A stretch of DNA of 64,000 nt from a virus, in IMG/VR virus record IMGVR_UViG_3300011113_000287, positions 1 through 64,000 of that record, one strand, 5' to 3'. Numbering within the stretch: the stretch's first letter is position 1; every line of letters begins with the position of its first letter. The position numbers were made by a program, and so were the translations under genes. This document shows, one piece after another, positions 1 through 64,000 of this stretch. A model generated the notes under the pieces. The model did not search any database. It saw only the letters and a program-made list of their open reading frames with translations, and was not told where the DNA came from.

Positions 1-86
1 TCTAAGACAAACTTGATTAGCCATCCAATACCAGCCCCAATTACGGGAACGGCTGCGACGACGATTGCAACCCATGCTTCGTTCAT
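1..86 (-). CDS. Partial small membrane protein (5' end; runs off the window)
   Basis: Manual translation MNEAWVAIVVAAVPVIGAGIGWLIKFVL; the ATG overlaps the stop of the upstream ORF; one hydrophobic helix. Confidence 0.6.
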   Translation of the reverse strand, partial: MNEAWVAIVVAAVPVIGAGIGWLIKFVL

Positions 87-646
87 GCCAACCGACCAAA
101 CCCAATCCCACGGTCTTTTGGTCCAAACGCCTCACCACGAAGTTCCCTAATTTCCTGATAGTCCAGTTTTCGTTGCAAGTCAAGTTCGTTAATATTTTGA
201 GGGTTTGACTTGTTGTACACGTTGATTGCCTTGGAACGCATACGGGCGGTGTCAATAAAACGAATTCGTGGAGAAACTCCAGCACCTTTTATCTTGGTAA
301 AAGGACGATGCGATTTAAAAGCGTCGGTTGGTTCTTGCATGACCTTGGCACTGCTGGATTCACGACGGGCAGACTGGTAACCGCCACCAATGAAACCAAC
401 ACGACGACCACTGTCATTCTTGGCAAACTTGTTTTTAAAGTTGTAGTCGTACCCAAGGTTCTTGTGGGAGTGCTGGCTTCCGTAAAACTCCGACCAACGA
501 GCCTTTCTCATTGCCGAAAAATCATACAAACCACCACCCTGGTACGACCCAGCAATGGGGATACCAGACAAAGAGGTGGTTAGCGGGATGATGACCCTTC
601 GTGGGTCGGCACTTCTACCTGACGGCGAGCCACCGTAACTAGCCAC
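83..646 (-). CDS. Hypothetical basic protein
   Basis: 187-aa ORF in the terminase operon, GTG start. Confidence 0.65.
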   Translation of the reverse strand: MASYGGSPSGRSADPRRVIIPLTTSLSGIPIAGSYQGGGLYDFSAMRKARWSEFYGSQHSHKNLGYDYNFKNKFAKNDSGRRVGFIGGGYQSARRESSSAKVMQEPTDAFKSHRPFTKIKGAGVSPRIRFIDTARMRSKAINVYNKSNPQNINELDLQRKLDYQEIRELRGEAFGPKDRGIGFGRLA

Positions 647-668
647 AACCGTTACCTATTTAAGGTAA

Positions 669-1076
669 TCAGTCGGAAACGACTGTTGGATTCGGCCTGT
701 TCATGTGAGAACCACTGTTCATCTCAATCTCAAAGGTCGGCATGCCATCGCCAGACATTGCACCAGTCACAAAGTCTTGGAGGAGGGCAGGAGCCTCAAT
801 CCACGAAGCAGAGCCGACGTGGGCACGCTCACGCATGGTGTCCTCTGGGTGCTTGTAGAACATCTCAGGATTGTTGTGGTTCTGACGCATTGGGGACGAG
901 GCAGTGTCATAGTACGCACCGATTGAGAAATCGTTTGGAACGTCGGTGTCGGTTGCGACACCTTCCTCAAAGCGGAGCGGTCCCTTGTTCATTGGGATGC
1001 TCGGAGCCATGGTGCGCTGGAACATAATTTCCCTGCGCCCACTCTCAGGGTACGGGTTCTGCGGGGCAATTGACAT
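669..1076 (-). CDS. Hypothetical protein downstream of terminase, possibly virion-associated
   Basis: Likely start MSIAPQNPYPE; contains GPLRFEEGVATDTDVP. Confidence 0.65.
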   Translation of the reverse strand: MSIAPQNPYPESGRREIMFQRTMAPSIPMNKGPLRFEEGVATDTDVPNDFSIGAYYDTASSPMRQNHNNPEMFYKHPEDTMRERAHVGSASWIEAPALLQDFVTGAMSGDGMPTFEIEMNSGSHMNRPNPTVVSD

Positions 1077-1156
1077 GTTGCTGGTCGGGTCTTGCATTTG
1101 TGAATCCTCCAAAGGTGGATGTTTATTACTTCTACTTTACCACTTTTGAATACAAA

Positions 1157-2752
1157 TTACCGATAAAACGGAGAAAGACCGACCTGGACTTCTGGCATGG
1201 TTTCATGGACCGTCATAGCACAAGCAAGTGCCAGTGAATCTGGGTAGTCGTCAAAAGCGCCCTTTTCATCTGGGGCGGCAGCCAAAAGGTATGGACCTTT
1301 GTAAACCTTTTCAAGGTCAGCCATCTGTTGAGCGAATTTCTTCCAGTTTCGTGTACGCCGTGCCTTGGCATGGGCTGGTATCACCAACTGGTCACGTTGT
1401 ATAAGTTCCGTCAAATGAACCCATCTTTCGTGCTGAGCCTTGGAATCCGAACTCATAGCAATAACTTCTATATCGGGAAGCAACAGTTGCAAACGTTCTG
1501 CCACCGCACCACCGACTCCCTGTGAGTCCACACCAACACGTAGTATTTCGTAATGACGCAAGAAGTCAACAATTTCAAAATACTGTTGTTCCCATTCTTG
1601 GTTGTTGATTTCCAACCAGTTAAGAACACGGTGTTCATAAAATCCAAAGGGGTCTGGATGTTGCCAGTCAACCCATACCACGGTAACTACGGTGGAGTCC
1701 GTGGACCTGGCTACGTCAATACCAGCAACCAGTGGACTTCTCCACCATTCTTTTACCAACGGCATAGACACATCAAACAATCTTTGCAGACGTTCTTCAG
1801 TAACAAACATTCCCTTTTCAAGAATCCATTTGTTACAGTACGACATTTGGAACTCGTCTGAGTCCTCGCCAATACGGACTCGTTCTTTGGAAATGAATTT
1901 ACCGTAATTATTGTTGTACTTGGATGCCACACGCCAGTCGTATTCAAAGTGGGCTTGTCGGTTCTTTTTTCCACCATTTACGTTTCTTCGTTTATTAAAC
2001 TGAATCATCTTGTAAAAATAAGATTTGTTCCTAGACGCCGTTCCTGTCAAACAAATGGTGCCGTTGTTGAACGCCAACATTGGTTTGATGGATTTGGTAA
2101 TGACAAACTCGTCTGCTTCCTGACATTCGTCCACCAAGACAAAATGGTAGGTTTTTGACTCAATTTTGGCTTTGGGGTTGCATGTCTGCATTCGGCAAAG
2201 TGACCCAGCGTTTTTGAGAGTGATAATCTTGCCTTTTCCACGAGCACCTCCCGACGCTGCTTTGTCGTCAATTTCAGGGTCAAGGAGAAAGTTAAGGGCG
2301 TGCTCGCTTGTAAGTTTGGTGACAATTCGGCTGAATACCGTATCGGCTTGGTCTTCGGTTGGGGCAAACACTCCGCACCAAAAGCCCCTCTCAAACTTAT
2401 CCAACCAGGTTGGATATACAGGAGCCAATTTGGGAAGAATGACCATCATTGATGCCATCACCCCCGACAACACTTCCGACTTTCCAGACTGACGGCAGCC
2501 AATCACCGTTACTTCGTCACCGTCTCCCAAGATTATTGACTCAATCAAACGGTAGGCAATAGGCACTTGGTACGGGAAGAACTCAATATCGCAGAATTCT
2601 TCAGTAAATAGAATGAGTTTCTTGACCAATTGGTCTACGAATTCTTCAGAGGCTTCGTCTAATTCTGGAGATAGTTCCTCAATGTCTGGAACTTCGTTTT
2701 CCAGGTCTTCAGTAGTTTCTAGGTCTTCAACTGTTTCGCTCACGGGAAGCAA
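1157..2752 (-). CDS. terL: Terminase large subunit
   Basis: Walker A GCRQSGKS, Walker B VLVDECQ, motif III LTGT, RNase H-like nuclease AGIDVAR and C-terminal DDYPDS. Confidence 0.95.
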   Translation of the reverse strand: MLPVSETVEDLETTEDLENEVPDIEELSPELDEASEEFVDQLVKKLILFTEEFCDIEFFPYQVPIAYRLIESIILGDGDEVTVIGCRQSGKSEVLSGVMASMMVILPKLAPVYPTWLDKFERGFWCGVFAPTEDQADTVFSRIVTKLTSEHALNFLLDPEIDDKAASGGARGKGKIITLKNAGSLCRMQTCNPKAKIESKTYHFVLVDECQEADEFVITKSIKPMLAFNNGTICLTGTASRNKSYFYKMIQFNKRRNVNGGKKNRQAHFEYDWRVASKYNNNYGKFISKERVRIGEDSDEFQMSYCNKWILEKGMFVTEERLQRLFDVSMPLVKEWWRSPLVAGIDVARSTDSTVVTVVWVDWQHPDPFGFYEHRVLNWLEINNQEWEQQYFEIVDFLRHYEILRVGVDSQGVGGAVAERLQLLLPDIEVIAMSSDSKAQHERWVHLTELIQRDQLVIPAHAKARRTRNWKKFAQQMADLEKVYKGPYLLAAAPDEKGAFDDYPDSLALACAMTVHETMPEVQVGLSPFYR

Positions 2753-2957
2753 TCTCCTTGTGAAGATTGTTCAAAATCTCCATTAACTCATCAAGTTGTT
2801 CAAGACCAGCACCGTGATGACGGTAACGGTCAAAGGAAGCGCCCAGTTCCATTATGGTTGTGTTAAACCAATCCAACAACGAGGGCTTGTCCAAACGTGT
2901 AATTCGTGCTGGAATATTGGCGGAATCTTTCTGCTTGCGCCAGATGCCTAGAGCCAT
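2727..2957 (-). CDS. Hypothetical helical protein upstream of terL
   Basis: 76-aa ORF overlapping its neighbours. Confidence 0.6.
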   Translation of the reverse strand: MALGIWRKQKDSANIPARITRLDKPSLLDWFNTTIMELGASFDRYRHHGAGLEQLDELMEILNNLHKEIASRERNS

Positions 2958-3361
2958 TCTCGTATCTCCTTTGGTCGGTAATGAAGGCGGCGTCCTTTAA
3001 CGGCACGCATCAAACCCTCCGCTTCGTTTTCTGTTCTATTCCTTCTACAAAACCCTATTTGAAACGAGTGTTTACCAATTCCAATTTGCAACCCACGACC
3101 AGTTCTCCAGGGAGAGTCGGTTTCTCGCATGAATGCAATAGAAAGCGAAAACCCTTTATGGGTGTCACGGGTAACCCAATAAACAAACCCAACTCCCTGG
3201 ACAAGGTTTAACGTGTCTTTAAAAACGTGTATACCACAAGCGACTGAAAGAATACTGTACCCAAGGAACATCCACAATTGCCACGTAAAAAGTGCCCACC
3301 ATGACAGCGTAAACGACAAAACGAATGTCCAAAAAACACCGTAGCCAACTATTTTGTTCAT
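2948..3361 (-). CDS. Membrane protein
   Basis: Two N-terminal hydrophobic segments. Confidence 0.6.
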   Translation of the reverse strand: MNKIVGYGVFWTFVLSFTLSWWALFTWQLWMFLGYSILSVACGIHVFKDTLNLVQGVGFVYWVTRDTHKGFSLSIAFMRETDSPWRTGRGLQIGIGKHSFQIGFCRRNRTENEAEGLMRAVKGRRLHYRPKEIREWL

Positions 3362-3364
3362 TGA

Positions 3365-3952
3365 CTACAGTCTAATGCCTGCGGAGTCCGTTCCACTATT
3401 GGCTGGAAAATCGGAGAACTGGTCGGCAAATGGTGTCTCGCTCGCTGGACGGTATCCGTATCCATTGAGCGTAGTATTGATAAAATGTCCTTTTGAATTA
3501 CTTGCTGCAAACTGTTGATAGATAGCCGCATCAACTGGCCCATATACCCAATCTGGACCACGCCTACCGTTCTTGTGAAACCGAACAAGTACGTAACCCA
3601 TTTTGGCTCCGTATAAATCAAACATGGGCTGGTCAAGTACAAACTTGTGCGAACAAAGGCGGGTACTGCCAGCGGGTCCTTGACCGTAGTTTGTTGGATT
3701 GTCTGGCTTGTTTGCTATTTGTGCAACAGGCACAGTATTGAAAATAGAAGTATCAATATCCTGAACTGGTCTATCGCCCTCAACTACGGGACGACCCTCT
3801 TCGTCTAAAGCAACACCACCAGTAATACGAGCACCAGCAATTCGGCGCTTTCGCTCTTCCTCACGCTTGAGGATATCAGACATGCCTTCTTCAAGGCGTT
3901 CGGTCAGGTTATAACGACCTGCCCCATGAAGTCCTGGTCTACGACGTGGCAT
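3365..3952 (-). CDS. KTSC-domain-like protein
   Basis: C-terminal VRFHK...WVYGPVDAAIYQQFAASNSKGHFINTTL matches the KTSC pattern (Y.Y..V....y..f..A.SKG.f.n). Confidence 0.7.
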   Translation of the reverse strand: MPRRRPGLHGAGRYNLTERLEEGMSDILKREEERKRRIAGARITGGVALDEEGRPVVEGDRPVQDIDTSIFNTVPVAQIANKPDNPTNYGQGPAGSTRLCSHKFVLDQPMFDLYGAKMGYVLVRFHKNGRRGPDWVYGPVDAAIYQQFAASNSKGHFINTTLNGYGYRPASETPFADQFSDFPANSGTDSAGIRL

Positions 3953-3969
3953 AGACTATATTTTACCAG

Positions 3970-4230
3970 TTACTCCTCAAGTGGGTCGGTTACTGCTGGT
4001 GCGACGAATACATCGTTCACCGCATCATAGATGTCACCGATACCAGCGTATTTGCCACGGAAGTTGGCGTTGTAGGAAGTTTGTCGCCATTCGCCTGCGA
4101 GTCCGAGTGACGCTAGGAACGCTTGACCGATAGGTTCGCTCTCAGGGTAAGTTCCGCCACCGCAGTCGTCGTTAGATACGACGATGACCTGTTGAACGAT
4201 GCCGTTGGATACTTGTGCGAAGTGAGCCAT
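3970..4230 (-). CDS. Small partner protein of Gly-rich fibre protein (copy 2)
   Basis: MAHFAQVSNGIVQQVIVV...WRQTSYN...YAGIGDIYDAVNDVF; directly follows a Gly-rich gene. Confidence 0.75.
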   Translation of the reverse strand: MAHFAQVSNGIVQQVIVVSNDDCGGGTYPESEPIGQAFLASLGLAGEWRQTSYNANFRGKYAGIGDIYDAVNDVFVAPAVTDPLEE

Positions 4231-4232
4231 AG

Positions 4233-5096
4233 TCAGACCTTGAACCTAACAAGAACGATACCTGAGCCACCTTGACCTGCGCTATTGGTATTGGAGACAT
4301 TGTTGCCGCCACCACCGCCGCCTGTGTTTGTTGACCCGCTTGCGCCAGCATTCCCACCACCACCAGAACCACCCGTTCCCGATGTTCCACCACCTGAGCC
4401 TCCGCCTGCGTAACGAGTAGTTCCTGCGCTTTCACCACGAAACGATGAAGCATCGTATCCTGTGCCACCTGTGCCGCCGACACTAGAACTTCCGCCATCA
4501 GAACCGTTACCGCCGCCACCGCCGCCGCCACCACCGCCAAAACTTGTCGTAACTCCACCAGCATTCCCTCCGTTACCGCCTTGCTGACCCGCCCTACCTG
4601 TACCACGAGCGTCAGCAGTTTGTCCACCACCACCGCAACCGCCAACATAGCCTGAGCCTGCGTCGGCGGCGCCAGCATTGACATAACGCATACCAGCACC
4701 ACCACCACCACCGACTGCGGTAATCGGGCGATTAGCCAGCGTTCCTATTCCAGAAACACCGCCGTTCGTTTGGACTGCGCCGCCGCCGCCAACTGTAACT
4801 GTTGCGTTTGCATCTAGATAAACAGTTTGAGTAACGACACCGCCACCACCGCCGCCGCCCATAAACGCTGTGATACTATTCTCTCCGCCACCTGCTCCAC
4901 CACCGACAACAAGAACATCAAACAGTCCAGCCTTCGTCACCGTAAGAGTTCCTGTTGCCGTGAAAGTGAGAAGCGTATAGTTCTGACCGCTCACCGTAAT
5001 CGGAGACGAAGTACCACCTGTCGCTGTGCCGTAGCCCTGCACCACAATCGTGTCCGTAGTTTGTGATGACACATAACCTAAATACGAACGAGTCAT
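4233..5096 (-). CDS. Glycine-rich virion fibre/decoration protein (copy 2)
   Basis: DVLVVGGGAGGG, poly-Gly tracts, C-terminal GGSGIVLVRF. Confidence 0.8.
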   Translation of the reverse strand: MTRSYLGYVSSQTTDTIVVQGYGTATGGTSSPITVSGQNYTLLTFTATGTLTVTKAGLFDVLVVGGGAGGGENSITAFMGGGGGGGVVTQTVYLDANATVTVGGGGAVQTNGGVSGIGTLANRPITAVGGGGGAGMRYVNAGAADAGSGYVGGCGGGGQTADARGTGRAGQQGGNGGNAGGVTTSFGGGGGGGGGGNGSDGGSSSVGGTGGTGYDASSFRGESAGTTRYAGGGSGGGTSGTGGSGGGGNAGASGSTNTGGGGGGNNVSNTNSAGQGGSGIVLVRFKV

Positions 5097-5317
5097 TCCA
5101 CTACCTCACTAACAGGCGAAACAAACTTGTCGGTAACAGCATCATAAAGCCAGCCCTTAGAGCAGTAGCCACGACCAGAGTTATCACGGAAGCACTCAAT
5201 CCACAACGATGAATCGCCGTATCGTTCAGGATTCGCCGTCAAGAACCCCCAAGTTACAACATGAACATCGGTGACAATGCCGTTCTCAACCTTTGCGAAA
5301 GTCGTTGGCTCGCTCAT
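5093..5317 (-). CDS. Small partner protein of Gly-rich fibre protein (copy 1)
   Basis: FAKVENGIVTDVHVV...GWLYDAVTDKFV; paralogous to 3970-4230. Confidence 0.7.
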   Translation of the reverse strand: MSEPTTFAKVENGIVTDVHVVTWGFLTANPERYGDSSLWIECFRDNSGRGYCSKGWLYDAVTDKFVSPVSEVVE

Positions 5318-6198
5318 ACCTTGAACCTCACCCAAACTTTGCCAGCCGCACCAGCACCACCAGCGACATCAAAATAACTGCCGCCACCACCTGAACCTGC
5401 AGTAGTCGCAGCATTACCCGTACCGCTAGTTTTACCTGCCACACCGCCTGTACCTGCAGCGCCGCCTGTACTTTGTGCGCCACCGCCACCACCTGCAGCA
5501 ATGTTGTCGGTACTTGCGCTAGTTCCCCAAGACGAAACATCTATGCCGTTGCCACCTGAGCCGCCAACTCCAGAAGTCGCATTACCGCCGACGGACGCAT
5601 AGCCTCCGCCTCCGCCTGCGCTATTGCTAAATGCGCTAGTGCCACCGTCATTGCCGAATGTTTCATCTACCGACTGTCCAACAGGTGACAAAGATGCACT
5701 ACCGTTGCCACCACCTGAGCCGCCGTCACCTGCCGTTGGGGTTGCACCAGAGTTGTTACTGCCTGACCCGCCGCCACCAGCGCAAGCACTAATCACGCTG
5801 CCGATGTACGAAGCCGCACCAGGGTTGCCAAAGTTAGCGCCACCAGCACCACCAGCACCAACATCAACAGCGTAAGTACCAGCCGCAAGATAAATCGTCG
5901 TCGTGCTAGCGAATCCGACAAGCGCACCAGCGCCACCGCCACCACCTGCAGTTGAACTCGTGCCTCCGTTTCCGCCGCCGCCTCCGCCACCACCACCGAC
6001 CAACAGCACATCAAACAAACCAGACTTAGAAACAACAAGGTTGTCATCAGATGAAAAGGTCAGCACCGTGTAGTTCTCTCCACCGATAGTGCGAGACGCA
6101 GAAGTTCCACCCGTAGCCGCACCATAAGCGTTCATAGCGATAACGCTCTGTGTCGTTAGTGATGACACATATCCAAGTTGCCGACGAGCCGTAGCCAT
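5314..6198 (-). CDS. Glycine-rich virion fibre/decoration protein (copy 1)
   Basis: DVLLVGGGGGGG, C-terminal GKVWVRFKV; paralogous to 4233-5096. Confidence 0.8.
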   Translation of the reverse strand: MATARRQLGYVSSLTTQSVIAMNAYGAATGGTSASRTIGGENYTVLTFSSDDNLVVSKSGLFDVLLVGGGGGGGGGNGGTSSTAGGGGGAGALVGFASTTTIYLAAGTYAVDVGAGGAGGANFGNPGAASYIGSVISACAGGGGSGSNNSGATPTAGDGGSGGGNGSASLSPVGQSVDETFGNDGGTSAFSNSAGGGGGYASVGGNATSGVGGSGGNGIDVSSWGTSASTDNIAAGGGGGAQSTGGAAGTGGVAGKTSGTGNAATTAGSGGGGSYFDVAGGAGAAGKVWVRFKV

Positions 6199-6201
6199 CA
6201 G

Positions 6202-6564
6202 TTACACCTCAATACGATTTACAAACCCGTGAATCGTAATCACATTCGCAGTCGCAGCAAACGCACGAACAACCAACGCAGTCGCATTACCCTTAATCAA
6301 AAGTCCAGGAGCAACGGTCACCAGACCAGCCTCAGGCTGAACAGTCAACTCAATGTGGTCATCGGGACTGCCAGTGCCACCCCACTCAATCGTAAGTTTG
6401 ACTGCTGATGCAGAAGTGTTCATCGCATACAGCCAAATCTCATCGTAGGTTGTTGCGGTTGCTGAACCAGTGTGAATCGTCGTGCCAGTCGTAGCGGTTG
6501 CAGCAACTTTAATTGCCCTACCGTCCGTAGAACCACTCAATGTGAGTTTGTTGTAACTTGCCAT
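6202..6564 (-). CDS. Small beta-rich structural protein
   Basis: 120 aa, strong AGGAG RBS, within the fibre cluster. Confidence 0.65.
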   Translation of the reverse strand: MASYNKLTLSGSTDGRAIKVAATATTGTTIHTGSATATTYDEIWLYAMNTSASAVKLTIEWGGTGSPDDHIELTVQPEAGLVTVAPGLLIKGNATALVVRAFAATANVITIHGFVNRIEV

Positions 6565-6593
6565 GGTATCTCCTAATCGTTAATTATAGCAGT

Positions 6594-7061
6594 TTAACTG
6601 AAAACTTGTACTTGTAAAACGTCTACTCCGCTTACAGCGGCCCACTGTACTCCAGAACCAGTTGTTTGAAGATAAAAGCCGTTTGTTCCAGCGCTTCCCC
6701 CAGCAGTCAAAGTGCCCGTAAGCGTAGCACCACTCAATGTCTTATTTGTTAATGTTTGTGTTGTATCTGTGCCCACAACCGTAGTTGTGGCATCTGGAAG
6801 AGTAATTGTTCTATCGGCAGTAGGGTTTGTAACTGTTAAAGTGGTTTCAAAAGCGTCTACGGACGAACCTTCAAAAATAATACTTGTGTCAAACTCGTTA
6901 CTTCCACCAGCATACGCCAATGCAGTCCACGCAGATGAACCGTTACCAATTTTAAACTTGCCCGTGTCGCTTTCAAACGCAGGTTCTCCAGCAGCCAGTA
7001 CTGGGTTTGATGCCGTCCATTGAGCGGCTGTTCCTCGTCGTAATTGAATTGTGGCTGCCAT
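6594..7061 (-). CDS. Mtd_N (major tropism determinant N-terminal) domain fibre protein
   Basis: IQLRRGTAAQWTASNPVLAAGEPAFESDTGKFKIGNG signature. Confidence 0.85.
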   Translation of the reverse strand: MAATIQLRRGTAAQWTASNPVLAAGEPAFESDTGKFKIGNGSSAWTALAYAGGSNEFDTSIIFEGSSVDAFETTLTVTNPTADRTITLPDATTTVVGTDTTQTLTNKTLSGATLTGTLTAGGSAGTNGFYLQTTGSGVQWAAVSGVDVLQVQVFS

Positions 7062-7420
7062 TACACGGTTCCTCCGTCAACTGTTGCTTCTACTGTATCA
7101 ATATATATTTCGGCTTCCAACACTCGCACATTTTCGGCACCACCATCAATTGAGGTAAGAGAGCCAAGACCTCCTACAGTTACTTGGTCGGCGCCAATAT
7201 ACAAATCGGCAACTACCAACGTATCATCTGTTTTAAGAGTATTGGCTGCGTGGCGGTACAAATTAACATCGCCAGTGGCAGAACCGCTACCCCAGGTAAG
7301 TTTTCCACCTGCATCAACAACAAGCCTTGCTTGCGTTTCCCCGTTTACGCCAACGTCTACGGCTGTAGAAGCAGCAGAACTGAATTTGCGTGCGCTAATT
7401 CTTTGTAGAAATGATGGCAT
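7061..7420 (-). CDS. Putative tail/fibre-associated protein
   Basis: GKLTWGSGSATGDVNLYR motif of fibre shafts; DGG motifs. Confidence 0.6.
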   Translation of the reverse strand: MPSFLQRISARKFSSAASTAVDVGVNGETQARLVVDAGGKLTWGSGSATGDVNLYRHAANTLKTDDTLVVADLYIGADQVTVGGLGSLTSIDGGAENVRVLEAEIYIDTVEATVDGGTV

Positions 7421-7466
7421 CGGGCCTCAACCTTTTGCTAAATAAGTGCCCCGCAGGGCTATGTTA

Positions 7467-8921
7467 TTAACCGATAATAGTTACACGATACTGATTGCTG
7501 GACGGAGCCGTCGCAAAACCAACCGTGACCGTATTGACAGTCGTCAACTCAACGTCTGCCAAAACTACTCCGTAAGGAGTTCCCTTTTCAGCAATCTGCA
7601 CCATGACATCACGGGTGTTTAGGTTGTGCGTAAGTGTGAAGGAGGTTGCCGATGCATCACCTACGTCAAACGCCAGTTTCTGCGGAAGGGTAGCACTTGC
7701 ATTTGCCGCACTTGCGCCAAGGTTAACACGAGCAGCCGAAGCAGTGGTTGCACCAGTGCCGCCGTACGCAACAGCAACAGCAGTGCCATTCCAAGTTCCC
7801 GTAGTGACCGTACCAAGAGTGGTGATGGTGTTTTGACCAGCGTAGTTGCTTGCAATGGCAACTGCGGCAGACGAGCCTTCACCAGGCGTGTGTGTAACAG
7901 TAATTCCCGTGCCAGCGGTGACATCGGCAACATAGTTTCCAGTCGTGTCAGTGCCAAGAGCAACGGAGTTTGCAGCAATTGAAACAACTCCAGTATCAGA
8001 AACGGTAACGTCTCCAGAAAGTGTCGTGTAAGTCGGTACACCACTTGAGTTAGCAAGGACAACTTGTGCGGAACTTCCCGAAGCAAGTTTGGAAAGCGCA
8101 ATTGCAGCAGAAGCGCTGATATCACCGTTGACAATCGTGGAATCGGCAATCATTGCCGACGTGACCGTCCCAGTGTCACTGGTTCTGACTACACCAGTAA
8201 TTGCTCCAGTGCTTCCGTTGACAGACGTGACACCAGTGTTGCTGATGGTGGCAGTAGACCCTTCGCCTGGTGTGTGCGAGACACTGATACCAGTGCCAGC
8301 AGCAACATCCACCATGTAGTTGCCAGAAGTGTCCGTGCCAAGGTCAATGGCGTCGTTTACCCACGCTGTGCCATTCCATTTGAGGAAATGACCAGCAGCG
8401 TTGGATGTGATTGTGACGTCGCCAATATCGTCAAGAGCCGTAATACTTACAGCACCAACGTCATCAGCAGTGGCAATATTAGCAAAAGTGCTGCCAGTAC
8501 CAATTTGCCACTTGTCAGTGGTTTCATTCCAACGAAGTCCTGCGGCAGGGTCTCCACCACGATTAACCTCAATACCAGCATTAACACCAGCAGAAGCACC
8601 AGCAGAGTTGCTATTAAGAACAACAATATTGTCTTCAACGGTCAATGTTGCGGTGTTGACGGTAGTAGTATCACCTTGAACCGTCAAGTTTCCTGAAACA
8701 ATCAGGTCATTGAACGTAACGTTAGAAGTAGTTTCAAGGGTCTGTGCGCCAATTGCCAACGTCTTCCACGCACTGCCCGTGTAGATTTTAAGAGTATTAG
8801 AAGTTGTATTGTAGTAAATTTGACCCGCTACTGGACTGGATGGGTCGGCAGAGAGGTTTTGTACCTTTGCATTACGCAATTCATTTTTGTTTAGGTCAAT
8901 ATTATTGACAAAAAGAGGCAC
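7467..8921 (-). CDS. Tail fibre-like protein
   Basis: Ala/Gly/Ser/Thr-rich; internal repeat LGTDTxGNYxxDVxAGTGIxVxHTPGEGS (twice); C-terminal THNLNTRDV module. Confidence 0.8.
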   Translation of the reverse strand: MPLFVNNIDLNKNELRNAKVQNLSADPSSPVAGQIYYNTTSNTLKIYTGSAWKTLAIGAQTLETTSNVTFNDLIVSGNLTVQGDTTTVNTATLTVEDNIVVLNSNSAGASAGVNAGIEVNRGGDPAAGLRWNETTDKWQIGTGSTFANIATADDVGAVSITALDDIGDVTITSNAAGHFLKWNGTAWVNDAIDLGTDTSGNYMVDVAAGTGISVSHTPGEGSTATISNTGVTSVNGSTGAITGVVRTSDTGTVTSAMIADSTIVNGDISASAAIALSKLASGSSAQVVLANSSGVPTYTTLSGDVTVSDTGVVSIAANSVALGTDTTGNYVADVTAGTGITVTHTPGEGSSAAVAIASNYAGQNTITTLGTVTTGTWNGTAVAVAYGGTGATTASAARVNLGASAANASATLPQKLAFDVGDASATSFTLTHNLNTRDVMVQIAEKGTPYGVVLADVELTTVNTVTVGFATAPSSNQYRVTIIG

Positions 8922-8933
8922 GATTTCTCCAGT

Positions 8934-9263
8934 CTATGAAATGTAGGCTTTTCCGCCAAAGGCTGAACTAAAGTTTATCACAAGTTGGTTCTCGGAAATA
9001 AACGTCACATCTCCGTAAACCTTACTACCAGCACTATCTACAATGGAAACGCCACCTGGGTAGTAACCTAAATTGTGAGTAATTGTCCACGAAGCAGAAG
9101 CCGTTGCTTGGGTATGCACATGGGTGATGCTGGATGTAGGTATTGCTGAAGGACTTGAAACAACCACTGTTTCCGTGGGTTTTGCAATAATGACTGTTTT
9201 AGGGGACGCTTTAACAACTGCTGAGACCTTTGACTTTTTAGTAACTTGTACTATTCTGCTCAT
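8934..9263 (-). CDS. Small structural protein (HNLG module)
   Basis: HTQATASASWTITHNLGYYP...GKAYIS. Confidence 0.7.
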   Translation of the reverse strand: MSRIVQVTKKSKVSAVVKASPKTVIIAKPTETVVVSSPSAIPTSSITHVHTQATASASWTITHNLGYYPGGVSIVDSAGSKVYGDVTFISENQLVINFSSAFGGKAYIS

Positions 9264-9982
9264 ACAGGCGGGGTAGAAACCGAAGCCTCTACAACAAGAG
9301 TTCCTTGTGCAATACAATCCCAGTCCCCATTTGCGTCCTGTACAAACAAGTCAAAAACGTAAGAACCCGCCGCAATGGTGTTCATATCCGAAATGTGCAT
9401 TTCAAGAGTTGCACCAGCGCTTGGAATCAGATAACCACGACGGTTTGCTGCCAATCCAGAAATCGTTGCCTCACTTGGCTTACTGGCATACCAACGCAAA
9501 TCTAATACCGTAGTACCAGAAGAATTCTTTGCTTGCATGAAAGCGCTTTGGACCGTCAAGATATCGCCGTCGTCGTCCTGCCACGTAAATATTCTGCTGT
9601 AATCGGTGCGTTGCTTGTAGCGAATTTCCATCTCATCTACTTCCTGTGACGGGGTTACGGTTGCGTATGAAACGACTTCCATTATTCCATTTGCAACGGG
9701 TTGATACACTTTCTCGTTTAAACCAACCGTAACGTTTGCCCACACGTCCCAATTGAGCATGCCTTCTGGCAAGTCAATCGTTTCATCTTGACCAAGTGTA
9801 AGTTGAATAATGCCTTCTGGGGTAATAGTGGCATCAATTTGCTTTTTTGCAGTAGCGCTAGTAGCAATAAATGCCGAAGGCGTGTCAACGTTCACTCGGT
9901 AACGGGTCAGGTTACTTTTTACACAAATGAACCGTTTCCAGGGCAAACCACGTACAATTTTAAAACTTACATGGGTTGGCAT
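9260..9982 (-). CDS. Two-domain beta-sandwich structural protein (BppU-like adaptor)
   Basis: Two similar halves ending in WDVW and FDLFV..GTLVV; leaderless -10 TAAACT upstream. Confidence 0.55.
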   Translation of the reverse strand: MPTHVSFKIVRGLPWKRFICVKSNLTRYRVNVDTPSAFIATSATAKKQIDATITPEGIIQLTLGQDETIDLPEGMLNWDVWANVTVGLNEKVYQPVANGIMEVVSYATVTPSQEVDEMEIRYKQRTDYSRIFTWQDDDGDILTVQSAFMQAKNSSGTTVLDLRWYASKPSEATISGLAANRRGYLIPSAGATLEMHISDMNTIAAGSYVFDLFVQDANGDWDCIAQGTLVVEASVSTPPV

Positions 9983-9996
9983 TATCCTAGTTTACC

Positions 9997-10161
9997 TTAT
10001 TCTTCCTTCTTCAACATTGCGCCCAACATGTGAAAAAACAAGGAAGCGGCGGATATCCAGAGTCCCCATTTCAAGGTTTCTCCACTAAGCGTGATAAGCA
10101 CCATTCCAGTGCCGCCAAGCGTCCAAGCCAGAGCCAGAATCTCATCCACGAATTTCTTCAT
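9997..10161 (-). CDS. 54-aa two-TM membrane protein (not in the ORF track)
   Basis: MKKFVDEILALAWTLGGTGMVLITLSGETLKWGLWISAASLFFHMLGAMLKKEE; ATG overlaps the upstream TAA. Confidence 0.7.
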   Translation of the reverse strand: MKKFVDEILALAWTLGGTGMVLITLSGETLKWGLWISAASLFFHMLGAMLKKEE

Positions 10162-11681
10162 TACTTTCCTTTTTTGCTAGAGGACCCAGATTGTGAGGAA
10201 CTGCTAGTAGGAATGGGTAACGGTGCTACAAATAATACCGCAGTTGCAGCCACTACGGTTCTTCGTTGGGCTACCGAAACGGTAGAACCACTTGGAACAT
10301 AGGTATCAAAGTTTCCACTAAAAACGTCTACGTTTTCTTCAAAGGCTTCTTTTACTTCGTCTGATGCCGTTTTCAGTCCTTCAAGGATAGCAACAATTTG
10401 CTCCTCAGACAGTTCTTCCTCATCAATGGCGGCAAAGATTGCATCGGCCTGTTCCCCAGTAACTATTGATAGTACTTCTGGACTGGTGGCAAGGGCGAGT
10501 GCCTGTTCTTGCGTTGGCTCGTTTTCTAAAAGGGTTTCAACTATTTCCGTTATTTGCTCATTGTCAAGATTGTCAATAAGTTCTGCAAGTTCTTCGGTAG
10601 TTGCTGTGTCTAGTTCATCAATATCGGGTATGCTATCCAACGATGGTTTTTCTTCTTCTGTTTCCTGTGTTGGGGATGTTTCTTCTGGTGTCGTTTCTTC
10701 TTCTGGCTCTGTTTCGGGTTGAGGCGTTTCAGGCTCAGGTGTCGGCAGAGTCCCAGGGGTTGTCTCCTCTGGCTCAGCGTCTTCTGGCTCAGGAAGAGTT
10801 GTGTCAGGGGGAAGCACTTCCTCCTCAGCAGGCGCAGTAGTTGTTGTTGTTTCTTCGTCTTCTTCTTCAGGTGCCAAAACAGTGGTGCTCGTTGTTGAAG
10901 GCTCTGGAACGGTGGTCTCAGGAACAGAAGAAGTAGTAGTTACGGGCACAACGTAAACGGTTGTTGTAGTCGTTGTTTGAGTAGGTACAAACACCGTAGT
11001 GGTGGTTGTTGTCGTGCTAGTTGTGGTTGTTGAACTGCTTGACGTCGTAGTAGATGGATTTTCTACCTGAGTTGTAGTCGTTGCGATTGTGGTCGTGACA
11101 TCCACAGTCGTACTGGTGGCAGGGACAGTCGTTGTTTGAGCAATGGTAGTAGGCGTCGTCGTTGGGACTGTGGTAGTTTCCTGCCATATCGTCGTTGTCG
11201 TACTTTCTACCGTTGTCGTTGTTGGGATAGTTGTAGTGCTAGGCGGGCTTGTCGTCGTACTCGGCGGTTCTGTCGTCGTAGTCGGAGTAGTTGTAGTAGG
11301 TGCATTGGTTGGCTCCAAGTTGGCGTCAATTATGTACGAAGAACCATACCACGCATCTGGGTTTCCACAACATACCCCAGCACGAAGTTTGTAAGTCCCT
11401 GGTTGTAAGTTTTGTGAGATAAACGAATCTAAACCAAAATAGTCGTCATTTGCAGCAATTAAAGTATTTGTTGGGCTGTACAACCACAACATTGAATCAA
11501 TCCTAAACTCTTGTGCGTAAGTGCGGATAGTCAACGTTTGTTCAGTTGTAATTTCAAAATAAAAATCACGATTGTTTTGAGTTGCTGTGTATGTGGCAGC
11601 CGTCACAGTGCCTGGAGCAAACCAACTGAATACGGCAACAATCCAAAATATCCATGCGCCTTTATGACGAGCACGACGCAT
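10161..11681 (-). CDS. Exported, membrane-anchored protein with PPC-like domain and Thr/Pro-rich mucin-like stalk
   Basis: N-terminal signal-like helix, DSMLWLY...ANDD..GLDS..L.PGTY, long Thr tracts, acidic stretch, C-terminal hydrophobic segment. Confidence 0.75.
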   Translation of the reverse strand: MRRARHKGAWIFWIVAVFSWFAPGTVTAATYTATQNNRDFYFEITTEQTLTIRTYAQEFRIDSMLWLYSPTNTLIAANDDYFGLDSFISQNLQPGTYKLRAGVCCGNPDAWYGSSYIIDANLEPTNAPTTTTPTTTTEPPSTTTSPPSTTTIPTTTTVESTTTTIWQETTTVPTTTPTTIAQTTTVPATSTTVDVTTTIATTTTQVENPSTTTSSSSTTTTSTTTTTTTVFVPTQTTTTTTVYVVPVTTTSSVPETTVPEPSTTSTTVLAPEEEDEETTTTTAPAEEEVLPPDTTLPEPEDAEPEETTPGTLPTPEPETPQPETEPEEETTPEETSPTQETEEEKPSLDSIPDIDELDTATTEELAELIDNLDNEQITEIVETLLENEPTQEQALALATSPEVLSIVTGEQADAIFAAIDEEELSEEQIVAILEGLKTASDEVKEAFEENVDVFSGNFDTYVPSGSTVSVAQRRTVVAATAVLFVAPLPIPTSSSSQSGSSSKKGK

Positions 11682-11762
11682 ACGGCTACAGACCAACAAC
11701 GGGTGACCCGCAGGCCACCCGCTTGGCGAGAAAACTCAGGATACAGTATAACATAACTCTAG

Positions 11763-12254
11763 TTACCCGTAGTGTTCGTTGTATTCGTCCCCGTGTTCAG
11801 TAACCCAGTTGTGCAAATCTTGATGAACGGTTTCTGGCGAAGGCCACTCTTCTGAAGTCATTGGGCTAAAAATACCGTGTTTACTATGGTCAACATAAGA
11901 AACCATGTCTACGGGACCAGCAGTAGGGTGATAAATGTCCATGCTTGCCCCACGGTGAATTCCGTAATAGCCTGACGGGTGAGAAACCCGATAATGGTAA
12001 CCCTCTGTCAAATCTTCGTTAATGTCCAATTTTCCAGGACCTTCTGAATATTTACGAGCAAAAGCCTCCTCAGTTCTGTTCTTCTCAGTTAAAAACATGT
12101 GTTCAGAATCGTGAAACCCCTCGGCTTGGGCAAGGCTGTTTAAAAGTTGTTCAGCCATCGCTTCCCCACGCTCACGTGCAGCGGCCCGCCGTATTCTTTC
12201 GTTTGCGATACGTTCGTTATTGTGACCAGAATCAAAATGTTCATTCCTGCTCAT
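11763..12254 (-). CDS. Hypothetical acidic protein
   Basis: 163-aa ORF. Confidence 0.65.
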   Translation of the reverse strand: MSRNEHFDSGHNNERIANERIRRAAARERGEAMAEQLLNSLAQAEGFHDSEHMFLTEKNRTEEAFARKYSEGPGKLDINEDLTEGYHYRVSHPSGYYGIHRGASMDIYHPTAGPVDMVSYVDHSKHGIFSPMTSEEWPSPETVHQDLHNWVTEHGDEYNEHYG

Positions 12255-12585
12255 TGTTGTTACCTTGTTGTCTTTGCATACGTCGTTGAAATTGTTTTAA
12301 ACTTTCGTTTTTTCGGGGAAAGTCCATTCCAACGCTTCTGTGTGCTTTACGCATCTCTCCTTCAAAATTGTTGGCGCCACGACCACCACCGCTAGTACCA
12401 GCCGCATTTACAATCCCGTCATCTTTAATATATATCTGAACGTGTCCTTTAGATGTCTGTCTAGCAATCATTGGGTGACCGCCAGAAATGGCTCTCTGTA
12501 AAATCTCACGAAAATCCTTATCTTGGAAAACACCATGCGCTGATTTTTCAGTAAGTTTATGCTGGTCCCAGTTAATATTATCCAT
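12241..12585 (-). CDS. HicA-like fold protein with N-terminal tag (MDNINWDQH)
   Basis: TSKGHVQI...AGTSGGGRGANNFEGEMRK resembles phage HicA-like proteins. Confidence 0.5.
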   Translation of the reverse strand: MDNINWDQHKLTEKSAHGVFQDKDFREILQRAISGGHPMIARQTSKGHVQIYIKDDGIVNAAGTSGGGRGANNFEGEMRKAHRSVGMDFPRKNESLKQFQRRMQRQQGNNNEQE

Positions 12586-12593
12586 TCCACCCA

Positions 12594-12755
12594 TTAGTAA
12601 ACTCCTTCGCAACAAGCATCACGGTTTCCACAGTCTGGGCAACGATAATGAGCATGTTCTTGGCGCATTTGCGCCCCGCAATGAATGCATTGCGTAGACA
12701 TATCGGCAATATCAATTTTGCAACATATATCTGTGCGTTCAACTTCAATAGACAT
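12594..12755 (-). CDS. Small Zn-finger protein
   Basis: CIHC...CPDC, DACCEG. Confidence 0.6.
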   Translation of the reverse strand: MSIEVERTDICCKIDIADMSTQCIHCGAQMRQEHAHYRCPDCGNRDACCEGVY

Positions 12756-12913
12756 CACGGACCAACTCTCATTGTTACTTCCCATGCCCCGTTGCCAACT
12801 TTGTCTACTTTTACAAGGTACATTGATTTAAACCCCTGGGCAGCGGCCTGCTGCTTGGCTATGGCAATGGCGTCAGCCATTGACTGAGTAAACACGGGAA
12901 ACTTAACAACCAT
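12755..12913 (-). CDS. Hypothetical 52-aa protein
   Basis: MVVKFPVFTQS...; divergent from the PhyH gene. Confidence 0.5.
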   Translation of the reverse strand: MVVKFPVFTQSMADAIAIAKQQAAAQGFKSMYLVKVDKVGNGAWEVTMRVGP

Positions 12914-12931
12914 TATACTTAATTCTACACC

Positions 12932-13708
12932 ATGAACACCACATTGAACGACCTCACAATTGCCGCACCAGCACCAAGCAAGGCCGATTGGAATGATGAT
13001 GGCTTTGTCATCAAGAAAAAGTTTATTCCCGAAGATTTGATGGAAGCCTATGAAGAATGTTGGCTTCGTAACAACATAACTAGACCACGTGGATGGGATT
13101 ATTGCACCCCATACAGAGACCATAAAGAAGTGCTTGACATCCTTTCATACAAGGGATTACACGACACGATGGAAGAGTTGATTGGAGAACCTGCTGGTGT
13201 CCATCTCAACCTTACTGGGTGGGTGACGACTACACGTGACTGGCATCAGGATACATACTTAAATCCTCCGCACGTAGGCGATTACTACGTGGCGGTGTGG
13301 ATTGCGTTGGAGACTATTCACCCAGACTCTGGCCCATTTCAAATGATTCCTGGTTCGCATCGTTGGCCCGTTGTCACGCAGGATAAGATTCTTGCCGCAC
13401 TTGAACCACACGAGCGAAACCATCTCTGGCCTACGCACAGCGAGCGAATCTTGACACCGTTATTTACAGAAGAGATTGCAAAAAGGAATGCTAAAATTTG
13501 TACGCACCTACCAGAACGTGGAGACGTTCTATTTTGGCATGGACGACTGCTTCACCGTGGCTCTCTCGCCAATGTTCCCGACAAACGACGCAAATCGTTA
13601 ATTGCCCACTATTCAGGAATAAATCACCGACAGGATATGCCGCCTGCAAGAAAATACAAAAACGGTTGGTACTTTCCTGTTGATGACGGCAACAAAAGCC
13701 TGATGTAA
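12932..13708 (+). CDS. PhyH-family 2OG-Fe(II) dioxygenase
   Basis: WHQD (HxD), VWIALE...GPF..IPGSH, GDVLFWHGRLLHRG. Confidence 0.9.
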   Translation: MNTTLNDLTIAAPAPSKADWNDDGFVIKKKFIPEDLMEAYEECWLRNNITRPRGWDYCTPYRDHKEVLDILSYKGLHDTMEELIGEPAGVHLNLTGWVTTTRDWHQDTYLNPPHVGDYYVAVWIALETIHPDSGPFQMIPGSHRWPVVTQDKILAALEPHERNHLWPTHSERILTPLFTEEIAKRNAKICTHLPERGDVLFWHGRLLHRGSLANVPDKRRKSLIAHYSGINHRQDMPPARKYKNGWYFPVDDGNKSLM

Positions 13709-13709
13709 A

Positions 13710-14195
13710 TTACTTCTTTTTGTTAGGGTCTTTCCACTCAGTGTCGGAAGGAAGGTTCCTGTTTTTGGAAACCGTTTGCGACAAATTGACAAGTCCCTTG
13801 ACGTAATCTTCACTGGAGCGACCACCGCCAGTTGCTTCTTGGCGCTTGCCCTCACGCTTGTAGCGTTTGTCTGCCGCTTCTGCGCCACCAGTCAACTGTT
13901 CAATCAATGCCGACATCTGTGTGGCATCGGGGTTTAACTCCACTGGAAGATTGGCTGGCAATCCTAACAACGACAAGCCTTCGTTGCGAAGCGCCACATC
14001 CTCCATGCGTTCGCTGAACTTACCTTTGTCCCAATCAAACGACGCCATCAACGCAAACAACCCACGGTGGTAATTGACAGGGTTTTGGGTTTGACGCCCA
14101 ACCTCACGTGTGATGCCAGATGTTCCCTGCATCGCACCAGTAGACGCCGCATTTTGAGCGTCAAAATTAGATTCGTCACCTTGCTTGTCAGCCAT
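13710..14195 (-). CDS. Hypothetical protein
   Basis: 161 aa; leaderless -10 TAAACT 6 nt upstream of ATG. Confidence 0.65.
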   Translation of the reverse strand: MADKQGDESNFDAQNAASTGAMQGTSGITREVGRQTQNPVNYHRGLFALMASFDWDKGKFSERMEDVALRNEGLSLLGLPANLPVELNPDATQMSALIEQLTGGAEAADKRYKREGKRQEATGGGRSSEDYVKGLVNLSQTVSKNRNLPSDTEWKDPNKKK

Positions 14196-14209
14196 AGTTC
14201 TAGTTTACC

Positions 14210-14824
14210 TCATGCCGTAGTGTCTGTAATAATTGTATCAAATTGTGGCTTTTGGTCAAAATCTTCTGGATACCAGTATTGAGTATTGACTTTGTACCGT
14301 GGGCGGTCTCCCCACTTAGGCATACCCACGGTAAACGAGGGGTCATGTACCAACATGCGATTTCCAGGAAGCGTTGCTAGATGCCCACACTCAAGCCAAA
14401 TAAAATTAAAGTGTTTGTGTTGGTCGGGTGTGCGTGAATAAGTATCATCGTAAGGTGCAGCAGTAAACCAGTAATGTCCTTTTTCCCAAGAACCCTTTAG
14501 GTACGCCCTGACTGATAGTTCGGACAAAGCGCCAAACTCCTCAACTCCAAAGTCCTGACCGTAGCATGACCAAACTTGAAGTTCCCCAAGTTGATGGTTG
14601 TGAGAACTTTTACCGTCCTTGAGAAACGCATGTACGGGCAAATGTTGAACAAGTGCCCCATTGGACAACAACGCCGAAATACCCCACGCTCTGTTTGGCA
14701 GGGCAGAAAGACCGTAAAGCAGGGCTGGCGTTACTTCACCATGTCCTTCTTGCATGTCGTACAGAAATTCGTTTTTAACATACGCATACATTGGACGAGG
14801 GATACTCGCAATGTGATTAGGCAT
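14210..14824 (-). CDS. Hypothetical phage protein
   Basis: 204 aa, translationally coupled. Confidence 0.7.
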   Translation of the reverse strand: MPNHIASIPRPMYAYVKNEFLYDMQEGHGEVTPALLYGLSALPNRAWGISALLSNGALVQHLPVHAFLKDGKSSHNHQLGELQVWSCYGQDFGVEEFGALSELSVRAYLKGSWEKGHYWFTAAPYDDTYSRTPDQHKHFNFIWLECGHLATLPGNRMLVHDPSFTVGMPKWGDRPRYKVNTQYWYPEDFDQKPQFDTIITDTTA

Positions 14825-15321
14825 TATTTTGGTCGGTAAATATCCCTAGGGTCTTCTGCATCTGGGTCAATGGTAAACTCACCCTCAGCAAAAAGGTCTA
14901 ACTGTTGCCCTGCTTCGTGCATTCTTTTTGCACCACGTCGTAGACGGTCCATTGCTGCCTGTTTGAATTGGTCGTGGGCTAACTGTTCTTCAACCCGTCG
15001 TTTTTCTTGCTCTTTGGGTGTTCGGTGAGACATGGGAAGTAATCCCATAGAACGTGCTGCGTACGGAGAATACACGTTGATTGTTGTTTCGTCTGCTGAT
15101 GAATCATCTACAACAACGTGTGTGCCGTGCCGCCTTCCTGCTTCAGTTGCAAAATGATGGAGGCGGTTTTCTAGTTCGTCTTCCCAACCCTGTGGATTTT
15201 GCTTTACCAAATCTTGCTGTACATCATTAAAATGAGAAATATACGTTCCAAGAGCGTCTGTTCCATGAAACTCATCGTTAGGGTCTTGCTCAGTGTGTAC
15301 CTTAAGTTTTATGTCTTTCAT
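14824..15321 (-). CDS. Hypothetical protein with QLDLF clamp-binding-like motif
   Basis: GQQLDLFAE near the C-terminus; internal LAHDQF. Confidence 0.65.
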   Translation of the reverse strand: MKDIKLKVHTEQDPNDEFHGTDALGTYISHFNDVQQDLVKQNPQGWEDELENRLHHFATEAGRRHGTHVVVDDSSADETTINVYSPYAARSMGLLPMSHRTPKEQEKRRVEEQLAHDQFKQAAMDRLRRGAKRMHEAGQQLDLFAEGEFTIDPDAEDPRDIYRPK

Positions 15322-15512
15322 CAGTCTGGTCCTGTCAGTCCTTTAGGATAATGTTGAGCCTGGTATTTAATAACTCTTTCACCTTTTGAATTGACCCCGT
15401 ACACGGTGGTGATAAACGCTTTGCGGTCTTCTGACCAATGCGTAATTTTGTCTGTAATGTACGGATTGTACGGGTCTCCTTGATGTCGGTTAATGTGTTC
15501 TGCGGCTGGCAT
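15321..15512 (-). CDS. Tagged small protein (MPAAEHINRHQ)
   Basis: Coupled to both neighbours. Confidence 0.65.
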   Translation of the reverse strand: MPAAEHINRHQGDPYNPYITDKITHWSEDRKAFITTVYGVNSKGERVIKYQAQHYPKGLTGPD

Positions 15513-15673
15513 CAATCGTCCCAATCATCCAGCATGTACCAAATCTTAGTAAAGTCAGGATTTTCAGGAACAAACACAAAGTCAAGCGGTTCCAAATCAG
15601 GGTCCATCAACTCATTTTTTAAGTGTTGAATGGGGTCTGGTTGGCTAAATTGATTGGCGTTAATGTATGCCAT
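15512..15673 (-). CDS. Tagged 53-aa acidic protein (MAYINANQF; not in the ORF track)
   Basis: Manual translation; fills the gap exactly with 1-nt overlaps at both ends. Confidence 0.65.
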   Translation of the reverse strand: MAYINANQFSQPDPIQHLKNELMDPDLEPLDFVFVPENPDFTKIWYMLDDWDD

Positions 15674-16032
15674 TATTTTTCTTTCATTGGTTCAATGTGC
15701 CGAGTGATGTAAGAAGCAGGTATATCCTGCGAGGAGTATGTGTCCATTCCGTAACTGCTTTGTATCCAATCTGTTGGAATACTTGTTTCAATAATATGTT
15801 TTCCATCTTTATGAGCATTTTTAAGTTCAAAAAGGCTAGTTGTTCCATAGGCACCCCATGGTCTTACTTGAGTCGCTTTTTCTTCGGGTGTTTCTGAGAC
15901 TCCCGTAGGATTGGCAGAAATACCATTTTTCATTAAGTCTTTAACCATTTTCTTTGTCCCAACAATAAAGTAATACTTTTCAAATTGTTCTGGGTGCAGA
16001 GGTTTTTCGTTCCCACTGTTTTGGTCAGACAT
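15673..16032 (-). CDS. Tagged protein (PLHPEQF), possible degenerate ART-fold
   Basis: VGT..MVKDLMKNGI...YSSQDIPASYI resembles the ART/Tpt1-like pattern but lacks the catalytic His. Confidence 0.5.
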   Translation of the reverse strand: MSDQNSGNEKPLHPEQFEKYYFIVGTKKMVKDLMKNGISANPTGVSETPEEKATQVRPWGAYGTTSLFELKNAHKDGKHIIETSIPTDWIQSSYGMDTYSSQDIPASYITRHIEPMKEK

Positions 16033-16079
16033 GGCAGTCAAGTATACACTATGCGTTATTGATGTAAAATAGTAAGAGC

Positions 16080-16811
16080 ATGGCTCGTTATTTTGGAAAC
16101 ATTGAAGCACAACGCCCTGGTGGTGAGGCTGACCAGACAGCACATTACCTTACTGGGGGCAACAGCAAGAACGTATTTGACCCACGAAAAGACCCTGGTA
16201 GCAGATACATACACATGACTGCCATTGGTAAGGAAAGTGAACAGTATCCAGGCGACTACGAAAGCGCCACGATAGGCGGTGTGTATTATCCAGAGGATTA
16301 CACTTTGGGACCATCGCACGATACTCCAGACGAAACGGGGACGCTGTTTACGCACCATCCTCCCACGATTTACATTAACGAAGCATTTGCCCATCCAAAC
16401 CTTCGTCACACGGTCCCCATCATGTTTTCCCACATGCACAGGCATTTGGGCGGGCAATTTGAACCAGACGAGATGCTTTCTGACTACAGTGTAGATTTGT
16501 ACCACAAAGCCAAAAAACTTGGATTACCAGTTCGCACTCCAAAATGGGCTGAAGACGACGACGACGAAGTTGGCGCTACTTTTCACTATGACTACGACCC
16601 AGACAACATAGACGCCGACCACATGCTCACTACAATTCCAGACACAGGTGACGATTCATGGACCAAAGAAATACCAGCACCTGAAATAGAAAAATCAAAG
16701 CAACATTACCGCAATTTACGGCGAACGGCACGTGACGAACAAATGCGTAATGTCCTCAATCCAAATCCGTATTTTGGTCCACAGTTTGAACAATTACAAT
16801 TTGATATCTAA
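16080..16811 (+). CDS. Hypothetical protein, possible GNAT-like fold, C-terminal FGPQF
   Basis: INEAFAHPNLR...LSDYS; -10 TAAAAT upstream. Confidence 0.55.
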   Translation: MARYFGNIEAQRPGGEADQTAHYLTGGNSKNVFDPRKDPGSRYIHMTAIGKESEQYPGDYESATIGGVYYPEDYTLGPSHDTPDETGTLFTHHPPTIYINEAFAHPNLRHTVPIMFSHMHRHLGGQFEPDEMLSDYSVDLYHKAKKLGLPVRTPKWAEDDDDEVGATFHYDYDPDNIDADHMLTTIPDTGDDSWTKEIPAPEIEKSKQHYRNLRRTARDEQMRNVLNPNPYFGPQFEQLQFDI

Positions 16812-17359
16812 TGAGCGCAGCCGACCACATCAACGAGGCGCAGAAATTGCGTGTATTTCACATGTCATGGCAAGAACAGCCTCCGCACTTGTTTAGGGAA
16901 GGAAGAGACAGCGAGGGAAGAGAAGGGGACGACGACAACGTGCATCCTGACGTAATTCACGCAGGAACACGTCGCTCGGCTTTGGGTATTCACCGAACGC
17001 AATTACATGAGTATGAAATTGACCCAGACGTAGTAGACCCAGTAGTTTATGGTGATGTGCAGTATCTAATGGACGCTCAAGAACGAATTCCAGATAGGTG
17101 GCAGTCCAAAGAGTTCACTAAGAAAATGAGCGGAAAACAGCAAGGACTGTGGGAAACTATTCCAGGTAAGCCGTCCGACGCAGTAAATCGCAACGTCGTT
17201 CTACCGTACCGAAACTACGCAGAAGATGTTGGAAGCATTTCGTACATGATTCCAAAGTCACTCATTGAGCAGGGAAAAGTAAGACACGTTGGAGTGGTAG
17301 ATGTGAGCAAAGGTGGTATTCGTAGGACACTTGAACAAAAAGAAGGAATGTACCGTTAA
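16811..17359 (+). CDS. Tagged protein (MSAADHINEAQ), ART-like
   Basis: VFH...IHAGT..SA...PYRN..ED.GSISY pattern. Confidence 0.5.
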   Translation: MSAADHINEAQKLRVFHMSWQEQPPHLFREGRDSEGREGDDDNVHPDVIHAGTRRSALGIHRTQLHEYEIDPDVVDPVVYGDVQYLMDAQERIPDRWQSKEFTKKMSGKQQGLWETIPGKPSDAVNRNVVLPYRNYAEDVGSISYMIPKSLIEQGKVRHVGVVDVSKGGIRRTLEQKEGMYR

Positions 17360-17372
17360 TACTTATTGAGTA

Positions 17373-18065
17373 TTAGTCATCCTCACCATCTGGTCCAGAT
17401 GTGTCGTTTGGATACTTGTCTTTCCAAGACCACGGGGTCAACGCTTCTGTAGCAATGTCGTATTGGTACAAATCAAAACCTGTGTTTCCCTGTGAAGAAT
17501 TGCGTTTAAAAAGTCCTACTGTTATTTTGCTAGGATGTGTTATGAGAGAAGACCTTCTGTTTTGTTGATGCTCTCTGTGCTCTTGAACGGACATGTCATT
17601 ATAACTTTCGTGCTTGTTGTGAGACCAACCATGTGTTGGTTCCGACGCCCACTCTTTCATGCTTTCATGCAAAGCCTGTTGCTCACGAGGACGAAAATAT
17701 ATACCATTTGAATCGTTTACATCGTGTATTTCTTGTCCTTTATGGGGCATCCATCCATAACGACCCCACGCATCAGAATCAGAAGTGTCTATAACTGGTT
17801 TTTTAAGGTAATGTTCCAAATGTGTGCCATTTTCACCAACCGCAGACCACCCGCCTACTATCAAACCGTTTTCAAGAGGCACTATATGATGTGCATTGAA
17901 ACTTTTAGAAATGTCGCCAAATGCAGTTTCTCTGAGAAATAAACCTTTTTCTATTGCTGGGTATGCTTTATCAAAGATAACGACACCCCTTGGGTGCGTA
18001 AGGTCAACACCTCTTTGTTTGTACGTTCGCAACGTTTCTTGGACGCCTTTAAAAAGTTCAGACAC
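17373..18065 (-). CDS. Hypothetical protein
   Basis: Likely GTG start just after the methyltransferase stop. Confidence 0.6.
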   Translation of the reverse strand: MSELFKGVQETLRTYKQRGVDLTHPRGVVIFDKAYPAIEKGLFLRETAFGDISKSFNAHHIVPLENGLIVGGWSAVGENGTHLEHYLKKPVIDTSDSDAWGRYGWMPHKGQEIHDVNDSNGIYFRPREQQALHESMKEWASEPTHGWSHNKHESYNDMSVQEHREHQQNRRSSLITHPSKITVGLFKRNSSQGNTGFDLYQYDIATEALTPWSWKDKYPNDTSGPDGEDD

Positions 18066-18066
18066 G

Positions 18067-18618
18067 TTAAACCCGTTCTGCGTAGATATCAACGTTCAAA
18101 AAGGCGTCAGCGACTGGGTTCCACACGGTGACTTCCTTTGGAGGAATAATACTGCACGGGAATTTGAACGAGGCTTTTTGACTCTTCCATTCTGGTTCGT
18201 CAAACAAGCCCTTCAAACCCTCATCAGTCCATCGGCAATAGTCGGACGGATAACCGTGGACGGGGAAAGTGTGGTGTGTCGCCACGTACAGAATTCCACC
18301 TGGCTTCAGCACACGGTGGGCTGCGGCAGCCGCAATCCACGGCTTACGCAAATGCTCCCAAACGCTCACGGCAATGAACGCATCAAACTCTTGGTCGGCA
18401 AACGGCGCCAAATTGTGGGCATCGGCAACTACGTGCACGTCTGCTCCAGCAGCCACATCGGACATGACGTGTGTAGCGCCCTGCGGAAGCCAAACACCGT
18501 GATGAGTTGATACACCAGGTTTCCATTGCAACGTGCCAAGTTCCAAAACTTTGGGGTTTCTAAGTTGCGATAATTTGTGTACGAAGAGTTCTTGCACTCC
18601 TCCGTCTGTGTCATACAT
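18067..18618 (-). CDS. Class I SAM-dependent methyltransferase
   Basis: KVLELG, DAHNL..F..FD, VWEH, VLKPGG.L, HGYP.DY.RWT. Confidence 0.9.
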   Translation of the reverse strand: MYDTDGGVQELFVHKLSQLRNPKVLELGTLQWKPGVSTHHGVWLPQGATHVMSDVAAGADVHVVADAHNLAPFADQEFDAFIAVSVWEHLRKPWIAAAAAHRVLKPGGILYVATHHTFPVHGYPSDYCRWTDEGLKGLFDEPEWKSQKASFKFPCSIIPPKEVTVWNPVADAFLNVDIYAERV

Positions 18619-18620
18619 GT

Positions 18621-18941
18621 TTATTCAACCTGTCTCAAAAAATATGGCGGTAAATCGTGACCTAACACTTCCCCATTCTCTGACCATTTCCAGTCAGCAG
18701 AATCGGGCAAATCGGCAGCAAATACGGCAGGACCGTATTCCCTTGCTCCTTCTAGTGTAGTTGCAAAATACACACCGTGCGGATGACCAGGTTCAGGGTT
18801 ATTTTCGTTTACGTGCTCGTATCCGTACTCTCCTGCACCAGGAGTGCTGGCTTTTAGTCCCTCTTTAAGGATACTTTCAACGTTGCTATCGTCCGTTCCG
18901 TGATAGTACGTGCGGAATTGGATACGGTTCAGTTTATCCAT
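18621..18941 (-). CDS. ADP-ribosyltransferase-fold protein with tag (MDKLNRIQF)
   Basis: YYHGT...ESILKEGL...GVYFATT...A.EY: H-Y pattern of ART/PARP/Tpt1-like domains. Confidence 0.7.
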   Translation of the reverse strand: MDKLNRIQFRTYYHGTDDSNVESILKEGLKASTPGAGEYGYEHVNENNPEPGHPHGVYFATTLEGAREYGPAVFAADLPDSADWKWSENGEVLGHDLPPYFLRQVE

Positions 18942-19477
18942 TATCGCAGTGTAATCTGTTCTTCGTCGGCAATCCACACAGGAATGAGTTGATTGGTCCT
19001 CATTGCAGCGTACGCACGGTGGTGACCATCAATCAGCAAGTGCCTTGGTGCTGAAACGATTCCTCCCCGCTCGTTTCGTTTCCAGTCGTTTTTGTCAATA
19101 TCAACCAACGACGTGTCTTGCTGATGCTTGGAGATAATCACAGGAGTGCTGACGCCATGTTCTCCCACGGATTTGACTAAATCGTCAATGTCGTACTCCA
19201 CGTTTCCGACAAACCTCTTTTGGGCTTCACGAAGTTGCGGGTTCTTTTCAAAAATAGGATTGTTTTCTTCATGGGCAAGGTAGCGCCAATCATGAACGTA
19301 CTCGCCAGGAGCCACTGATTCAATGAATTGGTCGGGGTGCAGCCATCCTTTTGCCCTAACCCGCATTCGGTCACCCTGCCTCCACACTGGTACGGTTTGG
19401 GCACGACCAGTCCCCATTGCACGGTGAAACCTCTCTATTTCCGCAGGATTAAAATTAGTAAGTTTGCGACGAGGCAT
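18941..19477 (-). CDS. ParB/Srx-like domain protein
   Basis: LVKSVGEHGVSTPVII...LLIDGHHRAYAA; internal LHPDQF. Confidence 0.75.
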   Translation of the reverse strand: MPRRKLTNFNPAEIERFHRAMGTGRAQTVPVWRQGDRMRVRAKGWLHPDQFIESVAPGEYVHDWRYLAHEENNPIFEKNPQLREAQKRFVGNVEYDIDDLVKSVGEHGVSTPVIISKHQQDTSLVDIDKNDWKRNERGGIVSAPRHLLIDGHHRAYAAMRTNQLIPVWIADEEQITLR

Positions 19478-19824
19478 CAGTCAATTCCAGGGCCGAAATC
19501 AACGCCACGAACGGGTTTGGGTGCTCCCTTTTTGAACGTGTAACGCTTACTGAAGCCCATGTCCATACCATGATGCTGCTGGACAATATCCTGAAGAATC
19601 TGCATGTCTTCAGAGGCACCCGCATACTCGCCAGGGTGACGCTGGGAAATGTGCCATGCACGTGTCATGGGATGGTTGAAATCGGCGTTGCAACCACGAA
19701 CCGAGCATCTTAACATGTTGATACTGTAACTGGTTCTCCCGTCTTCGTGAACCACGGGCGGGTCGGTCGGGTCACTGTCGGGATGGGGCGTGTCTTTGAA
19801 CTGGTCACCAGAAGGGAAGGGCAT
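19477..19824 (-). CDS. Tagged C2H2 Zn-finger-like protein (MPFPSGDQF)
   Basis: CSVRGC...F.......HISQRH; leaderless TACAAT. Confidence 0.55.
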   Translation of the reverse strand: MPFPSGDQFKDTPHPDSDPTDPPVVHEDGRTSYSINMLRCSVRGCNADFNHPMTRAWHISQRHPGEYAGASEDMQILQDIVQQHHGMDMGFSKRYTFKKGAPKPVRGVDFGPGID

Positions 19825-19897
19825 TCCTCTATTGTACAATAGTAGGCATGGCTGCAAATGACCGTTACCGCATCATGAAAGAACTTGGATACGACTA

Positions 19898-20143
19898 ATG
19901 GCTTCTTCTGACCACATAAGCGGAAAACAGTTTAGAAAAGTAGGGCCGTACAGGATGATTCGCCACCGAACTGGTCATTGGGAGTCAGAAGACGGCTTTC
20001 ACTTCATCCAGGGCACACCACCGACAAAATTTTGGGACGTTCAAAAAGACCCAGACGTCTACGACCCAGTTTACGAATCCGATGCTTCAAGCCTCGTAAA
20101 CGCCGTTTATCAGTTCAGAAAGTACCAAGAAGAGACAAAGTAA
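19898..20143 (+). CDS. Tagged small protein (MASSDHISGKQF)
   Basis: 81 aa, coupled to the next gene. Confidence 0.7.
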   Translation: MASSDHISGKQFRKVGPYRMIRHRTGHWESEDGFHFIQGTPPTKFWDVQKDPDVYDPVYESDASSLVNAVYQFRKYQEETK

Positions 20144-20514
20144 TGGCTGCCAAGGACCATCTTCAGGGAGAACAGTTGCGAATGTTCATGCGTCCCCACG
20201 AAATCAAGGGCATGATAGGGTCATCAGAGGACATGTTTCATCTTCACAACCCAGATTTGACCGAAGAAGAGCAAAAACAACAGGAAACGATGCCGAATTT
20301 GTGGGCGTTCAAGCGACACCATTGGGGTCCTTGGGAAAAATTGCAGAAATCCGTTGAGAAAGAGGGCGTAGAAAACCCAATTGAGGTCAAAATACCGTCT
20401 CGTATCTTCCCCACTTACAGAATGAGGGAAGGTCATCACCGTGTTATTGCCGCAGAGATGGCAGAAGAAGTCACAAACAAGGAATACTACGTCCCAATCA
20501 CCTATTTACGGTAA
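20143..20514 (+). CDS. Tagged ParB/Srx-like protein (MAAKDHLQGEQL)
   Basis: LQKSVEKEGVENPI...MREGHHRVIAA; start at the TAATG overlap. Confidence 0.75.
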   Translation: MAAKDHLQGEQLRMFMRPHEIKGMIGSSEDMFHLHNPDLTEEEQKQQETMPNLWAFKRHHWGPWEKLQKSVEKEGVENPIEVKIPSRIFPTYRMREGHHRVIAAEMAEEVTNKEYYVPITYLR

Positions 20515-20526
20515 TCAAAACTGAAC

Positions 20527-21060
20527 ATGGCTGCCAAAGACAACCTGCATCAAGCCCAGTTTGAGCAACATATTGCTGATTTTGCCAAAGAAACTGGAGT
20601 ACAAGTGTACGGAACGCATACCGTGGCGGGAAATACCGTCATTCCCACCGTCCGTACGACACTGATGACACGTCAAAAAGACGGGAAACGGCAATACTAC
20701 ATGGAAGCCCATGTGCCAGGACAAGAAGGAAACCTCCACCATTTAACGGTCACGAATTACCATGGACCCACTTTTTACGGTCTTTCCCTGAGCCAAAACG
20801 CCAGGGGAGACGAAAATCTTGATACTCACGATTTGGAAGAGTTTTCTCGTGGCGTACGCCAACATTTGGCAAAGGCAACGGAGTTTCCGCCTTCTGGCGT
20901 CAAACAAGAAAATGAAATCATGAACGAACGTGCCGCCGTACGAGGCCATTACAACGAGTGGCATGAACGAAACAAACTACGAGCAGTGGAAGTCACAGAC
21001 TGGGACACGAACGAACACGCCACTCGTGTGTACGACCCAGTGACTAAGAAATATTTGTAA
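20527..21060 (+). CDS. Tagged hypothetical protein (MAAKDNLHQAQF)
   Basis: 177-aa ORF. Confidence 0.7.
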   Translation: MAAKDNLHQAQFEQHIADFAKETGVQVYGTHTVAGNTVIPTVRTTLMTRQKDGKRQYYMEAHVPGQEGNLHHLTVTNYHGPTFYGLSLSQNARGDENLDTHDLEEFSRGVRQHLAKATEFPPSGVKQENEIMNERAAVRGHYNEWHERNKLRAVEVTDWDTNEHATRVYDPVTKKYL

Positions 21061-21064
21061 CTTA

Positions 21065-21520
21065 GAATAGGGCTACTTGCCCGTTTACGCTGTACCCTGG
21101 AATAGGGCTATTGTGGAGGTGGCGAGGTCCTTAATGAGGGGATTACCCCACCAACCGCTTTTGCCCACGCATCACCTTCAAAAGTCCTGTCAGCAGAATG
21201 TTTAGGAGGGTTCATATCCTCCATGCCTTCTGCTACTTCATGTGCAACATTGAACATTGCCGTAGCAATGCCACGACGACGTAGGCGCTTGGGAACGTAT
21301 ACCCCAGTAATCTCCCCCTCTTGATTCCATGCAAGACTACCCAAGTGCATCCTGCCAAACGAATCATCTATGAAAGCCGTTATTTCATGCTCAGAAGCAC
21401 CTGGCATGACAGGAAAGAAATAGGCGAATTGCCGACCCATGTGGTCTGGACCGTAGTACAACGGTTTTTGCCTTCGTTCCATTTCTACTATTGTACATCG
21501 TTTTTGGAATAGGGCTATTG
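21065..21520. repeat. Direct repeat TGGAATAGGGCTATTG flanking the GNAT gene, plus a partial third copy
   Basis: Copies at 21098-21113 and 21505-21520; GAATAGGGCTA at 21065-21075; core AATAG-GG-CTATT is a dyad. Confidence 0.8.
21108..21482 (-). CDS. GNAT acetyltransferase with tag (PDHMGRQF)
   Basis: ITGVYVPKRLRRRGIATAM (acetyl-CoA motif A), HSADRTFEGDAWA. Confidence 0.8.
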   Translation of the reverse strand: MERRQKPLYYGPDHMGRQFAYFFPVMPGASEHEITAFIDDSFGRMHLGSLAWNQEGEITGVYVPKRLRRRGIATAMFNVAHEVAEGMEDMNPPKHSADRTFEGDAWAKAVGGVIPSLRTSPPPQ

Positions 21521-21564
21521 AAGGTAGTGGTGGCGGGTGGCGCCTCAGTCCTACCCCCCTGCTC

Positions 21565-21578
21565 CGAACACACGTTCG
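21565..21578. promoter_or_regulatory. LexA (SOS) box, Gram-positive/actinobacterial type
   Basis: CGAAC-ACAC-GTTCG perfect dyad in non-coding DNA. Confidence 0.55.
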
Positions 21579-21650
21579 TTTAAGGGTGGGGGGGTGTGAC
21601 GGGGGTCACGTGGGTGCTTAGTCACTCCATGTGTCCCCCGTCACGGTATC

Positions 21651-21998
21651 CTATGCCACCTCCGTAGTGACTTGCGTCACGGGGGTGATACCTGCGCCTG
21701 CGAGTGCGGTGACAAGTGCCACCATCGCCTGCCTCATCGCCTCCACCTGTCCTGTGAGCGTGTCCACGTCCTTGCGGAGCGTCTCCACCTCGTAACCTTT
21801 GGCATAGTCGTCCATGTCGGGCAAGTCCTCCTGCCGAGCATAGTCTGACATGTCGTAGTGGTCGGACGGGTCACTCCACCCTCCGAGTGCGCTGGTGATA
21901 GCGTCGGACATGTCCATGTTGCTGACTGCCTCCTCCGCTATCTCTCGCACGTGGTCGGTGAAGTCGTCCCCGAACTCCACGCTGAACGTTGTGGTCAT
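21651..21998 (-). CDS. Hypothetical acidic coiled-coil protein
   Basis: MTTTFSVEF start after AGGAG; downstream of promoter P1. Confidence 0.7.
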   Translation of the reverse strand: MTTTFSVEFGDDFTDHVREIAEEAVSNMDMSDAITSALGGWSDPSDHYDMSDYARQEDLPDMDDYAKGYEVETLRKDVDTLTGQVEAMRQAMVALVTALAGAGITPVTQVTTEVA

Positions 21999-22043
21999 GT
22001 GTTGTCTCCTTTGTCCCATCGGTGCGGTTGCCCCGATGCCCTC

Positions 22044-22074
22044 AGTCTGCCACACGGAATACTATCGGTGTCAA
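22044..22074 (-). promoter_or_regulatory. Promoter P1 (19-bp spacer)
   Basis: TTGACA-CCGATAGTATTCCGTGTGG-CAGACT. Confidence 0.8.
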
Positions 22075-22206
22075 ATGCTCCCGTGTGACGTTCGTCACGT
22101 GCCCTACGGTTGGGGCTATGGGTGACGGCGGTCACATGGGTGCGGAATGGGGGTAGGGGTGTGACACTCGTCACGTCCCCACCTATTGCTATCCGTGTGT
22201 CCTGCG

Positions 22207-22443
22207 TCACGCTGTCACCTCGTACCGACTCATGTCCCCTACGGGGAGTGCCACGCCGAACGCTTCCGTCCAGCCACACGCCATGAGGAACGTGTTACGT
22301 ACGAAGCGTGGGTTATCCTCAACGCACATGTCTGCGAACGCATGGCATAACGTCCCCCATGCGAGCACTCCCTCTGGTGTCTCAATGGTATCTAAGTGCT
22401 CTTTGAGCACTAATGCCATCGCCCGATAGTCCTTACGTGTCAT
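22207..22443 (-). CDS. Hypothetical protein (MTRKDY...NPRF)
   Basis: AGGAGG RBS; downstream of P2. Confidence 0.75.
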   Translation of the reverse strand: MTRKDYRAMALVLKEHLDTIETPEGVLAWGTLCHAFADMCVEDNPRFVRNTFLMACGWTEAFGVALPVGDMSRYEVTA

Positions 22444-22464
22444 GATTACTACCTCCTGTGTCCC

Positions 22465-22495
22465 AGACTACTATTGCCCGTACTATCCGTGTCAA
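22465..22495 (-). promoter_or_regulatory. Promoter P2
   Basis: TTGACA-CGGATAGTACGGGCAATAG-TAGTCT; CRP-like site at 22505. Confidence 0.8.
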
Positions 22496-22579
22496 ATGCC
22501 CGTGTGTGACGTGCGTCACGCATGTGCGTGGTCGTGCGCTCGTGCGTGGTCGCCCGTGTGGTCGCACCTGTGTGGTCGG

Positions 22580-22894
22580 TCACTTCCACGTGGGGTTACC
22601 TGCCCTCGTCATCACGACGTACACTACGTCGTTCCATACCTTGCGCCGTGCTTTCATGCCTCGCAGGTCGTGTGCCTCCACCTTCCATTGGATAGGCTCG
22701 TTGTCGTCCATCTCCACGTCTCCGACGAACGTGTCGTAGTGCGTCCAGCCCCTACCTCCCGTGTCGGCATCGTTGTCGTCGTCAATGAGTTCGTAGAACT
22801 CGTCCTCCGACATGGTGTCGTACCAGCACCCCCCGTCATTGACACGCTTGGGCGAGCCATCGGGGTTCGTGCGTACTGTGCTAATCGTTGTCAT
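22580..22894 (-). CDS. Hypothetical acidic protein
   Basis: MTTISTVR start after AGGAGG; downstream of P3. Confidence 0.7.
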   Translation of the reverse strand: MTTISTVRTNPDGSPKRVNDGGCWYDTMSEDEFYELIDDDNDADTGGRGWTHYDTFVGDVEMDDNEPIQWKVEAHDLRGMKARRKVWNDVVYVVMTRAGNPTWK

Positions 22895-23108
22895 TCTTGC
22901 CTCCTGCCCCCAGCGTAACATTCGCCGTACTATCGGTGTCAAGCCCACGTGTGTGACGCTTGGCACGCCTACGTGCGTGTGTGGTCGTGCGTGTGGTCGT
23001 CCCCGTAGCCTCACGGTGATTACGACGGGTACACTTGCCACATACCTTGTGTGCGGTGAACGCCACCATCATGTCGCTGGTGTCTCCGCATTGTGAGCAC
23101 GGGGTCAT
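22881..23108 (-). CDS. Small Zn-finger protein
   Basis: CSQC...CGKC; the C-terminal tail reads through regulatory DNA. Confidence 0.5.
   Translation of the reverse strand: MTPCSQCGDTSDMMVAFTAHKVCGKCTRRNHREATGTTTRTTTHARRRAKRHTRGLDTDSTANVTLGAGGKNDND
22912..22942 (-). promoter_or_regulatory. Promoter P3
   Basis: TTGACA-CCGATAGTACGGCGAATGT-TACGCT; CRP-like site at 22952. Confidence 0.8.
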
Positions 23109-23416
23109 GAGATAGCCTCCTCGTCCATGTCGTCGTCGTCGTCCATCGCAAGGTTGGGGAAGTAGGTGACGGTTGCGTTGCGCCCCATGCTGTCTTGCCT
23201 ATTCCACGTGTCCACCAGCATGGTGAGCGTGTCACGCTCGTCCATGTCCATGAGATTACGGGCAAGTGCCAGCAAGCACTTCACGGGGTCATCGCTCACG
23301 ATGCCCAGACATGACTTGCCGTACATGTTGCGCCCTGAGTAGGCACGGACTTCGCCGTCCCCGTTGAGGGCTGTCTCAATGTTGCTTATCTGTTCGTCGG
23401 TCAGTTTCGTTGTCAT
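23105..23416 (-). CDS. Hypothetical protein (YSGRxMYGxxC type)
   Basis: Leaderless start 6 nt after the -10 of P4. Confidence 0.75.
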   Translation of the reverse strand: MTTKLTDEQISNIETALNGDGEVRAYSGRNMYGKSCLGIVSDDPVKCLLALARNLMDMDERDTLTMLVDTWNRQDSMGRNATVTYFPNLAMDDDDDMDEEAIS

Positions 23417-23422
23417 GTCCCC

Positions 23423-23453
23423 AACTTATCATTCGCAATACTATCGCCGTCAA
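23423..23453 (-). promoter_or_regulatory. Promoter P4
   Basis: TTGACG-GCGATAGTATTGCGAATGA-TAAGTT; CRP-like site at 23463. Confidence 0.8.
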
Positions 23454-23515
23454 GTGCTTTCGTGTGACACACGTCACTTACGCATGCGTGCGTGTGGTCG
23501 TAGTGTGTGTGGTCA

Positions 23516-23917
23516 TTAGTGACAACGTATCCACTCAACGGGGTTCTCCCGATAGTACCTGTCCCGTCGCTCGCACGCCAGCCGATACACTTCGTCCTCG
23601 TACGCCTTGTAGTACGCCCGTGCCCACGCTCGCACCTCCCATTGGAGCACGTACCTTTCGGGCATCTCCTTGCCATACGTCTCCTGCCACGCCTCAATGG
23701 GGTTGGGCATGTCTGCCTCCCATGCGAGTGTGCCCCCGATGTGGGCATGGATAATGTGGTTCAGGGCTTCCATGCTCATGTCCCCTATCTCGTGGAACAG
23801 GTCATGGTAGGCATGTGCCGTACCGACGATGCGTCCCCATTCGTTCCATTCGTGTCTGTGCTTCTCCCACGTGTCCTCGTACGTGTGCGTGTGGTCGTCC
23901 GTGCGTGTGGTCGTCAC
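23516..23917 (-). CDS. Hypothetical protein
   Basis: GTG start overlapping the upstream stop, GAGG RBS. Confidence 0.65.
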   Translation of the reverse strand: MTTTRTDDHTHTYEDTWEKHRHEWNEWGRIVGTAHAYHDLFHEIGDMSMEALNHIIHAHIGGTLAWEADMPNPIEAWQETYGKEMPERYVLQWEVRAWARAYYKAYEDEVYRLACERRDRYYRENPVEWIRCH

Positions 23918-24207
23918 TTCGCCACCTCGCTCGTTGCCAACATCTCCACGCTGGGGAAGTAGTCGGGGTAATGGTTCTCCCAACAGTCGTCGTTAGCGTC
24001 CTCCCATGACTGAATGTAAAGCGTGCCGTCCTTGCCCTCGCCGTCCCACTCCGTAGCCTCCAATGCCACGTGTGCCACGTCGTCGGTGTGTGTGGGCTTG
24101 CGAACGGACACGATGACGTGTGCCCCGTCCCATGCTTCGCCTTCCTCCAACACTACTTTAACTACCGTAATGCCACCTGTCTTGTGAGTAATGTGTGTCG
24201 TTGCCAT
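23914..24207 (-). CDS. Hypothetical protein
   Basis: AGGAGG RBS; downstream of P5. Confidence 0.7.
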   Translation of the reverse strand: MATTHITHKTGGITVVKVVLEEGEAWDGAHVIVSVRKPTHTDDVAHVALEATEWDGEGKDGTLYIQSWEDANDDCWENHYPDYFPSVEMLATSEVAK

Positions 24208-24225
24208 TAGTTGCCTCCTACCGCA

Positions 24226-24256
24226 ACAGTATCATTAACACTACTATCGGTGTCAA
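24226..24256 (-). promoter_or_regulatory. Promoter P5
   Basis: TTGACA-CCGATAGTAGTGTTAATGA-TACTGT; CRP-like site at 24266. Confidence 0.8.
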
Positions 24257-24272
24257 GCGTGGTCATGTGACG

Positions 24273-25028
24273 TTAGTCACCCCACCATTCGCTGCTCGTG
24301 GTGTTACCGTGCTCGTCGTACCTGCGAGGCTGGTCAAGTTCTGCGATAGTCTCCAATGCGTACTCGTTGCCTGAGTAATACTCAATGGTGGCGTAGCCTG
24401 CCCTTGCCATCTCCCTACACAACGTCCGTATCTCGTCGTTCATGGTGTCCATCGCCTCCCACAACGCCCGTTCGTCGGCGGTCATGCGGTCACGGGACTT
24501 CTCAGTCATGGCGATGAAGTATCCATTCATTACTGCCGTCCCGTTGGCGGTGGAATAGCCCACCTCGTCGCCGTCCTCGTTGTAGTAGTGGATAGTGAAC
24601 GAACTTTCGTGGGGATAACTATTATCGCCCACGAAGTCGGCGTAGCGAATACCCTCGCCCCACGTAAGTGCCTTCGCTTCGTCGGCGTACAACTTGCCCC
24701 GAACGCTTGCCCCGTCTCCCTGACAGTACCCCAGCGAGTACGTCACACGGAAACCGTTGCGGTTCTTGTGGTCGCCTTCTGCGAACAACCTGCGCCACGA
24801 ATAGGACGTACCGTCGTGGTCGTCGCTTCCCGTTGCCCTGCGAATGAACACGTCTTGTAACGTCTCCACGATGTGCTCGTCGTTCATGTGTATGTAGTTG
24901 TACGAACGAACGTCCTCAACTACTTTCTGTTGTGCTTCCTTAGACAGTTCTGCGAACGTGTAAACGTAGCGAGAACGTGTCACCAATGTGTTTATCTCAT
25001 GTTGCGTTGTGGTCATGTTGTCCTCCAT
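24273..25028 (-). CDS. Hypothetical protein (VYTFxEL...YSLGYCQGDGAS)
   Basis: 251 aa; downstream of P6. Confidence 0.75.
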   Translation of the reverse strand: MEDNMTTTQHEINTLVTRSRYVYTFAELSKEAQQKVVEDVRSYNYIHMNDEHIVETLQDVFIRRATGSDDHDGTSYSWRRLFAEGDHKNRNGFRVTYSLGYCQGDGASVRGKLYADEAKALTWGEGIRYADFVGDNSYPHESSFTIHYYNEDGDEVGYSTANGTAVMNGYFIAMTEKSRDRMTADERALWEAMDTMNDEIRTLCREMARAGYATIEYYSGNEYALETIAELDQPRRYDEHGNTTSSEWWGD

Positions 25029-25034
25029 GCCCTA

Positions 25035-25065
25035 ACCTTATCATCTGGAATACTATCGCTGTCAA
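25035..25065 (-). promoter_or_regulatory. Promoter P6
   Basis: TTGACA-GCGATAGTATTCCAGATGA-TAAGGT; CRP-like site at 25075. Confidence 0.8.
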
Positions 25066-25085
25066 GCGGTGTTATGTGTCCGTTG

Positions 25086-25586
25086 TCACACGTAGTCGGT
25101 AAGCGGTTGCCCCGTGTAGGGTACTCCGAATGTCTGCTCGTACAACGCCAATCCATCTGCCCACTCGCTCCACGTCCCATCGCTGGTAACGTTCACCAAG
25201 TCGCCGTAGTGCTGGCTTGCTCGCAATAGTATTGCCGTCACTACTGCGTCGTAAGGCTTGTAGGCGGTCTTACAGAAGTTAAACACGCCTTCTCCCTTCT
25301 CAATGCCTTCCTTCTCCCACTCCGCTACCGACACTTCTGCTGACCAATACAGGGTCTCGTGCCCGTCCTTGCCAACTCCGTTGAGTGCGAAGTATCCTTC
25401 GGTAAAGTCAGGTTGAGTACCGTCCTCGCCTATGCCATTGGCAAGTGCGATGCCGTTCTCCTGCGCCTGCTTACAGATGCGTTGTGCGTCCAGCACCAAG
25501 CGTCCGTACGCCTCACGTGCCTGCGCCCGTGCGTGTGTGGTCGCTTGCGTGTGGTCGTGCCTGCGCCAATAGTGTGTGTATCCCAT
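25086..25586 (-). CDS. MGYTHYW-type phage protein
   Basis: MGYTHYW...HET...FCKTAYKPYD...SDG. Confidence 0.75.
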   Translation of the reverse strand: MGYTHYWRRHDHTQATTHARAQAREAYGRLVLDAQRICKQAQENGIALANGIGEDGTQPDFTEGYFALNGVGKDGHETLYWSAEVSVAEWEKEGIEKGEGVFNFCKTAYKPYDAVVTAILLRASQHYGDLVNVTSDGTWSEWADGLALYEQTFGVPYTGQPLTDYV

Positions 25587-25608
25587 GTGGTCGTATCCTC
25601 CTGTTGTC

Positions 25609-25639
25609 AATGTATCACACGAACTACTATCGGTGTCAA
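25609..25639 (-). promoter_or_regulatory. Promoter P7
   Basis: TTGACA-CCGATAGTAGTTCGTGTGA-TACATT. Confidence 0.8.
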
Positions 25640-25654
25640 GTCGTGTGGTCGTTG

Positions 25655-26119
25655 TCACCACGATGCGTGGTAGTAGAACTCCCAACTATCAGGCATAGTA
25701 AGTAAGTGCTTAATAAGTTTGGCGGTGTAGTCAATGTCCATGTAAAAGTATTCGTTGTGCGGTGTGTCATCACCCCACAGAAAACGAGAGGAAAACAACT
25801 CTTTGGCTTTACTGTGGTCGGCAATAACCTGCTCGCAACTTTCCAGCAACAGCGACAAGTCCTCACGAGGAACGTATGTTTCAGCACCATTATTCTCCTC
25901 ATAGTTGGTGTTATCTGCGAACCATTGGTGAATGTGGTAAGCCTTGCGCCATTGTCCTACCTTTACGCTCAACAAGACACTTTGTACCCACATGTCATTA
26001 TCAACGGAAAACTCAGCCACTTTACTAATCTCCATGAGTTTGTGAAAGTCCTCCAAATCGGTGCTGGTGCTGTACGACGAATAATAGTTCCTTGCGTACA
26101 AGTATTGGTCAAGTCCCAT
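25655..26119 (-). CDS. MGLDxY-type phage protein
   Basis: MGLDQYL...WRK...IHQWF...YYHASW. Confidence 0.75.
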   Translation of the reverse strand: MGLDQYLYARNYYSSYSTSTDLEDFHKLMEISKVAEFSVDNDMWVQSVLLSVKVGQWRKAYHIHQWFADNTNYEENNGAETYVPREDLSLLLESCEQVIADHSKAKELFSSRFLWGDDTPHNEYFYMDIDYTAKLIKHLLTMPDSWEFYYHASW

Positions 26120-26123
26120 GTGG

Positions 26124-26384
26124 TCACTTTCCTTTCTTGGATTTGGATTTTTTGGCTTTGGACTTCTTTCGCTTGCGCTTGTTTGCGTGGGCGACTATTT
26201 CCTCCAACGTCTTGCTCAACTTCACGTCAAGTTTGTAGTCCTTGCTTTGTGGAGACAACCGAAGCCACTCGTAGTCGTCAATGTCGTACACGGGTTGGTC
26301 GTTACTCCACATTGACAGTTGTCCGTTGTCCACCTGCCAACCATAACGCTTGTCCCATTTGATAACGAAGTAGTGTTCTTTCAT
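26124..26384 (-). CDS. Hypothetical protein with Lys-rich tail
   Basis: AGGAGG RBS; downstream of P8. Confidence 0.7.
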   Translation of the reverse strand: MKEHYFVIKWDKRYGWQVDNGQLSMWSNDQPVYDIDDYEWLRLSPQSKDYKLDVKLSKTLEEIVAHANKRKRKKSKAKKSKSKKGK

Positions 26385-26401
26385 GTTGTCCTCCTAGTTG
26401 G

Positions 26402-26432
26402 AATGTACCACACGGGTTACCATCGGTGTCAA
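26402..26432 (-). promoter_or_regulatory. Promoter P8
   Basis: TTGACA-CCGATGGTAACCCGTGTGG-TACATT. Confidence 0.8.
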
Positions 26433-26433
26433 G

Positions 26434-26958
26434 TCAGCCAACTTGCGTAAGTTCTCCGCACACTCCGCACGTGTAGTAGTCTCCCAGCGTTGTGGTCGGG
26501 TCAAAGTGATGCTCCCACGTCTCAATGGGGTGCGAGCACTCCGTGAGTGTGGTCTGCTGTTCCACCAAGCCTTCCAACTGCGCCACCTTGTCGCCTTCCT
26601 CCGCCATGTCAAACTTAAACAAATCTGCGCTGTCCCAATGAGAAACGTCCACGATGAAATCAACCGTGCCGTCGCCTTGCGTGGTCAGTTTCGCTCCTTC
26701 GGGCAACCGACGAACGATGTAGTAATCGTCGTCAGCGTTCCAAATGAGATACTGCTTGTCGTCGGCACACTCCCCACACACACGGTCTCCCGTGTCTCCG
26801 TTGGGGTAGTGCCCCGAACCATTGGGCACTTCCGTCCCACACTTGTCACATAAGTAGTAGTCGCTCCACGTGGGCAGTAAGTTGCTCTTGTTCCCACACA
26901 TTGTGTCCCCACAGTTGGGGCATGCCTTTCCGTCGTGGTCGGTGATAAAGGTAGTCAT
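26434..26958 (-). CDS. Multi-Zn-ribbon protein
   Basis: CPNC, CDKC, CGEC, CGVC. Confidence 0.65.
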   Translation of the reverse strand: MTTFITDHDGKACPNCGDTMCGNKSNLLPTWSDYYLCDKCGTEVPNGSGHYPNGDTGDRVCGECADDKQYLIWNADDDYYIVRRLPEGAKLTTQGDGTVDFIVDVSHWDSADLFKFDMAEEGDKVAQLEGLVEQQTTLTECSHPIETWEHHFDPTTTLGDYYTCGVCGELTQVG

Positions 26959-27095
26959 TTCAGGCTCTCCTTGATGTGCCACGCCAGCGCACGTCCCCTG
27001 TCGTACGACTCAATGTACGGTTCGGGGTAATGCGTAGTAACGTCGTAACGATACTCCCGTATGCCATTGATAAATGCCTTGATGTGTTTAATCAT
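26955..27095 (-). CDS. 46-aa protein (not in the ORF track)
   Basis: MIKHIKAFINGIREY...IKESLK; ATGA overlaps at both ends. Confidence 0.55.
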   Translation of the reverse strand: MIKHIKAFINGIREYRYDVTTHYPEPYIESYDRGRALAWHIKESLK

Positions 27096-27532
27096 TTCAG
27101 GCTCTCCCATACTTCATCGTCGTCTATCAGTTCTACTGCTTGCGATACTGCTTCCTGTACGTCAAAGTGAACGCAGTCCAACCAACCATCGGTGATACCT
27201 TCACCGTAGGCATACAAATCAAACCATGCGTTGTTAAGCCACTCAATGCGTTCGTCTAAGTCAGCAAGTTCCTTGTCGGTCTTGGCAATACTAATGAGGT
27301 CACTCACGTAGCGGATTATCTCGTCGGGCTGTTTGTTCGCTTTACGAGCCTCTTTGCTGTCCCACACGTGGATACGCATTACACCATCACAGAACACATG
27401 GATTTCCCTATCACCCTTGACTATCGTTGCTACGGGTTCGTGCGCCTGCCTGTCATTGACGTAGAACGCAGGGTCACGACGGAGCACCAAGTCGTCGTCG
27501 CTAAGGTAGTTGTATTGTACGCTGGCTGTCAT
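27092..27532 (-). CDS. Hypothetical protein
   Basis: 146 aa, coupled. Confidence 0.7.
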   Translation of the reverse strand: MTASVQYNYLSDDDLVLRRDPAFYVNDRQAHEPVATIVKGDREIHVFCDGVMRIHVWDSKEARKANKQPDEIIRYVSDLISIAKTDKELADLDERIEWLNNAWFDLYAYGEGITDGWLDCVHFDVQEAVSQAVELIDDDEVWESLK

Positions 27533-27906
27533 GACAACTCCAAGTTGGGTTGGACAAGCGTGAGTCCTAATGACTCACACACACTAAACGAGTTGTATGC
27601 GTCGGTGGGTTCGTCGCCCCATGACATGCCTGCGGTAATGTTAAACCTACGATTATCTACGTGAAAGAAACCACAGTCACGACGGCTCTCTGAGTCGTAC
27701 ACTTCCTCAATACAGTCAATGAGAAACTGTTGTACGTCCTCTGGTGTAGGCTCTGTGTTGTACCAGCGTGATGTGGCACACATGTCCTCCAAGAACGCCA
27801 CCGTGTTCTTGTACCGTTCTGGTGATGCCAAGTGCTTTGCGTTGTCATACGCCTGCTCTTTCGTGGCTTCCATCTCACAGATGGAGAACATCAGGTCTGC
27901 GCCCAC
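27529..27906 (-). CDS. Hypothetical protein (MGAD...GMSWGD)
   Basis: 125 aa. Confidence 0.7.
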   Translation of the reverse strand: MGADLMFSICEMEATKEQAYDNAKHLASPERYKNTVAFLEDMCATSRWYNTEPTPEDVQQFLIDCIEEVYDSESRRDCGFFHVDNRRFNITAGMSWGDEPTDAYNSFSVCESLGLTLVQPNLELS

Positions 27907-27907
27907 G

Positions 27908-28057
27908 TCACACCCACTTCCCGTTTACGAGCACAAAGTCCATGAACTCTGCGTATTCGGGGTCAGCATGGAATACGTCGGTGCGACAGTATTCGCACAC
28001 TTCGTCCTTTCCATACACCCGTCCCATCGGGCACTCACAATACGATTTGTCGGTCAT
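27908..28057 (-). CDS. Small Cys-rich protein
   Basis: AGGAGG RBS; downstream of P9. Confidence 0.6.
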   Translation of the reverse strand: MTDKSYCECPMGRVYGKDEVCEYCRTDVFHADPEYAEFMDFVLVNGKWV

Positions 28058-28074
28058 TCTTGCCTCCTGCTTAC

Positions 28075-28105
28075 AATGTACCACACGACATACCATTGGT
28101 GTCAA
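28075..28105 (-). promoter_or_regulatory. Promoter P9
   Basis: TTGACA-CCAATGGTATGTCGTGTGG-TACATT. Confidence 0.8.
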
Positions 28106-28174
28106 GCCCCCTGTACGGACGATTACGGGAAGGAGGGGGAGTGCGTAACTCGTCCATACAGGGGGACAAACTTG

Positions 28175-28999
28175 TTATGCGTATGCGTAGACATACTCAA
28201 CGATGGAGAACTCTCCCTTGTCCTCCATCATGTATGCCATCATCTCTGTTACGCCATCAGGGAAATAAAAAAAGATGCGAGTATCGTGAACTCCAAAACT
28301 GTCGCACCCTTCATCAAAGTTTCCCTCATTTTTTTCTTCGTCATAGTCGCCAAACGACACGTATCCGCCAATGAGACCTTGACGTATGGGGTCATTACCT
28401 TTCCAACGATAGGTGATGTTAGCACCAATAGGTTCTTTCGCATTGTATTGTAAGTCAATGGACTGTACCTGCGCCCTGCGCCCGTCGCTCAGTATCAACG
28501 TTTGTTCTCCATCAAATGTTTCCTCGCTCGTGTAGACGGCACGAGACCCACGCACTTGTTCGTAGGACAAATGGCTGTCCTCTCCGTCAATGCGTGCCCA
28601 AATGTGGGTACAGCCAGCGAAATACGGTGTCTCCAACACTTCTATCTCAGACACTCCGTCTCCTACTGTGTTATCCCACTCGTCGTCGTTGTCGTCGTAC
28701 TTGTCCACCAAGATTTCGTAGGCAACGTTGGCATCGGCAGATTTCTCCGTAATGAAGTACCCAATGCGGTTCACGATGTGGTAACCATTAACGATGTACG
28801 TGCCTTTGTCCCCGTCAATGTATGTCCACACGGTGCGTTCCGTGTCGGGAGTATTAGCCCTGTCGCACACGTGCTCCACCTCGTCGCCGTAAATCTCAAA
28901 CATGGTTTGATTAAACGACGAGTCGGGGTCAATGTAGTTAATCATGGGCTTAAACTCTTTCTCCCATGCGTCATAGTCCATACGCACAACTTCGCTCAC
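28175..28999 (-). CDS. Multidomain acidic hypothetical protein
   Basis: VWTYIDGD...GYHIVNRIGYFITE in the N-terminal domain. Confidence 0.7.
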   Translation of the reverse strand: MSEVVRMDYDAWEKEFKPMINYIDPDSSFNQTMFEIYGDEVEHVCDRANTPDTERTVWTYIDGDKGTYIVNGYHIVNRIGYFITEKSADANVAYEILVDKYDDNDDEWDNTVGDGVSEIEVLETPYFAGCTHIWARIDGEDSHLSYEQVRGSRAVYTSEETFDGEQTLILSDGRRAQVQSIDLQYNAKEPIGANITYRWKGNDPIRQGLIGGYVSFGDYDEEKNEGNFDEGCDSFGVHDTRIFFYFPDGVTEMMAYMMEDKGEFSIVEYVYAYA

Positions 29000-29277
29000 T
29001 TGTCGCCTCCCAATGCGTTGTTCATCTTGACAAACGCCGTAACGATGTTTGCGTACGACAGGCATTTGGTCAGCACAGCACGAGACAAGTCATCTGACTT
29101 GCGTGTTGCTTCCATGTCAGAGTCGTTTTTATCGTCCAGCATGTACCACTCCTCACGTTCGGTGTCCCATACGACACCTGTTTCGGAATAGTGCTCGCCG
29201 TACTCGTTGTCTAACCACAGACTGACAATACCATTGTCATCTACTTCGGATACTACGGTAAAGTGATGCTGTTTCAT
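28996..29277 (-). CDS. Hypothetical protein
   Basis: Coupled ORF. Confidence 0.65.
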   Translation of the reverse strand: MKQHHFTVVSEVDDNGIVSLWLDNEYGEHYSETGVVWDTEREEWYMLDDKNDSDMEATRKSDDLSRAVLTKCLSYANIVTAFVKMNNALGGDK

Positions 29278-29504
29278 TAGAACACCAAGAACGTTCGCAA
29301 CTCGTCGTTTGTGTAAGGCACTTCGGTCTCTTTGTCTCCCAATGCCTGAGTGTCGTAGAACACGTCCCAGCCACCGTCTCCAACGAATACAACCTTGCCC
29401 TCAAACGTGCTAACACCCATCTCCTTAGCCTCCTCCAACGTGTCTGCTTCCACGAGGATACCAATGTCAATGGTCTTGGAACAATACTTGATAAACTTTG
29501 GCAT
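29277..29504 (-). CDS. Hypothetical protein (VEAxTLEEA motif)
   Basis: Coupled ORF. Confidence 0.6.
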   Translation of the reverse strand: MPKFIKYCSKTIDIGILVEADTLEEAKEMGVSTFEGKVVFVGDGGWDVFYDTQALGDKETEVPYTNDELRTFLVF

Positions 29505-29505
29505 G

Positions 29506-29751
29506 TTAGCCTACTTTCTCAACGAACAGGTGTCCTGCTCCGTTGCCTTCTTGGTCGGACGACGGGACGATTACCGTGCCGTCTGTGAACTCCACGAGGA
29601 ACGCATAATCTGTGTCGTAGTCCCACGCAAAGATTTCGCACTCGTTGATGGTCATAGGACGCACACGCAACACAGTTTTACCAACGAGAAAGCCAAACTC
29701 CCTCTTGATTACCGTCCTACGTTCTGCGTGTTCTGCTGTTTCTTTTGCCAT
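29506..29751 (-). CDS. Hypothetical protein (SSDQEGNGAGHL)
   Basis: GGAGG RBS; downstream of P10. Confidence 0.7.
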   Translation of the reverse strand: MAKETAEHAERRTVIKREFGFLVGKTVLRVRPMTINECEIFAWDYDTDYAFLVEFTDGTVIVPSSDQEGNGAGHLFVEKVG

Positions 29752-29770
29752 GTCATTACCTCCAAACGAC

Positions 29771-29801
29771 AACTTATCAAATCACTTACTATCGGTGTCA
29801 A
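29771..29801 (-). promoter_or_regulatory. Promoter P10
   Basis: TTGACA-CCGATAGTAAGTGATTTGA-TAAGTT. Confidence 0.8.
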
Positions 29802-30060
29802 GCCCGTCATAGTCAATGGTGAGTTGGTCAGCAAACATAACACTATTAATGTATTTGCCTACCTCAACGGGGTCGGTGGCAAACTCAATGAGAGCCTCGC
29901 CAATGAGGTGCGCTTCATACACACCGCACTCACAGCCTTCCGCCATGTGTTTGCCGTGCCTCACGGTGTTCCAACCAATGAGGTCAAGATACAAAATGAA
30001 CGGTGAAGGAAACGGATAGTCCTCACTCATTTCCCACAAGTGTGCTACTGCCTTCGTCAT
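29782..30060 (-). CDS. Hypothetical protein
   Basis: Coupled ORF. Confidence 0.65.
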   Translation of the reverse strand: MTKAVAHLWEMSEDYPFPSPFILYLDLIGWNTVRHGKHMAEGCECGVYEAHLIGEALIEFATDPVEVGKYINSVMFADQLTIDYDGLDTDSK

Positions 30061-30605
30061 GATTTCCCCTGTTCATTCGTTGTGATGTACGCTTCTTTCA
30101 CAGCGTCAATGATGCTGGGCTTGTAGTTCAGCCATGCCATGCTTCCGTTGAGAGCAAGTTCAGCCACCAACGTAAGCCATGCGTCGTCGGCAAAGTTTGC
30201 TCCATAATACACAGCCTTGTAAGTTTCCTTACTATGGGCATCAACGTCAGTAGTATTATCAAAGTATCCCTCCTCCAAAAGGTTGGCAAACACTTCACGC
30301 AACGCAGACGGGCTGTACGGAATGGCGTTGCTCCACGTCAGGTCTCCACTACGGAGAGAACGTTCAGCCAACTCTTTGCGAGTCACATCGGCAAGTTTCT
30401 TGTAAGGGTTAGCGTCATTAGACGTAATGTCCAACACTTGCGATACATTCTGCCCATACTGTTCTGCGATACGAGAGATTTCGCTGTCGTTGCCGTCAGA
30501 CTCCTCCCACTCGTCACGTGCTTCGGGGGGAAGTTCGTTGGGGTCAAGGAACATACAATGCTCCGCCTCTAACACCGTTCCTGTTTGTGAGCAAACTATC
30601 AACAT
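30057..30605 (-). CDS. Hypothetical protein
   Basis: Likely start MLIVCSQ. Confidence 0.65.
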   Translation of the reverse strand: MLIVCSQTGTVLEAEHCMFLDPNELPPEARDEWEESDGNDSEISRIAEQYGQNVSQVLDITSNDANPYKKLADVTRKELAERSLRSGDLTWSNAIPYSPSALREVFANLLEEGYFDNTTDVDAHSKETYKAVYYGANFADDAWLTLVAELALNGSMAWLNYKPSIIDAVKEAYITTNEQGKS

Positions 30606-30606
30606 G

Positions 30607-30876
30607 TTACAACTCCTCCCCATGCTCGTCTGTAAATACAAGGTCTTTCAGCCTCGCTTCGTGTCCGAAACCACACGAGAAGTCGTCCTTTGCGTAATGC
30701 TCAACACGTTCCATTACGCTTTCCTCGTCTACGGTGATACCTTCCTCAATAAGGTTCTCAACGATGCGAACCACGTCGTACGTCACGTGCTTGGCGACGT
30801 TAATGTAGTTACCAAACGGCAACTTTTCCACCATTTTCTCCATCGCTTCTAACGAAACTTTCTGTTTTTTCCTCAT
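30607..30876 (-). CDS. Hypothetical protein
   Basis: Coupled ORF. Confidence 0.65.
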   Translation of the reverse strand: MRKKQKVSLEAMEKMVEKLPFGNYINVAKHVTYDVVRIVENLIEEGITVDEESVMERVEHYAKDDFSCGFGHEARLKDLVFTDEHGEEL

Positions 30877-31160
30877 TGGTTCACATTCCTGTTCCATTGG
30901 GTACGAGGGTGGCGTTCCTCTGCCTTTTTAATCCATTCGTTGTATGAAGTAGGAGTAACGATAAAGGCATGTACGTCGTTAGCAGGAGTTTCAGGGCAAG
31001 CCTTTCCCTCTAACACCGAAACGAGTTTGTGTGTGTATCCGTTCGTGCCAGCAGGAAGGTTGTTCCCACCTGCCGACAGGAACACCATTTGTAACCTGCG
31101 AGGATTACCTTCTGGGTCGTCCTTGCTACACGTGATGTGTAATACGTAGCGAGTAATCAC
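30873..31160 (-). CDS. Hypothetical protein (GNPRRL)
   Basis: Coupled ORF. Confidence 0.65.
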   Translation of the reverse strand: MITRYVLHITCSKDDPEGNPRRLQMVFLSAGGNNLPAGTNGYTHKLVSVLEGKACPETPANDVHAFIVTPTSYNEWIKKAEERHPRTQWNRNVNQ

Positions 31161-31468
31161 TTGCTTCCTTTCTTTCCATCTTTGCCACGCTTGCTATCTC
31201 CACCAGCGTTGATGGTGATACTAGGTGCGTAGTTGATACTTTGGTCAATGTTGATAATAGTATTCTGAGTGTTCCTCAATGCCACGTCGGACGTGAGAAC
31301 GGACACTCTGCCCGTCTTTGTGTCCTCAACGATGAACACCGTTGCTCCATCTCCATGTTTCACAGCGTCCTCCAAACTTGCGAGTGCCATTGACACAACT
31401 TCTGTTTCGTCCTCAGCGTCGTCGTACGACATAGACCACGTGACTACCCAACGTCCAACGTCAGCCAT
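31157..31468 (-). CDS. Hypothetical protein
   Basis: Coupled ORF. Confidence 0.65.
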   Translation of the reverse strand: MADVGRWVVTWSMSYDDAEDETEVVSMALASLEDAVKHGDGATVFIVEDTKTGRVSVLTSDVALRNTQNTIINIDQSINYAPSITINAGGDSKRGKDGKKGSK

Positions 31469-31685
31469 AAATGACAGGCTCGCAGTCGTCGTTCAGTACG
31501 AAGTTGATGCCCAACTCCCGACAATGTTTGCGGAGAAAGGGAACTTCGTCGGAGATAGAGGCGAGTTGTGATGCCAACATGTTCCATTCCTCGTCATTCT
31601 CAACGTCAGGCAACCGTCCTGCGAGCGTGTGAAACCAGCCAACCGTGTCCCAATGGTATTTGCGGTGCTCTGCGTACTTGCTCAC
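31461..31685 (-). CDS. Hypothetical protein
   Basis: Coupled ORF. Confidence 0.6.
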   Translation of the reverse strand: MSKYAEHRKYHWDTVGWFHTLAGRLPDVENDEEWNMLASQLASISDEVPFLRKHCRELGINFVLNDDCEPVIYG

Positions 31686-32125
31686 GCCCTGTCCTCCGAC
31701 ACGTCCTTGACGAACGTCTTGGCAAACACCATGCGGTATCCAAACGTGGTATTGATGTTAAATGAAATCTCGTAACCACGATACAGCATTTGGTTCGTAA
31801 TACGGACTATCTTGTCGTGAGTGAACGCCCACTTGGTAGCGTACTTGTAATAGACGCTTACCATTTCTTGCTTTTCAGCATCGTAACGCTTAGGGAACGT
31901 CACTTCGGACTGTTCTCCGTCGTCGGTAACGATTTCCGTCTTAACGAGGGTGACACGAGGTGTAATACCGCCGATGGTGTCCATCGTCCAACCCCAACGG
32001 GTAAGCCTGTTTACTTGGTCAAACACTTTTGCCATTGAGCGTGCTTTGATGATGCGGTAGCGACGGTTGTGAACTCCGAGTTTGTCGTTGTCTACACGAA
32101 CCTTGCTGGTGAATACGTTTGTCAT
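31682..32125 (-). CDS. Hypothetical protein
   Basis: AGGAG RBS; downstream of P11. Confidence 0.7.
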   Translation of the reverse strand: MTNVFTSKVRVDNDKLGVHNRRYRIIKARSMAKVFDQVNRLTRWGWTMDTIGGITPRVTLVKTEIVTDDGEQSEVTFPKRYDAEKQEMVSVYYKYATKWAFTHDKIVRITNQMLYRGYEISFNINTTFGYRMVFAKTFVKDVSEDRA

Positions 32126-32156
32126 TTTGTTATCTCCTGTTCTTGTCTTTGTTATG

Positions 32157-32187
32157 AATGTATCACACGGGTTACTATCCGTGTCAA
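32157..32187 (-). promoter_or_regulatory. Promoter P11
   Basis: TTGACA-CGGATAGTAACCCGTGTGA-TACATT. Confidence 0.8.
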
Positions 32188-32266
32188 GTCTTGTCACGAA
32201 TAAACACGCTGAGAAAGTAGTACCCACATGTCAGTATTACGCATAATGCGATGATGGCAAAGTCAC

Positions 32267-32515
32267 TCATACGAGAGCCATCTCGTTCTCACGCTCAGGG
32301 TCGTGAACGGTGACTGTGGTAGACCACACTCCGTCAGCGTCCTCTTTCGTTACGAAGTGGAGGTCATAGTTGTCGTCAAACGTCACCCACTCATCACGAT
32401 TAATGATGTGTGAAAGATAGTTCGTACGACGTTCGCTACACGCCAAGTATCCAAACGAGAACCACAGCATTTGGTCTGCGAGTTCGTCGGTTGGCAACCA
32501 TTCCAACTTATTCAT
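32267..32515 (-). CDS. Hypothetical protein
   Basis: Coupled to the whiB-like gene. Confidence 0.6.
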   Translation of the reverse strand: MNKLEWLPTDELADQMLWFSFGYLACSERRTNYLSHIINRDEWVTFDDNYDLHFVTKEDADGVWSTTVTVHDPERENEMALV

Positions 32516-32850
32516 GCTTCCTTCCTCATTTCTTTTGATTTGCGTACAACCATTTTGTGTTGCTCATGGTAGAACTTCATACGACGTTTACGATTACGGT
32601 TCGGCTTACCACGAGGTTGGAAATCAACTCCTCCCCACACCCCGTAGAACTCGTCCTTAGCCAATGCGAAGTTAAAGCACTCACGCACTACTTCGCACTT
32701 AGCACAAATGCTTTGCGTATGCTTTAATTTACTTTTGTAAGTACCTACTTCGTCCTTCTCGCAGTCAAGAAAGAACAGGTTGGAGGGAAGCCCCCTACAA
32801 CCTGCCCTTTCGTACCACGACAGGTCTGGTGTCGTGGCGTTGTCCGTCAC
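32512..32850 (-). CDS. whiB: WhiB-family transcription factor
   Basis: W..RAGC...FF...CAKC.V.REC..FAL....YGVWGG. Confidence 0.9.
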   Translation of the reverse strand: MTDNATTPDLSWYERAGCRGLPSNLFFLDCEKDEVGTYKSKLKHTQSICAKCEVVRECFNFALAKDEFYGVWGGVDFQPRGKPNRNRKRRMKFYHEQHKMVVRKSKEMRKEA

Positions 32851-33854
32851 ACCAACACCAAGTCGTTGATGACCTTCATCACCTGCTCGTCCTGATTAAA
32901 GACCTTCCCCGTGAGAGCGTTCATCATGTTGCGCTCAACACGGTTATCGTCTTTACCGACGACGTGCTGGTTAAAGGTGTTAAAGGCGTGGATAACTCCG
33001 AGTGCCGTGCCCGTGAACGGTGCGACACGTGGGTCATTGACGTACATGTCCTTGATGCGCTCCTGTTTGTTCTCAATGCGAGAGACAGCCTGCTTTGGGG
33101 CGTTCTCGTCTGAGTTAATCGGCATCAACTTGTTCACGATGGCTTCCCACTCACGGTCAGACACCTTGATGCTGGCATACTTGTTCACTTCGGCAACGAT
33201 GTCCTCCGTCATGCGGTGGACGAAACCGAGTGCGTCACGCACATTCTGTAAGCGGAAGTTGCTGTTCTTGCTGTGACGAGCACGGAACGTTTCGGTCTTT
33301 TCGCTAATCGCACGAGCCAGCAAGTTGTCACACTCAACACGAGTGGCAACCTGTTTGTACGTGGTGCTAATAGACCCGTTGTGGCTCGTGGTAGCCAAGA
33401 GCATCGGACGAACGGAGAAGCCGTCAAGCACCTTGATGGTTTCGGGCATCTCAACGCTGACGAAACTCACCGCACCGTTTTTCAGGATACCTGCGCTACC
33501 AATGTTAAGGTCATCGTCCAAGAGATGCGACACGCTCTCAATGAGCCATGACTTGTATTGGTGAATGGCATAGGTGTCCTTAAACATGCCCAGCACATCA
33601 CCGTTGTCGCTACGGACAATGGCTTTGCGGTCAGTCTCCATGCGGTACGTGTCGTTCCACTTGATGTAGACGGGTGCTTCCTGAGCCTCCCACGAATACA
33701 GGCGACGGAGAACGTCCTCAACGGGGATAGCACCCTCGTAGTGATTTGGCTCGTCGCTCTGACTGTCCATGCGGTAGTGCCACGCCGTGCCACGCTGTTT
33801 CGTGTGCCCGATGAGGCAATACTTGTTCAGCCACTCGTATGTTTCCTTACTCAT
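32847..33854 (-). CDS. DUF932-family protein
   Basis: AWH, IVRSD...LG, SAG.LKNG, LLATTSHNGS, RVECDN, RHS. Confidence 0.85.
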   Translation of the reverse strand: MSKETYEWLNKYCLIGHTKQRGTAWHYRMDSQSDEPNHYEGAIPVEDVLRRLYSWEAQEAPVYIKWNDTYRMETDRKAIVRSDNGDVLGMFKDTYAIHQYKSWLIESVSHLLDDDLNIGSAGILKNGAVSFVSVEMPETIKVLDGFSVRPMLLATTSHNGSISTTYKQVATRVECDNLLARAISEKTETFRARHSKNSNFRLQNVRDALGFVHRMTEDIVAEVNKYASIKVSDREWEAIVNKLMPINSDENAPKQAVSRIENKQERIKDMYVNDPRVAPFTGTALGVIHAFNTFNQHVVGKDDNRVERNMMNALTGKVFNQDEQVMKVINDLVLV

Positions 33855-33892
33855 TGTTCCTACCTCCTGTGGTAGTTGTCGTTTGTAACATC

Positions 33893-33923
33893 ACCGTATC
33901 ACACGGCATACTATTCGTGTCAA
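33893..33923 (-). promoter_or_regulatory. Promoter P12
   Basis: TTGACA-CGAATAGTATGCCGTGTGA-TACGGT. Confidence 0.8.
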
Positions 33924-33928
33924 GTCCA

Positions 33929-35836
33929 TTACCGATAATCATTCAGCATGTCCTGTAACAGTTTTGCCGTCATCGTCCCTGCGTCGGCGTTCAGGTTCTC
34001 AGCCCAGCCGTCCAACACCGCCGACGTGCTTTCCGCTTTGGCGTTGAGCAGACTCCACAACCGCATGTCAATAGTTGGGAACTCAGCGTCCACCGCCGTA
34101 ATCCACCACGACACCACATGGCTGTCTTGTCCGATACGGTGACACCTGTCCTCAGCCTGCTGTCCTGTGGACGGGCTGTATGGCATCTCAGCCAACACCA
34201 CGTGCGATGCGGAGGTCAGGTTCAGTCCCGTACCTGCGCTCTCGTACTGTCCCAAGAACACGCTGACCTGCTTGCTCGTGAACTTCTCCACGTACCGTTG
34301 CTTGGCTTCGGGAGTAGAACCTCCTGCCACCATGACAACGCCATGTCCTTCCAACTTCTCGTACAAGGCATTGAGCACCTTACGATGGTATGCGAACACT
34401 ACTACTTGTTCACCCTCTGCGATGAGTGAGTTCACGTGCTCAACTACCGCATTGATTTTGGCGATACCCAGCAGTTCACGCAACTTGTTCATGCGAGTGA
34501 TGACCTCAGCCTTGCTCGCCCGTTGCCATGCTTCCGTGCCATACTTCTCCATGACCCAACGCAAGAAATCACGCTCCGCCGTGCGGTATTCGTCCATCTC
34601 CTCGTTGTTAAGTTCTATGTCAAGTTGCGCCCTGCGCTTGGCAGGAAGGTCAGCCAGCACGTCCTCCTTGCGCCTGCGTACCATACACGTGCCCCGTAAC
34701 ACGGTGTTCAGTTCCGTAGTGTTACTAGCACCATTCATGTTCGGAAATCCGTTCACCACACGGTAATCGCAATACTTGATGAGAAACTGCTTACGTGAGC
34801 CAAACACGTTGTCCAGCCTTCCAATGATGCGGAGAGGGCTAAGCAACTCGCTGGGACGGTTTGGTGTCAGCGTTCCCGACATGAGAGCGACGATGCCACT
34901 AACGGGAATACTATTGGCGATGTATCCGACACCACGTGTGCGCTGTGCCTTCTCGTTCTTGATGCTGTGCGCCTCGTCCACGATGAGCGTGTCATACTTC
35001 CCAGCCAACTTCGTAGCCCACGCACTTACCACGCTGTCACCGATGACGAGAACGTCGTGCTTAGTGAGGGAGTGTGGTTTGCGTCCTTTGACAGTAATGA
35101 CCTTGATAGACGGTGCGAACCTGCGAAACTCCTTTACCCATTGGAGGCGCAAATGGGGAGGTACGACAACGAGTGTCTTTCTTTTGTTCATCGTGGTGTC
35201 CAACGCCAATGCGATGCCCTGTGCCGTCTTGCCCAAGCCCATGCTGTCTGCCAGCAAGACACGTCGGGCTTCCAATGCGTACTTAACGCCAGCACGTTGG
35301 TATGGCAGTAGTGGCAAGTCCAAGTCAAAGCCAAGTTCAGCGTCATGGGACTTGGACAGTTCCACGAGTTCGGGACGAGACACCACAACTCTTGGCATGC
35401 GTTCCAGCCCGTACACAAACAGTTCCAAGTTTGCCAGCAACGTCACGCTGTCCCATTTCAGTTCGGGCAGTTCGGTGACGGACGGGCAGTTCTCGCTATT
35501 GTGGTACGTCAGCCAGCCACCATCGTCAAAGACGTACAGTCCCAGCCCTGCGAGCACGTCATTACCGCACAGCGCACAGGTGTCCTTGCGTTTGTTCACG
35601 AGGATACGTGTTGCGCTCATTGGCAAGTGAGCCTGCGATGCGGTGCGAGTAATCGGCAGTACCGACAAGTATTCCAGCAAGTCATTAGCACTTATAAAGG
35701 TCAGTTCATCAAGGTTCTGCGCCTTTATCAACTCGTCTACCTGCGTCTCGTCAAGCAACCCCAAAGGCATACTACGAGCGATAAGTGATGCCCTTATTTG
35801 GACTTGCTGTTTGGGCAATACGGCGACGTTAGCCAT
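33929..35836 (-). CDS. SNF2-family helicase/translocase (HARP-like)
   Basis: LLADSMGLGKT, DEAH, SGT..PNRP.EL, GTGLNL, QAEDRCHRIGQ. Confidence 0.92.
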   Translation of the reverse strand: MANVAVLPKQQVQIRASLIARSMPLGLLDETQVDELIKAQNLDELTFISANDLLEYLSVLPITRTASQAHLPMSATRILVNKRKDTCALCGNDVLAGLGLYVFDDGGWLTYHNSENCPSVTELPELKWDSVTLLANLELFVYGLERMPRVVVSRPELVELSKSHDAELGFDLDLPLLPYQRAGVKYALEARRVLLADSMGLGKTAQGIALALDTTMNKRKTLVVVPPHLRLQWVKEFRRFAPSIKVITVKGRKPHSLTKHDVLVIGDSVVSAWATKLAGKYDTLIVDEAHSIKNEKAQRTRGVGYIANSIPVSGIVALMSGTLTPNRPSELLSPLRIIGRLDNVFGSRKQFLIKYCDYRVVNGFPNMNGASNTTELNTVLRGTCMVRRRKEDVLADLPAKRRAQLDIELNNEEMDEYRTAERDFLRWVMEKYGTEAWQRASKAEVITRMNKLRELLGIAKINAVVEHVNSLIAEGEQVVVFAYHRKVLNALYEKLEGHGVVMVAGGSTPEAKQRYVEKFTSKQVSVFLGQYESAGTGLNLTSASHVVLAEMPYSPSTGQQAEDRCHRIGQDSHVVSWWITAVDAEFPTIDMRLWSLLNAKAESTSAVLDGWAENLNADAGTMTAKLLQDMLNDYR

Positions 35837-35981
35837 GCTGTTCCTCCTGTTCGTTGTCCACCAAAGATGATACAGCGTCGGTGTTACGACGTGACACAGC
35901 CTCGTCGTACAACCTGTCCAACAGGGCTTCCACCTTGCGGTCAGCCTCTTTGCGTAGTTGTCGTGTGCGTCGGTACGTCAC
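35829..35981 (-). CDS. 50-aa protein (not in the ORF track)
   Basis: GTG start after AGGAGG directly downstream of P13: MTYRRTRQLRKEAD... Confidence 0.55.
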   Translation of the reverse strand: MTYRRTRQLRKEADRKVEALLDRLYDEAVSRRNTDAVSSLVDNEQEEQHG

Positions 35982-35997
35982 TCAGCCTCCTACCCCA

Positions 35998-36028
35998 AAC
36001 GTACTATGCCACCTACTATCGCAGTCAA
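35998..36028 (-). promoter_or_regulatory. Promoter P13
   Basis: TTGACT-GCGATAGTAGGTGGCATAG-TACGTT; CRP-like site at 36038. Confidence 0.8.
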
Positions 36029-36048
36029 GGGACAATGAGTGACTAACG

Positions 36049-37122
36049 TCACACGGAGGACAGCACCTCGTTCCATTGTGCGATGCCGTGCTCCATGTCC
36101 CGTGTTCGTGCCAACTCGTACAGCCTCTCGCCTTCCTCTTTGCGTAGTTGTCGTGAGCCAACGAGTTCACGCAAATGGCGCAGCCATTCGTATGGACGAC
36201 GTGCGATGCGCCCAGCGTTCCACGTTTGCGACAGGCGCACGTACGAGTCGGATGCGGAGGCGACCCACGGGATACCGCTTGCGGAATACTCCAACAATTT
36301 GATTTCAGATTTTGCTTCGTTAAACGGCATTTGGCTCAGGGGTGCAATACCAACGTCCATAATCAATAATTTGGGATAGTCCTGCGGAGCACACATAGGA
36401 AGGGAGTCCACGTATTCTTTTGGCACTCCCGCTTCTTCGGAAAAGTGCGGAGATTTGTCGTGCCAGCCGCCGTGAAAGTAACGAACCTGTGTGGTCGTAT
36501 TTTGTGTGGTCGTCAGTTGATGAAGCACGCCACGCAGGATTTGTAAGTCCCCACTTCGGTGGGCAGTAGAACCAGACCAACCGACATGCACATGTTCCTT
36601 TTCTGTGTGGTCGTGTTTTACGAAGGCTTTGGTATCAACCGTATTAGGAAACAGGACGACGTTCTTGTTCCATTGACCAATGCGTTCATAAAGGAACGGA
36701 GTGGATGCCAATAGCAGGTCGCTGGCTGCGAGTATTGCTTTGTAATGGTTGATGTTTTCTTTGGGACTGTGCTTAGGGTGCGATGCTTTCCACGCTCCGT
36801 TGCTGGGGTTCAGCCCCCAATACCAATCGTCTACATCGTTGATAATGACTTGACCAATTGCCCGTGCCTTTTTGATGTGGTCAGCCAGTCCCTCATTCAT
36901 CATTCTCTGCATGATGATGGTGTCTACTTCGTGTAAGTTTCCCTCGTCGTCTTCTATTTTTAGTTCGGTGTAGTGCCATACCAATCGTCCAACCACGTAG
37001 TCGTAGTTCAGATGTGGTAAATACTTCGCCACACGTGCCCAACCAGAACCTCCCCAATGGGGAAGTTTGTCTGGAGTTACGGACGGATGGAGGCGGTCAG
37101 CGGAAACTACACCGACTCTCAT
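36049..37122 (-). CDS. GT-B glycosyltransferase
   Basis: DVDD, VGWSGS..H..DL, DVGIAPL...FN.AKS.IKLLEYSASGIP.VAS. Confidence 0.88.
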   Translation of the reverse strand: MRVGVVSADRLHPSVTPDKLPHWGGSGWARVAKYLPHLNYDYVVGRLVWHYTELKIEDDEGNLHEVDTIIMQRMMNEGLADHIKKARAIGQVIINDVDDWYWGLNPSNGAWKASHPKHSPKENINHYKAILAASDLLLASTPFLYERIGQWNKNVVLFPNTVDTKAFVKHDHTEKEHVHVGWSGSTAHRSGDLQILRGVLHQLTTTQNTTTQVRYFHGGWHDKSPHFSEEAGVPKEYVDSLPMCAPQDYPKLLIMDVGIAPLSQMPFNEAKSEIKLLEYSASGIPWVASASDSYVRLSQTWNAGRIARRPYEWLRHLRELVGSRQLRKEEGERLYELARTRDMEHGIAQWNEVLSSV

Positions 37123-37352
37123 TAATGTGTGGTCGTCTGTTCCTGTGTGGTCGTGTCTTGCAAAAGTGCTGGCTTCCACGTTGCCTTAAACGCACGCAAG
37201 GCGTTTCCATCCCAAAGCGGAGTAGCAGCGAGGATAACGACGGGTTGCGGGAAATCAGCACGCTTACGAAGGGTGTGAATGCGCTGTTTAACGACCCCAA
37301 GCACGGCTGCCGCTTCTGCTGTTCCGCAGAGGTCTTTTGTATCAATCAACAT
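37122..37352 (-). CDS. Small HTH DNA-binding protein (AlpA/excisionase-like)
   Basis: LCGTAEAAAVLGVVKQRI...FPQP...LW. Confidence 0.8.
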   Translation of the reverse strand: MLIDTKDLCGTAEAAAVLGVVKQRIHTLRKRADFPQPVVILAATPLWDGNALRAFKATWKPALLQDTTTQEQTTTH

Positions 37353-37398
37353 GTTTGTCTCCTGTTGTGTGGTCGTCTTTTGTAGACGGGTTATTATG

Positions 37399-37998
37399 TT
37401 ACATGCCCCAGTGCCCTAATCCACCGTTGTCCAGCAGATATTTGGCGACCCTGAGATTGCAGTCCAAATCATACAAGACTTCCATGTCCCCGAACGACGA
37501 ACCGCACGCATTGGCGGTAACGGTTTTCCACGAAGAGTTAACTTGTAACAACCCACGGTCAATAGAGCCGTCTTTGTTCAATGTCCAAGTGACGTTGCCC
37601 TGGCTGTCCCATCTGGCATTGACCGCCTTTGGGTTGCACCGTGATTCACGCCAAGCAATGTAGGAAAACGTCTTGACGGGCTTCAGACCGTATTGTCTGA
37701 ACAAATCCTCGTATTTTGGACAGGTTTCCGTTTCGTTTATTTCGTTTGTCTTTTTGGTTGTGTGGTCGGTTTTTTTAGGCATAGTTATGGTGGTTATGGG
37801 TAATTCAATAAGGCGTTGGTCGTAGGTGTATCCAGTGGGATACACCGTCTCCATTTCTACGACGTCTCCAATGTTTGCTGGCCCGTCTGATGTCCCAAAT
37901 TGTCCGATTGTCGTTGTTGTAATTGTTCCGATGAATATGACTATGGATGAAACCCAGTGTCGTAACAGAACGCACTCCTTTGTCGGTGGATAAAGCAA
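37399..37998 (-). CDS. Exported lytic transglycosylase (SLT-like)
   Basis: IAWRES.C, DRGLLQVN, NL..AKYL....G..HW; N-terminal hydrophobic segment; start uncertain. Confidence 0.85.
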   Translation of the reverse strand: MLYPPTKECVLLRHWVSSIVIFIGTITTTTIGQFGTSDGPANIGDVVEMETVYPTGYTYDQRLIELPITTITMPKKTDHTTKKTNEINETETCPKYEDLFRQYGLKPVKTFSYIAWRESRCNPKAVNARWDSQGNVTWTLNKDGSIDRGLLQVNSSWKTVTANACGSSFGDMEVLYDLDCNLRVAKYLLDNGGLGHWGM

Positions 37999-38062
37999 AA
38001 GACCGTAACAAATTGACGACGAGCGTCAGGTGGTTACGGTCTGCTATCCAGCATAGCAAAGA

Positions 38063-38461
38063 TTATTGCAGGAGTTGGTATAAAATCGTAAACAAATCAA
38101 AATTGGTGTCTTGCATACTTGGTACAACGCTTAAATCTTTACTTTGTTTTTTGATTGTTTCGTTTACATCAACACACTTTACGCAATGACAATTTTGTCT
38201 ATATCTTGTAACAGTGCCGTGCGGTTTCAACGCCGTCTTTTTAGGCTTCTTGCTAAATGCGCTTCTTTCTAACGGAGTGAGTCCTCCCCACATTCCCCAT
38301 TGTTCATTCAGCCCGTCCTTCAAACATTTCCTCCACACTGGGCACGCATGACATACTTCACGAGCAACAGCGTAATACTCGTCTTGATTATCCGCTTCTA
38401 ACGGCGGATACCACAAGTCAATGTGCTTGCCCTTGCACAGGGCTTCGTCTCTCCACGTCAT
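38063..38461 (-). CDS. whiB: WhiB-family factor with C-terminal HGT...CxCxxC module
   Basis: W...ALC, CHACPV...C, WGMWGG.T..ER. Confidence 0.9.
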   Translation of the reverse strand: MTWRDEALCKGKHIDLWYPPLEADNQDEYYAVAREVCHACPVWRKCLKDGLNEQWGMWGGLTPLERSAFSKKPKKTALKPHGTVTRYRQNCHCVKCVDVNETIKKQSKDLSVVPSMQDTNFDLFTILYQLLQ

Positions 38462-38817
38462 CAGTCATTTGCGTTTCGGAGAGTGCCCTCACGATAAAGT
38501 TTTACCACCTTTTGCGACGTCTCTTCTACAAAAATTACCAAGTCACGCATTTTCTGAGTTTGTACTTCTAATTCTGCTTCTGCTTTCTTTACTGTTTCTT
38601 CCAGTGTCCTGATGTAGTTGAACAATGCTTCCCATCCGTCATAGCGAAGTTCAGTCAAAGACAAATTTGTATGCTTTGAAATGTTATCCAAATTAACGGA
38701 ATCGTTCATCAACAACGGAGCAATACCACTGAGTGCTTTGCTCATACGTTCTACTTCTGATAGCAACACGCTTTTGGCAACGGAAGGGCGACCAAGACGG
38801 TCAAACAAGTGTTTCAT
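38461..38817 (-). CDS. Coiled-coil hypothetical protein
   Basis: Coupled ORF. Confidence 0.6.
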   Translation of the reverse strand: MKHLFDRLGRPSVAKSVLLSEVERMSKALSGIAPLLMNDSVNLDNISKHTNLSLTELRYDGWEALFNYIRTLEETVKKAEAELEVQTQKMRDLVIFVEETSQKVVKLYREGTLRNAND

Positions 38818-39148
38818 TATCGTCTGACTCGTCTATTGACACGACGGGAAAGTCACGTGTTACACAGTCCCAGCCGCAACCAATGTAGCCAGCAATATCT
38901 ACCCAATGGTCACGCTTGTCTGGAGTCCAAGACAAACGACTTACTTTTAACAACGCCATCATTACAGCAACGTCGTGCGGTTCAATGATGAATCCTTTTT
39001 TGCGCTCGGTAATGCGAGTCAAATACGACTGCCACAAATCAGCCGTCAATCCAAAATCGTCATGTGGGTCTCCGTAATCTTCGTTACGGTCTCCGACAAT
39101 CAGGCTTGCTGCATCAAGTAGTACTTGTTTGCGTTCGTTGGATGCCAT
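38801..39148 (-). CDS. DUF6378-like protein
   Basis: GDR..DYG.P, DVA.MM..LKVSR, D.WVDIAGY. Confidence 0.8.
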   Translation of the reverse strand: MASNERKQVLLDAASLIVGDRNEDYGDPHDDFGLTADLWQSYLTRITERKKGFIIEPHDVAVMMALLKVSRLSWTPDKRDHWVDIAGYIGCGWDCVTRDFPVVSIDESDDNETLV

Positions 39149-39732
39149 GGAATCTCCCTTTTGTTTACCTTGTCTACTAGCCTAGCGAAGTCTACCAGCG
39201 AATTGGCACGAAACGGCACGCTGTATTGACGGTTCCAGGGATGGTCGTGCAGCACGGAAAATACGCCAGCGTTATCCAACTGCATGTAGTACAAATAGTG
39301 GTCGTCAATCATTGCTGAATGTTCTTTGGCGACGTGGGCAAGGATTGTTTTATCGTGAGTAAAGTGTAAATGGTCGGGAATGAGGTCATGGTCGTGAAGC
39401 CACTCTGCGGTCTGTGCCCATGCCGTGGTGGGACGGGCAGTAATGACGTGCATTTTGACGCCCATAGACCTCAGTAGTTCCCATCCTGCACAAACCCCTT
39501 TCATGGGAGATTCTGAAGCAAAGAGTCGGTGGGTAACAGGGGCTGAATTGAGCATCACGTCAAACTCTCGTTTGTTGATTCCCCAATCCTCGTAAAAATC
39601 CCAATGGGTTGGTTCGGGAAAGTTTGTCTTTTCAAGTACGTCTTTGCAATACTTTTTAAAAGCGTTCATAAACGGGTACACCACGCCGTCCATGTCAATC
39701 CCGACGTCAGTGATTTTCTTTTGTTCGTACAT
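39100..39732 (-). CDS. 5'(3')-deoxyribonucleotidase (HAD)
   Basis: IDMDGV, ITAR, T.EWL, K, MIDD, PWN. Confidence 0.88.
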   Translation of the reverse strand: MYEQKKITDVGIDMDGVVYPFMNAFKKYCKDVLEKTNFPEPTHWDFYEDWGINKREFDVMLNSAPVTHRLFASESPMKGVCAGWELLRSMGVKMHVITARPTTAWAQTAEWLHDHDLIPDHLHFTHDKTILAHVAKEHSAMIDDHYLYYMQLDNAGVFSVLHDHPWNRQYSVPFRANSLVDFARLVDKVNKREIPWHPTNANKYYLMQQA

Positions 39733-39865
39733 TTTGTAACTCCATGTTTACGGCAGCGGTTGAGTGTACGTCTTTATTCGTACAAATGGGAGGGTATTTA
39801 TTGCTGAGTACTGATACGGTTTTTTTACATTTAGGGCATTTGTAAGTATACGGTAGGGCTTTCAT
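39707..39865 (-). CDS. Small Zn-binding protein (not in the ORF track)
   Basis: MKALPYTYKCPKC...PPIC....H; ATGA overlap. Confidence 0.5.
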   Translation of the reverse strand: MKALPYTYKCPKCKKTVSVLSNKYPPICTNKDVHSTAAVNMELQNVRTKENH

Positions 39866-41298
39866 TGCTCCTCTTCAATGTCTATCACTTCCTGATAAAA
39901 CGAGTCCGTTGCCGCTGGTCCTAGTCCACCATGTGGTAGGGCATTGGCTTGGTCGGCGGCTCGCTGTCCGAACAGTCTAGACAACACGCCGCTTGAACCA
40001 CGGGCTTCAACCTCAAAGCGTACAAGGTCACGGGTGTCGTTGATGCTCTTGAATTTCTCAATCATTTCAAAAGCCCTGTCCATTTCAGATGACAAAGAGG
40101 AATCAAGTCCTTGTCCCTCCATCTCTTCGGCAAAGCGGGCAAACATAACACGGCTCACTTGCATCTCAATCATGGCTCTAAGGGCTGCCTGTAGTTGGTC
40201 TCTAGTTCGTATCTCCACAGGCAGTTTAAACGCACATTCTGTATGTTCCTTAAATGCGGGACATTTTGAGGCCAGATAACAATTATCGCACTGCCGTAAA
40301 AGTGCTCCCGTGTAGCGAATTATGTTGGTTTGTTCAGGTGCAATTTCAATAGATTCCCCATGTTCATCAATGGTTTGAGAACCCATTGAGGTAATGGTTT
40401 CCACCCCCATGACGGGTAATAATAAACGCTCATTTTCGTTCCGCTTTTCGGGAGGGGGGATAACAATACCTGTACCCCTGTTTTCCACATTTGCTAAACT
40501 ACCACCATGGGGGGGTGTAATAATTATGTCACCACTTTCAGTGTCGTCGGAGTCGCCTTGATTGCTTGATGTCATGGTGTCATAGCCCCCAAAAATGTGT
40601 TCTTCGTAACGTTTCCACGATGTGATTGCCAACTTGCTGACCGCATCAACCTCGTCAGCCATGACGCTTTCAAACGGAATACCCAAGCGCTCAATGTCCG
40701 ACCTATGCCGTTTACGGGCAGAGTCTTTTTGTTGGGCGGGGTAACGTCGTAACCCATGTCCCGTCCAGACCTGCGTCTCTCCGTAACGCACAGCGCTTGT
40801 CCAGGAGTTGACCAATACGGCATCCCATTTGTAGTTTTCAATGTTGTCTGGTTTTGAGGTCAACCCGACCATTTCGGCGTTCCACCGCATGGCAATGGCA
40901 TTTAGCCTATTGTGATGGTGTTTAGTCAATGCCTTGTCACTGATGGCTACTCTGCCGTGCCTTTGGCAAATCCAATTAAGACGTTCAAGGTCGTCGGCGT
41001 CGTTCCAAATTGGTACGTACTTTTCGCCCAACCATGTTCCGTCGTAATCTGGGCGACCAATGACCAGAGTTAAATCATCAACATAAGACCGTAAAAAAGC
41101 ATCGTAACGAGACACGTCTTCGTCTGCCTCTGACGTGTAAATCAATAACTCACTATTTTCGTATTTCGTGCGTAGGTCTAATTGTTTCTTTTTTGGAATA
41201 GCCAAATGGGTCAAATTAAGACCAATACGACGTACTTCGGCTGATAACAGCATTGAGGCGTACATGCCTTTTTCTGCTCCGCCAAAGTAAATCTTCAC
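39862..41298 (-). CDS. Large protein: possible degenerate TGT-like barrel plus C-terminal Cys cluster
   Basis: KIYFGGAE start, NSW.SAVRYGETQVW, CDNCYL..KC......C. Confidence 0.6.
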   Translation of the reverse strand: MKIYFGGAEKGMYASMLLSAEVRRIGLNLTHLAIPKKKQLDLRTKYENSELLIYTSEADEDVSRYDAFLRSYVDDLTLVIGRPDYDGTWLGEKYVPIWNDADDLERLNWICQRHGRVAISDKALTKHHHNRLNAIAMRWNAEMVGLTSKPDNIENYKWDAVLVNSWTSAVRYGETQVWTGHGLRRYPAQQKDSARKRHRSDIERLGIPFESVMADEVDAVSKLAITSWKRYEEHIFGGYDTMTSSNQGDSDDTESGDIIITPPHGGSLANVENRGTGIVIPPPEKRNENERLLLPVMGVETITSMGSQTIDEHGESIEIAPEQTNIIRYTGALLRQCDNCYLASKCPAFKEHTECAFKLPVEIRTRDQLQAALRAMIEMQVSRVMFARFAEEMEGQGLDSSLSSEMDRAFEMIEKFKSINDTRDLVRFEVEARGSSGVLSRLFGQRAADQANALPHGGLGPAATDSFYQEVIDIEEEQ

Positions 41299-41522
41299 TC
41301 CCAGCCTGCTTTGCGCCACACGGCTTGCGATGAGAACGCTTCTACTTCCTTACGGTGTTCGTCGCTGTGGTAAAGGCGAAGGAGATGAATGCAGGGGTCC
41401 TGTCCTTCTTCGTACTGTTCGGCTTCTTCTTGGCTCATAGGCATGCCGTCGTGTGGGTCGCAGACAGGCGGTGAACACCAACCCATCTTGACTCCAATTT
41501 CAATCCATTCATCTTGTCTCAT
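41295..41522 (-). CDS. Small Cys/His protein
   Basis: GWCSPPVCDPHDG...DPCIH. Confidence 0.65.
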   Translation of the reverse strand: MRQDEWIEIGVKMGWCSPPVCDPHDGMPMSQEEAEQYEEGQDPCIHLLRLYHSDEHRKEVEAFSSQAVWRKAGWE

Positions 41523-41998
41523 GTTTCTCGCCACGTCCTTTCTGCGTTTTTGAGTGCTTGCGTTTCTATCTCTTTTGTGATTTCGTCCCATCCCACAATT
41601 GTACGTGGTTGGTCCCATTCTGGGCGTACTACATGAGGAACGGTTACCAAAAGGGTGGGAATGCCCTCTTTTATTACTTTGGCAACTGTTTTGGGGTCGG
41701 TGTCAACGTACCAGTCAATGCGGGTGTGTGCAGCGTGTATTGCCCTCACTCGGTCAAGCCTGTTGTCTGGGCCAGTCTCCCAGTGGAAGTCAATTGAACC
41801 TGGTTTGAATCCCTCTTTTTTCAACCACTGCATGACCAGTTCGTGATGATGCTTGTCAACACCGTCCACGAGTAGGCATATGCGTCCGTTGTACGTAGGG
41901 AACAACATGTTCCACAGTTTGCGCCCGTGGCTGTTCGGTTGACTAGAGCCAATCTCAGAAGACCTGTTGGCAATGACGTCAAAGGTAACGACAATCAC
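41519..41998 (-). CDS. HAD-fold-like protein (degenerate)
   Basis: WLKKEG, WYVDTDP, GIPTLLV. Confidence 0.55.
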   Translation of the reverse strand: MIVVTFDVIANRSSEIGSSQPNSHGRKLWNMLFPTYNGRICLLVDGVDKHHHELVMQWLKKEGFKPGSIDFHWETGPDNRLDRVRAIHAAHTRIDWYVDTDPKTVAKVIKEGIPTLLVTVPHVVRPEWDQPRTIVGWDEITKEIETQALKNAERTWRET

Positions 41999-42492
41999 TT
42001 GTCGTACAGTCCCAACATCTTGCGTTCTTTATGGGTGTACCAAGCGGCTGCTGGGCAGTACATACACAGGTACTGACGCTTGTCCTTGGGGACTCCGATT
42101 TTGCGACCAATGGTCTTGGATTCGTCGCACCAATCAATGCAGCCAGTGGTAGGACGGTTATGCCTGTTGAAGCAGTTGAGGGCATCCACTTTCAGTTCAT
42201 CACGGAAGTCCTTGATGATAATGTCGTGGTTCTTCAACTCATTCTTAATTGCCGTTTCAGCATCCAACTTGTCGGCGGTATCCTTGTCCGTGCGGAAGAT
42301 GAGAGCACGCCAATTGTCGTAATCCTGATTACGAGCCTTATGGCGTTCCAGCACGTCCAGCAATTCCATGTCGTATTCAGGAGGTCCGTCGTACGGGCGT
42401 AGTTTATAAATAACGCCATCGGTTTTTTTATTACCGACGACACGCCAACAAACGAGCAGACGATTAGGTTGGTCAGACATGTTGTTCTCCAA
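41995..42492 (-). CDS. Hypothetical protein with Cys/His motifs
   Basis: CFNRHNRP...C...YLCMYCP. Confidence 0.7.
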   Translation of the reverse strand: MENNMSDQPNRLLVCWRVVGNKKTDGVIYKLRPYDGPPEYDMELLDVLERHKARNQDYDNWRALIFRTDKDTADKLDAETAIKNELKNHDIIIKDFRDELKVDALNCFNRHNRPTTGCIDWCDESKTIGRKIGVPKDKRQYLCMYCPAAAWYTHKERKMLGLYDK

Positions 42493-42513
42493 ACGTGGTA
42501 TATCAGGTTACAG

Positions 42514-42783
42514 TTATTTTTTCATTCTTGGCTTCAGACTATTGTCTAACGCCAATCCTAGAAATTTACCGTCTTTAGGGTCTTCTACGTAGGTAAACGG
42601 GGAAGGTAAGCGCATGGCGCCAAATTGAGAGCCTTTGGCAACCCTCACCAATGACCCTGGTTCAATGTTTAGTTTGGACTTTTCCTTGTCCAATCCTTCG
42701 GGGCGCCATTCGTATACTGCTCCAACACGGGGTCTTTGTGGACGACGACGGCTGTTGTTTTGTTCGTTGTGTCCATGAGGCAT
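42514..42783 (-). CDS. Tag-B small protein (MPHGHNEQNNSRRRP)
   Basis: Leaderless TATAAT 6 nt upstream; SH3-like beta body. Confidence 0.7.
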   Translation of the reverse strand: MPHGHNEQNNSRRRPQRPRVGAVYEWRPEGLDKEKSKLNIEPGSLVRVAKGSQFGAMRLPSPFTYVEDPKDGKFLGLALDNSLKPRMKK

Positions 42784-42825
42784 GATTACATTATAGTGTA
42801 CACGACTCAAAGAAGTCTTAAAGTT

Positions 42826-43974
42826 TCACGAGTATTGCGGTTTTTCGTTTGGATACATTTCTACGGGCTTTCCACGTGTTACATATACTCGGTAATCTTG
42901 AGACGGTACTCCAAAGTGGCTATAGTCGTAATCATCGTCTTCTGGGACCTGCATAAACCTTGATGGCATGCCAAAGGCTTCTGCGGTATTATCGGTGTAT
43001 TCAAGTGGTTCAAATACTCCGTCGTCTAAGTCTGCTTGAAAAACGTCGTCTGCACGAGCGTTCAAAATACTACGCCGTTTCTTTGGATACTGCTGTTCAA
43101 GGCGTTTCTCTTCTTTCAGTGCACCACGTCTAGTCATAAATGGTCGGCTTTCATGCACCAATTCGCCCTCGTCGTACCACCAGCCTCCCTCTGCTGAGCC
43201 GCCGTAAGCATCATGCTCCTCGTAGACACCAACACGGTAAGGTGCAATTCGCTCTTTTAGTCTGTCAACTCGTGACAAATTCCTTGTTTTTCGTTTATGT
43301 AAAGCCTTCCCAACAGCAACAGAGTTTCTTGTGTATTCTCCTTGATACTCATTTCCGTCGTTGTAATAAACTTTTCCATCGCCTTTTACGTCTTTGTCCG
43401 ACGATGAGAAAACCTTACGTTCCTCAAGAGCCTTGTCAACAGAGCGCTTTCCCAGCAGGGCTGCAAGCGTGATGTGTCGGCTCGTTGCACGTGGATAGCC
43501 AAAGGACGGAATTTCTCCCGCAAGTACTTGTCTTTCTAATGCTTCAGCCCCTCTTTTAAGCCTTTGTGACTCTTGTAAGGAATCCACAACGTCAGGATGA
43601 CTGTTGTAAAAAGACGAACTTCGTTTTGATTTATTTATCCTTATTTGTTCTTGTCGTTCAAAGGTATCTGGATATTGATACATTCCTTTGTCTTCTATTT
43701 CTTTTAAAGTGTCAGCATTTGAGTGCAACGTCTCTATGCGTTTTAGCGTTTCATCTGTCCATCTTTTTTGACGGTTGAGAGACGTAACGTCCCTGTCTAC
43801 TGCTTCACTAAATCCAACTTTTTCGTATGAATCACCTTGTGCTTGCTGAAGGCGAAAAACCTGCTCTCCTGTTGCCGCCGACCCTGGTCGGATTAGTGCT
43901 CGTGCAATAGAGTCACGAAAACGTTGACCACGTGTCAATGGCTGTTCTGGTTCTTGGGTTCCCCAATCACTCAT
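42826..43974 (-). CDS. Hypothetical protein with C-terminal YGGxxEGGWWY domain
   Basis: AGGAG RBS before MSDWG. Confidence 0.7.
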   Translation of the reverse strand: MSDWGTQEPEQPLTRGQRFRDSIARALIRPGSAATGEQVFRLQQAQGDSYEKVGFSEAVDRDVTSLNRQKRWTDETLKRIETLHSNADTLKEIEDKGMYQYPDTFERQEQIRINKSKRSSSFYNSHPDVVDSLQESQRLKRGAEALERQVLAGEIPSFGYPRATSRHITLAALLGKRSVDKALEERKVFSSSDKDVKGDGKVYYNDGNEYQGEYTRNSVAVGKALHKRKTRNLSRVDRLKERIAPYRVGVYEEHDAYGGSAEGGWWYDEGELVHESRPFMTRRGALKEEKRLEQQYPKKRRSILNARADDVFQADLDDGVFEPLEYTDNTAEAFGMPSRFMQVPEDDDYDYSHFGVPSQDYRVYVTRGKPVEMYPNEKPQYS

Positions 43975-44317
43975 TAGATTCTCCTTCGCCAGAAAACTGG
44001 TCGCCAAGTTTGGGGATACCTGTTGCTTTACGCATACGAGCCTCCCATGTTATTCTTTGTAACAAACGTGCTCCAGGTGAATCGTAGGTTCCTGGACCTT
44101 GATACTCTCCCTCAAAGTCAGAAACGGGAACAGCAGCCGCTCGCATCATAGCACCATGCTGCTGCTCAGTGGTCATGCCATGTTCGGCAAGAATGTCGCC
44201 TTCAGCCTTTGCTTCTTGCTTTGCTATCAGCCCATCCATGTGTTTCTTGTTTCGTTTACGGCGAGTTTTTGCCGCTTGCGAACTTCGCTTTTCCATTTTA
44301 CTTTTCTTTTTAGCCAC
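43967..44317 (-). CDS. Basic hypothetical protein, C-terminal LGDQF
   Basis: GTG start AKKKSK. Confidence 0.6.
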   Translation of the reverse strand: MAKKKSKMEKRSSQAAKTRRKRNKKHMDGLIAKQEAKAEGDILAEHGMTTEQQHGAMMRAAAVPVSDFEGEYQGPGTYDSPGARLLQRITWEARMRKATGIPKLGDQFSGEGESNE

Positions 44318-44321
44318 GGTA

Positions 44322-44600
44322 TTAGCAATCCCAGGCTCGCAGAGACTTATTAATGCGGCTGTTAGGGTCACGTGCAGTTTTGGCTGACGTGTTCTTCTTC
44401 TTCATGCCTTCCATTCGGGCACAGAATGACTTGCGACGGGCAGCAGACTTCTCCGATTTGGCGGCTTCTTTTTTCTTCACAGGCGGCTTGAGGTCAGAGC
44501 CAGGGTTCTCACGTTCGTAGGACTTGCGTCCCTTTTCGTTGAGACCGCCCTTTTCGTTCTTGCCTTCTTTGCGCTGCCACGCTGCTGATTTCTTAGCCAT
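44322..44600 (-). CDS. DUF6321-like small basic protein
   Basis: WQRKEGKN..GGLN.KGR...RRKSFCARM...SRINKSLRAWDC. Confidence 0.8.
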   Translation of the reverse strand: MAKKSAAWQRKEGKNEKGGLNEKGRKSYERENPGSDLKPPVKKKEAAKSEKSAARRKSFCARMEGMKKKNTSAKTARDPNSRINKSLRAWDC

Positions 44601-44983
44601 TATCTTATGTTAATCCTTCCAACATGTTCTCTCTTTGTAAGTAACTTACCTTCGTTTGCCGTGGCCCCTACATTAAAATGGTCATCAATGTAACGTGCTG
44701 CTTGAATTGCTGATTTAAATGGAAAAGTTCTGTAACTATCCACTGTCTTTGGTTGTTCATCAAACTCAAGAGTTACATCATACCCAACAACGTGGAGGGG
44801 ACCAGCCGTATGTCGCCTTTTGCTGCCCATATTAGTTCTCATTTTCGGACGAACGTCTGGAGAAATTAACACATCTTTGTGGGTGTAATGAGGCCATGTG
44901 TCAAAACCCATTCCTGGAATAAGACGCATCTCACGTTTGGGTCTCCGACTTTCATTGTGGCGTTCGTCTTTTCCACGTGCCAT
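44600..44983 (-). CDS. Tag-B protein (MARGKDERHNESRRP)
   Basis: Coupled ORF. Confidence 0.7.
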   Translation of the reverse strand: MARGKDERHNESRRPKREMRLIPGMGFDTWPHYTHKDVLISPDVRPKMRTNMGSKRRHTAGPLHVVGYDVTLEFDEQPKTVDSYRTFPFKSAIQAARYIDDHFNVGATANEGKLLTKREHVGRINIR

Positions 44984-45105
44984 TACTTCTTCTTTTTCTT
45001 TTTGACCACAATTTTGCGGTTCTTTTCTTTCACGGTCATACCAGCATCCTCGGTCTGCCCTTTTAGTTGGGCATACTTTTCAGCCGCTGTGAGTTTCTTT
45101 GCCAT
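44983..45105 (-). CDS. 40-aa Lys-rich peptide (not in the ORF track)
   Basis: MAKKLTAAEKY...VVKKKKKK; TAATG overlaps. Confidence 0.65.
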   Translation of the reverse strand: MAKKLTAAEKYAQLKGQTEDAGMTVKEKNRKIVVKKKKKK

Positions 45106-45266
45106 TACTTCTTCTTTTTGGCAACAGCCATGTTGTCCACGAGGTTGGGGTAGGGGCGACCTGCTTTTTTGGCACGAGCCTTTGCCTCAGCCTTTTCAGA
45201 CGGGTCAAGTTTTTCCGACTTCTTTTTTGGGTTCTTCTTGTCCCATACTTGTTTCTTTTTAGCCAT
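45105..45266 (-). CDS. 53-aa Lys-rich peptide (not in the ORF track)
   Basis: MAKKKQVWDKKNP...AGRPYPNLVDNM. Confidence 0.7.
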   Translation of the reverse strand: MAKKKQVWDKKNPKKKSEKLDPSEKAEAKARAKKAGRPYPNLVDNMAVAKKKK

Positions 45267-45277
45267 GTTCTAACCTT

Positions 45278-45523
45278 TCAGTCTTCAGGCCAATCTAGAC
45301 CCCAGTCATCAATTGGCTTTTGTGGATATCCGTATTTCTTTTTTACTTTACCGTAGCCTGCCAACTTATCAAGTCGGTCAAACAATGCGTCAAGGTCTTC
45401 TTGACTCTTTGGTTCTGGACCCGACTCTGCTGGAACGCCGTTTGGAAACGCATTGGAGTAACCGTCAGGTGGGCGAACTGGTTTCCTTTTGGGATTAAAC
45501 GATTCGTCGTTACCTTTTGCCAT
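45278..45523 (-). CDS. Tag-B protein (MAKGNDESFNPKRKP)
   Basis: GGAG RBS. Confidence 0.7.
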   Translation of the reverse strand: MAKGNDESFNPKRKPVRPPDGYSNAFPNGVPAESGPEPKSQEDLDALFDRLDKLAGYGKVKKKYGYPQKPIDDWGLDWPED

Positions 45524-45528
45524 GATTG

Positions 45529-45846
45529 TTAATACAAATCTCCAGCCTTATGCGCTTTGTAGGCGTTGTAGTCGTCTCCAAAAGCCTCTTTCTCGGCGTC
45601 GGATTCCGCTGTGCGGTAGTAGGAGTCTGCCATGTCGCTGTACTCAGCGCTGCCTTCCTGCTCCATTCGTAATGCCTCTGCTTCATCTTCAGGAGTTGGC
45701 ACATACGAATCAGCCTTTTTGTAATCAGTGTTTACTTCCCTGGCGTTGGGGAACACTTGTTTGACAATAGCCATCTTCTCTTCGTCCGTCTGGGGACGCT
45801 GAGGGCGCCTGCGTGGGTTATTGGATTCGTCGTTACCTCGTGCCAT
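45529..45846 (-). CDS. Tag-B protein (MARGNDESNNPRRRP)
   Basis: AAGGAG RBS. Confidence 0.7.
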   Translation of the reverse strand: MARGNDESNNPRRRPQRPQTDEEKMAIVKQVFPNAREVNTDYKKADSYVPTPEDEAEALRMEQEGSAEYSDMADSYYRTAESDAEKEAFGDDYNAYKAHKAGDLY

Positions 45847-45855
45847 AGTTACTCC

Positions 45856-46017
45856 TTAGTTGAATGGGGGCATGTTTTTGCGACGTCGGTTCTGCGAAGG
45901 GCCAGCCACTGCGCCCAATCCAGTAAACGTACGGATACGGTCAACGGCTTCCTTCATCAAACGACGATTGTCCGTCCTGTTACCTGCAACGGGTTCTCCA
46001 CGATGCGTGTACGGCAT
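45856..46017 (-). CDS. 53-aa basic peptide (MPYTHRGEP; not in the ORF track)
   Basis: Manual translation; TAATG overlap. Confidence 0.6.
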   Translation of the reverse strand: MPYTHRGEPVAGNRTDNRRLMKEAVDRIRTFTGLGAVAGPSQNRRRKNMPPFN

Positions 46018-46223
46018 TATCGCCTACCGTACTCAGCCGTAGGAAGGTCGGCAAGTTCCGAACGCTCCACGATGTTGTATTGCATCTGCAACTCATGACC
46101 ACGCATGGTAACGCTGGTCATTTCAACCTCTCCACCACGGTTAGGAACGATGGTCTTGAACTTACCATCGGTTGCCCCCATGATGAGGTCTCGGTTCATT
46201 GAACGTGATTCATTAACAGCCAT
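46017..46223 (-). CDS. Small protein (MAVNESRSMN)
   Basis: Coupled ORF. Confidence 0.65.
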   Translation of the reverse strand: MAVNESRSMNRDLIMGATDGKFKTIVPNRGGEVEMTSVTMRGHELQMQYNIVERSELADLPTAEYGRR

Positions 46224-47311
46224 TATTCTTCCTCTTCCTTGGTTACTTTGCCTGCGGTCTTTTTCTTGGTTACCTTGCCTTTAGCAACAGCGGAGGGCGG
46301 AGTCTTTTTGGTTGCTGATTCAAGGTCGCTCTTAGCCTTGTCCTTGACGGCGCTGCGTTCCTCGGTCTCTTTGACCTTTGCCTCGGTAGCCGCCTTGGTT
46401 TTCTTGGCTGGCTTCTTTTCTGCTGGCTTGCTAGGAGTAGGCGACTTGCCAGCAGGCTTTTCAGCGGGCGATTTACCAGCGGGTTTCTCAGCAGGTTTTG
46501 CAACAGGCTTTGCGGGTTCTGTTGCGGGTTTCTTGGGGTCTGGCTTCTTGCTTGCAGGACCTTCTTTTGCAGGAGGCATTTTGCGAGCATCGGTAGTTGT
46601 CTTAACCGTAGTTGTCTTTCGGTTGTCGCTCATGTCGTCACGACCAGTGAATTTGTTACGACCAACTTGGGCGGTTGGATTACCAAACTTTACTCCGCTG
46701 AAATCAGCCATTGAGTCTCCAACGTCTCCTCCACGAGCAGCGTTACCGCCTGCCCCTCCACGACCTGCGCCACTTGTGCCACCCTTCCCTGCGCCGCCAT
46801 CGCCGCCACGAGAAGAACCAGCCTTACCGCCAGCAAAGGTCGGAGCGTACTTTTGAGATTGGTCAATCTTGCTGCCGACCATGCTATCTTTTGTTGTAGC
46901 ACCCATGCCAAGTGAGCCGACTGAACCCTTGATATCACCAGTCTGCGTCTTACCAATGCTCAAATCAAACTTAATGTCACCACCAGCAGTCATTCCACTG
47001 CCGCCACCTTTGGTTGCACCTGCGCCCATACCGCCAAATGCGGTTCGGCGTCCTTCTCGTGCGGGAGCCTCTGGCGCTCCACGACCATAATCGGGTCTTC
47101 CAATATCTGCTTTACCCATGGGCATTGCACCTTTCGCTTGGGGTGTTGGTTTTAGTTCTCCGTAAGTTGGTCCTTGCATGTTTGCTTGTGAACGATGACC
47201 TTGACCAGACAAACTTCCAGCGCCCATTTGGTTAGTTCCACGTTGCTGTGCTCGGAGGTTTACTCCAGCAAATCCAGCCTCTTGGTACTGTTGAAATGGA
47301 TTAATTGGCAT
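46223..47311 (-). CDS. Low-complexity Gly-rich then Lys/Pro/Ala-rich (histone-tail-like) protein
   Basis: PAEKPAGKS repeats, highly basic C-terminus. Confidence 0.7.
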   Translation of the reverse strand: MPINPFQQYQEAGFAGVNLRAQQRGTNQMGAGSLSGQGHRSQANMQGPTYGELKPTPQAKGAMPMGKADIGRPDYGRGAPEAPAREGRRTAFGGMGAGATKGGGSGMTAGGDIKFDLSIGKTQTGDIKGSVGSLGMGATTKDSMVGSKIDQSQKYAPTFAGGKAGSSRGGDGGAGKGGTSGAGRGGAGGNAARGGDVGDSMADFSGVKFGNPTAQVGRNKFTGRDDMSDNRKTTTVKTTTDARKMPPAKEGPASKKPDPKKPATEPAKPVAKPAEKPAGKSPAEKPAGKSPTPSKPAEKKPAKKTKAATEAKVKETEERSAVKDKAKSDLESATKKTPPSAVAKGKVTKKKTAGKVTKEEEE

Positions 47312-47608
47312 TTATACCCACAAACTTTGCATTGAATATCTACTAGAACCCTGGAACGTGTCGTCTACCAAACCGTTACGGAACATGACGGGCGCCCCTG
47401 AGACCCAGGAACGATACGTCGGTGTGTAACGTTGTAATGATAACACATCCATTATACCCGATTCACGCTTGGCAAATCCATAACGCTCTGGCATAAGTTG
47501 CTGCGGAACAACGGGGCGAATTTGACGGATGGTGTCGGGGTCGGAGATAGCCGATTCCAACGCAAGGTCAACCAACATCTCTTGACGGGAAGCCCAAGGT
47601 TTAGCCAT
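47312..47608 (-). CDS. Hypothetical protein
   Basis: 98 aa. Confidence 0.65.
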   Translation of the reverse strand: MAKPWASRQEMLVDLALESAISDPDTIRQIRPVVPQQLMPERYGFAKRESGIMDVLSLQRYTPTYRSWVSGAPVMFRNGLVDDTFQGSSRYSMQSLWV

Positions 47609-47610
47609 TG

Positions 47611-49470
47611 TTAGTCCTCAACGTTCGGTCTTGCTTGGGGAGAATAACCCATTGTTATTGGATATTGCATGATTTGCCTGTTTCGTTCACCATACGTTTC
47701 TCTCCTATAATCCCCACTATTTGACCACGTTAAGTTTCCATCTGGCATTGGACCCTCAAATGGAAGCCTCAACTGACCAGCATCTTCTAGCCGCAATTGT
47801 TGCCTTCGTGTGAATGGCTTACGACTGTTACGAGGACGCCTTGCTGAAGCGGCTGCGTTTGCACGTTGTTTCTGCCTGACCGTTTCGTAATGGGCGTCGG
47901 CAATGGAAGCGCCCATTTGCTGAGCAGTCTCCCTGGACCTGACGAACTCATGAGCACCGTGTTCTGGGAAATAATGTTTGAACCCAACGGGGCTTCCCGC
48001 CGTCTGTTTGTGGCGGTCCTGTTGGTATGCAGCCCTCAACATGTTGTCTGCAATTTGTTGGGGAGAGTGATATCCAGAATCAGAAAGGGCACGGGTAACC
48101 GCTGCCCGATGCCTGTTCGTTGTCTTGCTGTGCCTTTGGGTGGGGACGACAATAGTGTCGTCGTGCTGCCTCCACGCAATCGGAGTATTGTAAGAATATA
48201 CAACGTTTCTGTCGCTGCTGTCTGGCTGGTGCTCAGGAGCAAGTCTGCTCGTGTCTAGCCAACCAACACTGCCCATTGCACTGTGGTCTCCAAAATGGCT
48301 CATACTATCCCTAGGAGTAGCCGCTCCTCTAATCACGTCATCCCTGTTTACAAATGACTGAGCAACTCCTTCAATGTTGCGACGTCGTGGACCATCGGTT
48401 CTACGTGTGCGACGACCTTGCTGTCGTGAACCGCTGGGAGGTATGACGTTAGAAGATTCGTCTCGTCTTGTAACTGAGTTAATCCATGTACGGTCTAAGT
48501 TTTTTAAGTGTCTTCGTGTGTTTTCTTCTACCCGTGTTTTTGCTAAACTGTGATGGGCTGGACTGTTAACACTCTGCGGGTTAATGGGAACTACGGTATT
48601 TACAACGTCTTCTTTCAATTTAGCAAAACGTTCTTTCCACTCGGTGTCATCTACTCCCGTTTCACTAACTTCTTTACGGTGCTTTTCTGCCCAATCTTTG
48701 ACATTTCGTAGGTCAATTTCGTGCGGGGCGTTTTGACTTTCTTCAACAACTGGGAGTACGTTTCCCTGGAACAGTTGAATCCTGTCATCACGACCTTCAC
48801 GTACGTCACGTGTGGTGGGAACTGTGTAATAAGCCGCACTTCTACGTGGCTGAAGTTCCCCACGCATCCATAATTCTTGGTCACTTAGCGGTACGTCTTC
48901 TACACGACCTCGGTCAAGGGAGGTTTCAACTTCGTCTGACGTCCGTCCTGCCTGACTGTATTCAAACGGGGCATACCCAGACTGTTCTTCAACTTCATCT
49001 GGTGTCAGTGATTCTGCCCATTTTCCAGTTCCAACAATGTCGGTGTTTGCTGCTCTGGTAGCAGCATCAAGATAGGCTTCTTCTTCTGCTTTTGTCCACG
49101 GAGCAACCTCTCCACCAAGAGTGGGGTCTGTGCTTGTGAAATCCGTTGTACTGTGTACGTCTTTGTGCAGCCTTCGTCGCATTGGTTGGTGCGTTTCACT
49201 GTAACTATTCTCAGCACGCACGGCGAAGTCACGTGGATAATACTTGGGGTCTGGCATATACATGCCCGCAGGACTCTGCTCGTCCTCGGTTACCCCAGGA
49301 AAAGACTTTTCAATCTCCGCATTTACACGGCGACGATTTTCTTCTTGTTCAAGTTCTCCGTAATTAATTAATGCACTGTTGATTGACTGCTCAGCACGAC
49401 GTGTTTCCCTAAGCAAACGAGCACGGCGTTGCGCCCGTGACTCTGCTGGAGGTACTACTGGGTCTGTCAT
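47611..49470 (-). CDS. Large hydrophilic protein with YSYxTPIAW domain
   Basis: VVYSYNTPIAW...HSKTTNRH; GQLRLPF near the C-terminus. Confidence 0.7.
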   Translation of the reverse strand: MTDPVVPPAESRAQRRARLLRETRRAEQSINSALINYGELEQEENRRRVNAEIEKSFPGVTEDEQSPAGMYMPDPKYYPRDFAVRAENSYSETHQPMRRRLHKDVHSTTDFTSTDPTLGGEVAPWTKAEEEAYLDAATRAANTDIVGTGKWAESLTPDEVEEQSGYAPFEYSQAGRTSDEVETSLDRGRVEDVPLSDQELWMRGELQPRRSAAYYTVPTTRDVREGRDDRIQLFQGNVLPVVEESQNAPHEIDLRNVKDWAEKHRKEVSETGVDDTEWKERFAKLKEDVVNTVVPINPQSVNSPAHHSLAKTRVEENTRRHLKNLDRTWINSVTRRDESSNVIPPSGSRQQGRRTRRTDGPRRRNIEGVAQSFVNRDDVIRGAATPRDSMSHFGDHSAMGSVGWLDTSRLAPEHQPDSSDRNVVYSYNTPIAWRQHDDTIVVPTQRHSKTTNRHRAAVTRALSDSGYHSPQQIADNMLRAAYQQDRHKQTAGSPVGFKHYFPEHGAHEFVRSRETAQQMGASIADAHYETVRQKQRANAAASARRPRNSRKPFTRRQQLRLEDAGQLRLPFEGPMPDGNLTWSNSGDYRRETYGERNRQIMQYPITMGYSPQARPNVED

Positions 49471-49874
49471 TTGTCATCAATGTCTTTGTCTATGATTTTT
49501 CCAAGGGTTTTGTCCCACATCTTCTCCATCATGGTTTTATTGGCGGGGTTGCGGTCAATGAAGTCACGTTCTTCTGAATAGTTTTTGGCGGCTTTGGGAC
49601 GAGGGATTCCCTTATAAGGAGTCGGGTCTGTGTCTTCAGAAACTCTGTTCTCCCGTTTCGTTGCTTTCTTTTCCTCTTCCACGTAATCGTAGATTTCACG
49701 AGACCTGTTAGTTGGATGCTTTATGCGTGCGTTTCCCTTTGCAACGGCATCCGACCTTTCTTGAAGGTTGACTTCACGGACGTCCTTTACTTGACCAGTT
49801 TCCCTAAAATGATTGAGGTCAATGATTTTTGGGCGACGGCGAGGGTCGTTCTCGGAATTCCTACCTCTAGGCAT
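49467..49874 (-). CDS. Tag-B protein (MPRGRNSENDPRRRP)
   Basis: GGTGG RBS. Confidence 0.7.
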   Translation of the reverse strand: MPRGRNSENDPRRRPKIIDLNHFRETGQVKDVREVNLQERSDAVAKGNARIKHPTNRSREIYDYVEEEKKATKRENRVSEDTDPTPYKGIPRPKAAKNYSEERDFIDRNPANKTMMEKMWDKTLGKIIDKDIDDK

Positions 49875-50061
49875 TTGCACCACCTTCGTATTCGCTGTCG
49901 TACCAATCTAAAAAACGACCATAGCGACCAGCAGAACGGTGTAGCCCAGTTTCACGAATGGCTTGTGCCACATCGTGCACGTTCTCTTCCGTCACGTTTC
50001 CCTCATCAAAGTCAATGATGTGGTCCATATAAGACTTTGGGCGACGTGTTTTTTTAGGCAT
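49867..50061 (-). CDS. Small protein (G.YGR motif)
   Basis: 64 aa. Confidence 0.6.
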   Translation of the reverse strand: MPKKTRRPKSYMDHIIDFDEGNVTEENVHDVAQAIRETGLHRSAGRYGRFLDWYDSEYEGGANA

Positions 50062-50078
50062 GCTCTATTCTCCCCCAA

Positions 50079-50567
50079 TTAGCGCCAAGCAGGAGCAAGT
50101 ACTTTCATACGTGCCCGACGTTCTGGGTTAACTTCTTGTTGTTGGTTCTCGTTGTTGCGACCAAGACCACGTGGAACGTAGTTGCCATCACGCATCAAAC
50201 GGACTGGCTCAGCCCCAGGAGGGGCATACTTCATTCCCTGCGCTTGGATATTGAGAGCAGTCCATTTGTTGAATTCGTCAGGCCACATGTAGTCACCAGC
50301 ATTGATTCGCTCACCTTTGTGAACGCCACGTGAGTATTGGCGTGCGTTCATTCGGCTCAGTGTTCCAAGAACCTTGTCCTGTCGTCGGTTGGACGACATC
50401 GTGCCAAGGTACCCATCTGGATACTGTGCGTCTGGACTTGCTCGGTAACCAGACAAAGCCTGGTCTTTGGCGTTGCGAAAAACTGGAGATGGTCCGAACG
50501 TTACTGCCGTGCCAGCACCAGGCGGCTCTGATGGACTGTTCCACGAAGTAAATGATTGTTTAGCCAT
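50079..50567 (-). CDS. Hypothetical protein (YPDGYLGT...YSRGVHKGERI)
   Basis: 162 aa. Confidence 0.7.
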   Translation of the reverse strand: MAKQSFTSWNSPSEPPGAGTAVTFGPSPVFRNAKDQALSGYRASPDAQYPDGYLGTMSSNRRQDKVLGTLSRMNARQYSRGVHKGERINAGDYMWPDEFNKWTALNIQAQGMKYAPPGAEPVRLMRDGNYVPRGLGRNNENQQQEVNPERRARMKVLAPAWR

Positions 50568-50568
50568 G

Positions 50569-50718
50569 TCAGCGTCCTTGTGTAAGCCCTTGACTCATCA
50601 TCATTCCGCCCGCACCACCGCCAAACGGAGAAACAGGGCGAACTTGCCCACGCTTCCTGTAATAGCGAGACTTGTTACGGGACGATGGTTTGCGTCGTCC
50701 TTCGGACATTGACGCCAT
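50569..50718 (-). CDS. Arg-rich small peptide
   Basis: MASMSEGRRKP... Confidence 0.5.
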   Translation of the reverse strand: MASMSEGRRKPSSRNKSRYYRKRGQVRPVSPFGGGAGGMMMSQGLTQGR

Positions 50719-50720
50719 CG

Positions 50721-51332
50721 TCAGTTTACCTTGTTTTCCTTGTATGTACTCGTTCCACGAACTACGTCGCTGACATCGGTCCACTCGTCAGGTTTGTTTT
50801 GTGGGTCGTTAGGCGCCCCTCTCTTATGAGCAACACCGCTGAGTGAACTGTCTTTATCAACACTCAATGATTTTCCAGAGGCAGTAGTTCCAAATTCATT
50901 TGTCTGCGTTCCACCACCAATGCTGTCTCTGCTTTCAATAATGCTTCCAGTTCCTTTATGTTGGTACATTCGTGTAGCGTTTCGTTTGATACCAACACCA
51001 GCGTTGTCAAGGTGTGCCATACGTGCAGCAGTTCCCCTACTTCCAGCATTACTCTGTGTTGCTTTTGGCATGTAGTCTATTGCTGGGTCTTCTTGCATGC
51101 GTGTTTCATGACCATCGCCCCAACCAGATTTGGTCGTATACGTTACTATTTCAGGACGGCCTGGATTACTTCCCCACGATTCACTAACACGGGGTCCTAC
51201 AAAACCATCGGCATGAGCAATGGTGTGCTGGTCGGTCTCTTCTTGGGTTGGTATACGTCCTGCACGTTCTGCATTGGTTTTTGCTTTAGCAGGAGACCCG
51301 TATGCGTTGCCTGCTCGGTCATGTGTTGCCAT
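50721..51332 (-). CDS. Hypothetical protein (MATHDRAGN)
   Basis: GGAG RBS. Confidence 0.65.
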   Translation of the reverse strand: MATHDRAGNAYGSPAKAKTNAERAGRIPTQEETDQHTIAHADGFVGPRVSESWGSNPGRPEIVTYTTKSGWGDGHETRMQEDPAIDYMPKATQSNAGSRGTAARMAHLDNAGVGIKRNATRMYQHKGTGSIIESRDSIGGGTQTNEFGTTASGKSLSVDKDSSLSGVAHKRGAPNDPQNKPDEWTDVSDVVRGTSTYKENKVN

Positions 51333-51334
51333 AA

Positions 51335-51658
51335 TTACTCCATCATTCCACGTCGCTCTTGACGTGCTGCGTCTTCGTACCCGCCTTCTGCGTACGGTGC
51401 TCCAAGTTCCATTCGTCGGTCTTCATCCATTTCATGTTCATAGTCGCCACCCATAATTCTTTCAGCACTTTCATAACGTTCCGTTTTGTAGAGTTGGTCC
51501 ATAGCGGTTAAAATGGCATTATGACTCAGATTGGGATACGCCGCCTTGAGTCTTCCGTATTTTTCTTTGTCTTCAAGCGAAAGCCCTTTAAGACGGTCTA
51601 CGTTCCGTTTTGCTGGAGTATTGTTATTTAGTGGTCGCCCACGATGGTCAGTTCCCAT
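51335..51658 (-). CDS. Hypothetical protein (MGTDHRGRP)
   Basis: GAGG RBS. Confidence 0.65.
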   Translation of the reverse strand: MGTDHRGRPLNNNTPAKRNVDRLKGLSLEDKEKYGRLKAAYPNLSHNAILTAMDQLYKTERYESAERIMGGDYEHEMDEDRRMELGAPYAEGGYEDAARQERRGMME

Positions 51659-51660
51659 GA

Positions 51661-51951
51661 TTACCTCACAACGGGTTTAATGGAGATAGCAGAAATACTT
51701 TCTCCGTTCTCTCCAATAATATCATCAAAACCAATAATGTAAAGAAGGTCAATACCACGTGGGGCAACAAAACCACGTGCAATAGCACATGCCTTGACTG
51801 CTTGGTTCACGGCGCTTGCGCCGATTGCTCTGACCTTTGGATACTGCCCTGCAACTACAGAACGGGCGAGGATGGAGCCAACCGCTTGCGGATTGCTGCT
51901 TCCAGAAACTTTGAGGAACTCATCTACGTTGGCATTTAATTCTTGAGACAT
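51661..51951 (-). CDS. spoVS: SpoVS (Alba-like) protein
   Basis: LKVSGSSNP.AV...AIGASAVNQAVKACAIARGFVAP.GIDL. Confidence 0.92.
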   Translation of the reverse strand: MSQELNANVDEFLKVSGSSNPQAVGSILARSVVAGQYPKVRAIGASAVNQAVKACAIARGFVAPRGIDLLYIIGFDDIIGENGESISAISIKPVVR

Positions 51952-51987
51952 AATACTCCTGATAGGTCAAATTGTGACTTATACAGG

Positions 51988-52353
51988 TTACTTGTATTGT
52001 GCGTCATCCAGCAGTTCTACAAAATCATCTAACCTCATCACAACATACGACTCACCGACTGCTTTTGCGCCCTTGCCTGGGCGTTTTACAATGAGCACAG
52101 GAAGTGCGTTCTTCAGCCGTTTGGCTTGTTCAATTGTAGCGTCTAGCCATCCGCTCAAATCCCACTTCTTTTGGTTCTTACATTGTAAACACGCATTACG
52201 AAGCGTTGTGCGCTGTTGTATGCCGTGGATATCACCCGTATCGTTTTCCCCTGCGAGAACGGCTCTCCGTGCGTCTGGGAAGCCTTTGGAGATGAGGTAA
52301 TCCTTTATCAGTGTTTCAAATGCTGTGCCCTTGGCTTTGTGCTTGTTACCCAT
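51988..52353 (-). CDS. Holliday junction resolvase (PD-(D/E)XK)
   Basis: KAKGTAFE...DTGDI...QCKN. Confidence 0.82.
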   Translation of the reverse strand: MGNKHKAKGTAFETLIKDYLISKGFPDARRAVLAGENDTGDIHGIQQRTTLRNACLQCKNQKKWDLSGWLDATIEQAKRLKNALPVLIVKRPGKGAKAVGESYVVMRLDDFVELLDDAQYK

Positions 52354-52510
52354 CAATCTTTTCCCACTCGGCTTGGCTAAAGCCTCTAATGCGTCCATCT
52401 GTTTCAATGTACACCCATGTAGGCGCATCTGGGTCGCAACCACATCCTGATATCTGACGTGGGTTGTGCTCCACCACCGTGTCGCACTTTAAGCATTTTA
52501 CTTTAATCAT
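52346..52510 (-). CDS. Small Zn-finger protein (not in the ORF track)
   Basis: MIKVKCLKC...GCGC; ATGA overlap. Confidence 0.55.
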   Translation of the reverse strand: MIKVKCLKCDTVVEHNPRQISGCGCDPDAPTWVYIETDGRIRGFSQAEWEKIDG

Positions 52511-53001
52511 GGTTGGTATCGGTGCAGTCGTCGGTCTTGGGGGGCTGTACTAATGCGACGACTCAATTCCCGTGAAAGGATTTGAGTACCACGTTCACAT
52601 CGTTCAAACACAGATTCTACCAGTTTGCGGTACGCCCGTGCTCCCAAATGCTTGTCCTGCGTCTCCAAGACTTGTGGGTCAGTGTCACGTCGTGCCTTTG
52701 CCAAGGTCACTGTGTCTCCTTTTTCCCCACTCCATTGTCCGATAAGCGTTTGTGCTTCCATTAGACGCAGGTTGTTTGCACAACGTTCTTCGTCAATTTC
52801 TGCTACAACGAGTTCGGTCTTTGCGTATGACAGCCATGCCATGAATTCAGAATACGTGTTCATTAGGTCTGCATCCGACAACTCATCAAGGTTCTTGGGT
52901 ATGTCGGGCACGGCTCCGTGTGGCCTATCAGGAAGATTGAACTTCTCCAGGAAGTTCTGCATCGCTTGATTTGTTTCCTGTGTTGTCTCCGTGAACATCA
53001 T
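52507..53001 (-). CDS. Helical protein, possible recombination mediator
   Basis: Coiled-coil, LSRELSRR; in the RecA operon. Confidence 0.55.
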   Translation of the reverse strand: MMFTETTQETNQAMQNFLEKFNLPDRPHGAVPDIPKNLDELSDADLMNTYSEFMAWLSYAKTELVVAEIDEERCANNLRLMEAQTLIGQWSGEKGDTVTLAKARRDTDPQVLETQDKHLGARAYRKLVESVFERCERGTQILSRELSRRISTAPQDRRLHRYQP

Positions 53002-53785
53002 TCCTCCAGCATACGTCCTTGTATGGACACTGTTTACATGTTTTGTGGTCTTTTTCTGCCCAGTGAGGTCGGTCAATCAACGTGCCGTTTTGTAGGTGTT
53101 GTTTAACCAACGCTGCTGCCGCAAGGATATGTTGGATAAGGGCAGGTTGATACTTGACCTCAAACTCCTTGCAGTCCTGTGTCGCCTTCCATTCATACAA
53201 GATAATTCCCTGATGAATCCCTGTTACGTACATGTACAGGTTTAGTTGGCGAAGATGTGTGATAAACGGTTGTCGTATTCGTTTGAACAGTTCGTTGTCC
53301 GTTATCTTTTTTGATTCATACTCTTTGTACAACTCAACGTTTTCATAACGAACCGTACCCGTTCCCACGCTCTTGATTTCAAGAATGGCTTTGCCGTTTA
53401 CGTCCTCAATGAGTCCGTCAGCGGTTCCCATGATGTGGTGCTCTTCGTCAAAGATTGGAAGTTCAGTTTGCTTCATTACTCCAGCACGTTCAAGCCACCC
53501 TTGCCATTTACTGTGAATCAAGTGACCCGTGGCAAAGATGTTCAACGTGGTAAAGACATGTTGTCTTTCTTTGGCTTCATCATTGCCAAGTATCTTGTAC
53601 ATGGAAGACCGTGGACACCAATCTCGTTTACATATTTCGCTGGGATGCAAATACTTGGTGTCACGTTTTTCCGTTTGTTGATTGTTCTCCACCGCTGCTT
53701 GGGCAGATACCACAGGTATGAGACGACCCTTCACCCTCATACCAGTCTTGATGCTGTCAAGGTCGGCTTTGCTCAACTCAGCCAT
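52928..53785 (-). CDS. Cas4-like PD-(D/E)XK exonuclease
   Basis: HPSEI...CPR, G..IH, GTADG, LEIKS, QL..YM, C-terminal CKQCPYKDVC. Confidence 0.88.
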   Translation of the reverse strand: MAELSKADLDSIKTGMRVKGRLIPVVSAQAAVENNQQTEKRDTKYLHPSEICKRDWCPRSSMYKILGNDEAKERQHVFTTLNIFATGHLIHSKWQGWLERAGVMKQTELPIFDEEHHIMGTADGLIEDVNGKAILEIKSVGTGTVRYENVELYKEYESKKITDNELFKRIRQPFITHLRQLNLYMYVTGIHQGIILYEWKATQDCKEFEVKYQPALIQHILAAAALVKQHLQNGTLIDRPHWAEKDHKTCKQCPYKDVCWRNDVHGDNTGNKSSDAELPGEVQSS

Positions 53786-54107
53786 TGAAGTACTCCATGA
53801 AATCGTCTTCATACATCGTGATAAAGCGTACTCCGCCTATCTCAACTTGCAGCACGGGTATCCTGTCCTCCATCAACGCCTGTTTACGTAGTTCGCTCAT
53901 GTCTTTTACTTTGATGGAATACTGTTTAACGTTGTCGGTGAACTTGTTCTCAATCAAAAGATTGTTGGTTCGGACGTCATTCTTTCGCAACCATCCAGCC
54001 CCAGAGCCTGCGTTCCTGCTGCCTTTGTAACGGTCAGCAGTCTGCTTCTCTTGTTTGCGTGACTTCTTGAGTCTCCGCTTTTGTTCTCCGTCACTTCCAA
54101 ACAGCAT
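53778..54107 (-). CDS. Small PD-(D/E)XK nuclease/resolvase
   Basis: QE...A...GSGA...KNDV....LIENK. Confidence 0.75.
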   Translation of the reverse strand: MLFGSDGEQKRRLKKSRKQEKQTADRYKGSRNAGSGAGWLRKNDVRTNNLLIENKFTDNVKQYSIKVKDMSELRKQALMEDRIPVLQVEIGGVRFITMYEDDFMEYFNG

Positions 54108-55132
54108 CAGGCGGGTACTGTCAAATTAAAGTAGCCGAATGCTTGGTTCTTCAACTCACGTTGTAACTCAATGTCCTCACGAACGGCTGCGGTAAGTGCA
54201 TCTTTCCCCTGCCATTTTTGTTGACCAAATGAATAATAAGGACCAGACCGTGTGATGATTCCCACGGCGATTCCGATGTTCACCACGTCCTTAACAGTGT
54301 CAAACTCTCCAAGGCGGAAGCCTCCTGTGCTCGTGAAGTAGAAGTCAACTACTGCCGTTTGTTGTGGACGGTATGTCTTGTTCTTGATGGTACGAGCCTT
54401 GATGGTCTGTCCAATGGCTTCGTCTTTTTCTTTAATCCACTCGTCACGTTTTACCTCAACACGACTGAAATAATGGAAGTTCTTTGCCTTCCCACCTGGG
54501 GTGGTGCGGTTGTCTCCCCACATTACGCCAATCTTTTCACGCCACTGGTTGATGACCAAACCAGTGCAGGCTCTGTCTTCATTAATGAGTGAGCGACGTT
54601 GAGCCTTGGAGGACTTGCGAAAGAACTTGCCCGTCAAACGAGCACCCAAGCCAACGGTGAAGTCTTCCATCATTTTCTCTGCCTCGTCCCCAGGAACAAG
54701 CGAAGGCAATGAGTCAATGACAATCATGTCAACTGCACGGTTGTCAAGTGCTTTGATGATGAGGTCATACACCTGTTCCATTACGTTCGTCTCAACTACC
54801 CACAGGCGGTCAGTGTCTACGCCGATTGCTCGTGCGTACTGCGGAACGTACGTCTCTGCCGCAATCCACAGTGCCGTGAAGTCAGGGTTGATTTTCTGAT
54901 TGGCGGCGATGGTTTTGTATGCCAACGCAGTCTTTCCCGATGACTCTTCTCCGATGATTTCCGACCATTGGTTCAAGGGCCAACCACCACCAAGCATCAA
55001 GTCAAAAGCCAAGATGCCAGTGGTGATGCGTGGGACGTCCTCTTTTATTTCAGAACCTTTGATTAAAACATCATCGCCATACTTCTTTGAGATGGCGGCA
55101 ACGATTGATTCCAATGACTCATAGTCTCTCAT
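54107..55132 (-). CDS. recA: RecA/UvsX recombinase
   Basis: LGGGWP, EIIGEESSGKT, VIDS, INQ.R.KIG, TPGG. Confidence 0.95.
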   Translation of the reverse strand: MRDYESLESIVAAISKKYGDDVLIKGSEIKEDVPRITTGILAFDLMLGGGWPLNQWSEIIGEESSGKTALAYKTIAANQKINPDFTALWIAAETYVPQYARAIGVDTDRLWVVETNVMEQVYDLIIKALDNRAVDMIVIDSLPSLVPGDEAEKMMEDFTVGLGARLTGKFFRKSSKAQRRSLINEDRACTGLVINQWREKIGVMWGDNRTTPGGKAKNFHYFSRVEVKRDEWIKEKDEAIGQTIKARTIKNKTYRPQQTAVVDFYFTSTGGFRLGEFDTVKDVVNIGIAVGIITRSGPYYSFGQQKWQGKDALTAAVREDIELQRELKNQAFGYFNLTVPA

Positions 55133-55142
55133 GTTGTGCTCC

Positions 55143-55511
55143 TTAGACGACCCAGTTTACCTGTGATGCTTGCTCATACAAACCATTCCAACCACATTCA
55201 AAACAATGTGGCGCTGGTGCTGCTCCGTGAATCATACTGTTTGCACCTCTTCCAGTACGACTAAATACATTCTTACTTCCGCAACTTGGGCAAGACAAGT
55301 GACCATCACGTTTCATTGCTTCCCCGCCTTTCCAGATGCGTATGGCAGTTCCCATGCCAATTTGTGCGTCTGGTGCAATGTTTTCAACGGGCGCTTGTGG
55401 CGTTGGTTGTTGTGTTGGTAGCGGTCTATTGCTGTACGCTGCTGGATTTGGGTAACTTGGTTGTGGAGAAGGCTTTTCGCCTTTTAGTTTTTTAGACCAC
55501 CAGTCACTCAT
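55143..55511 (-). CDS. Zn-ribbon protein
   Basis: CPSCGS...CFECGW. Confidence 0.7.
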   Translation of the reverse strand: MSDWWSKKLKGEKPSPQPSYPNPAAYSNRPLPTQQPTPQAPVENIAPDAQIGMGTAIRIWKGGEAMKRDGHLSCPSCGSKNVFSRTGRGANSMIHGAAPAPHCFECGWNGLYEQASQVNWVV

Positions 55512-55878
55512 CGTCTTCTTCAACCATCCAATCCTTCAAGGTTTCTTCGTCAATTACTATAGAAATGTTGCCATTTTCCAAAAGCCTGTTGATTAGAGAC
55601 ATGCCGTAGGCGGTAAGTATTGGAATCAACTCTTCTTTTGGAGTACCTAGTTTATCGTTCTTTTCTAGCAAATCCAGCACCCATGCGGCTGATTCTTCGG
55701 CGTTATGGGCAATGCCTTGATTAACAAACAACGCCCACCTGCTGGCTATGTCAAAAGTCTCAGCATCAGCAACGTCTTTTGACGGCGTAGAAAACCCCAT
55801 GAAGTTGGCAAAAGATTGTCCTTGGGCAATTGACAACATTAAATAAAACAATCTTTTGTCTGCAATGCTATTTTCCAT
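55504..55878 (-). CDS. Hypothetical protein
   Basis: Between pol and the Zn-ribbon gene. Confidence 0.65.
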   Translation of the reverse strand: MENSIADKRLFYLMLSIAQGQSFANFMGFSTPSKDVADAETFDIASRWALFVNQGIAHNAEESAAWVLDLLEKNDKLGTPKEELIPILTAYGMSLINRLLENGNISIVIDEETLKDWMVEEDDE

Positions 55879-55880
55879 GT

Positions 55881-57941
55881 CTATTCCTTTGCCTCCGCCC
55901 AACTCTTTGCGAACTGGTACGAAACTTTGATGGGAACCTTGTCTAGAACCTTACCGTCTCCCATTGCTTCTAAGAACGGGGTAATTATTGATGGTGCTTC
56001 GTTTTGTTTTACGGTAGCCACAAGTTCGTCATGCACTTGTACTACCAATTTTACACTTGTATCTTTCATGGCGTAGTAAACATCAATCATTGCTTGTTTA
56101 CAAAGGTCTGCCGCAGTTCCTTGAACAATGGCGTTGACAGCCTGCCGTTCTGCACGTGCCCTCAGTTCTTTGTCCGTTGACCGAAGGTCGGGAAGGCGGC
56201 GGCGTCTACCGTAAAGCGTGCTGACATATCCGTCCTTACGGGCTTTTTCTACGAGATGTCGTTTCCAATCCGTGAGTTCAGAGAACGTCCTGTAGTAACT
56301 GCTTAGAATCTCCTGTGCATCTTTTTCGGAGATGCCAGTAACACGAGCAAGTTTGACTGAGCCGCCTCCATACGCAGTGAGGAAGTTGACACCCTTTCCA
56401 ATCTGACGTTCTTCGGAGGTCACGTCTTCTGGCTTCTTCTTAAATACGGCTGATGCTGTTGCCGTGTGGATGTCTTCCTCGTTAGCAAACGTGTGCAAAA
56501 GCCTGCTGTCTTGGCTAAACATAGCCATGATGCGAAGTTCAATCTGGTCATAGTCGGCAACCAACAGCGTGTTGTCTCCATTGGCTACAAACAGTTTGCG
56601 AATGTTTGAAGTCCTTGGAATGTTTTGAAGGTTGGGGTCGGAGGAAGAAAGGCGACCAGTGGCTGTGCGATGCAGGTGAAACGATGGGTGCAGCCTGCTC
56701 TTGTGTAATTTTGGTAAAAGACCGTCCACATAGGTGCTCTTCAACTTTTGCAACTCCGCCCATGTAAGAAGCATGGGAATGACTGGATGCTTGTTTTGCA
56801 GGCTCTTGAGGGACTCTTCGTCCACCGATGGTGCGCCTTTGCCAGTCATTTTGTATGGCTTTAATCCCAAGCCTCCCTCCGACTTTTTGGAGAACAGGAA
56901 CGTTTGCTTGTGCTTGTTGGAGTCGGGGTTGAACCCAACGGGGGCGTAGGACAAAATGGAGTTAAGAGTGTCCTGCATCTCTTTGTCTAACTCATTGCCT
57001 AGTGCAGAAAGGTTGTTGGCGTCAACTGGGATGCCCTCGTTTTCTATGTGCATGAGGACTTCCAAAACACGGCTGTCCAATTCCAACGCTTTGGTCAGGT
57101 CAGAATGGGCACGTACTTTCTGAATCAATTTCTTGTAGAGCAACCATGTCCAACGTGCATCACGATGAACGTACAAAGCCGTTGAATCAAAGGCTGTGTT
57201 GGAAACAGTCTTTCCTAACTTTCCGCCGTTTTCGTAGGCTTTGTGTCCACCGTAGTTAGTTTCAATCAGAGTCTCTAGTGCATAATTTAGTAAGTTTTCA
57301 TTTACAATGTGTTGGGTAATCATCGTGTCTACGTATGGACCAGGTGGTATTTCTCCGTAATACTTTGAGATTGACCGAGCGTCAAATTTTACGTTGTGCC
57401 CCACCTTGATAAGGTCACTAAAAAACAACGGACGCAGGCGTTCAAATACTTCGCTACGTGACAATTGTTTAGGTGGTTCTCCGTACACGGCTGGTTTTAC
57501 GTAACGAGCCTTAGCCATTGACTCCTGCCCGTTCTTCAGTAATTTACGAAAGCCAGGAGGAGGCACGGTGCTGCCGTCGCCAACTTCTTCTTTTTCCAAC
57601 ACTGACCCAAGGCGATGACCCATGGGGATTGCCCACGACCTGCCACTGGTAGCAATGCCTATCCAGAACACCTCGTTACGTAGGGGATTGACGGCAATGT
57701 CTTTTAAATACTGGTTTGTGATGTTGTCGTGCGCCCGTTGAAGGATGTCTGGACTCTTGTTCTTAAGCCCTTTAACGTGCTCTTGAAAGTCCTTCTCCAA
57801 ATGCTCCATGAGGTCGGGGTGATGCTCCAGCGTGGCTTGTGATTCCACGTCAAAGGCAAATGCCCCGACCCCACGAACGACTTTAATAAGTTCGTCTAAT
57901 TCTTGGAGCGTACTGACAACGGGAGGTATTGAACTCCCCAT
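55881..57941 (-). CDS. polA: Family A DNA polymerase with 3'-5' exonuclease
   Basis: FDVES, HNVKFD, TGRLSSSDPNLQNIP, DYDQIELR, RQIGKGVNFLTAYG, VHDE. Confidence 0.96.
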   Translation of the reverse strand: MGSSIPPVVSTLQELDELIKVVRGVGAFAFDVESQATLEHHPDLMEHLEKDFQEHVKGLKNKSPDILQRAHDNITNQYLKDIAVNPLRNEVFWIGIATSGRSWAIPMGHRLGSVLEKEEVGDGSTVPPPGFRKLLKNGQESMAKARYVKPAVYGEPPKQLSRSEVFERLRPLFFSDLIKVGHNVKFDARSISKYYGEIPPGPYVDTMITQHIVNENLLNYALETLIETNYGGHKAYENGGKLGKTVSNTAFDSTALYVHRDARWTWLLYKKLIQKVRAHSDLTKALELDSRVLEVLMHIENEGIPVDANNLSALGNELDKEMQDTLNSILSYAPVGFNPDSNKHKQTFLFSKKSEGGLGLKPYKMTGKGAPSVDEESLKSLQNKHPVIPMLLTWAELQKLKSTYVDGLLPKLHKSRLHPSFHLHRTATGRLSSSDPNLQNIPRTSNIRKLFVANGDNTLLVADYDQIELRIMAMFSQDSRLLHTFANEEDIHTATASAVFKKKPEDVTSEERQIGKGVNFLTAYGGGSVKLARVTGISEKDAQEILSSYYRTFSELTDWKRHLVEKARKDGYVSTLYGRRRRLPDLRSTDKELRARAERQAVNAIVQGTAADLCKQAMIDVYYAMKDTSVKLVVQVHDELVATVKQNEAPSIITPFLEAMGDGKVLDKVPIKVSYQFAKSWAEAKE

Positions 57942-57944
57942 CGG

Positions 57945-58607
57945 CTAGTTACCAAGGTCTTCCGAAGCGATTGCCAACAGTTCCGCATAGGTGGGAACTT
58001 TGATGATGGATGAGTCGTACTTCTCTTCCTTGAACTTGATAAGCGACGATTCCGAAATGGGTTCAATCTTCCACTCTTCGGCAATGTCACGCTCACGGAT
58101 GACCTGCAAATTGTACGACGTCGTTGCGCCCTTACCCGTACGGCTGATTGCCCAGTAGTGCTTGGTCAACGGACCAGTTTGCGGAGCCTTGTTCAGATTA
58201 CGAAGTTGGTCAACAACACGGGGTCCAATTTCCAACGAACGCAGGACAGGGGACGCACCCACCGACAACAATACGACGTTGAAAGAAACACGCTGTGATG
58301 GACGATTTCCAAGTTCACAAATCGGGCATCCACGCTCTTCAAGTTCACGGATGCAGACAAACGACTTCTGTCCGTCACGCTCAACCCAGTGTTGGTGCCA
58401 AGCGGCGTACGGTTCGTCCTCAATGAACTTGATGACCTGTACGTCTTCGCTGACCTTGAGACGCTGTGCGTAGTTGGAGTCGGCGCTCTTCAAAGCGTCC
58501 ACCTGCTGCCATCCGCCACGCAAGAGTTTGCGCTCAGTTACAGGTGCGACAGGAGTGTCCTGTTCTGTGTTGGGTGTCATTTCATCTGTGTCGTAATTAC
58601 GGGGCAT
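57945..58607 (-). CDS. Putative single-stranded DNA-binding protein
   Basis: IKF...QHW...C...CP.C...SRTGKG..T.Y; adjacent to pol. Confidence 0.7.
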   Translation of the reverse strand: MPRNYDTDEMTPNTEQDTPVAPVTERKLLRGGWQQVDALKSADSNYAQRLKVSEDVQVIKFIEDEPYAAWHQHWVERDGQKSFVCIRELEERGCPICELGNRPSQRVSFNVVLLSVGASPVLRSLEIGPRVVDQLRNLNKAPQTGPLTKHYWAISRTGKGATTSYNLQVIRERDIAEEWKIEPISESSLIKFKEEKYDSSIIKVPTYAELLAIASEDLGN

Positions 58608-58628
58608 GTTCTTTTTTCCTTTGTGTGT

Positions 58629-59057
58629 TTAGTGGGGCCATTGCTCTTTGATGTATTTTCTGAAACCGTTCCAATCTGCATTGTGAATGTCATGTATCTT
58701 GAAACGGTCTATTGCTTCCAGCAAGAACTCTACCTGCTCAACGCTGTAGAGCCTCCTTCCTTTTGAAGGTTTTTCTGGAAGTTGTTGCTTGACAGGTTTT
58801 GGAGTCCTGTACTTGGCTTTGGGTAGCCAACCACGGTGTTCCCATACCCTGAGCGTTGAGGGACTTTTTCGTAGGGCAATCGCAAGTTGTCCAATGGTGA
58901 ACATGTGCACTTCTTGCCCATTGATTACGTACTTCTTTGGTTTTGCTCCGTTGAAACGGTCTTCCGCAATTGCCGTATCTTTTTTCTGCCTGTTCTTGGG
59001 CGTGCGTCCTCCAGGAAAATCGGGAAGGTTGTTGAAGAAGTCCAACGGGTCTTTCAC
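58629..59057 (-). CDS. MerR-like winged-HTH protein
   Basis: FTIGQLAIALRKSPSTLRVWEHRGWLP...GRRLYS. Confidence 0.8.
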   Translation of the reverse strand: MKDPLDFFNNLPDFPGGRTPKNRQKKDTAIAEDRFNGAKPKKYVINGQEVHMFTIGQLAIALRKSPSTLRVWEHRGWLPKAKYRTPKPVKQQLPEKPSKGRRLYSVEQVEFLLEAIDRFKIHDIHNADWNGFRKYIKEQWPH

Positions 59058-59449
59058 GCTTTGAACGCCCATGTCTCTTTCTCTACGTAAAAACTTTGAA
59101 CGGTAGGGAGGAGCGACTTGTCGTTCCACGCCACGGCAAGCAGTTTATCTTCGCTCAGACGCTCAACGACTTCCTTAACGTCGTCCCACAGTCCGTTTTC
59201 TTTTGCCCATTCCTCTGCTGTCCCGACATTGAACGTCTTGCTTACCCGACGCTCACGCTTAAGTTCGTGACCACCAACGTTGAGCCAAATGTGCCCGCTG
59301 TCGTCAGGAGTTCCATGCTGTTCCACGACGGTGCTCAACTCTTTCTTGAGTTTGTCCACCCGTGCTTCCAATTGGCTGAGCAGTTTCTTTTGAGAAACAA
59401 ACTCTTCAACCATTTTTGTGTAGTAAGACTCGTCAAATTGTTCTGACAT
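59054..59449 (-). CDS. Coiled-coil phage replication-module protein
   Basis: 131 aa, coupled. Confidence 0.6.
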   Translation of the reverse strand: MSEQFDESYYTKMVEEFVSQKKLLSQLEARVDKLKKELSTVVEQHGTPDDSGHIWLNVGGHELKRERRVSKTFNVGTAEEWAKENGLWDDVKEVVERLSEDKLLAVAWNDKSLLPTVQSFYVEKETWAFKA

Positions 59450-59450
59450 T

Positions 59451-60995
59451 TTATACCTCCGAATGTTGTAGGAATTCTGTTAGTGAACTTAACGTCAACT
59501 CAAATCTACCTTGCGTGTCATAACCTTTGTCAATGAACGCTTCGTTGATTCCTCGTTTCTGCTGGAGCATCTCGTACTGTCGTTCCTCAATGCTCCCTTT
59601 CATAACAAAGGATGCTATCGTAACATGGGGGTGTTGCGAGGATAGGCGAATAATGCGAGCCTCCCGTTGGTCCAATTTTCCTGCGCTCCACGGCAGGTCG
59701 TACGAAATCAGATAGTTTGCTTGTGGTAAGTCCACGCCGTATCCACCAGCATCGGATGACAGGAACAAGCGGGTATTTGGGTCCGTGGTAAACTTTTGTT
59801 TGGCTGCGTCTTTTTCTGATGCGTCCATGTCGCCCGTAAACAATACGCACGATGTAAGGCTTTTTGTGCGCTCTGCCAATAACTTAAGATTGTTTTTAAA
59901 GAAAGAAAATAAAACTACTTTGTTGTCGGGGTCTTCGTTCAGGATGTCCGTGATGTAGTCTATAACAGCATCCATTTTTGGGGTGTTGAACGGTTTTGTA
60001 AGCCATTGCATGTCCATGACTTCTTTGGCGTATTTACTGCCTCCATCACCATCATTGTCTGTGTATTGTTTTGCTGACAACTCAACGAGCATTGGGTTGT
60101 CACACAACATTCTCAAAATGGTGAGGCGTGACATTATTTGTCCTTGCGCTTCGTTGGCAGCGGCGTTTCCGTGATAATGCGCCCATAAATCAAACCCTTT
60201 GCCATGAGTGTTAACGGCTTTCTTTATTTGGGACAACAGGTCATTTGCAATATTTGTATACGCCTGCGCTCCCTTTTCATCAAACTGGACGGGAATGACT
60301 GTTGAAATTACTTTGGGAAGTTGGTCTTCAATATCTTTTCTGTTTTTACGAACCATTGCTTTTTCCATTGACTTGTTTAACAGGTTCAGATTGCGATACC
60401 TCGTCGGCCTTCCAAACTTGTCACGTACTATGAACGTTTTGTCAAATACGTCAAACTTGCCCAGCACGTTTGCGTCAACAAATTCCATGATGGAAAACAG
60501 TTCTTCTGGTTTGTTTTCAATGGGCTGACCCGTAAGTGCAAAACGGTATTGGCATTTCTTTCCCAGTTTTTTCAACAAACGTGAACGCTTGGCACGTGGA
60601 GATTTAATCATCGTTGCTTCATCAATGACCATGGCTTCAAACCGTAGTGAGTTAAAAAGGTGTACGTCGTTAACAAGGGTTTCAGGATTCACAATGACGT
60701 ACTTGGCACGGAGAGCAGACCTCCATAACGTTTCCCTTGTTCTGGCATTGCCGTCAATAACTACGGCTCGTGAGTTTGTGAACTTGTTGATTTCTCGCAA
60801 CCATTGGTATTTGAGAGCCGCTGGAACAACAATGATGGCCCTTGAGATTTCTTGTTGGTCAAACAAGGTTTCAAGAGAGTTGATGGTAATTACGGTTTTA
60901 CCGCCACCCATGACAACGGCGAGGAGCATCTTGCCCCTGTCAATCATTTTCTCCCGTGCATCTTCTTGAAACGGGTACAGAGCGCCCTTAAACAT
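59451..60995 (-). CDS. SNF2-family helicase
   Basis: MGGGKT, DEA, LTGQPIEN, GYGVDL, YDLPWS...QR.ARI.R. Confidence 0.92.
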   Translation of the reverse strand: MFKGALYPFQEDAREKMIDRGKMLLAVVMGGGKTVITINSLETLFDQQEISRAIIVVPAALKYQWLREINKFTNSRAVVIDGNARTRETLWRSALRAKYVIVNPETLVNDVHLFNSLRFEAMVIDEATMIKSPRAKRSRLLKKLGKKCQYRFALTGQPIENKPEELFSIMEFVDANVLGKFDVFDKTFIVRDKFGRPTRYRNLNLLNKSMEKAMVRKNRKDIEDQLPKVISTVIPVQFDEKGAQAYTNIANDLLSQIKKAVNTHGKGFDLWAHYHGNAAANEAQGQIMSRLTILRMLCDNPMLVELSAKQYTDNDGDGGSKYAKEVMDMQWLTKPFNTPKMDAVIDYITDILNEDPDNKVVLFSFFKNNLKLLAERTKSLTSCVLFTGDMDASEKDAAKQKFTTDPNTRLFLSSDAGGYGVDLPQANYLISYDLPWSAGKLDQREARIIRLSSQHPHVTIASFVMKGSIEERQYEMLQQKRGINEAFIDKGYDTQGRFELTLSSLTEFLQHSEV

Positions 60996-61899
60996 TTACC
61001 CACCATGGTAGTACAGTTGCCGTCTTTACCGCAATTCCAAGTTCTTCGTCTGACATCTCACCAATGTCTTTGGCTTTAGTGTGTTTATAGTACAACCATC
61101 TTACACCGTTACGAAAAGATGGTAGTGCAGTCATCAACTTGTTACCAACGGTAATACCAGCCTCATCATTGTCAAGAGCGACAATGAGAAGGTCGCACGC
61201 CTTTTCAAGAATGTCAATCTGTTTTTTACTAACCTGTACCCCAAAACTGGCAAGGCATTGAAAGCCCGAATAAGCGGATGCAAAACGAACTACGTCAAGT
61301 GGTGACTCCACAAGCACTGCGGTGCGTGAGGTAAAGCGGTCAATACCAAACAAAGTATCTGACTTCTTTACACCGTTTGGTTGGTTGAGTACCCCGTATG
61401 ATGACTTCTCTTGCCAACCAAGAAGGTCTCCCGTTGGGGAAATGATAGGAATAATCCACGCTCTTTTGGATGTATCCCATCGGATACCATATTTTTCGGC
61501 TGCGCTTGCCTTGAGGTTGCGTTTGACCAATTGGTCATACGGGGGCTTGTCAAACGACATGTACGTTTCCCAATCAACGTCCGACTTAATCTTCTGTACT
61601 TTGGGCTTGGTAAGTTGTTCCATTCCTGCGTTCATGAGCAGGTGATAGATGGACGACACCGACTCGTAACTGCCCGTAATTTCTGCAATCAACTGCGGAA
61701 GGTTTCCACGTGACCCGCACGAATGGCATAACCACAGTCCTGTAGTGGCGTTCATTGACCACGACGGTGACCTGTCTGGTTTCCCCGTAGCCTTCTCGTG
61801 CACGGGGCAGCAACCGATTAATTCGTTTCCAGACTCACGACGCACATCCACGCCAAGGGCGTCAAGCACGTCACGAAAATTAGTAATACCAGTTGTCAT
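60988..61899 (-). CDS. DNA primase (Zn finger + TOPRIM)
   Basis: CPVH...CHSC, LVESPLD, ALDNDEAG, KDIGEM. Confidence 0.9.
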   Translation of the reverse strand: MTTGITNFRDVLDALGVDVRRESGNELIGCCPVHEKATGKPDRSPSWSMNATTGLWLCHSCGSRGNLPQLIAEITGSYESVSSIYHLLMNAGMEQLTKPKVQKIKSDVDWETYMSFDKPPYDQLVKRNLKASAAEKYGIRWDTSKRAWIIPIISPTGDLLGWQEKSSYGVLNQPNGVKKSDTLFGIDRFTSRTAVLVESPLDVVRFASAYSGFQCLASFGVQVSKKQIDILEKACDLLIVALDNDEAGITVGNKLMTALPSFRNGVRWLYYKHTKAKDIGEMSDEELGIAVKTATVLPWWVNV

Positions 61900-63136
61900 T
61901 GTCATCATCGGGACCTTCCTCCACTTCTGAGAAGTCCATGTTGCTCCAATCCCATTTAATCCTGACCTCTCCCTTTGGTGCGGTACGAGCAAGTACGACA
62001 CGCAGGATTGCTTGGTCATCAATGTCTGGGTCCGATTCAACGCCGATAACTAAGTCTGAGTCCTGTGCAAATGATGACGTGTAGCCAATGGCGTCGGCGG
62101 TAATCTGTCTACTCTTGCGGTTGCCAAGTTTCCAACTGAGCACCTGCGTGGTTCCAATGATTGGAATGTCGTAACGCTGTGCCAACCTCTTCAACGAACG
62201 TGTGATGTTGGTCAATGCCTGCGGAGAGCCTTTGGGTTCGCCCTGCTCGTCGTCCATCAGATAAACGCCGTCAACGACCAGCAGGTCTGGTTTGTGTTGC
62301 TGGAGTTTTCCTGCAATTGCGCTGACAGTCGTGAGTGACGAGATGTCCTCGGAAATAATAAACGGGTGCATGTTCTTTCTAAGAGAGATTGACTTTCGTA
62401 TCTTTTCAATCTCTGCGTTCGTAAGGTCTCCACGCATCAACTTGGTGTGTGAGATTCCAGCGACTATTGCGTCGTAACGTGCCGATTGCTCCTCTGCGCT
62501 CATCTCAAACGAAATGTACAACGGAACTTTGCCGTGGTTGTGTACGGCATTTGAAATGATGAGCGTAATGAGTGACTTACCTTTCTTGGCTTCACCAACC
62601 AACGTAATCAACTGTTGAGGACGTAAGCCAGAGGTAATCCTGTCCAATCCTGCAAAGCCAGTGGGAATACCACGAATGGCGTTGGGAGTGTCCTTCATCA
62701 ACAAATATCGCTCAATGCGCTGTTCCCACGTTTCAATGAGGTTGATGTCACGAAGTCGGGCGGTGTCTGCGGAAGCAACTTGCAGTCCTTGTGCAATGAC
62801 GTTTATCGCCTCTTGTGTTTCGTTTTCGTTGAGCAGTGGAACGGCTGACGAAAGGGTCTCCACCATCTTTTGGTGACGGTACGAGGTAATCAATTCCTCA
62901 ATGAGGTTTGAAAACTGCTCACGAGATGCATCCAACAATGAGACGTTTCCGTACTCTTGGTTGAACGCTCGTTCTGAGGGAACGGCGCTGTGGTCACGCC
63001 AGTATGTAACTACCCATTCCCAAATGTCCGACCACTGCGCTGAGAAATGCTGTGGCTTTAGTCCTGCCTCCACCACTGGAAGAACTTCGTTTTCTTGAAT
63101 GACCTTGCTGATTAAAAGGTGCTCTGTACTTGCCAC
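61880..63136 (-). CDS. dnaB: DnaB-like replicative helicase
   Basis: IPTGF..LD..T.GL, GEAKKGKS, SFEMS, VVDGVYLM, QDSD. Confidence 0.93.
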   Translation of the reverse strand: MASTEHLLISKVIQENEVLPVVEAGLKPQHFSAQWSDIWEWVVTYWRDHSAVPSERAFNQEYGNVSLLDASREQFSNLIEELITSYRHQKMVETLSSAVPLLNENETQEAINVIAQGLQVASADTARLRDINLIETWEQRIERYLLMKDTPNAIRGIPTGFAGLDRITSGLRPQQLITLVGEAKKGKSLITLIISNAVHNHGKVPLYISFEMSAEEQSARYDAIVAGISHTKLMRGDLTNAEIEKIRKSISLRKNMHPFIISEDISSLTTVSAIAGKLQQHKPDLLVVDGVYLMDDEQGEPKGSPQALTNITRSLKRLAQRYDIPIIGTTQVLSWKLGNRKSRQITADAIGYTSSFAQDSDLVIGVESDPDIDDQAILRVVLARTAPKGEVRIKWDWSNMDFSEVEEGPDDDNDNWYY

Positions 63137-63567
63137 TAAACAATCCACGCTTTCTTTTTGTCCACTACGTGAGAACGCAACCCAATACTAGAGGCTTGTT
63201 CTTGATTTGCAACGTAGATGGTTTTCAACGAACGTTGAAATTTTAAGTCGTACGCCAACTCTTCAACGTTGAGATAATAAAACACGGCAACTGATACCCC
63301 TTTGCGTGACAACCAGCGTTCAATGGGGTCTACTGCTTCTGGGTCAATAAAAGTGTAAACGTCGGTTGCAATACCTAAACGAACGCACGAGTCAATCATT
63401 GCTTTTAACGGTAGTTCGTGGGGTATAGCGGATTGTATATAACGCTCCCAATTGTTTCGTTGTTTGTAGAACTTGGCGGTCAGAGTGTCGGGAAGGGTTG
63501 CAAGCACTCCCTCAAAAATAACGCCCTGTCCCCTTACCCAATGTTCAGCAATGTCATTTCCCTGCAT
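63136..63567 (-). CDS. Hypothetical protein (degenerate HAD-like)
   Basis: MQGNDI...VIFEGVL. Confidence 0.6.
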   Translation of the reverse strand: MQGNDIAEHWVRGQGVIFEGVLATLPDTLTAKFYKQRNNWERYIQSAIPHELPLKAMIDSCVRLGIATDVYTFIDPEAVDPIERWLSRKGVSVAVFYYLNVEELAYDLKFQRSLKTIYVANQEQASSIGLRSHVVDKKKAWIV

Positions 63568-64000
63568 TGCGTTGGTCCGTCCCTGATACAGGAACGAGTC
63601 GGCACGCCGATTGCAGGATTGACACGAATCGTTCTCCGTAGCGCATAGTCAGTTTCTTGGGGTTGTACAGGCTGGTGATAACCGTGGGAAGGTTGGCATT
63701 GATGCGTTGGTACAGGAGGTTGGAAATTGAACGGGTGGTGAACTCCGTTTCGTTCTCGTCACCAAGTCCGTCTAACACCACCACGTCGTACACCGACCTG
63801 ACGTACTTTGAAATGTAAGGATTGACGTACTCATCGGGCAACGAACCGTCGTTGTTCAACTCGTCGTACATCATCTCAATGTATGTTGTGGCAGGGATGA
63901 AATAACCACTGACTGCATTTGCAGTAATTGCCTGTTTTAACAAACCAACCGCAAGGTGCGTTTTTCCTACGCCAGTTCCGCCGAACAAGTACAAACCAGT
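63554..64000 (-). CDS. DnaC/IstB-like AAA+ helicase loader (5' part outside window)
   Basis: GGTGVGKTHLA, VVLDGLG, LYQR...LPTVITS, G.DQR. Confidence 0.88.
   Translation of the reverse strand, partial: TGLYLFGGTGVGKTHLAVGLLKQAITANAVSGYFIPATTYIEMMYDELNNDGSLPDEYVNPYISKYVRSVYDVVVLDGLGDENETEFTTRSISNLLYQRINANLPTVITSLYNPKKLTMRYGERFVSILQSACRLVPVSGTDQRNAGK

Follow-up and report, generated by a model that had tools for sequence, protein, structure and literature searches.

A short N-terminal peptide on unrelated small proteins of a freshwater myovirus lineage is a putative docking motif

The internal proteins IPI-III and Alt of phage T4, encoded at hypervariable T-even loci, are a diverse set with a short N-terminal capsid targeting sequence (CTS) in common (PMC3012670). 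Encapsulins, whose shell protein has the phage-capsid (HK97) fold, also load unrelated cargo through a short terminal peptide, although these peptides are mostly C-terminal and hydrophobic. The T4 internal-protein genes are not part of the head-gene cluster. Other short linear motifs recruit many clients to one hub: beta-clamp-binding peptides and the SSB C-terminal tip consist of a handful of conserved residues within disordered parts of unrelated proteins of the replication module, near a terminus and tolerated elsewhere. Polymorphic toxins and effectors (for example, MuF- or LXG-headed) combine a constant N-terminal trafficking head with swapped C-terminal tails, separated by a sharp recombination boundary.

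Here we describe a 15-17-residue tag that heads five minus-strand genes of an uncultured phage. In the window (the whole stretch of DNA analysed, 64,000 nucleotides), the pattern M-[AP]-x-G-x-[DN]-x3-[ND]-x2-R-[RK]-P begins each of these genes at an ATG (starts at 42783, 44983, 45523, 45846 and 49874). The tagged genes and the untagged small genes among them are as follows.

42514-42783, minus strand: tagged protein 1, 89 aa, tag MPHGHNEQNNSRRRP (codons 42739-42783)
44322-44600, minus strand: untagged, very basic DUF6321 protein between tagged genes (Pfam PF19846, 2.9e-25; PHROG matches)
44600-44983, minus strand: tagged protein 2, 127 aa, tag MARGKDERHNESRRP
44983-45266, minus strand: two untagged Lys-rich peptides from ORF calls and PHROG, of 40 aa (44983-45105) and 53 aa (45105-45266, matching phrog_34011)
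45278-45523, minus strand: tagged protein 3, 81 aa, tag MAKGNDESFNPKRKP
45529-45846, minus strand: tagged protein 4, 105 aa, tag MARGNDESNNPRRRP
45856-46017, minus strand: 53-aa protein starting MPYTHRGEPVAGN, with a second head motif, M-x-x-x-H-R-G-x-P-h-x-G-N
49467-49874, minus strand: tagged protein 5, 135 aa, tag MPRGRNSENDPRRRP; its stop overlaps the start of a 619-aa gene

Across six frames of the complete 92,155-bp genome, the pattern matched exactly five times, against a chance expectation of 7.6e-6 and no match in 100 shuffles. When its first three residues were dropped, it again matched five times genome-wide, 5/5 at a start codon. The consensus is M-A-[RK]-G-[KN]-D-E-x-x-N-P-x-R-R-P, with a sister form ending H-P-N-R-K-V; G4, D6, E7 and N10 are near-invariant, residue 2 is always small (A/P/T/S/V), and the net charge is ~ +3 to +5. 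The core (N-P-x-R-R-P or H-P-N-R-K-V) is found in one copy per protein, at residue 1. A looser candidate, GRSADPRRV in the terminase-proximal ORF 83-646, was rejected: it is located ~13 residues from the ORF start, has neither N10 nor P15, and is recognised by neither the tag pattern nor the tag profile. This match is due to chance.

A search of 1.84 billion proteins with the tag profile returned 41 proteins, all small (48-164 aa), and the tag begins at residue 1-3 in every one of them (41/41), on non-homologous bodies; the tag is almost always at the very N-terminus, which supports the preliminary description. Related loci (376 kb) contain 99 matches to the core, every one with a start codon at a distance of exactly three codons upstream. 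An unbiased sample, collected through a neighbouring gene instead of the tag, shows this for 60/63 copies, while 3/63 (~5%) are internal. These internal copies are easier to reconcile with a binding motif than with an N-terminal signal that is cleaved off. The tag does not fit a Tat or Sec signal peptide, in which a hydrophobic h-region of at least 12 residues would come after the basic n-region: every family continues beyond R-R-P with polar or charged residues. Scanning cellular-genome contigs with one DNA pattern gave two matches, a misbinned phage contig and one that is probably chance, and so no convincing cellular copy. The tag was also absent from 50,697 cultured phage records (tblastn).

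Selection on the tag acts on the protein and not on the DNA. Among 32 non-redundant copies, codon positions 1 and 2 carry 1.17 bits compared with 0.49 bits at position 3 (0.34, 0.04 and 0.54 bits at the third positions of G4, R13 and P15), four-fold third positions vary freely, Arg codons differ, and the 30 nt upstream hold almost no information. In orthologues of tagged protein 1, a TATAAT is conserved 6 nt ahead of the ATG. The similarity is no higher in DNA, in keeping with the peptide originally proposed, and the free third positions, differing Arg codons and unconserved upstream DNA argue against a DNA or RNA cis-element at gene starts. A conserved head on variable sequences does have the form of a RiPP leader, which a modifying enzyme would recognise; however, no maturase-type enzyme was detected among the scanned neighbours (Pfam, PHROG, NCBIfam), although one of the several conserved neighbours that these libraries leave unnamed may be an undescribed enzyme, and clustering of neighbours found no family specific to tagged loci. 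We regard a reading of either kind, enzyme recognition sequence or cis-element, as highly improbable.

Stripped of the tag, 100 distinct proteins group into 19 body families, and the five bodies in the window belong to five different BLASTP families. Profile comparison (hhalign) of the families of the genes starting at 42783 and 44983 aligned columns 1-18 only. The AlphaFold models of these proteins differ in the fold of the body, and in both the tag is floppy and of low confidence: a small SH3-like beta-barrel for tagged protein 1 (body family 2; pLDDT 77, first 10 residues 53; SH3 matches weak) and a basic alpha/beta fold for tagged protein 2 (pLDDT 78, first 10 residues 46). The latter model had no confident structural match in the PDB (best Z 4.6), and the protein has only four homologues among 5.8 billion proteins, 4/4 of them tagged. 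Most bodies are acidic (76%; pI 4.5 in tagged protein 3) and disordered in appearance, and the ESM Atlas model of tagged protein 4 is of low confidence (pLDDT 0.53, pTM 0.18). The five proteins match no recognisable family in Pfam or PHROGs. These comparisons bear out the proposal that the tag is portable between non-homologous bodies and does not mark full-length paralogues.

The tag is modular: some bodies also occur untagged or under another head, tails are swapped in one family, and a few motifs are internal. From residue 16, the body of tagged protein 5 aligns with a relative's untagged protein from its residue 3, and one HRG-headed protein has a body 44% identical to a MARG-tagged one (i.e., one body with two heads). 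Two orthologous proteins carry the motif after an 'IYNLDEYR' box, and family 5 carries it before a similar 'IIDLNHFR' box. In tagged protein 4, a conserved box (...KQVFPNAxEV) comes after the tag, and a hypervariable acidic tail after the box; the family of this protein keeps a constant 38-residue head (74-100% identity across contigs over the first 38 aa, 87-100% without one divergent member) on swapped, unalignable tails. DNA identity within one gene of this family drops sharply from 96-100% to ~45%, which indicates module recombination and not drift, and a natural variant has a ~660-nt indel exactly at the tag of tagged protein 4. This arrangement resembles that of polymorphic toxins, except that the head here is a 15-38-residue peptide instead of a folded domain and the tails lack toxin-like domains.

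These observations bear on the alternative that the tag has no address function, i.e., that the genes are duplicates of one ancestral small gene whose N-terminus was kept as the active part (for example, to block a host protein) while the bodies drifted. Tagged genes are indeed often adjacent (45523/45846; three consecutive in L011), tag and body descend vertically together inside a body family, and several families have further short boxes in common (...KQVFP..., acidic aromatic C-termini, 'IVDLxxFR'). However, drift explains neither the bodies found untagged or under another head nor the sharp identity boundary, and the predicted SH3-like barrel and alpha/beta fold cannot be drifted copies of one another. 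We therefore find this alternative improbable.

In one lineage of freshwater myoviruses, the replication/DNA-modification module has variable slots that house the tagged genes; structural genes do not adjoin them. All tag-bearing loci have one synteny in common. Part of the picture expected of a docking motif would equally come from vertical inheritance with a conserved N-terminus. The basic peptides reported among the tagged genes are present (the DUF6321 protein, the 40-aa Lys-rich ORF and the phrog_34011 peptide). In cyanomyoviruses, proteins of 427-461 aa end in the DUF6321 domain, and some of them bear the annotation 'structural protein'. Conserved neighbours of 162, 98, 68, 165 and 159 aa were left unnamed by Pfam, PHROG and NCBIfam, the DpdA neighbour is identified by a PHROG, and at least four conserved neighbours are also found in Streptomyces phages without the tag. 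The M-x-x-x-H-R-G-x-P-h-x-G-N head fills the same slots in relatives and is possibly a sister tag. The preliminary description had suggested a virion component or nucleic acid as the target of the tag; nothing links the tag to either, and its genes belong to this module.

A T4-like role in capsid targeting would have the tag bind the scaffold or prohead interior, so that the small proteins would be loaded into the head and injected along with the DNA, the tag perhaps being cut off. The architecture is like that of the T4 internal proteins, in which only a short N-terminus is common to a diverse, fast-changing set (PMC3012670). Both phages are myoviruses, both carry a short N-terminal peptide as the sole common part of fast-evolving, mostly small proteins, and neither encodes these proteins within the head-gene cluster. 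A scaffold-like coiled-coil gene also exists separately in this phage, the bodies, small and for the most part disordered, could pass through a tail tube, tails are swapped among close relatives as an arms race predicts, and the neighbouring domain DUF6321 is a 'structural protein' in a few cyanophages, by annotation only. We know of no similarity between the T4 CTS sequence and the tag, which is highly charged whereas the CTS is amphipathic. Nor does the tag contain a protease site of the (L/I)-x-E (T4) or (S/A/G)-x-E (phiKZ group) type; its only conserved Glu (M-A-[RK]-G-[KN]-D-E) has K/N at P3. Among the larger ORFs of the head region, PHROG and Pfam identified portal, capsid, a scaffold-like ORF and one proteasome-family protein, but no S77/S78/ClpP-type, T4- (gp21-) or HK97-type prohead protease. 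The location in the replication/DNA-modification module, the internal copies (3/63) and the lack of a recognisable virion protein or enzyme among the tagged proteins also speak against capsid targeting, as does the acidity of most bodies, a poor match for packing against DNA. That most bodies are acidic and disordered is a further difference from T4. Injected cargo is a better fit for the Q-F tag beside the tail-fibre genes of the same genome. We consider capsid targeting unlikely; for binding to the capsid protein itself, encapsulins offer an analogy only.

Slightly less likely still is a nucleic-acid anchor, in which an Arg-rich N-terminal arm (N-P-x-R-R-P, an SPKK-like turn) would hold the acidic bodies on phage DNA or RNA wherever it is replicated or modified. 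Such an anchor would be consistent with the positive charge of the tag, with its setting among genes for replication, recombination and DpdA, very basic, histone-like proteins being encoded alongside, and with rare internal copies. Non-specific binding, however, leaves the near-invariant G4, D6, E7 and N10 and the strong preference for residue 1 unexplained, and the acidic bodies would repel DNA. The tag has no R-G-R-P or S-P-K-K core, which in minor-groove binders is usually internal and often repeated, and no Pfam AT-hook match at E <= 0.1, and its profile matched nothing meaningful in the PDB.

A terminal peptide that is predicted to be disordered could also be read by a protease (phage proteasome-family or host Clp-type) that clears or trims the proteins on schedule. 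The first Met is expected to be cleaved off, given that residue 2 is small throughout, and the lineage encodes a conserved proteasome-family protein (PF00227, 31 bits). This gene is uninformative, however, because every relative has it as a core gene; an unfoldase partner was not observed, 3/63 copies are internal although a degron needs a free N-terminus that an adaptor or protease can read, and 15 conserved residues are far above the needs of known bacterial N-degrons. We consider a degradation or processing signal very improbable.

We favour, as somewhat better than an even proposition, a short linear docking motif for one putative partner. Every bearer would bind the same partner through the motif, and the variable body would supply the individual function; the tag sits at the very start of fast-changing small, mostly acidic accessory proteins in a few variable slots. 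Beta-clamp-binding peptides and the SSB tip offer a parallel, although their sequences are unrelated, the tag is N-terminal instead of C-terminal, and its hub is only putative. The partner is more likely to be particular to this phage lineage than to be a general component of cells, given that the one DNA pattern scanned found no convincing cellular copy and the protein search none in cultured phages. Candidates are the interior or scaffold of the assembling head, where cargo would be loaded as in T4, and phage DNA (or a nucleoprotein complex of replication or modification), each with a small and similar chance; lower in rank come a protease, a host target and a modifying enzyme. Co-occurrence cannot single out a reader, because all tag-bearing contigs are relatives.

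The same genome carries the Q-F tag in an island at 12-21 kb, likewise a short head peptide on unrelated accessory proteins of this lineage. The two had been described as distinct, and comparison confirms that their motifs differ; the Q-F island adjoins tail-fibre genes. The two sorting pathways suggested in the preliminary description remain an inference. A broader scheme, in which the lineage runs two or three peptide address codes with different destinations (Q-F; MA+G+DE..NP.RRP with its HPNRKV form; M...HRG.P..GN), seems improbable. If true, classes of small accessory proteins would be routed apart, for example to the virion or to the replication/DNA-modification site, which would amount to multi-channel protein sorting in a phage of ordinary size, with new cargo acquired by recombining bodies behind a tag.

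The tag is a well-supported sequence feature, and its docking role is putative. The tagged proteins are probably host-takeover or anti-defence factors. The boundaries between constant heads and variable tails, and the cassette indel at the tag, show new small phage proteins arising by recombination. If the tag is a docking signal, it could make accessory proteins of abundant uncultured lake phages recognisable from their sequences, its 16-residue peptide could allow the common bound structure to be identified, and as a handle it could direct foreign proteins to the same destination.

The preliminary description had reported five unrelated proteins that share an N-terminal peptide, and we found that the five minus-strand ORFs concerned, named here by their start coordinates (42783, 44983, 45523, 45846 and 49874), indeed have N-termini that align without gaps over 15-17 residues (the MARG tag, consensus M-A-[RK]-G-[KN]-D-E-x-x-N-P-x-R-R-P). 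The original pattern matched exactly five times in all six frames of the whole 92,155-bp genome (the window makes up its first 64 kb), as did the pattern shorn of its first three residues, each time three codons after an ATG. Residue frequencies predict 7.6e-6 chance matches, and 100 shuffled genomes contained none. The true start of 42783 and 49874 is the tag ATG and not a longer TTG/GTG ORF; several orthologues carry an in-frame stop only a few codons 5' of that ATG. At the level of sequence, we regard the tag as a firm feature. The looser match GRSADPRRV in ORF 83-646, previously put forward as a further member, was rejected. A promoter and terminator scan of 41-53 kb gave the same counts as shuffled sequence. 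Immediately 5' of the 42783 ATG lies a conserved ACTATAATGTAA(T/A)C (window 42784-42802; orthologues on related contigs L003, L014 and L022); as a -10 box, it would place the start of transcription at or beside the start codon and produce a leaderless mRNA.

Searches with two degenerate DNA patterns for the tag recovered 22 stretches from JGI metagenomes in addition to 11 and 19 from IMG/VR; essentially all of them show the tag at a start codon when translated (exceptions: an 18-codon ORF in two short contigs). Among prokaryotes (one genome for each of 185,579 species), one such pattern matched two stretches, one on a lake phage contig that had been binned into a MAG and bears three tags, the other probably due to chance. 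A tag profile built from 30 copies (alignment A1) and scored against 1.84 billion representative proteins (E <= 0.001) yielded 41 matches, all in proteins of 48-164 aa and all but two beginning at residue 1 (one exception has a GTG start, the other an alternative start two codons earlier). Across related loci totalling 376 kb, each of the 99 core matches was preceded by a start codon at a distance of exactly three codons. Near-identical DNA was present in lake, river and other freshwater metagenomes (public runs, several studies), while a single RNA run held only short contigs of 85-95% likeness, which give no sign that the tagged genes are transcribed. No tag was found in cultured phages by tblastn, and literature searches returned no description of it. 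At the DNA level, only the DUF6321 gene (window 44322-44600, minus strand) had relatives in the phage collection. These relatives are 65-69% identical and come mostly from marine cyanophages and pelagiphages; a protein search returned 457 records. In cyanomyoviruses, DUF6321 lies at the C-terminus of proteins of 427-461 aa, and a few of these bear the annotation 'structural protein'.

Codon comparison of 32 non-redundant tag copies from the window and related contigs revealed that conservation lies in the peptide. Over residues 2-16, codon positions 1 and 2 averaged 1.17 bits and position 3 averaged 0.49; the third base at the four-fold sites of G4, R13 and P15 carried 0.34, 0.04 and 0.54 bits, respectively, and the 30 nt 5' of the tag held almost no information beyond the stop/start overlap. 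Within the window, the Arg codons of R-R-R-P vary among CGT, CGG, AGA, AGG and CGC. The search patterns for these copies held positions 1 and 2 fixed and placed no constraint on position 3; despite this design, conserved third bases should have been visible for a DNA or RNA element, and their absence means that no such element is indicated. With third positions free and upstream DNA nearly uninformative, similarity is not higher in DNA than in protein, and a cis-element is ruled out for practical purposes.

The tagged proteins are not full-length paralogues, as demonstrated by three results. First, when the first 17 residues were cut off and the remaining bodies clustered by BLASTP, 100 distinct tagged proteins (median length 87.5 aa) fell into 19 body families, with the window's five in five separate families. 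Second, profile-profile comparison of two families (A2, which contains 42783, versus A3) gave an alignment confined to columns 1-18. Third, AlphaFold models of A2 and A3 differ, the one a small SH3-like barrel and the other an alpha/beta fold that matches no PDB entry with confidence; the first ten residues of each model lie outside the fold (mean pLDDT 46-53). The 45846 protein has a low-confidence ESM Atlas model, which is consistent with disorder. Fold searches gave weak, generic SH3 matches for the first family (E >= 0.05) and nothing above Z 4.6 for the second, and the folds therefore offer no lead to function. None of the five proteins matched Pfam or PHROGs, and residues 1-20 had no usable match in the ESM Atlas. 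Bodies are mostly acidic (median pI 4.6; 76% below 5.5 among the 100). Many tagged proteins finish in acidic, aromatic stretches (...G-Y-N-G-F, ...G-F-N-D-F, ...D-N-G-Y, ...K-D-P-Y-D-K), which may be comparable to the tails of SSB and T7 gp2.5, likewise acidic and closed by an aromatic residue.

Acidic aromatic C-termini
Tagged proteins P0006, P0017, P0018, P0030 and P0038
Window 45529-45600, minus strand

With one member taken per body family, G4, R13 and P15 never vary, and D6, E7 and N10 occur in 18 of 19. This sample has only A, P, T or S at residue 2 (a further copy has V), and loss of the initiator Met is therefore expected.

Tags and bodies also part company between relatives. From its residue 16, the 49874-family body aligns with a relative's untagged protein from residue 3 of the latter (E 3e-4, pair), and the body of P0037, a tagged protein, shares 44% identity (E 3e-16) with a protein that has a different head, M-T-T-D-H-R-G. 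The first 38 residues of the 45846 family are 74-100% identical between contigs (87-100% omitting one divergent member), with DNA identity reaching 96-100% in the closest pairs, while the remainder of the gene is unalignable. Furthermore, a 2025 aquatic metagenome contig carries ~660 extra bases exactly at 45827-45846; the tag's first 20 nt fit either side of this insertion, in agreement with relatives that have one extra tagged gene at the same spot. That the tag is purely an ancestral N-terminus, itself the active part of these proteins, seems to us quite unlikely. On contig L039, a MARG-tagged protein ends in the tail of the 362-aa protein (93% identical over 92 aa), which may reflect either a natural fusion or a chimeric assembly. 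The 362-aa protein itself (window 46223-47311, minus strand) is Gly-rich in the middle, and its tail is rich in Lys/Pro/Ala and resembles histone H1.

Genes for sheath, tape measure, baseplate, capsid and portal at 64-92 kb, all on the minus strand, identify the phage as a myovirus. The tagged genes are flanked on one side by a replication/recombination block (PolA, RecA-like, Cas4-like exonuclease, SNF2 helicase) and on the other by a DpdA-like transglycosylase and a glycosyltransferase. Gene order is conserved across all related loci, and the tagged genes fill three slots in it: one follows the 162-aa gene, one follows the 68-aa gene and one immediately precedes the 165-aa gene. Anchoring to nucleic acid or a nucleoprotein would match this setting and the tag's charge; it leaves the invariant acidic and Gly/Asn positions unaccounted for, and we rank it third and consider it rather unlikely. 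Streptomyces phages of the BRock/LuckySocke type have the 162-aa gene and no tag. In these ~115-kb phages (LuckySocke is L059), homologues of the 162-aa gene are 42-47% identical, and the replication region holds look-alikes of the 98-aa, 68-aa and DpdA genes, as judged by eye from N-termini, together with Cas4 exonuclease, SSB, ThyX and RuvC genes. The 162-aa, 98-aa, 68-aa and DpdA-like genes (window 39862-42492, minus strand) may form a conserved set, so far uncharacterised, with a link to DNA modification.

We also drew a sample independent of the tag, with the 165-aa gene as anchor; of 114 contigs found, 80 were retained, and 37 loci had 7 kb or more upstream. A broadened tag core matched in 24 of these 37. 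It takes in a sister form, M-A-x-G-E-[DN]-T-x-x-H-P-N-R-[KR]-V (E7->T, N10->H, P15->V), and P15 is therefore not invariant in the wider family. A third head, M-x-x-x-H-R-G-x-P-h-x-G-N, occupies the same slots in 10 loci, and 30 of the 37 contain the tag core or this head. All 63 distinct core matches lie on the gene strand, 60 N-terminal and 3 internal. Two of the internal copies are orthologues with the motif after an 'IYNLDEYR' box; in the 49874 family the motif precedes a similar 'IIDLNHFR' box. The third head, which can be extended by -H-R-P-T-P-R, stands on at least four different small bodies, fills the variable slots in relatives without the MARG tag and shares one body with it. With an early R-G and an R-P ~9 residues later in both, it may represent a diverged MARG tag. 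The short box, [IV]-[IVY]-[DN]-[LM]-[ND]-x-[FY]-[RK] with H-P-[ST] some 20-35 residues on, stands before or after the tag and occurs in tagged and untagged small proteins.

Third head
Window 45856-46017, minus strand
Contig L002, 7466, minus strand
Contig L027, 2087, minus strand
Contig L010, 1539-1910, minus strand
Contigs L098 and L108, plus strand, 6-10 kb
Short box
Window 49785-49829, minus strand
Contig L052, 6827-7156
Contig L053, 9149-9493
Contig L073, 4612-4932

A search for a reader of the tag by co-occurrence uncovered no gene family specific to tagged loci; every common family reflected shared synteny, and several are also present in the tag-less Streptomyces phages. Conserved neighbours gave nothing informative against Pfam and PHROGs, ten neighbours had no NCBIfam match, and the tag profile gave chance-level matches to PDB sequences. 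A secretion signal was rejected for want of a hydrophobic stretch, and an AT-hook for want of an R-G-R-P core. A possible likeness of the tag to the start of ribosomal protein bL34 from actinobacteria (MAKGK...NNRRR) was dropped, as there is no Pfam match and the conserved D-E, N-P and P15 are not bL34 features. Likeness to an SH3 ligand (R-x-x-P-x-x-P; R12, P15, P18) was taken as coincidence, with P18 in only 13 of 32 copies. The tag contains no T4- or phiKZ-type protease site. PHROG and Pfam scans of the larger ORFs in the head region identified no usual prohead protease. A degradation or processing signal appears improbable, and an enzyme recognition sequence very improbable. A 209-aa protein of the proteasome family (PF00227, 31 bits; 87524-88153 of the whole record, minus strand, or L058:9524-10153), encoded just upstream of the portal gene, begins M-T-T-I-V-G, like an N-terminal-nucleophile hydrolase, and is 58-66% identical in three relatives. 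It is a candidate processing enzyme, but as a core gene of the whole lineage it is no pointer to the tag.

Phage T4 already offers an example of diverse small proteins that share a short N-terminal tag (PMC3012670), and head loading of this kind is the best-known precedent. The tag here differs in sequence and charge, its bearers are mostly acidic and appear disordered, and it lies in the replication module with sister forms in the same slots. With several points against it, T4-like head loading ranks second, and we consider it unlikely. We slightly favour a short linear docking motif, through which these small proteins would engage one common partner. Selection at the peptide level, disorder, few invariant residues and many unrelated, exchangeable bodies argue for a docking motif, as do an N-terminal position that is near-obligatory though not absolute and a distribution within one phage lineage.
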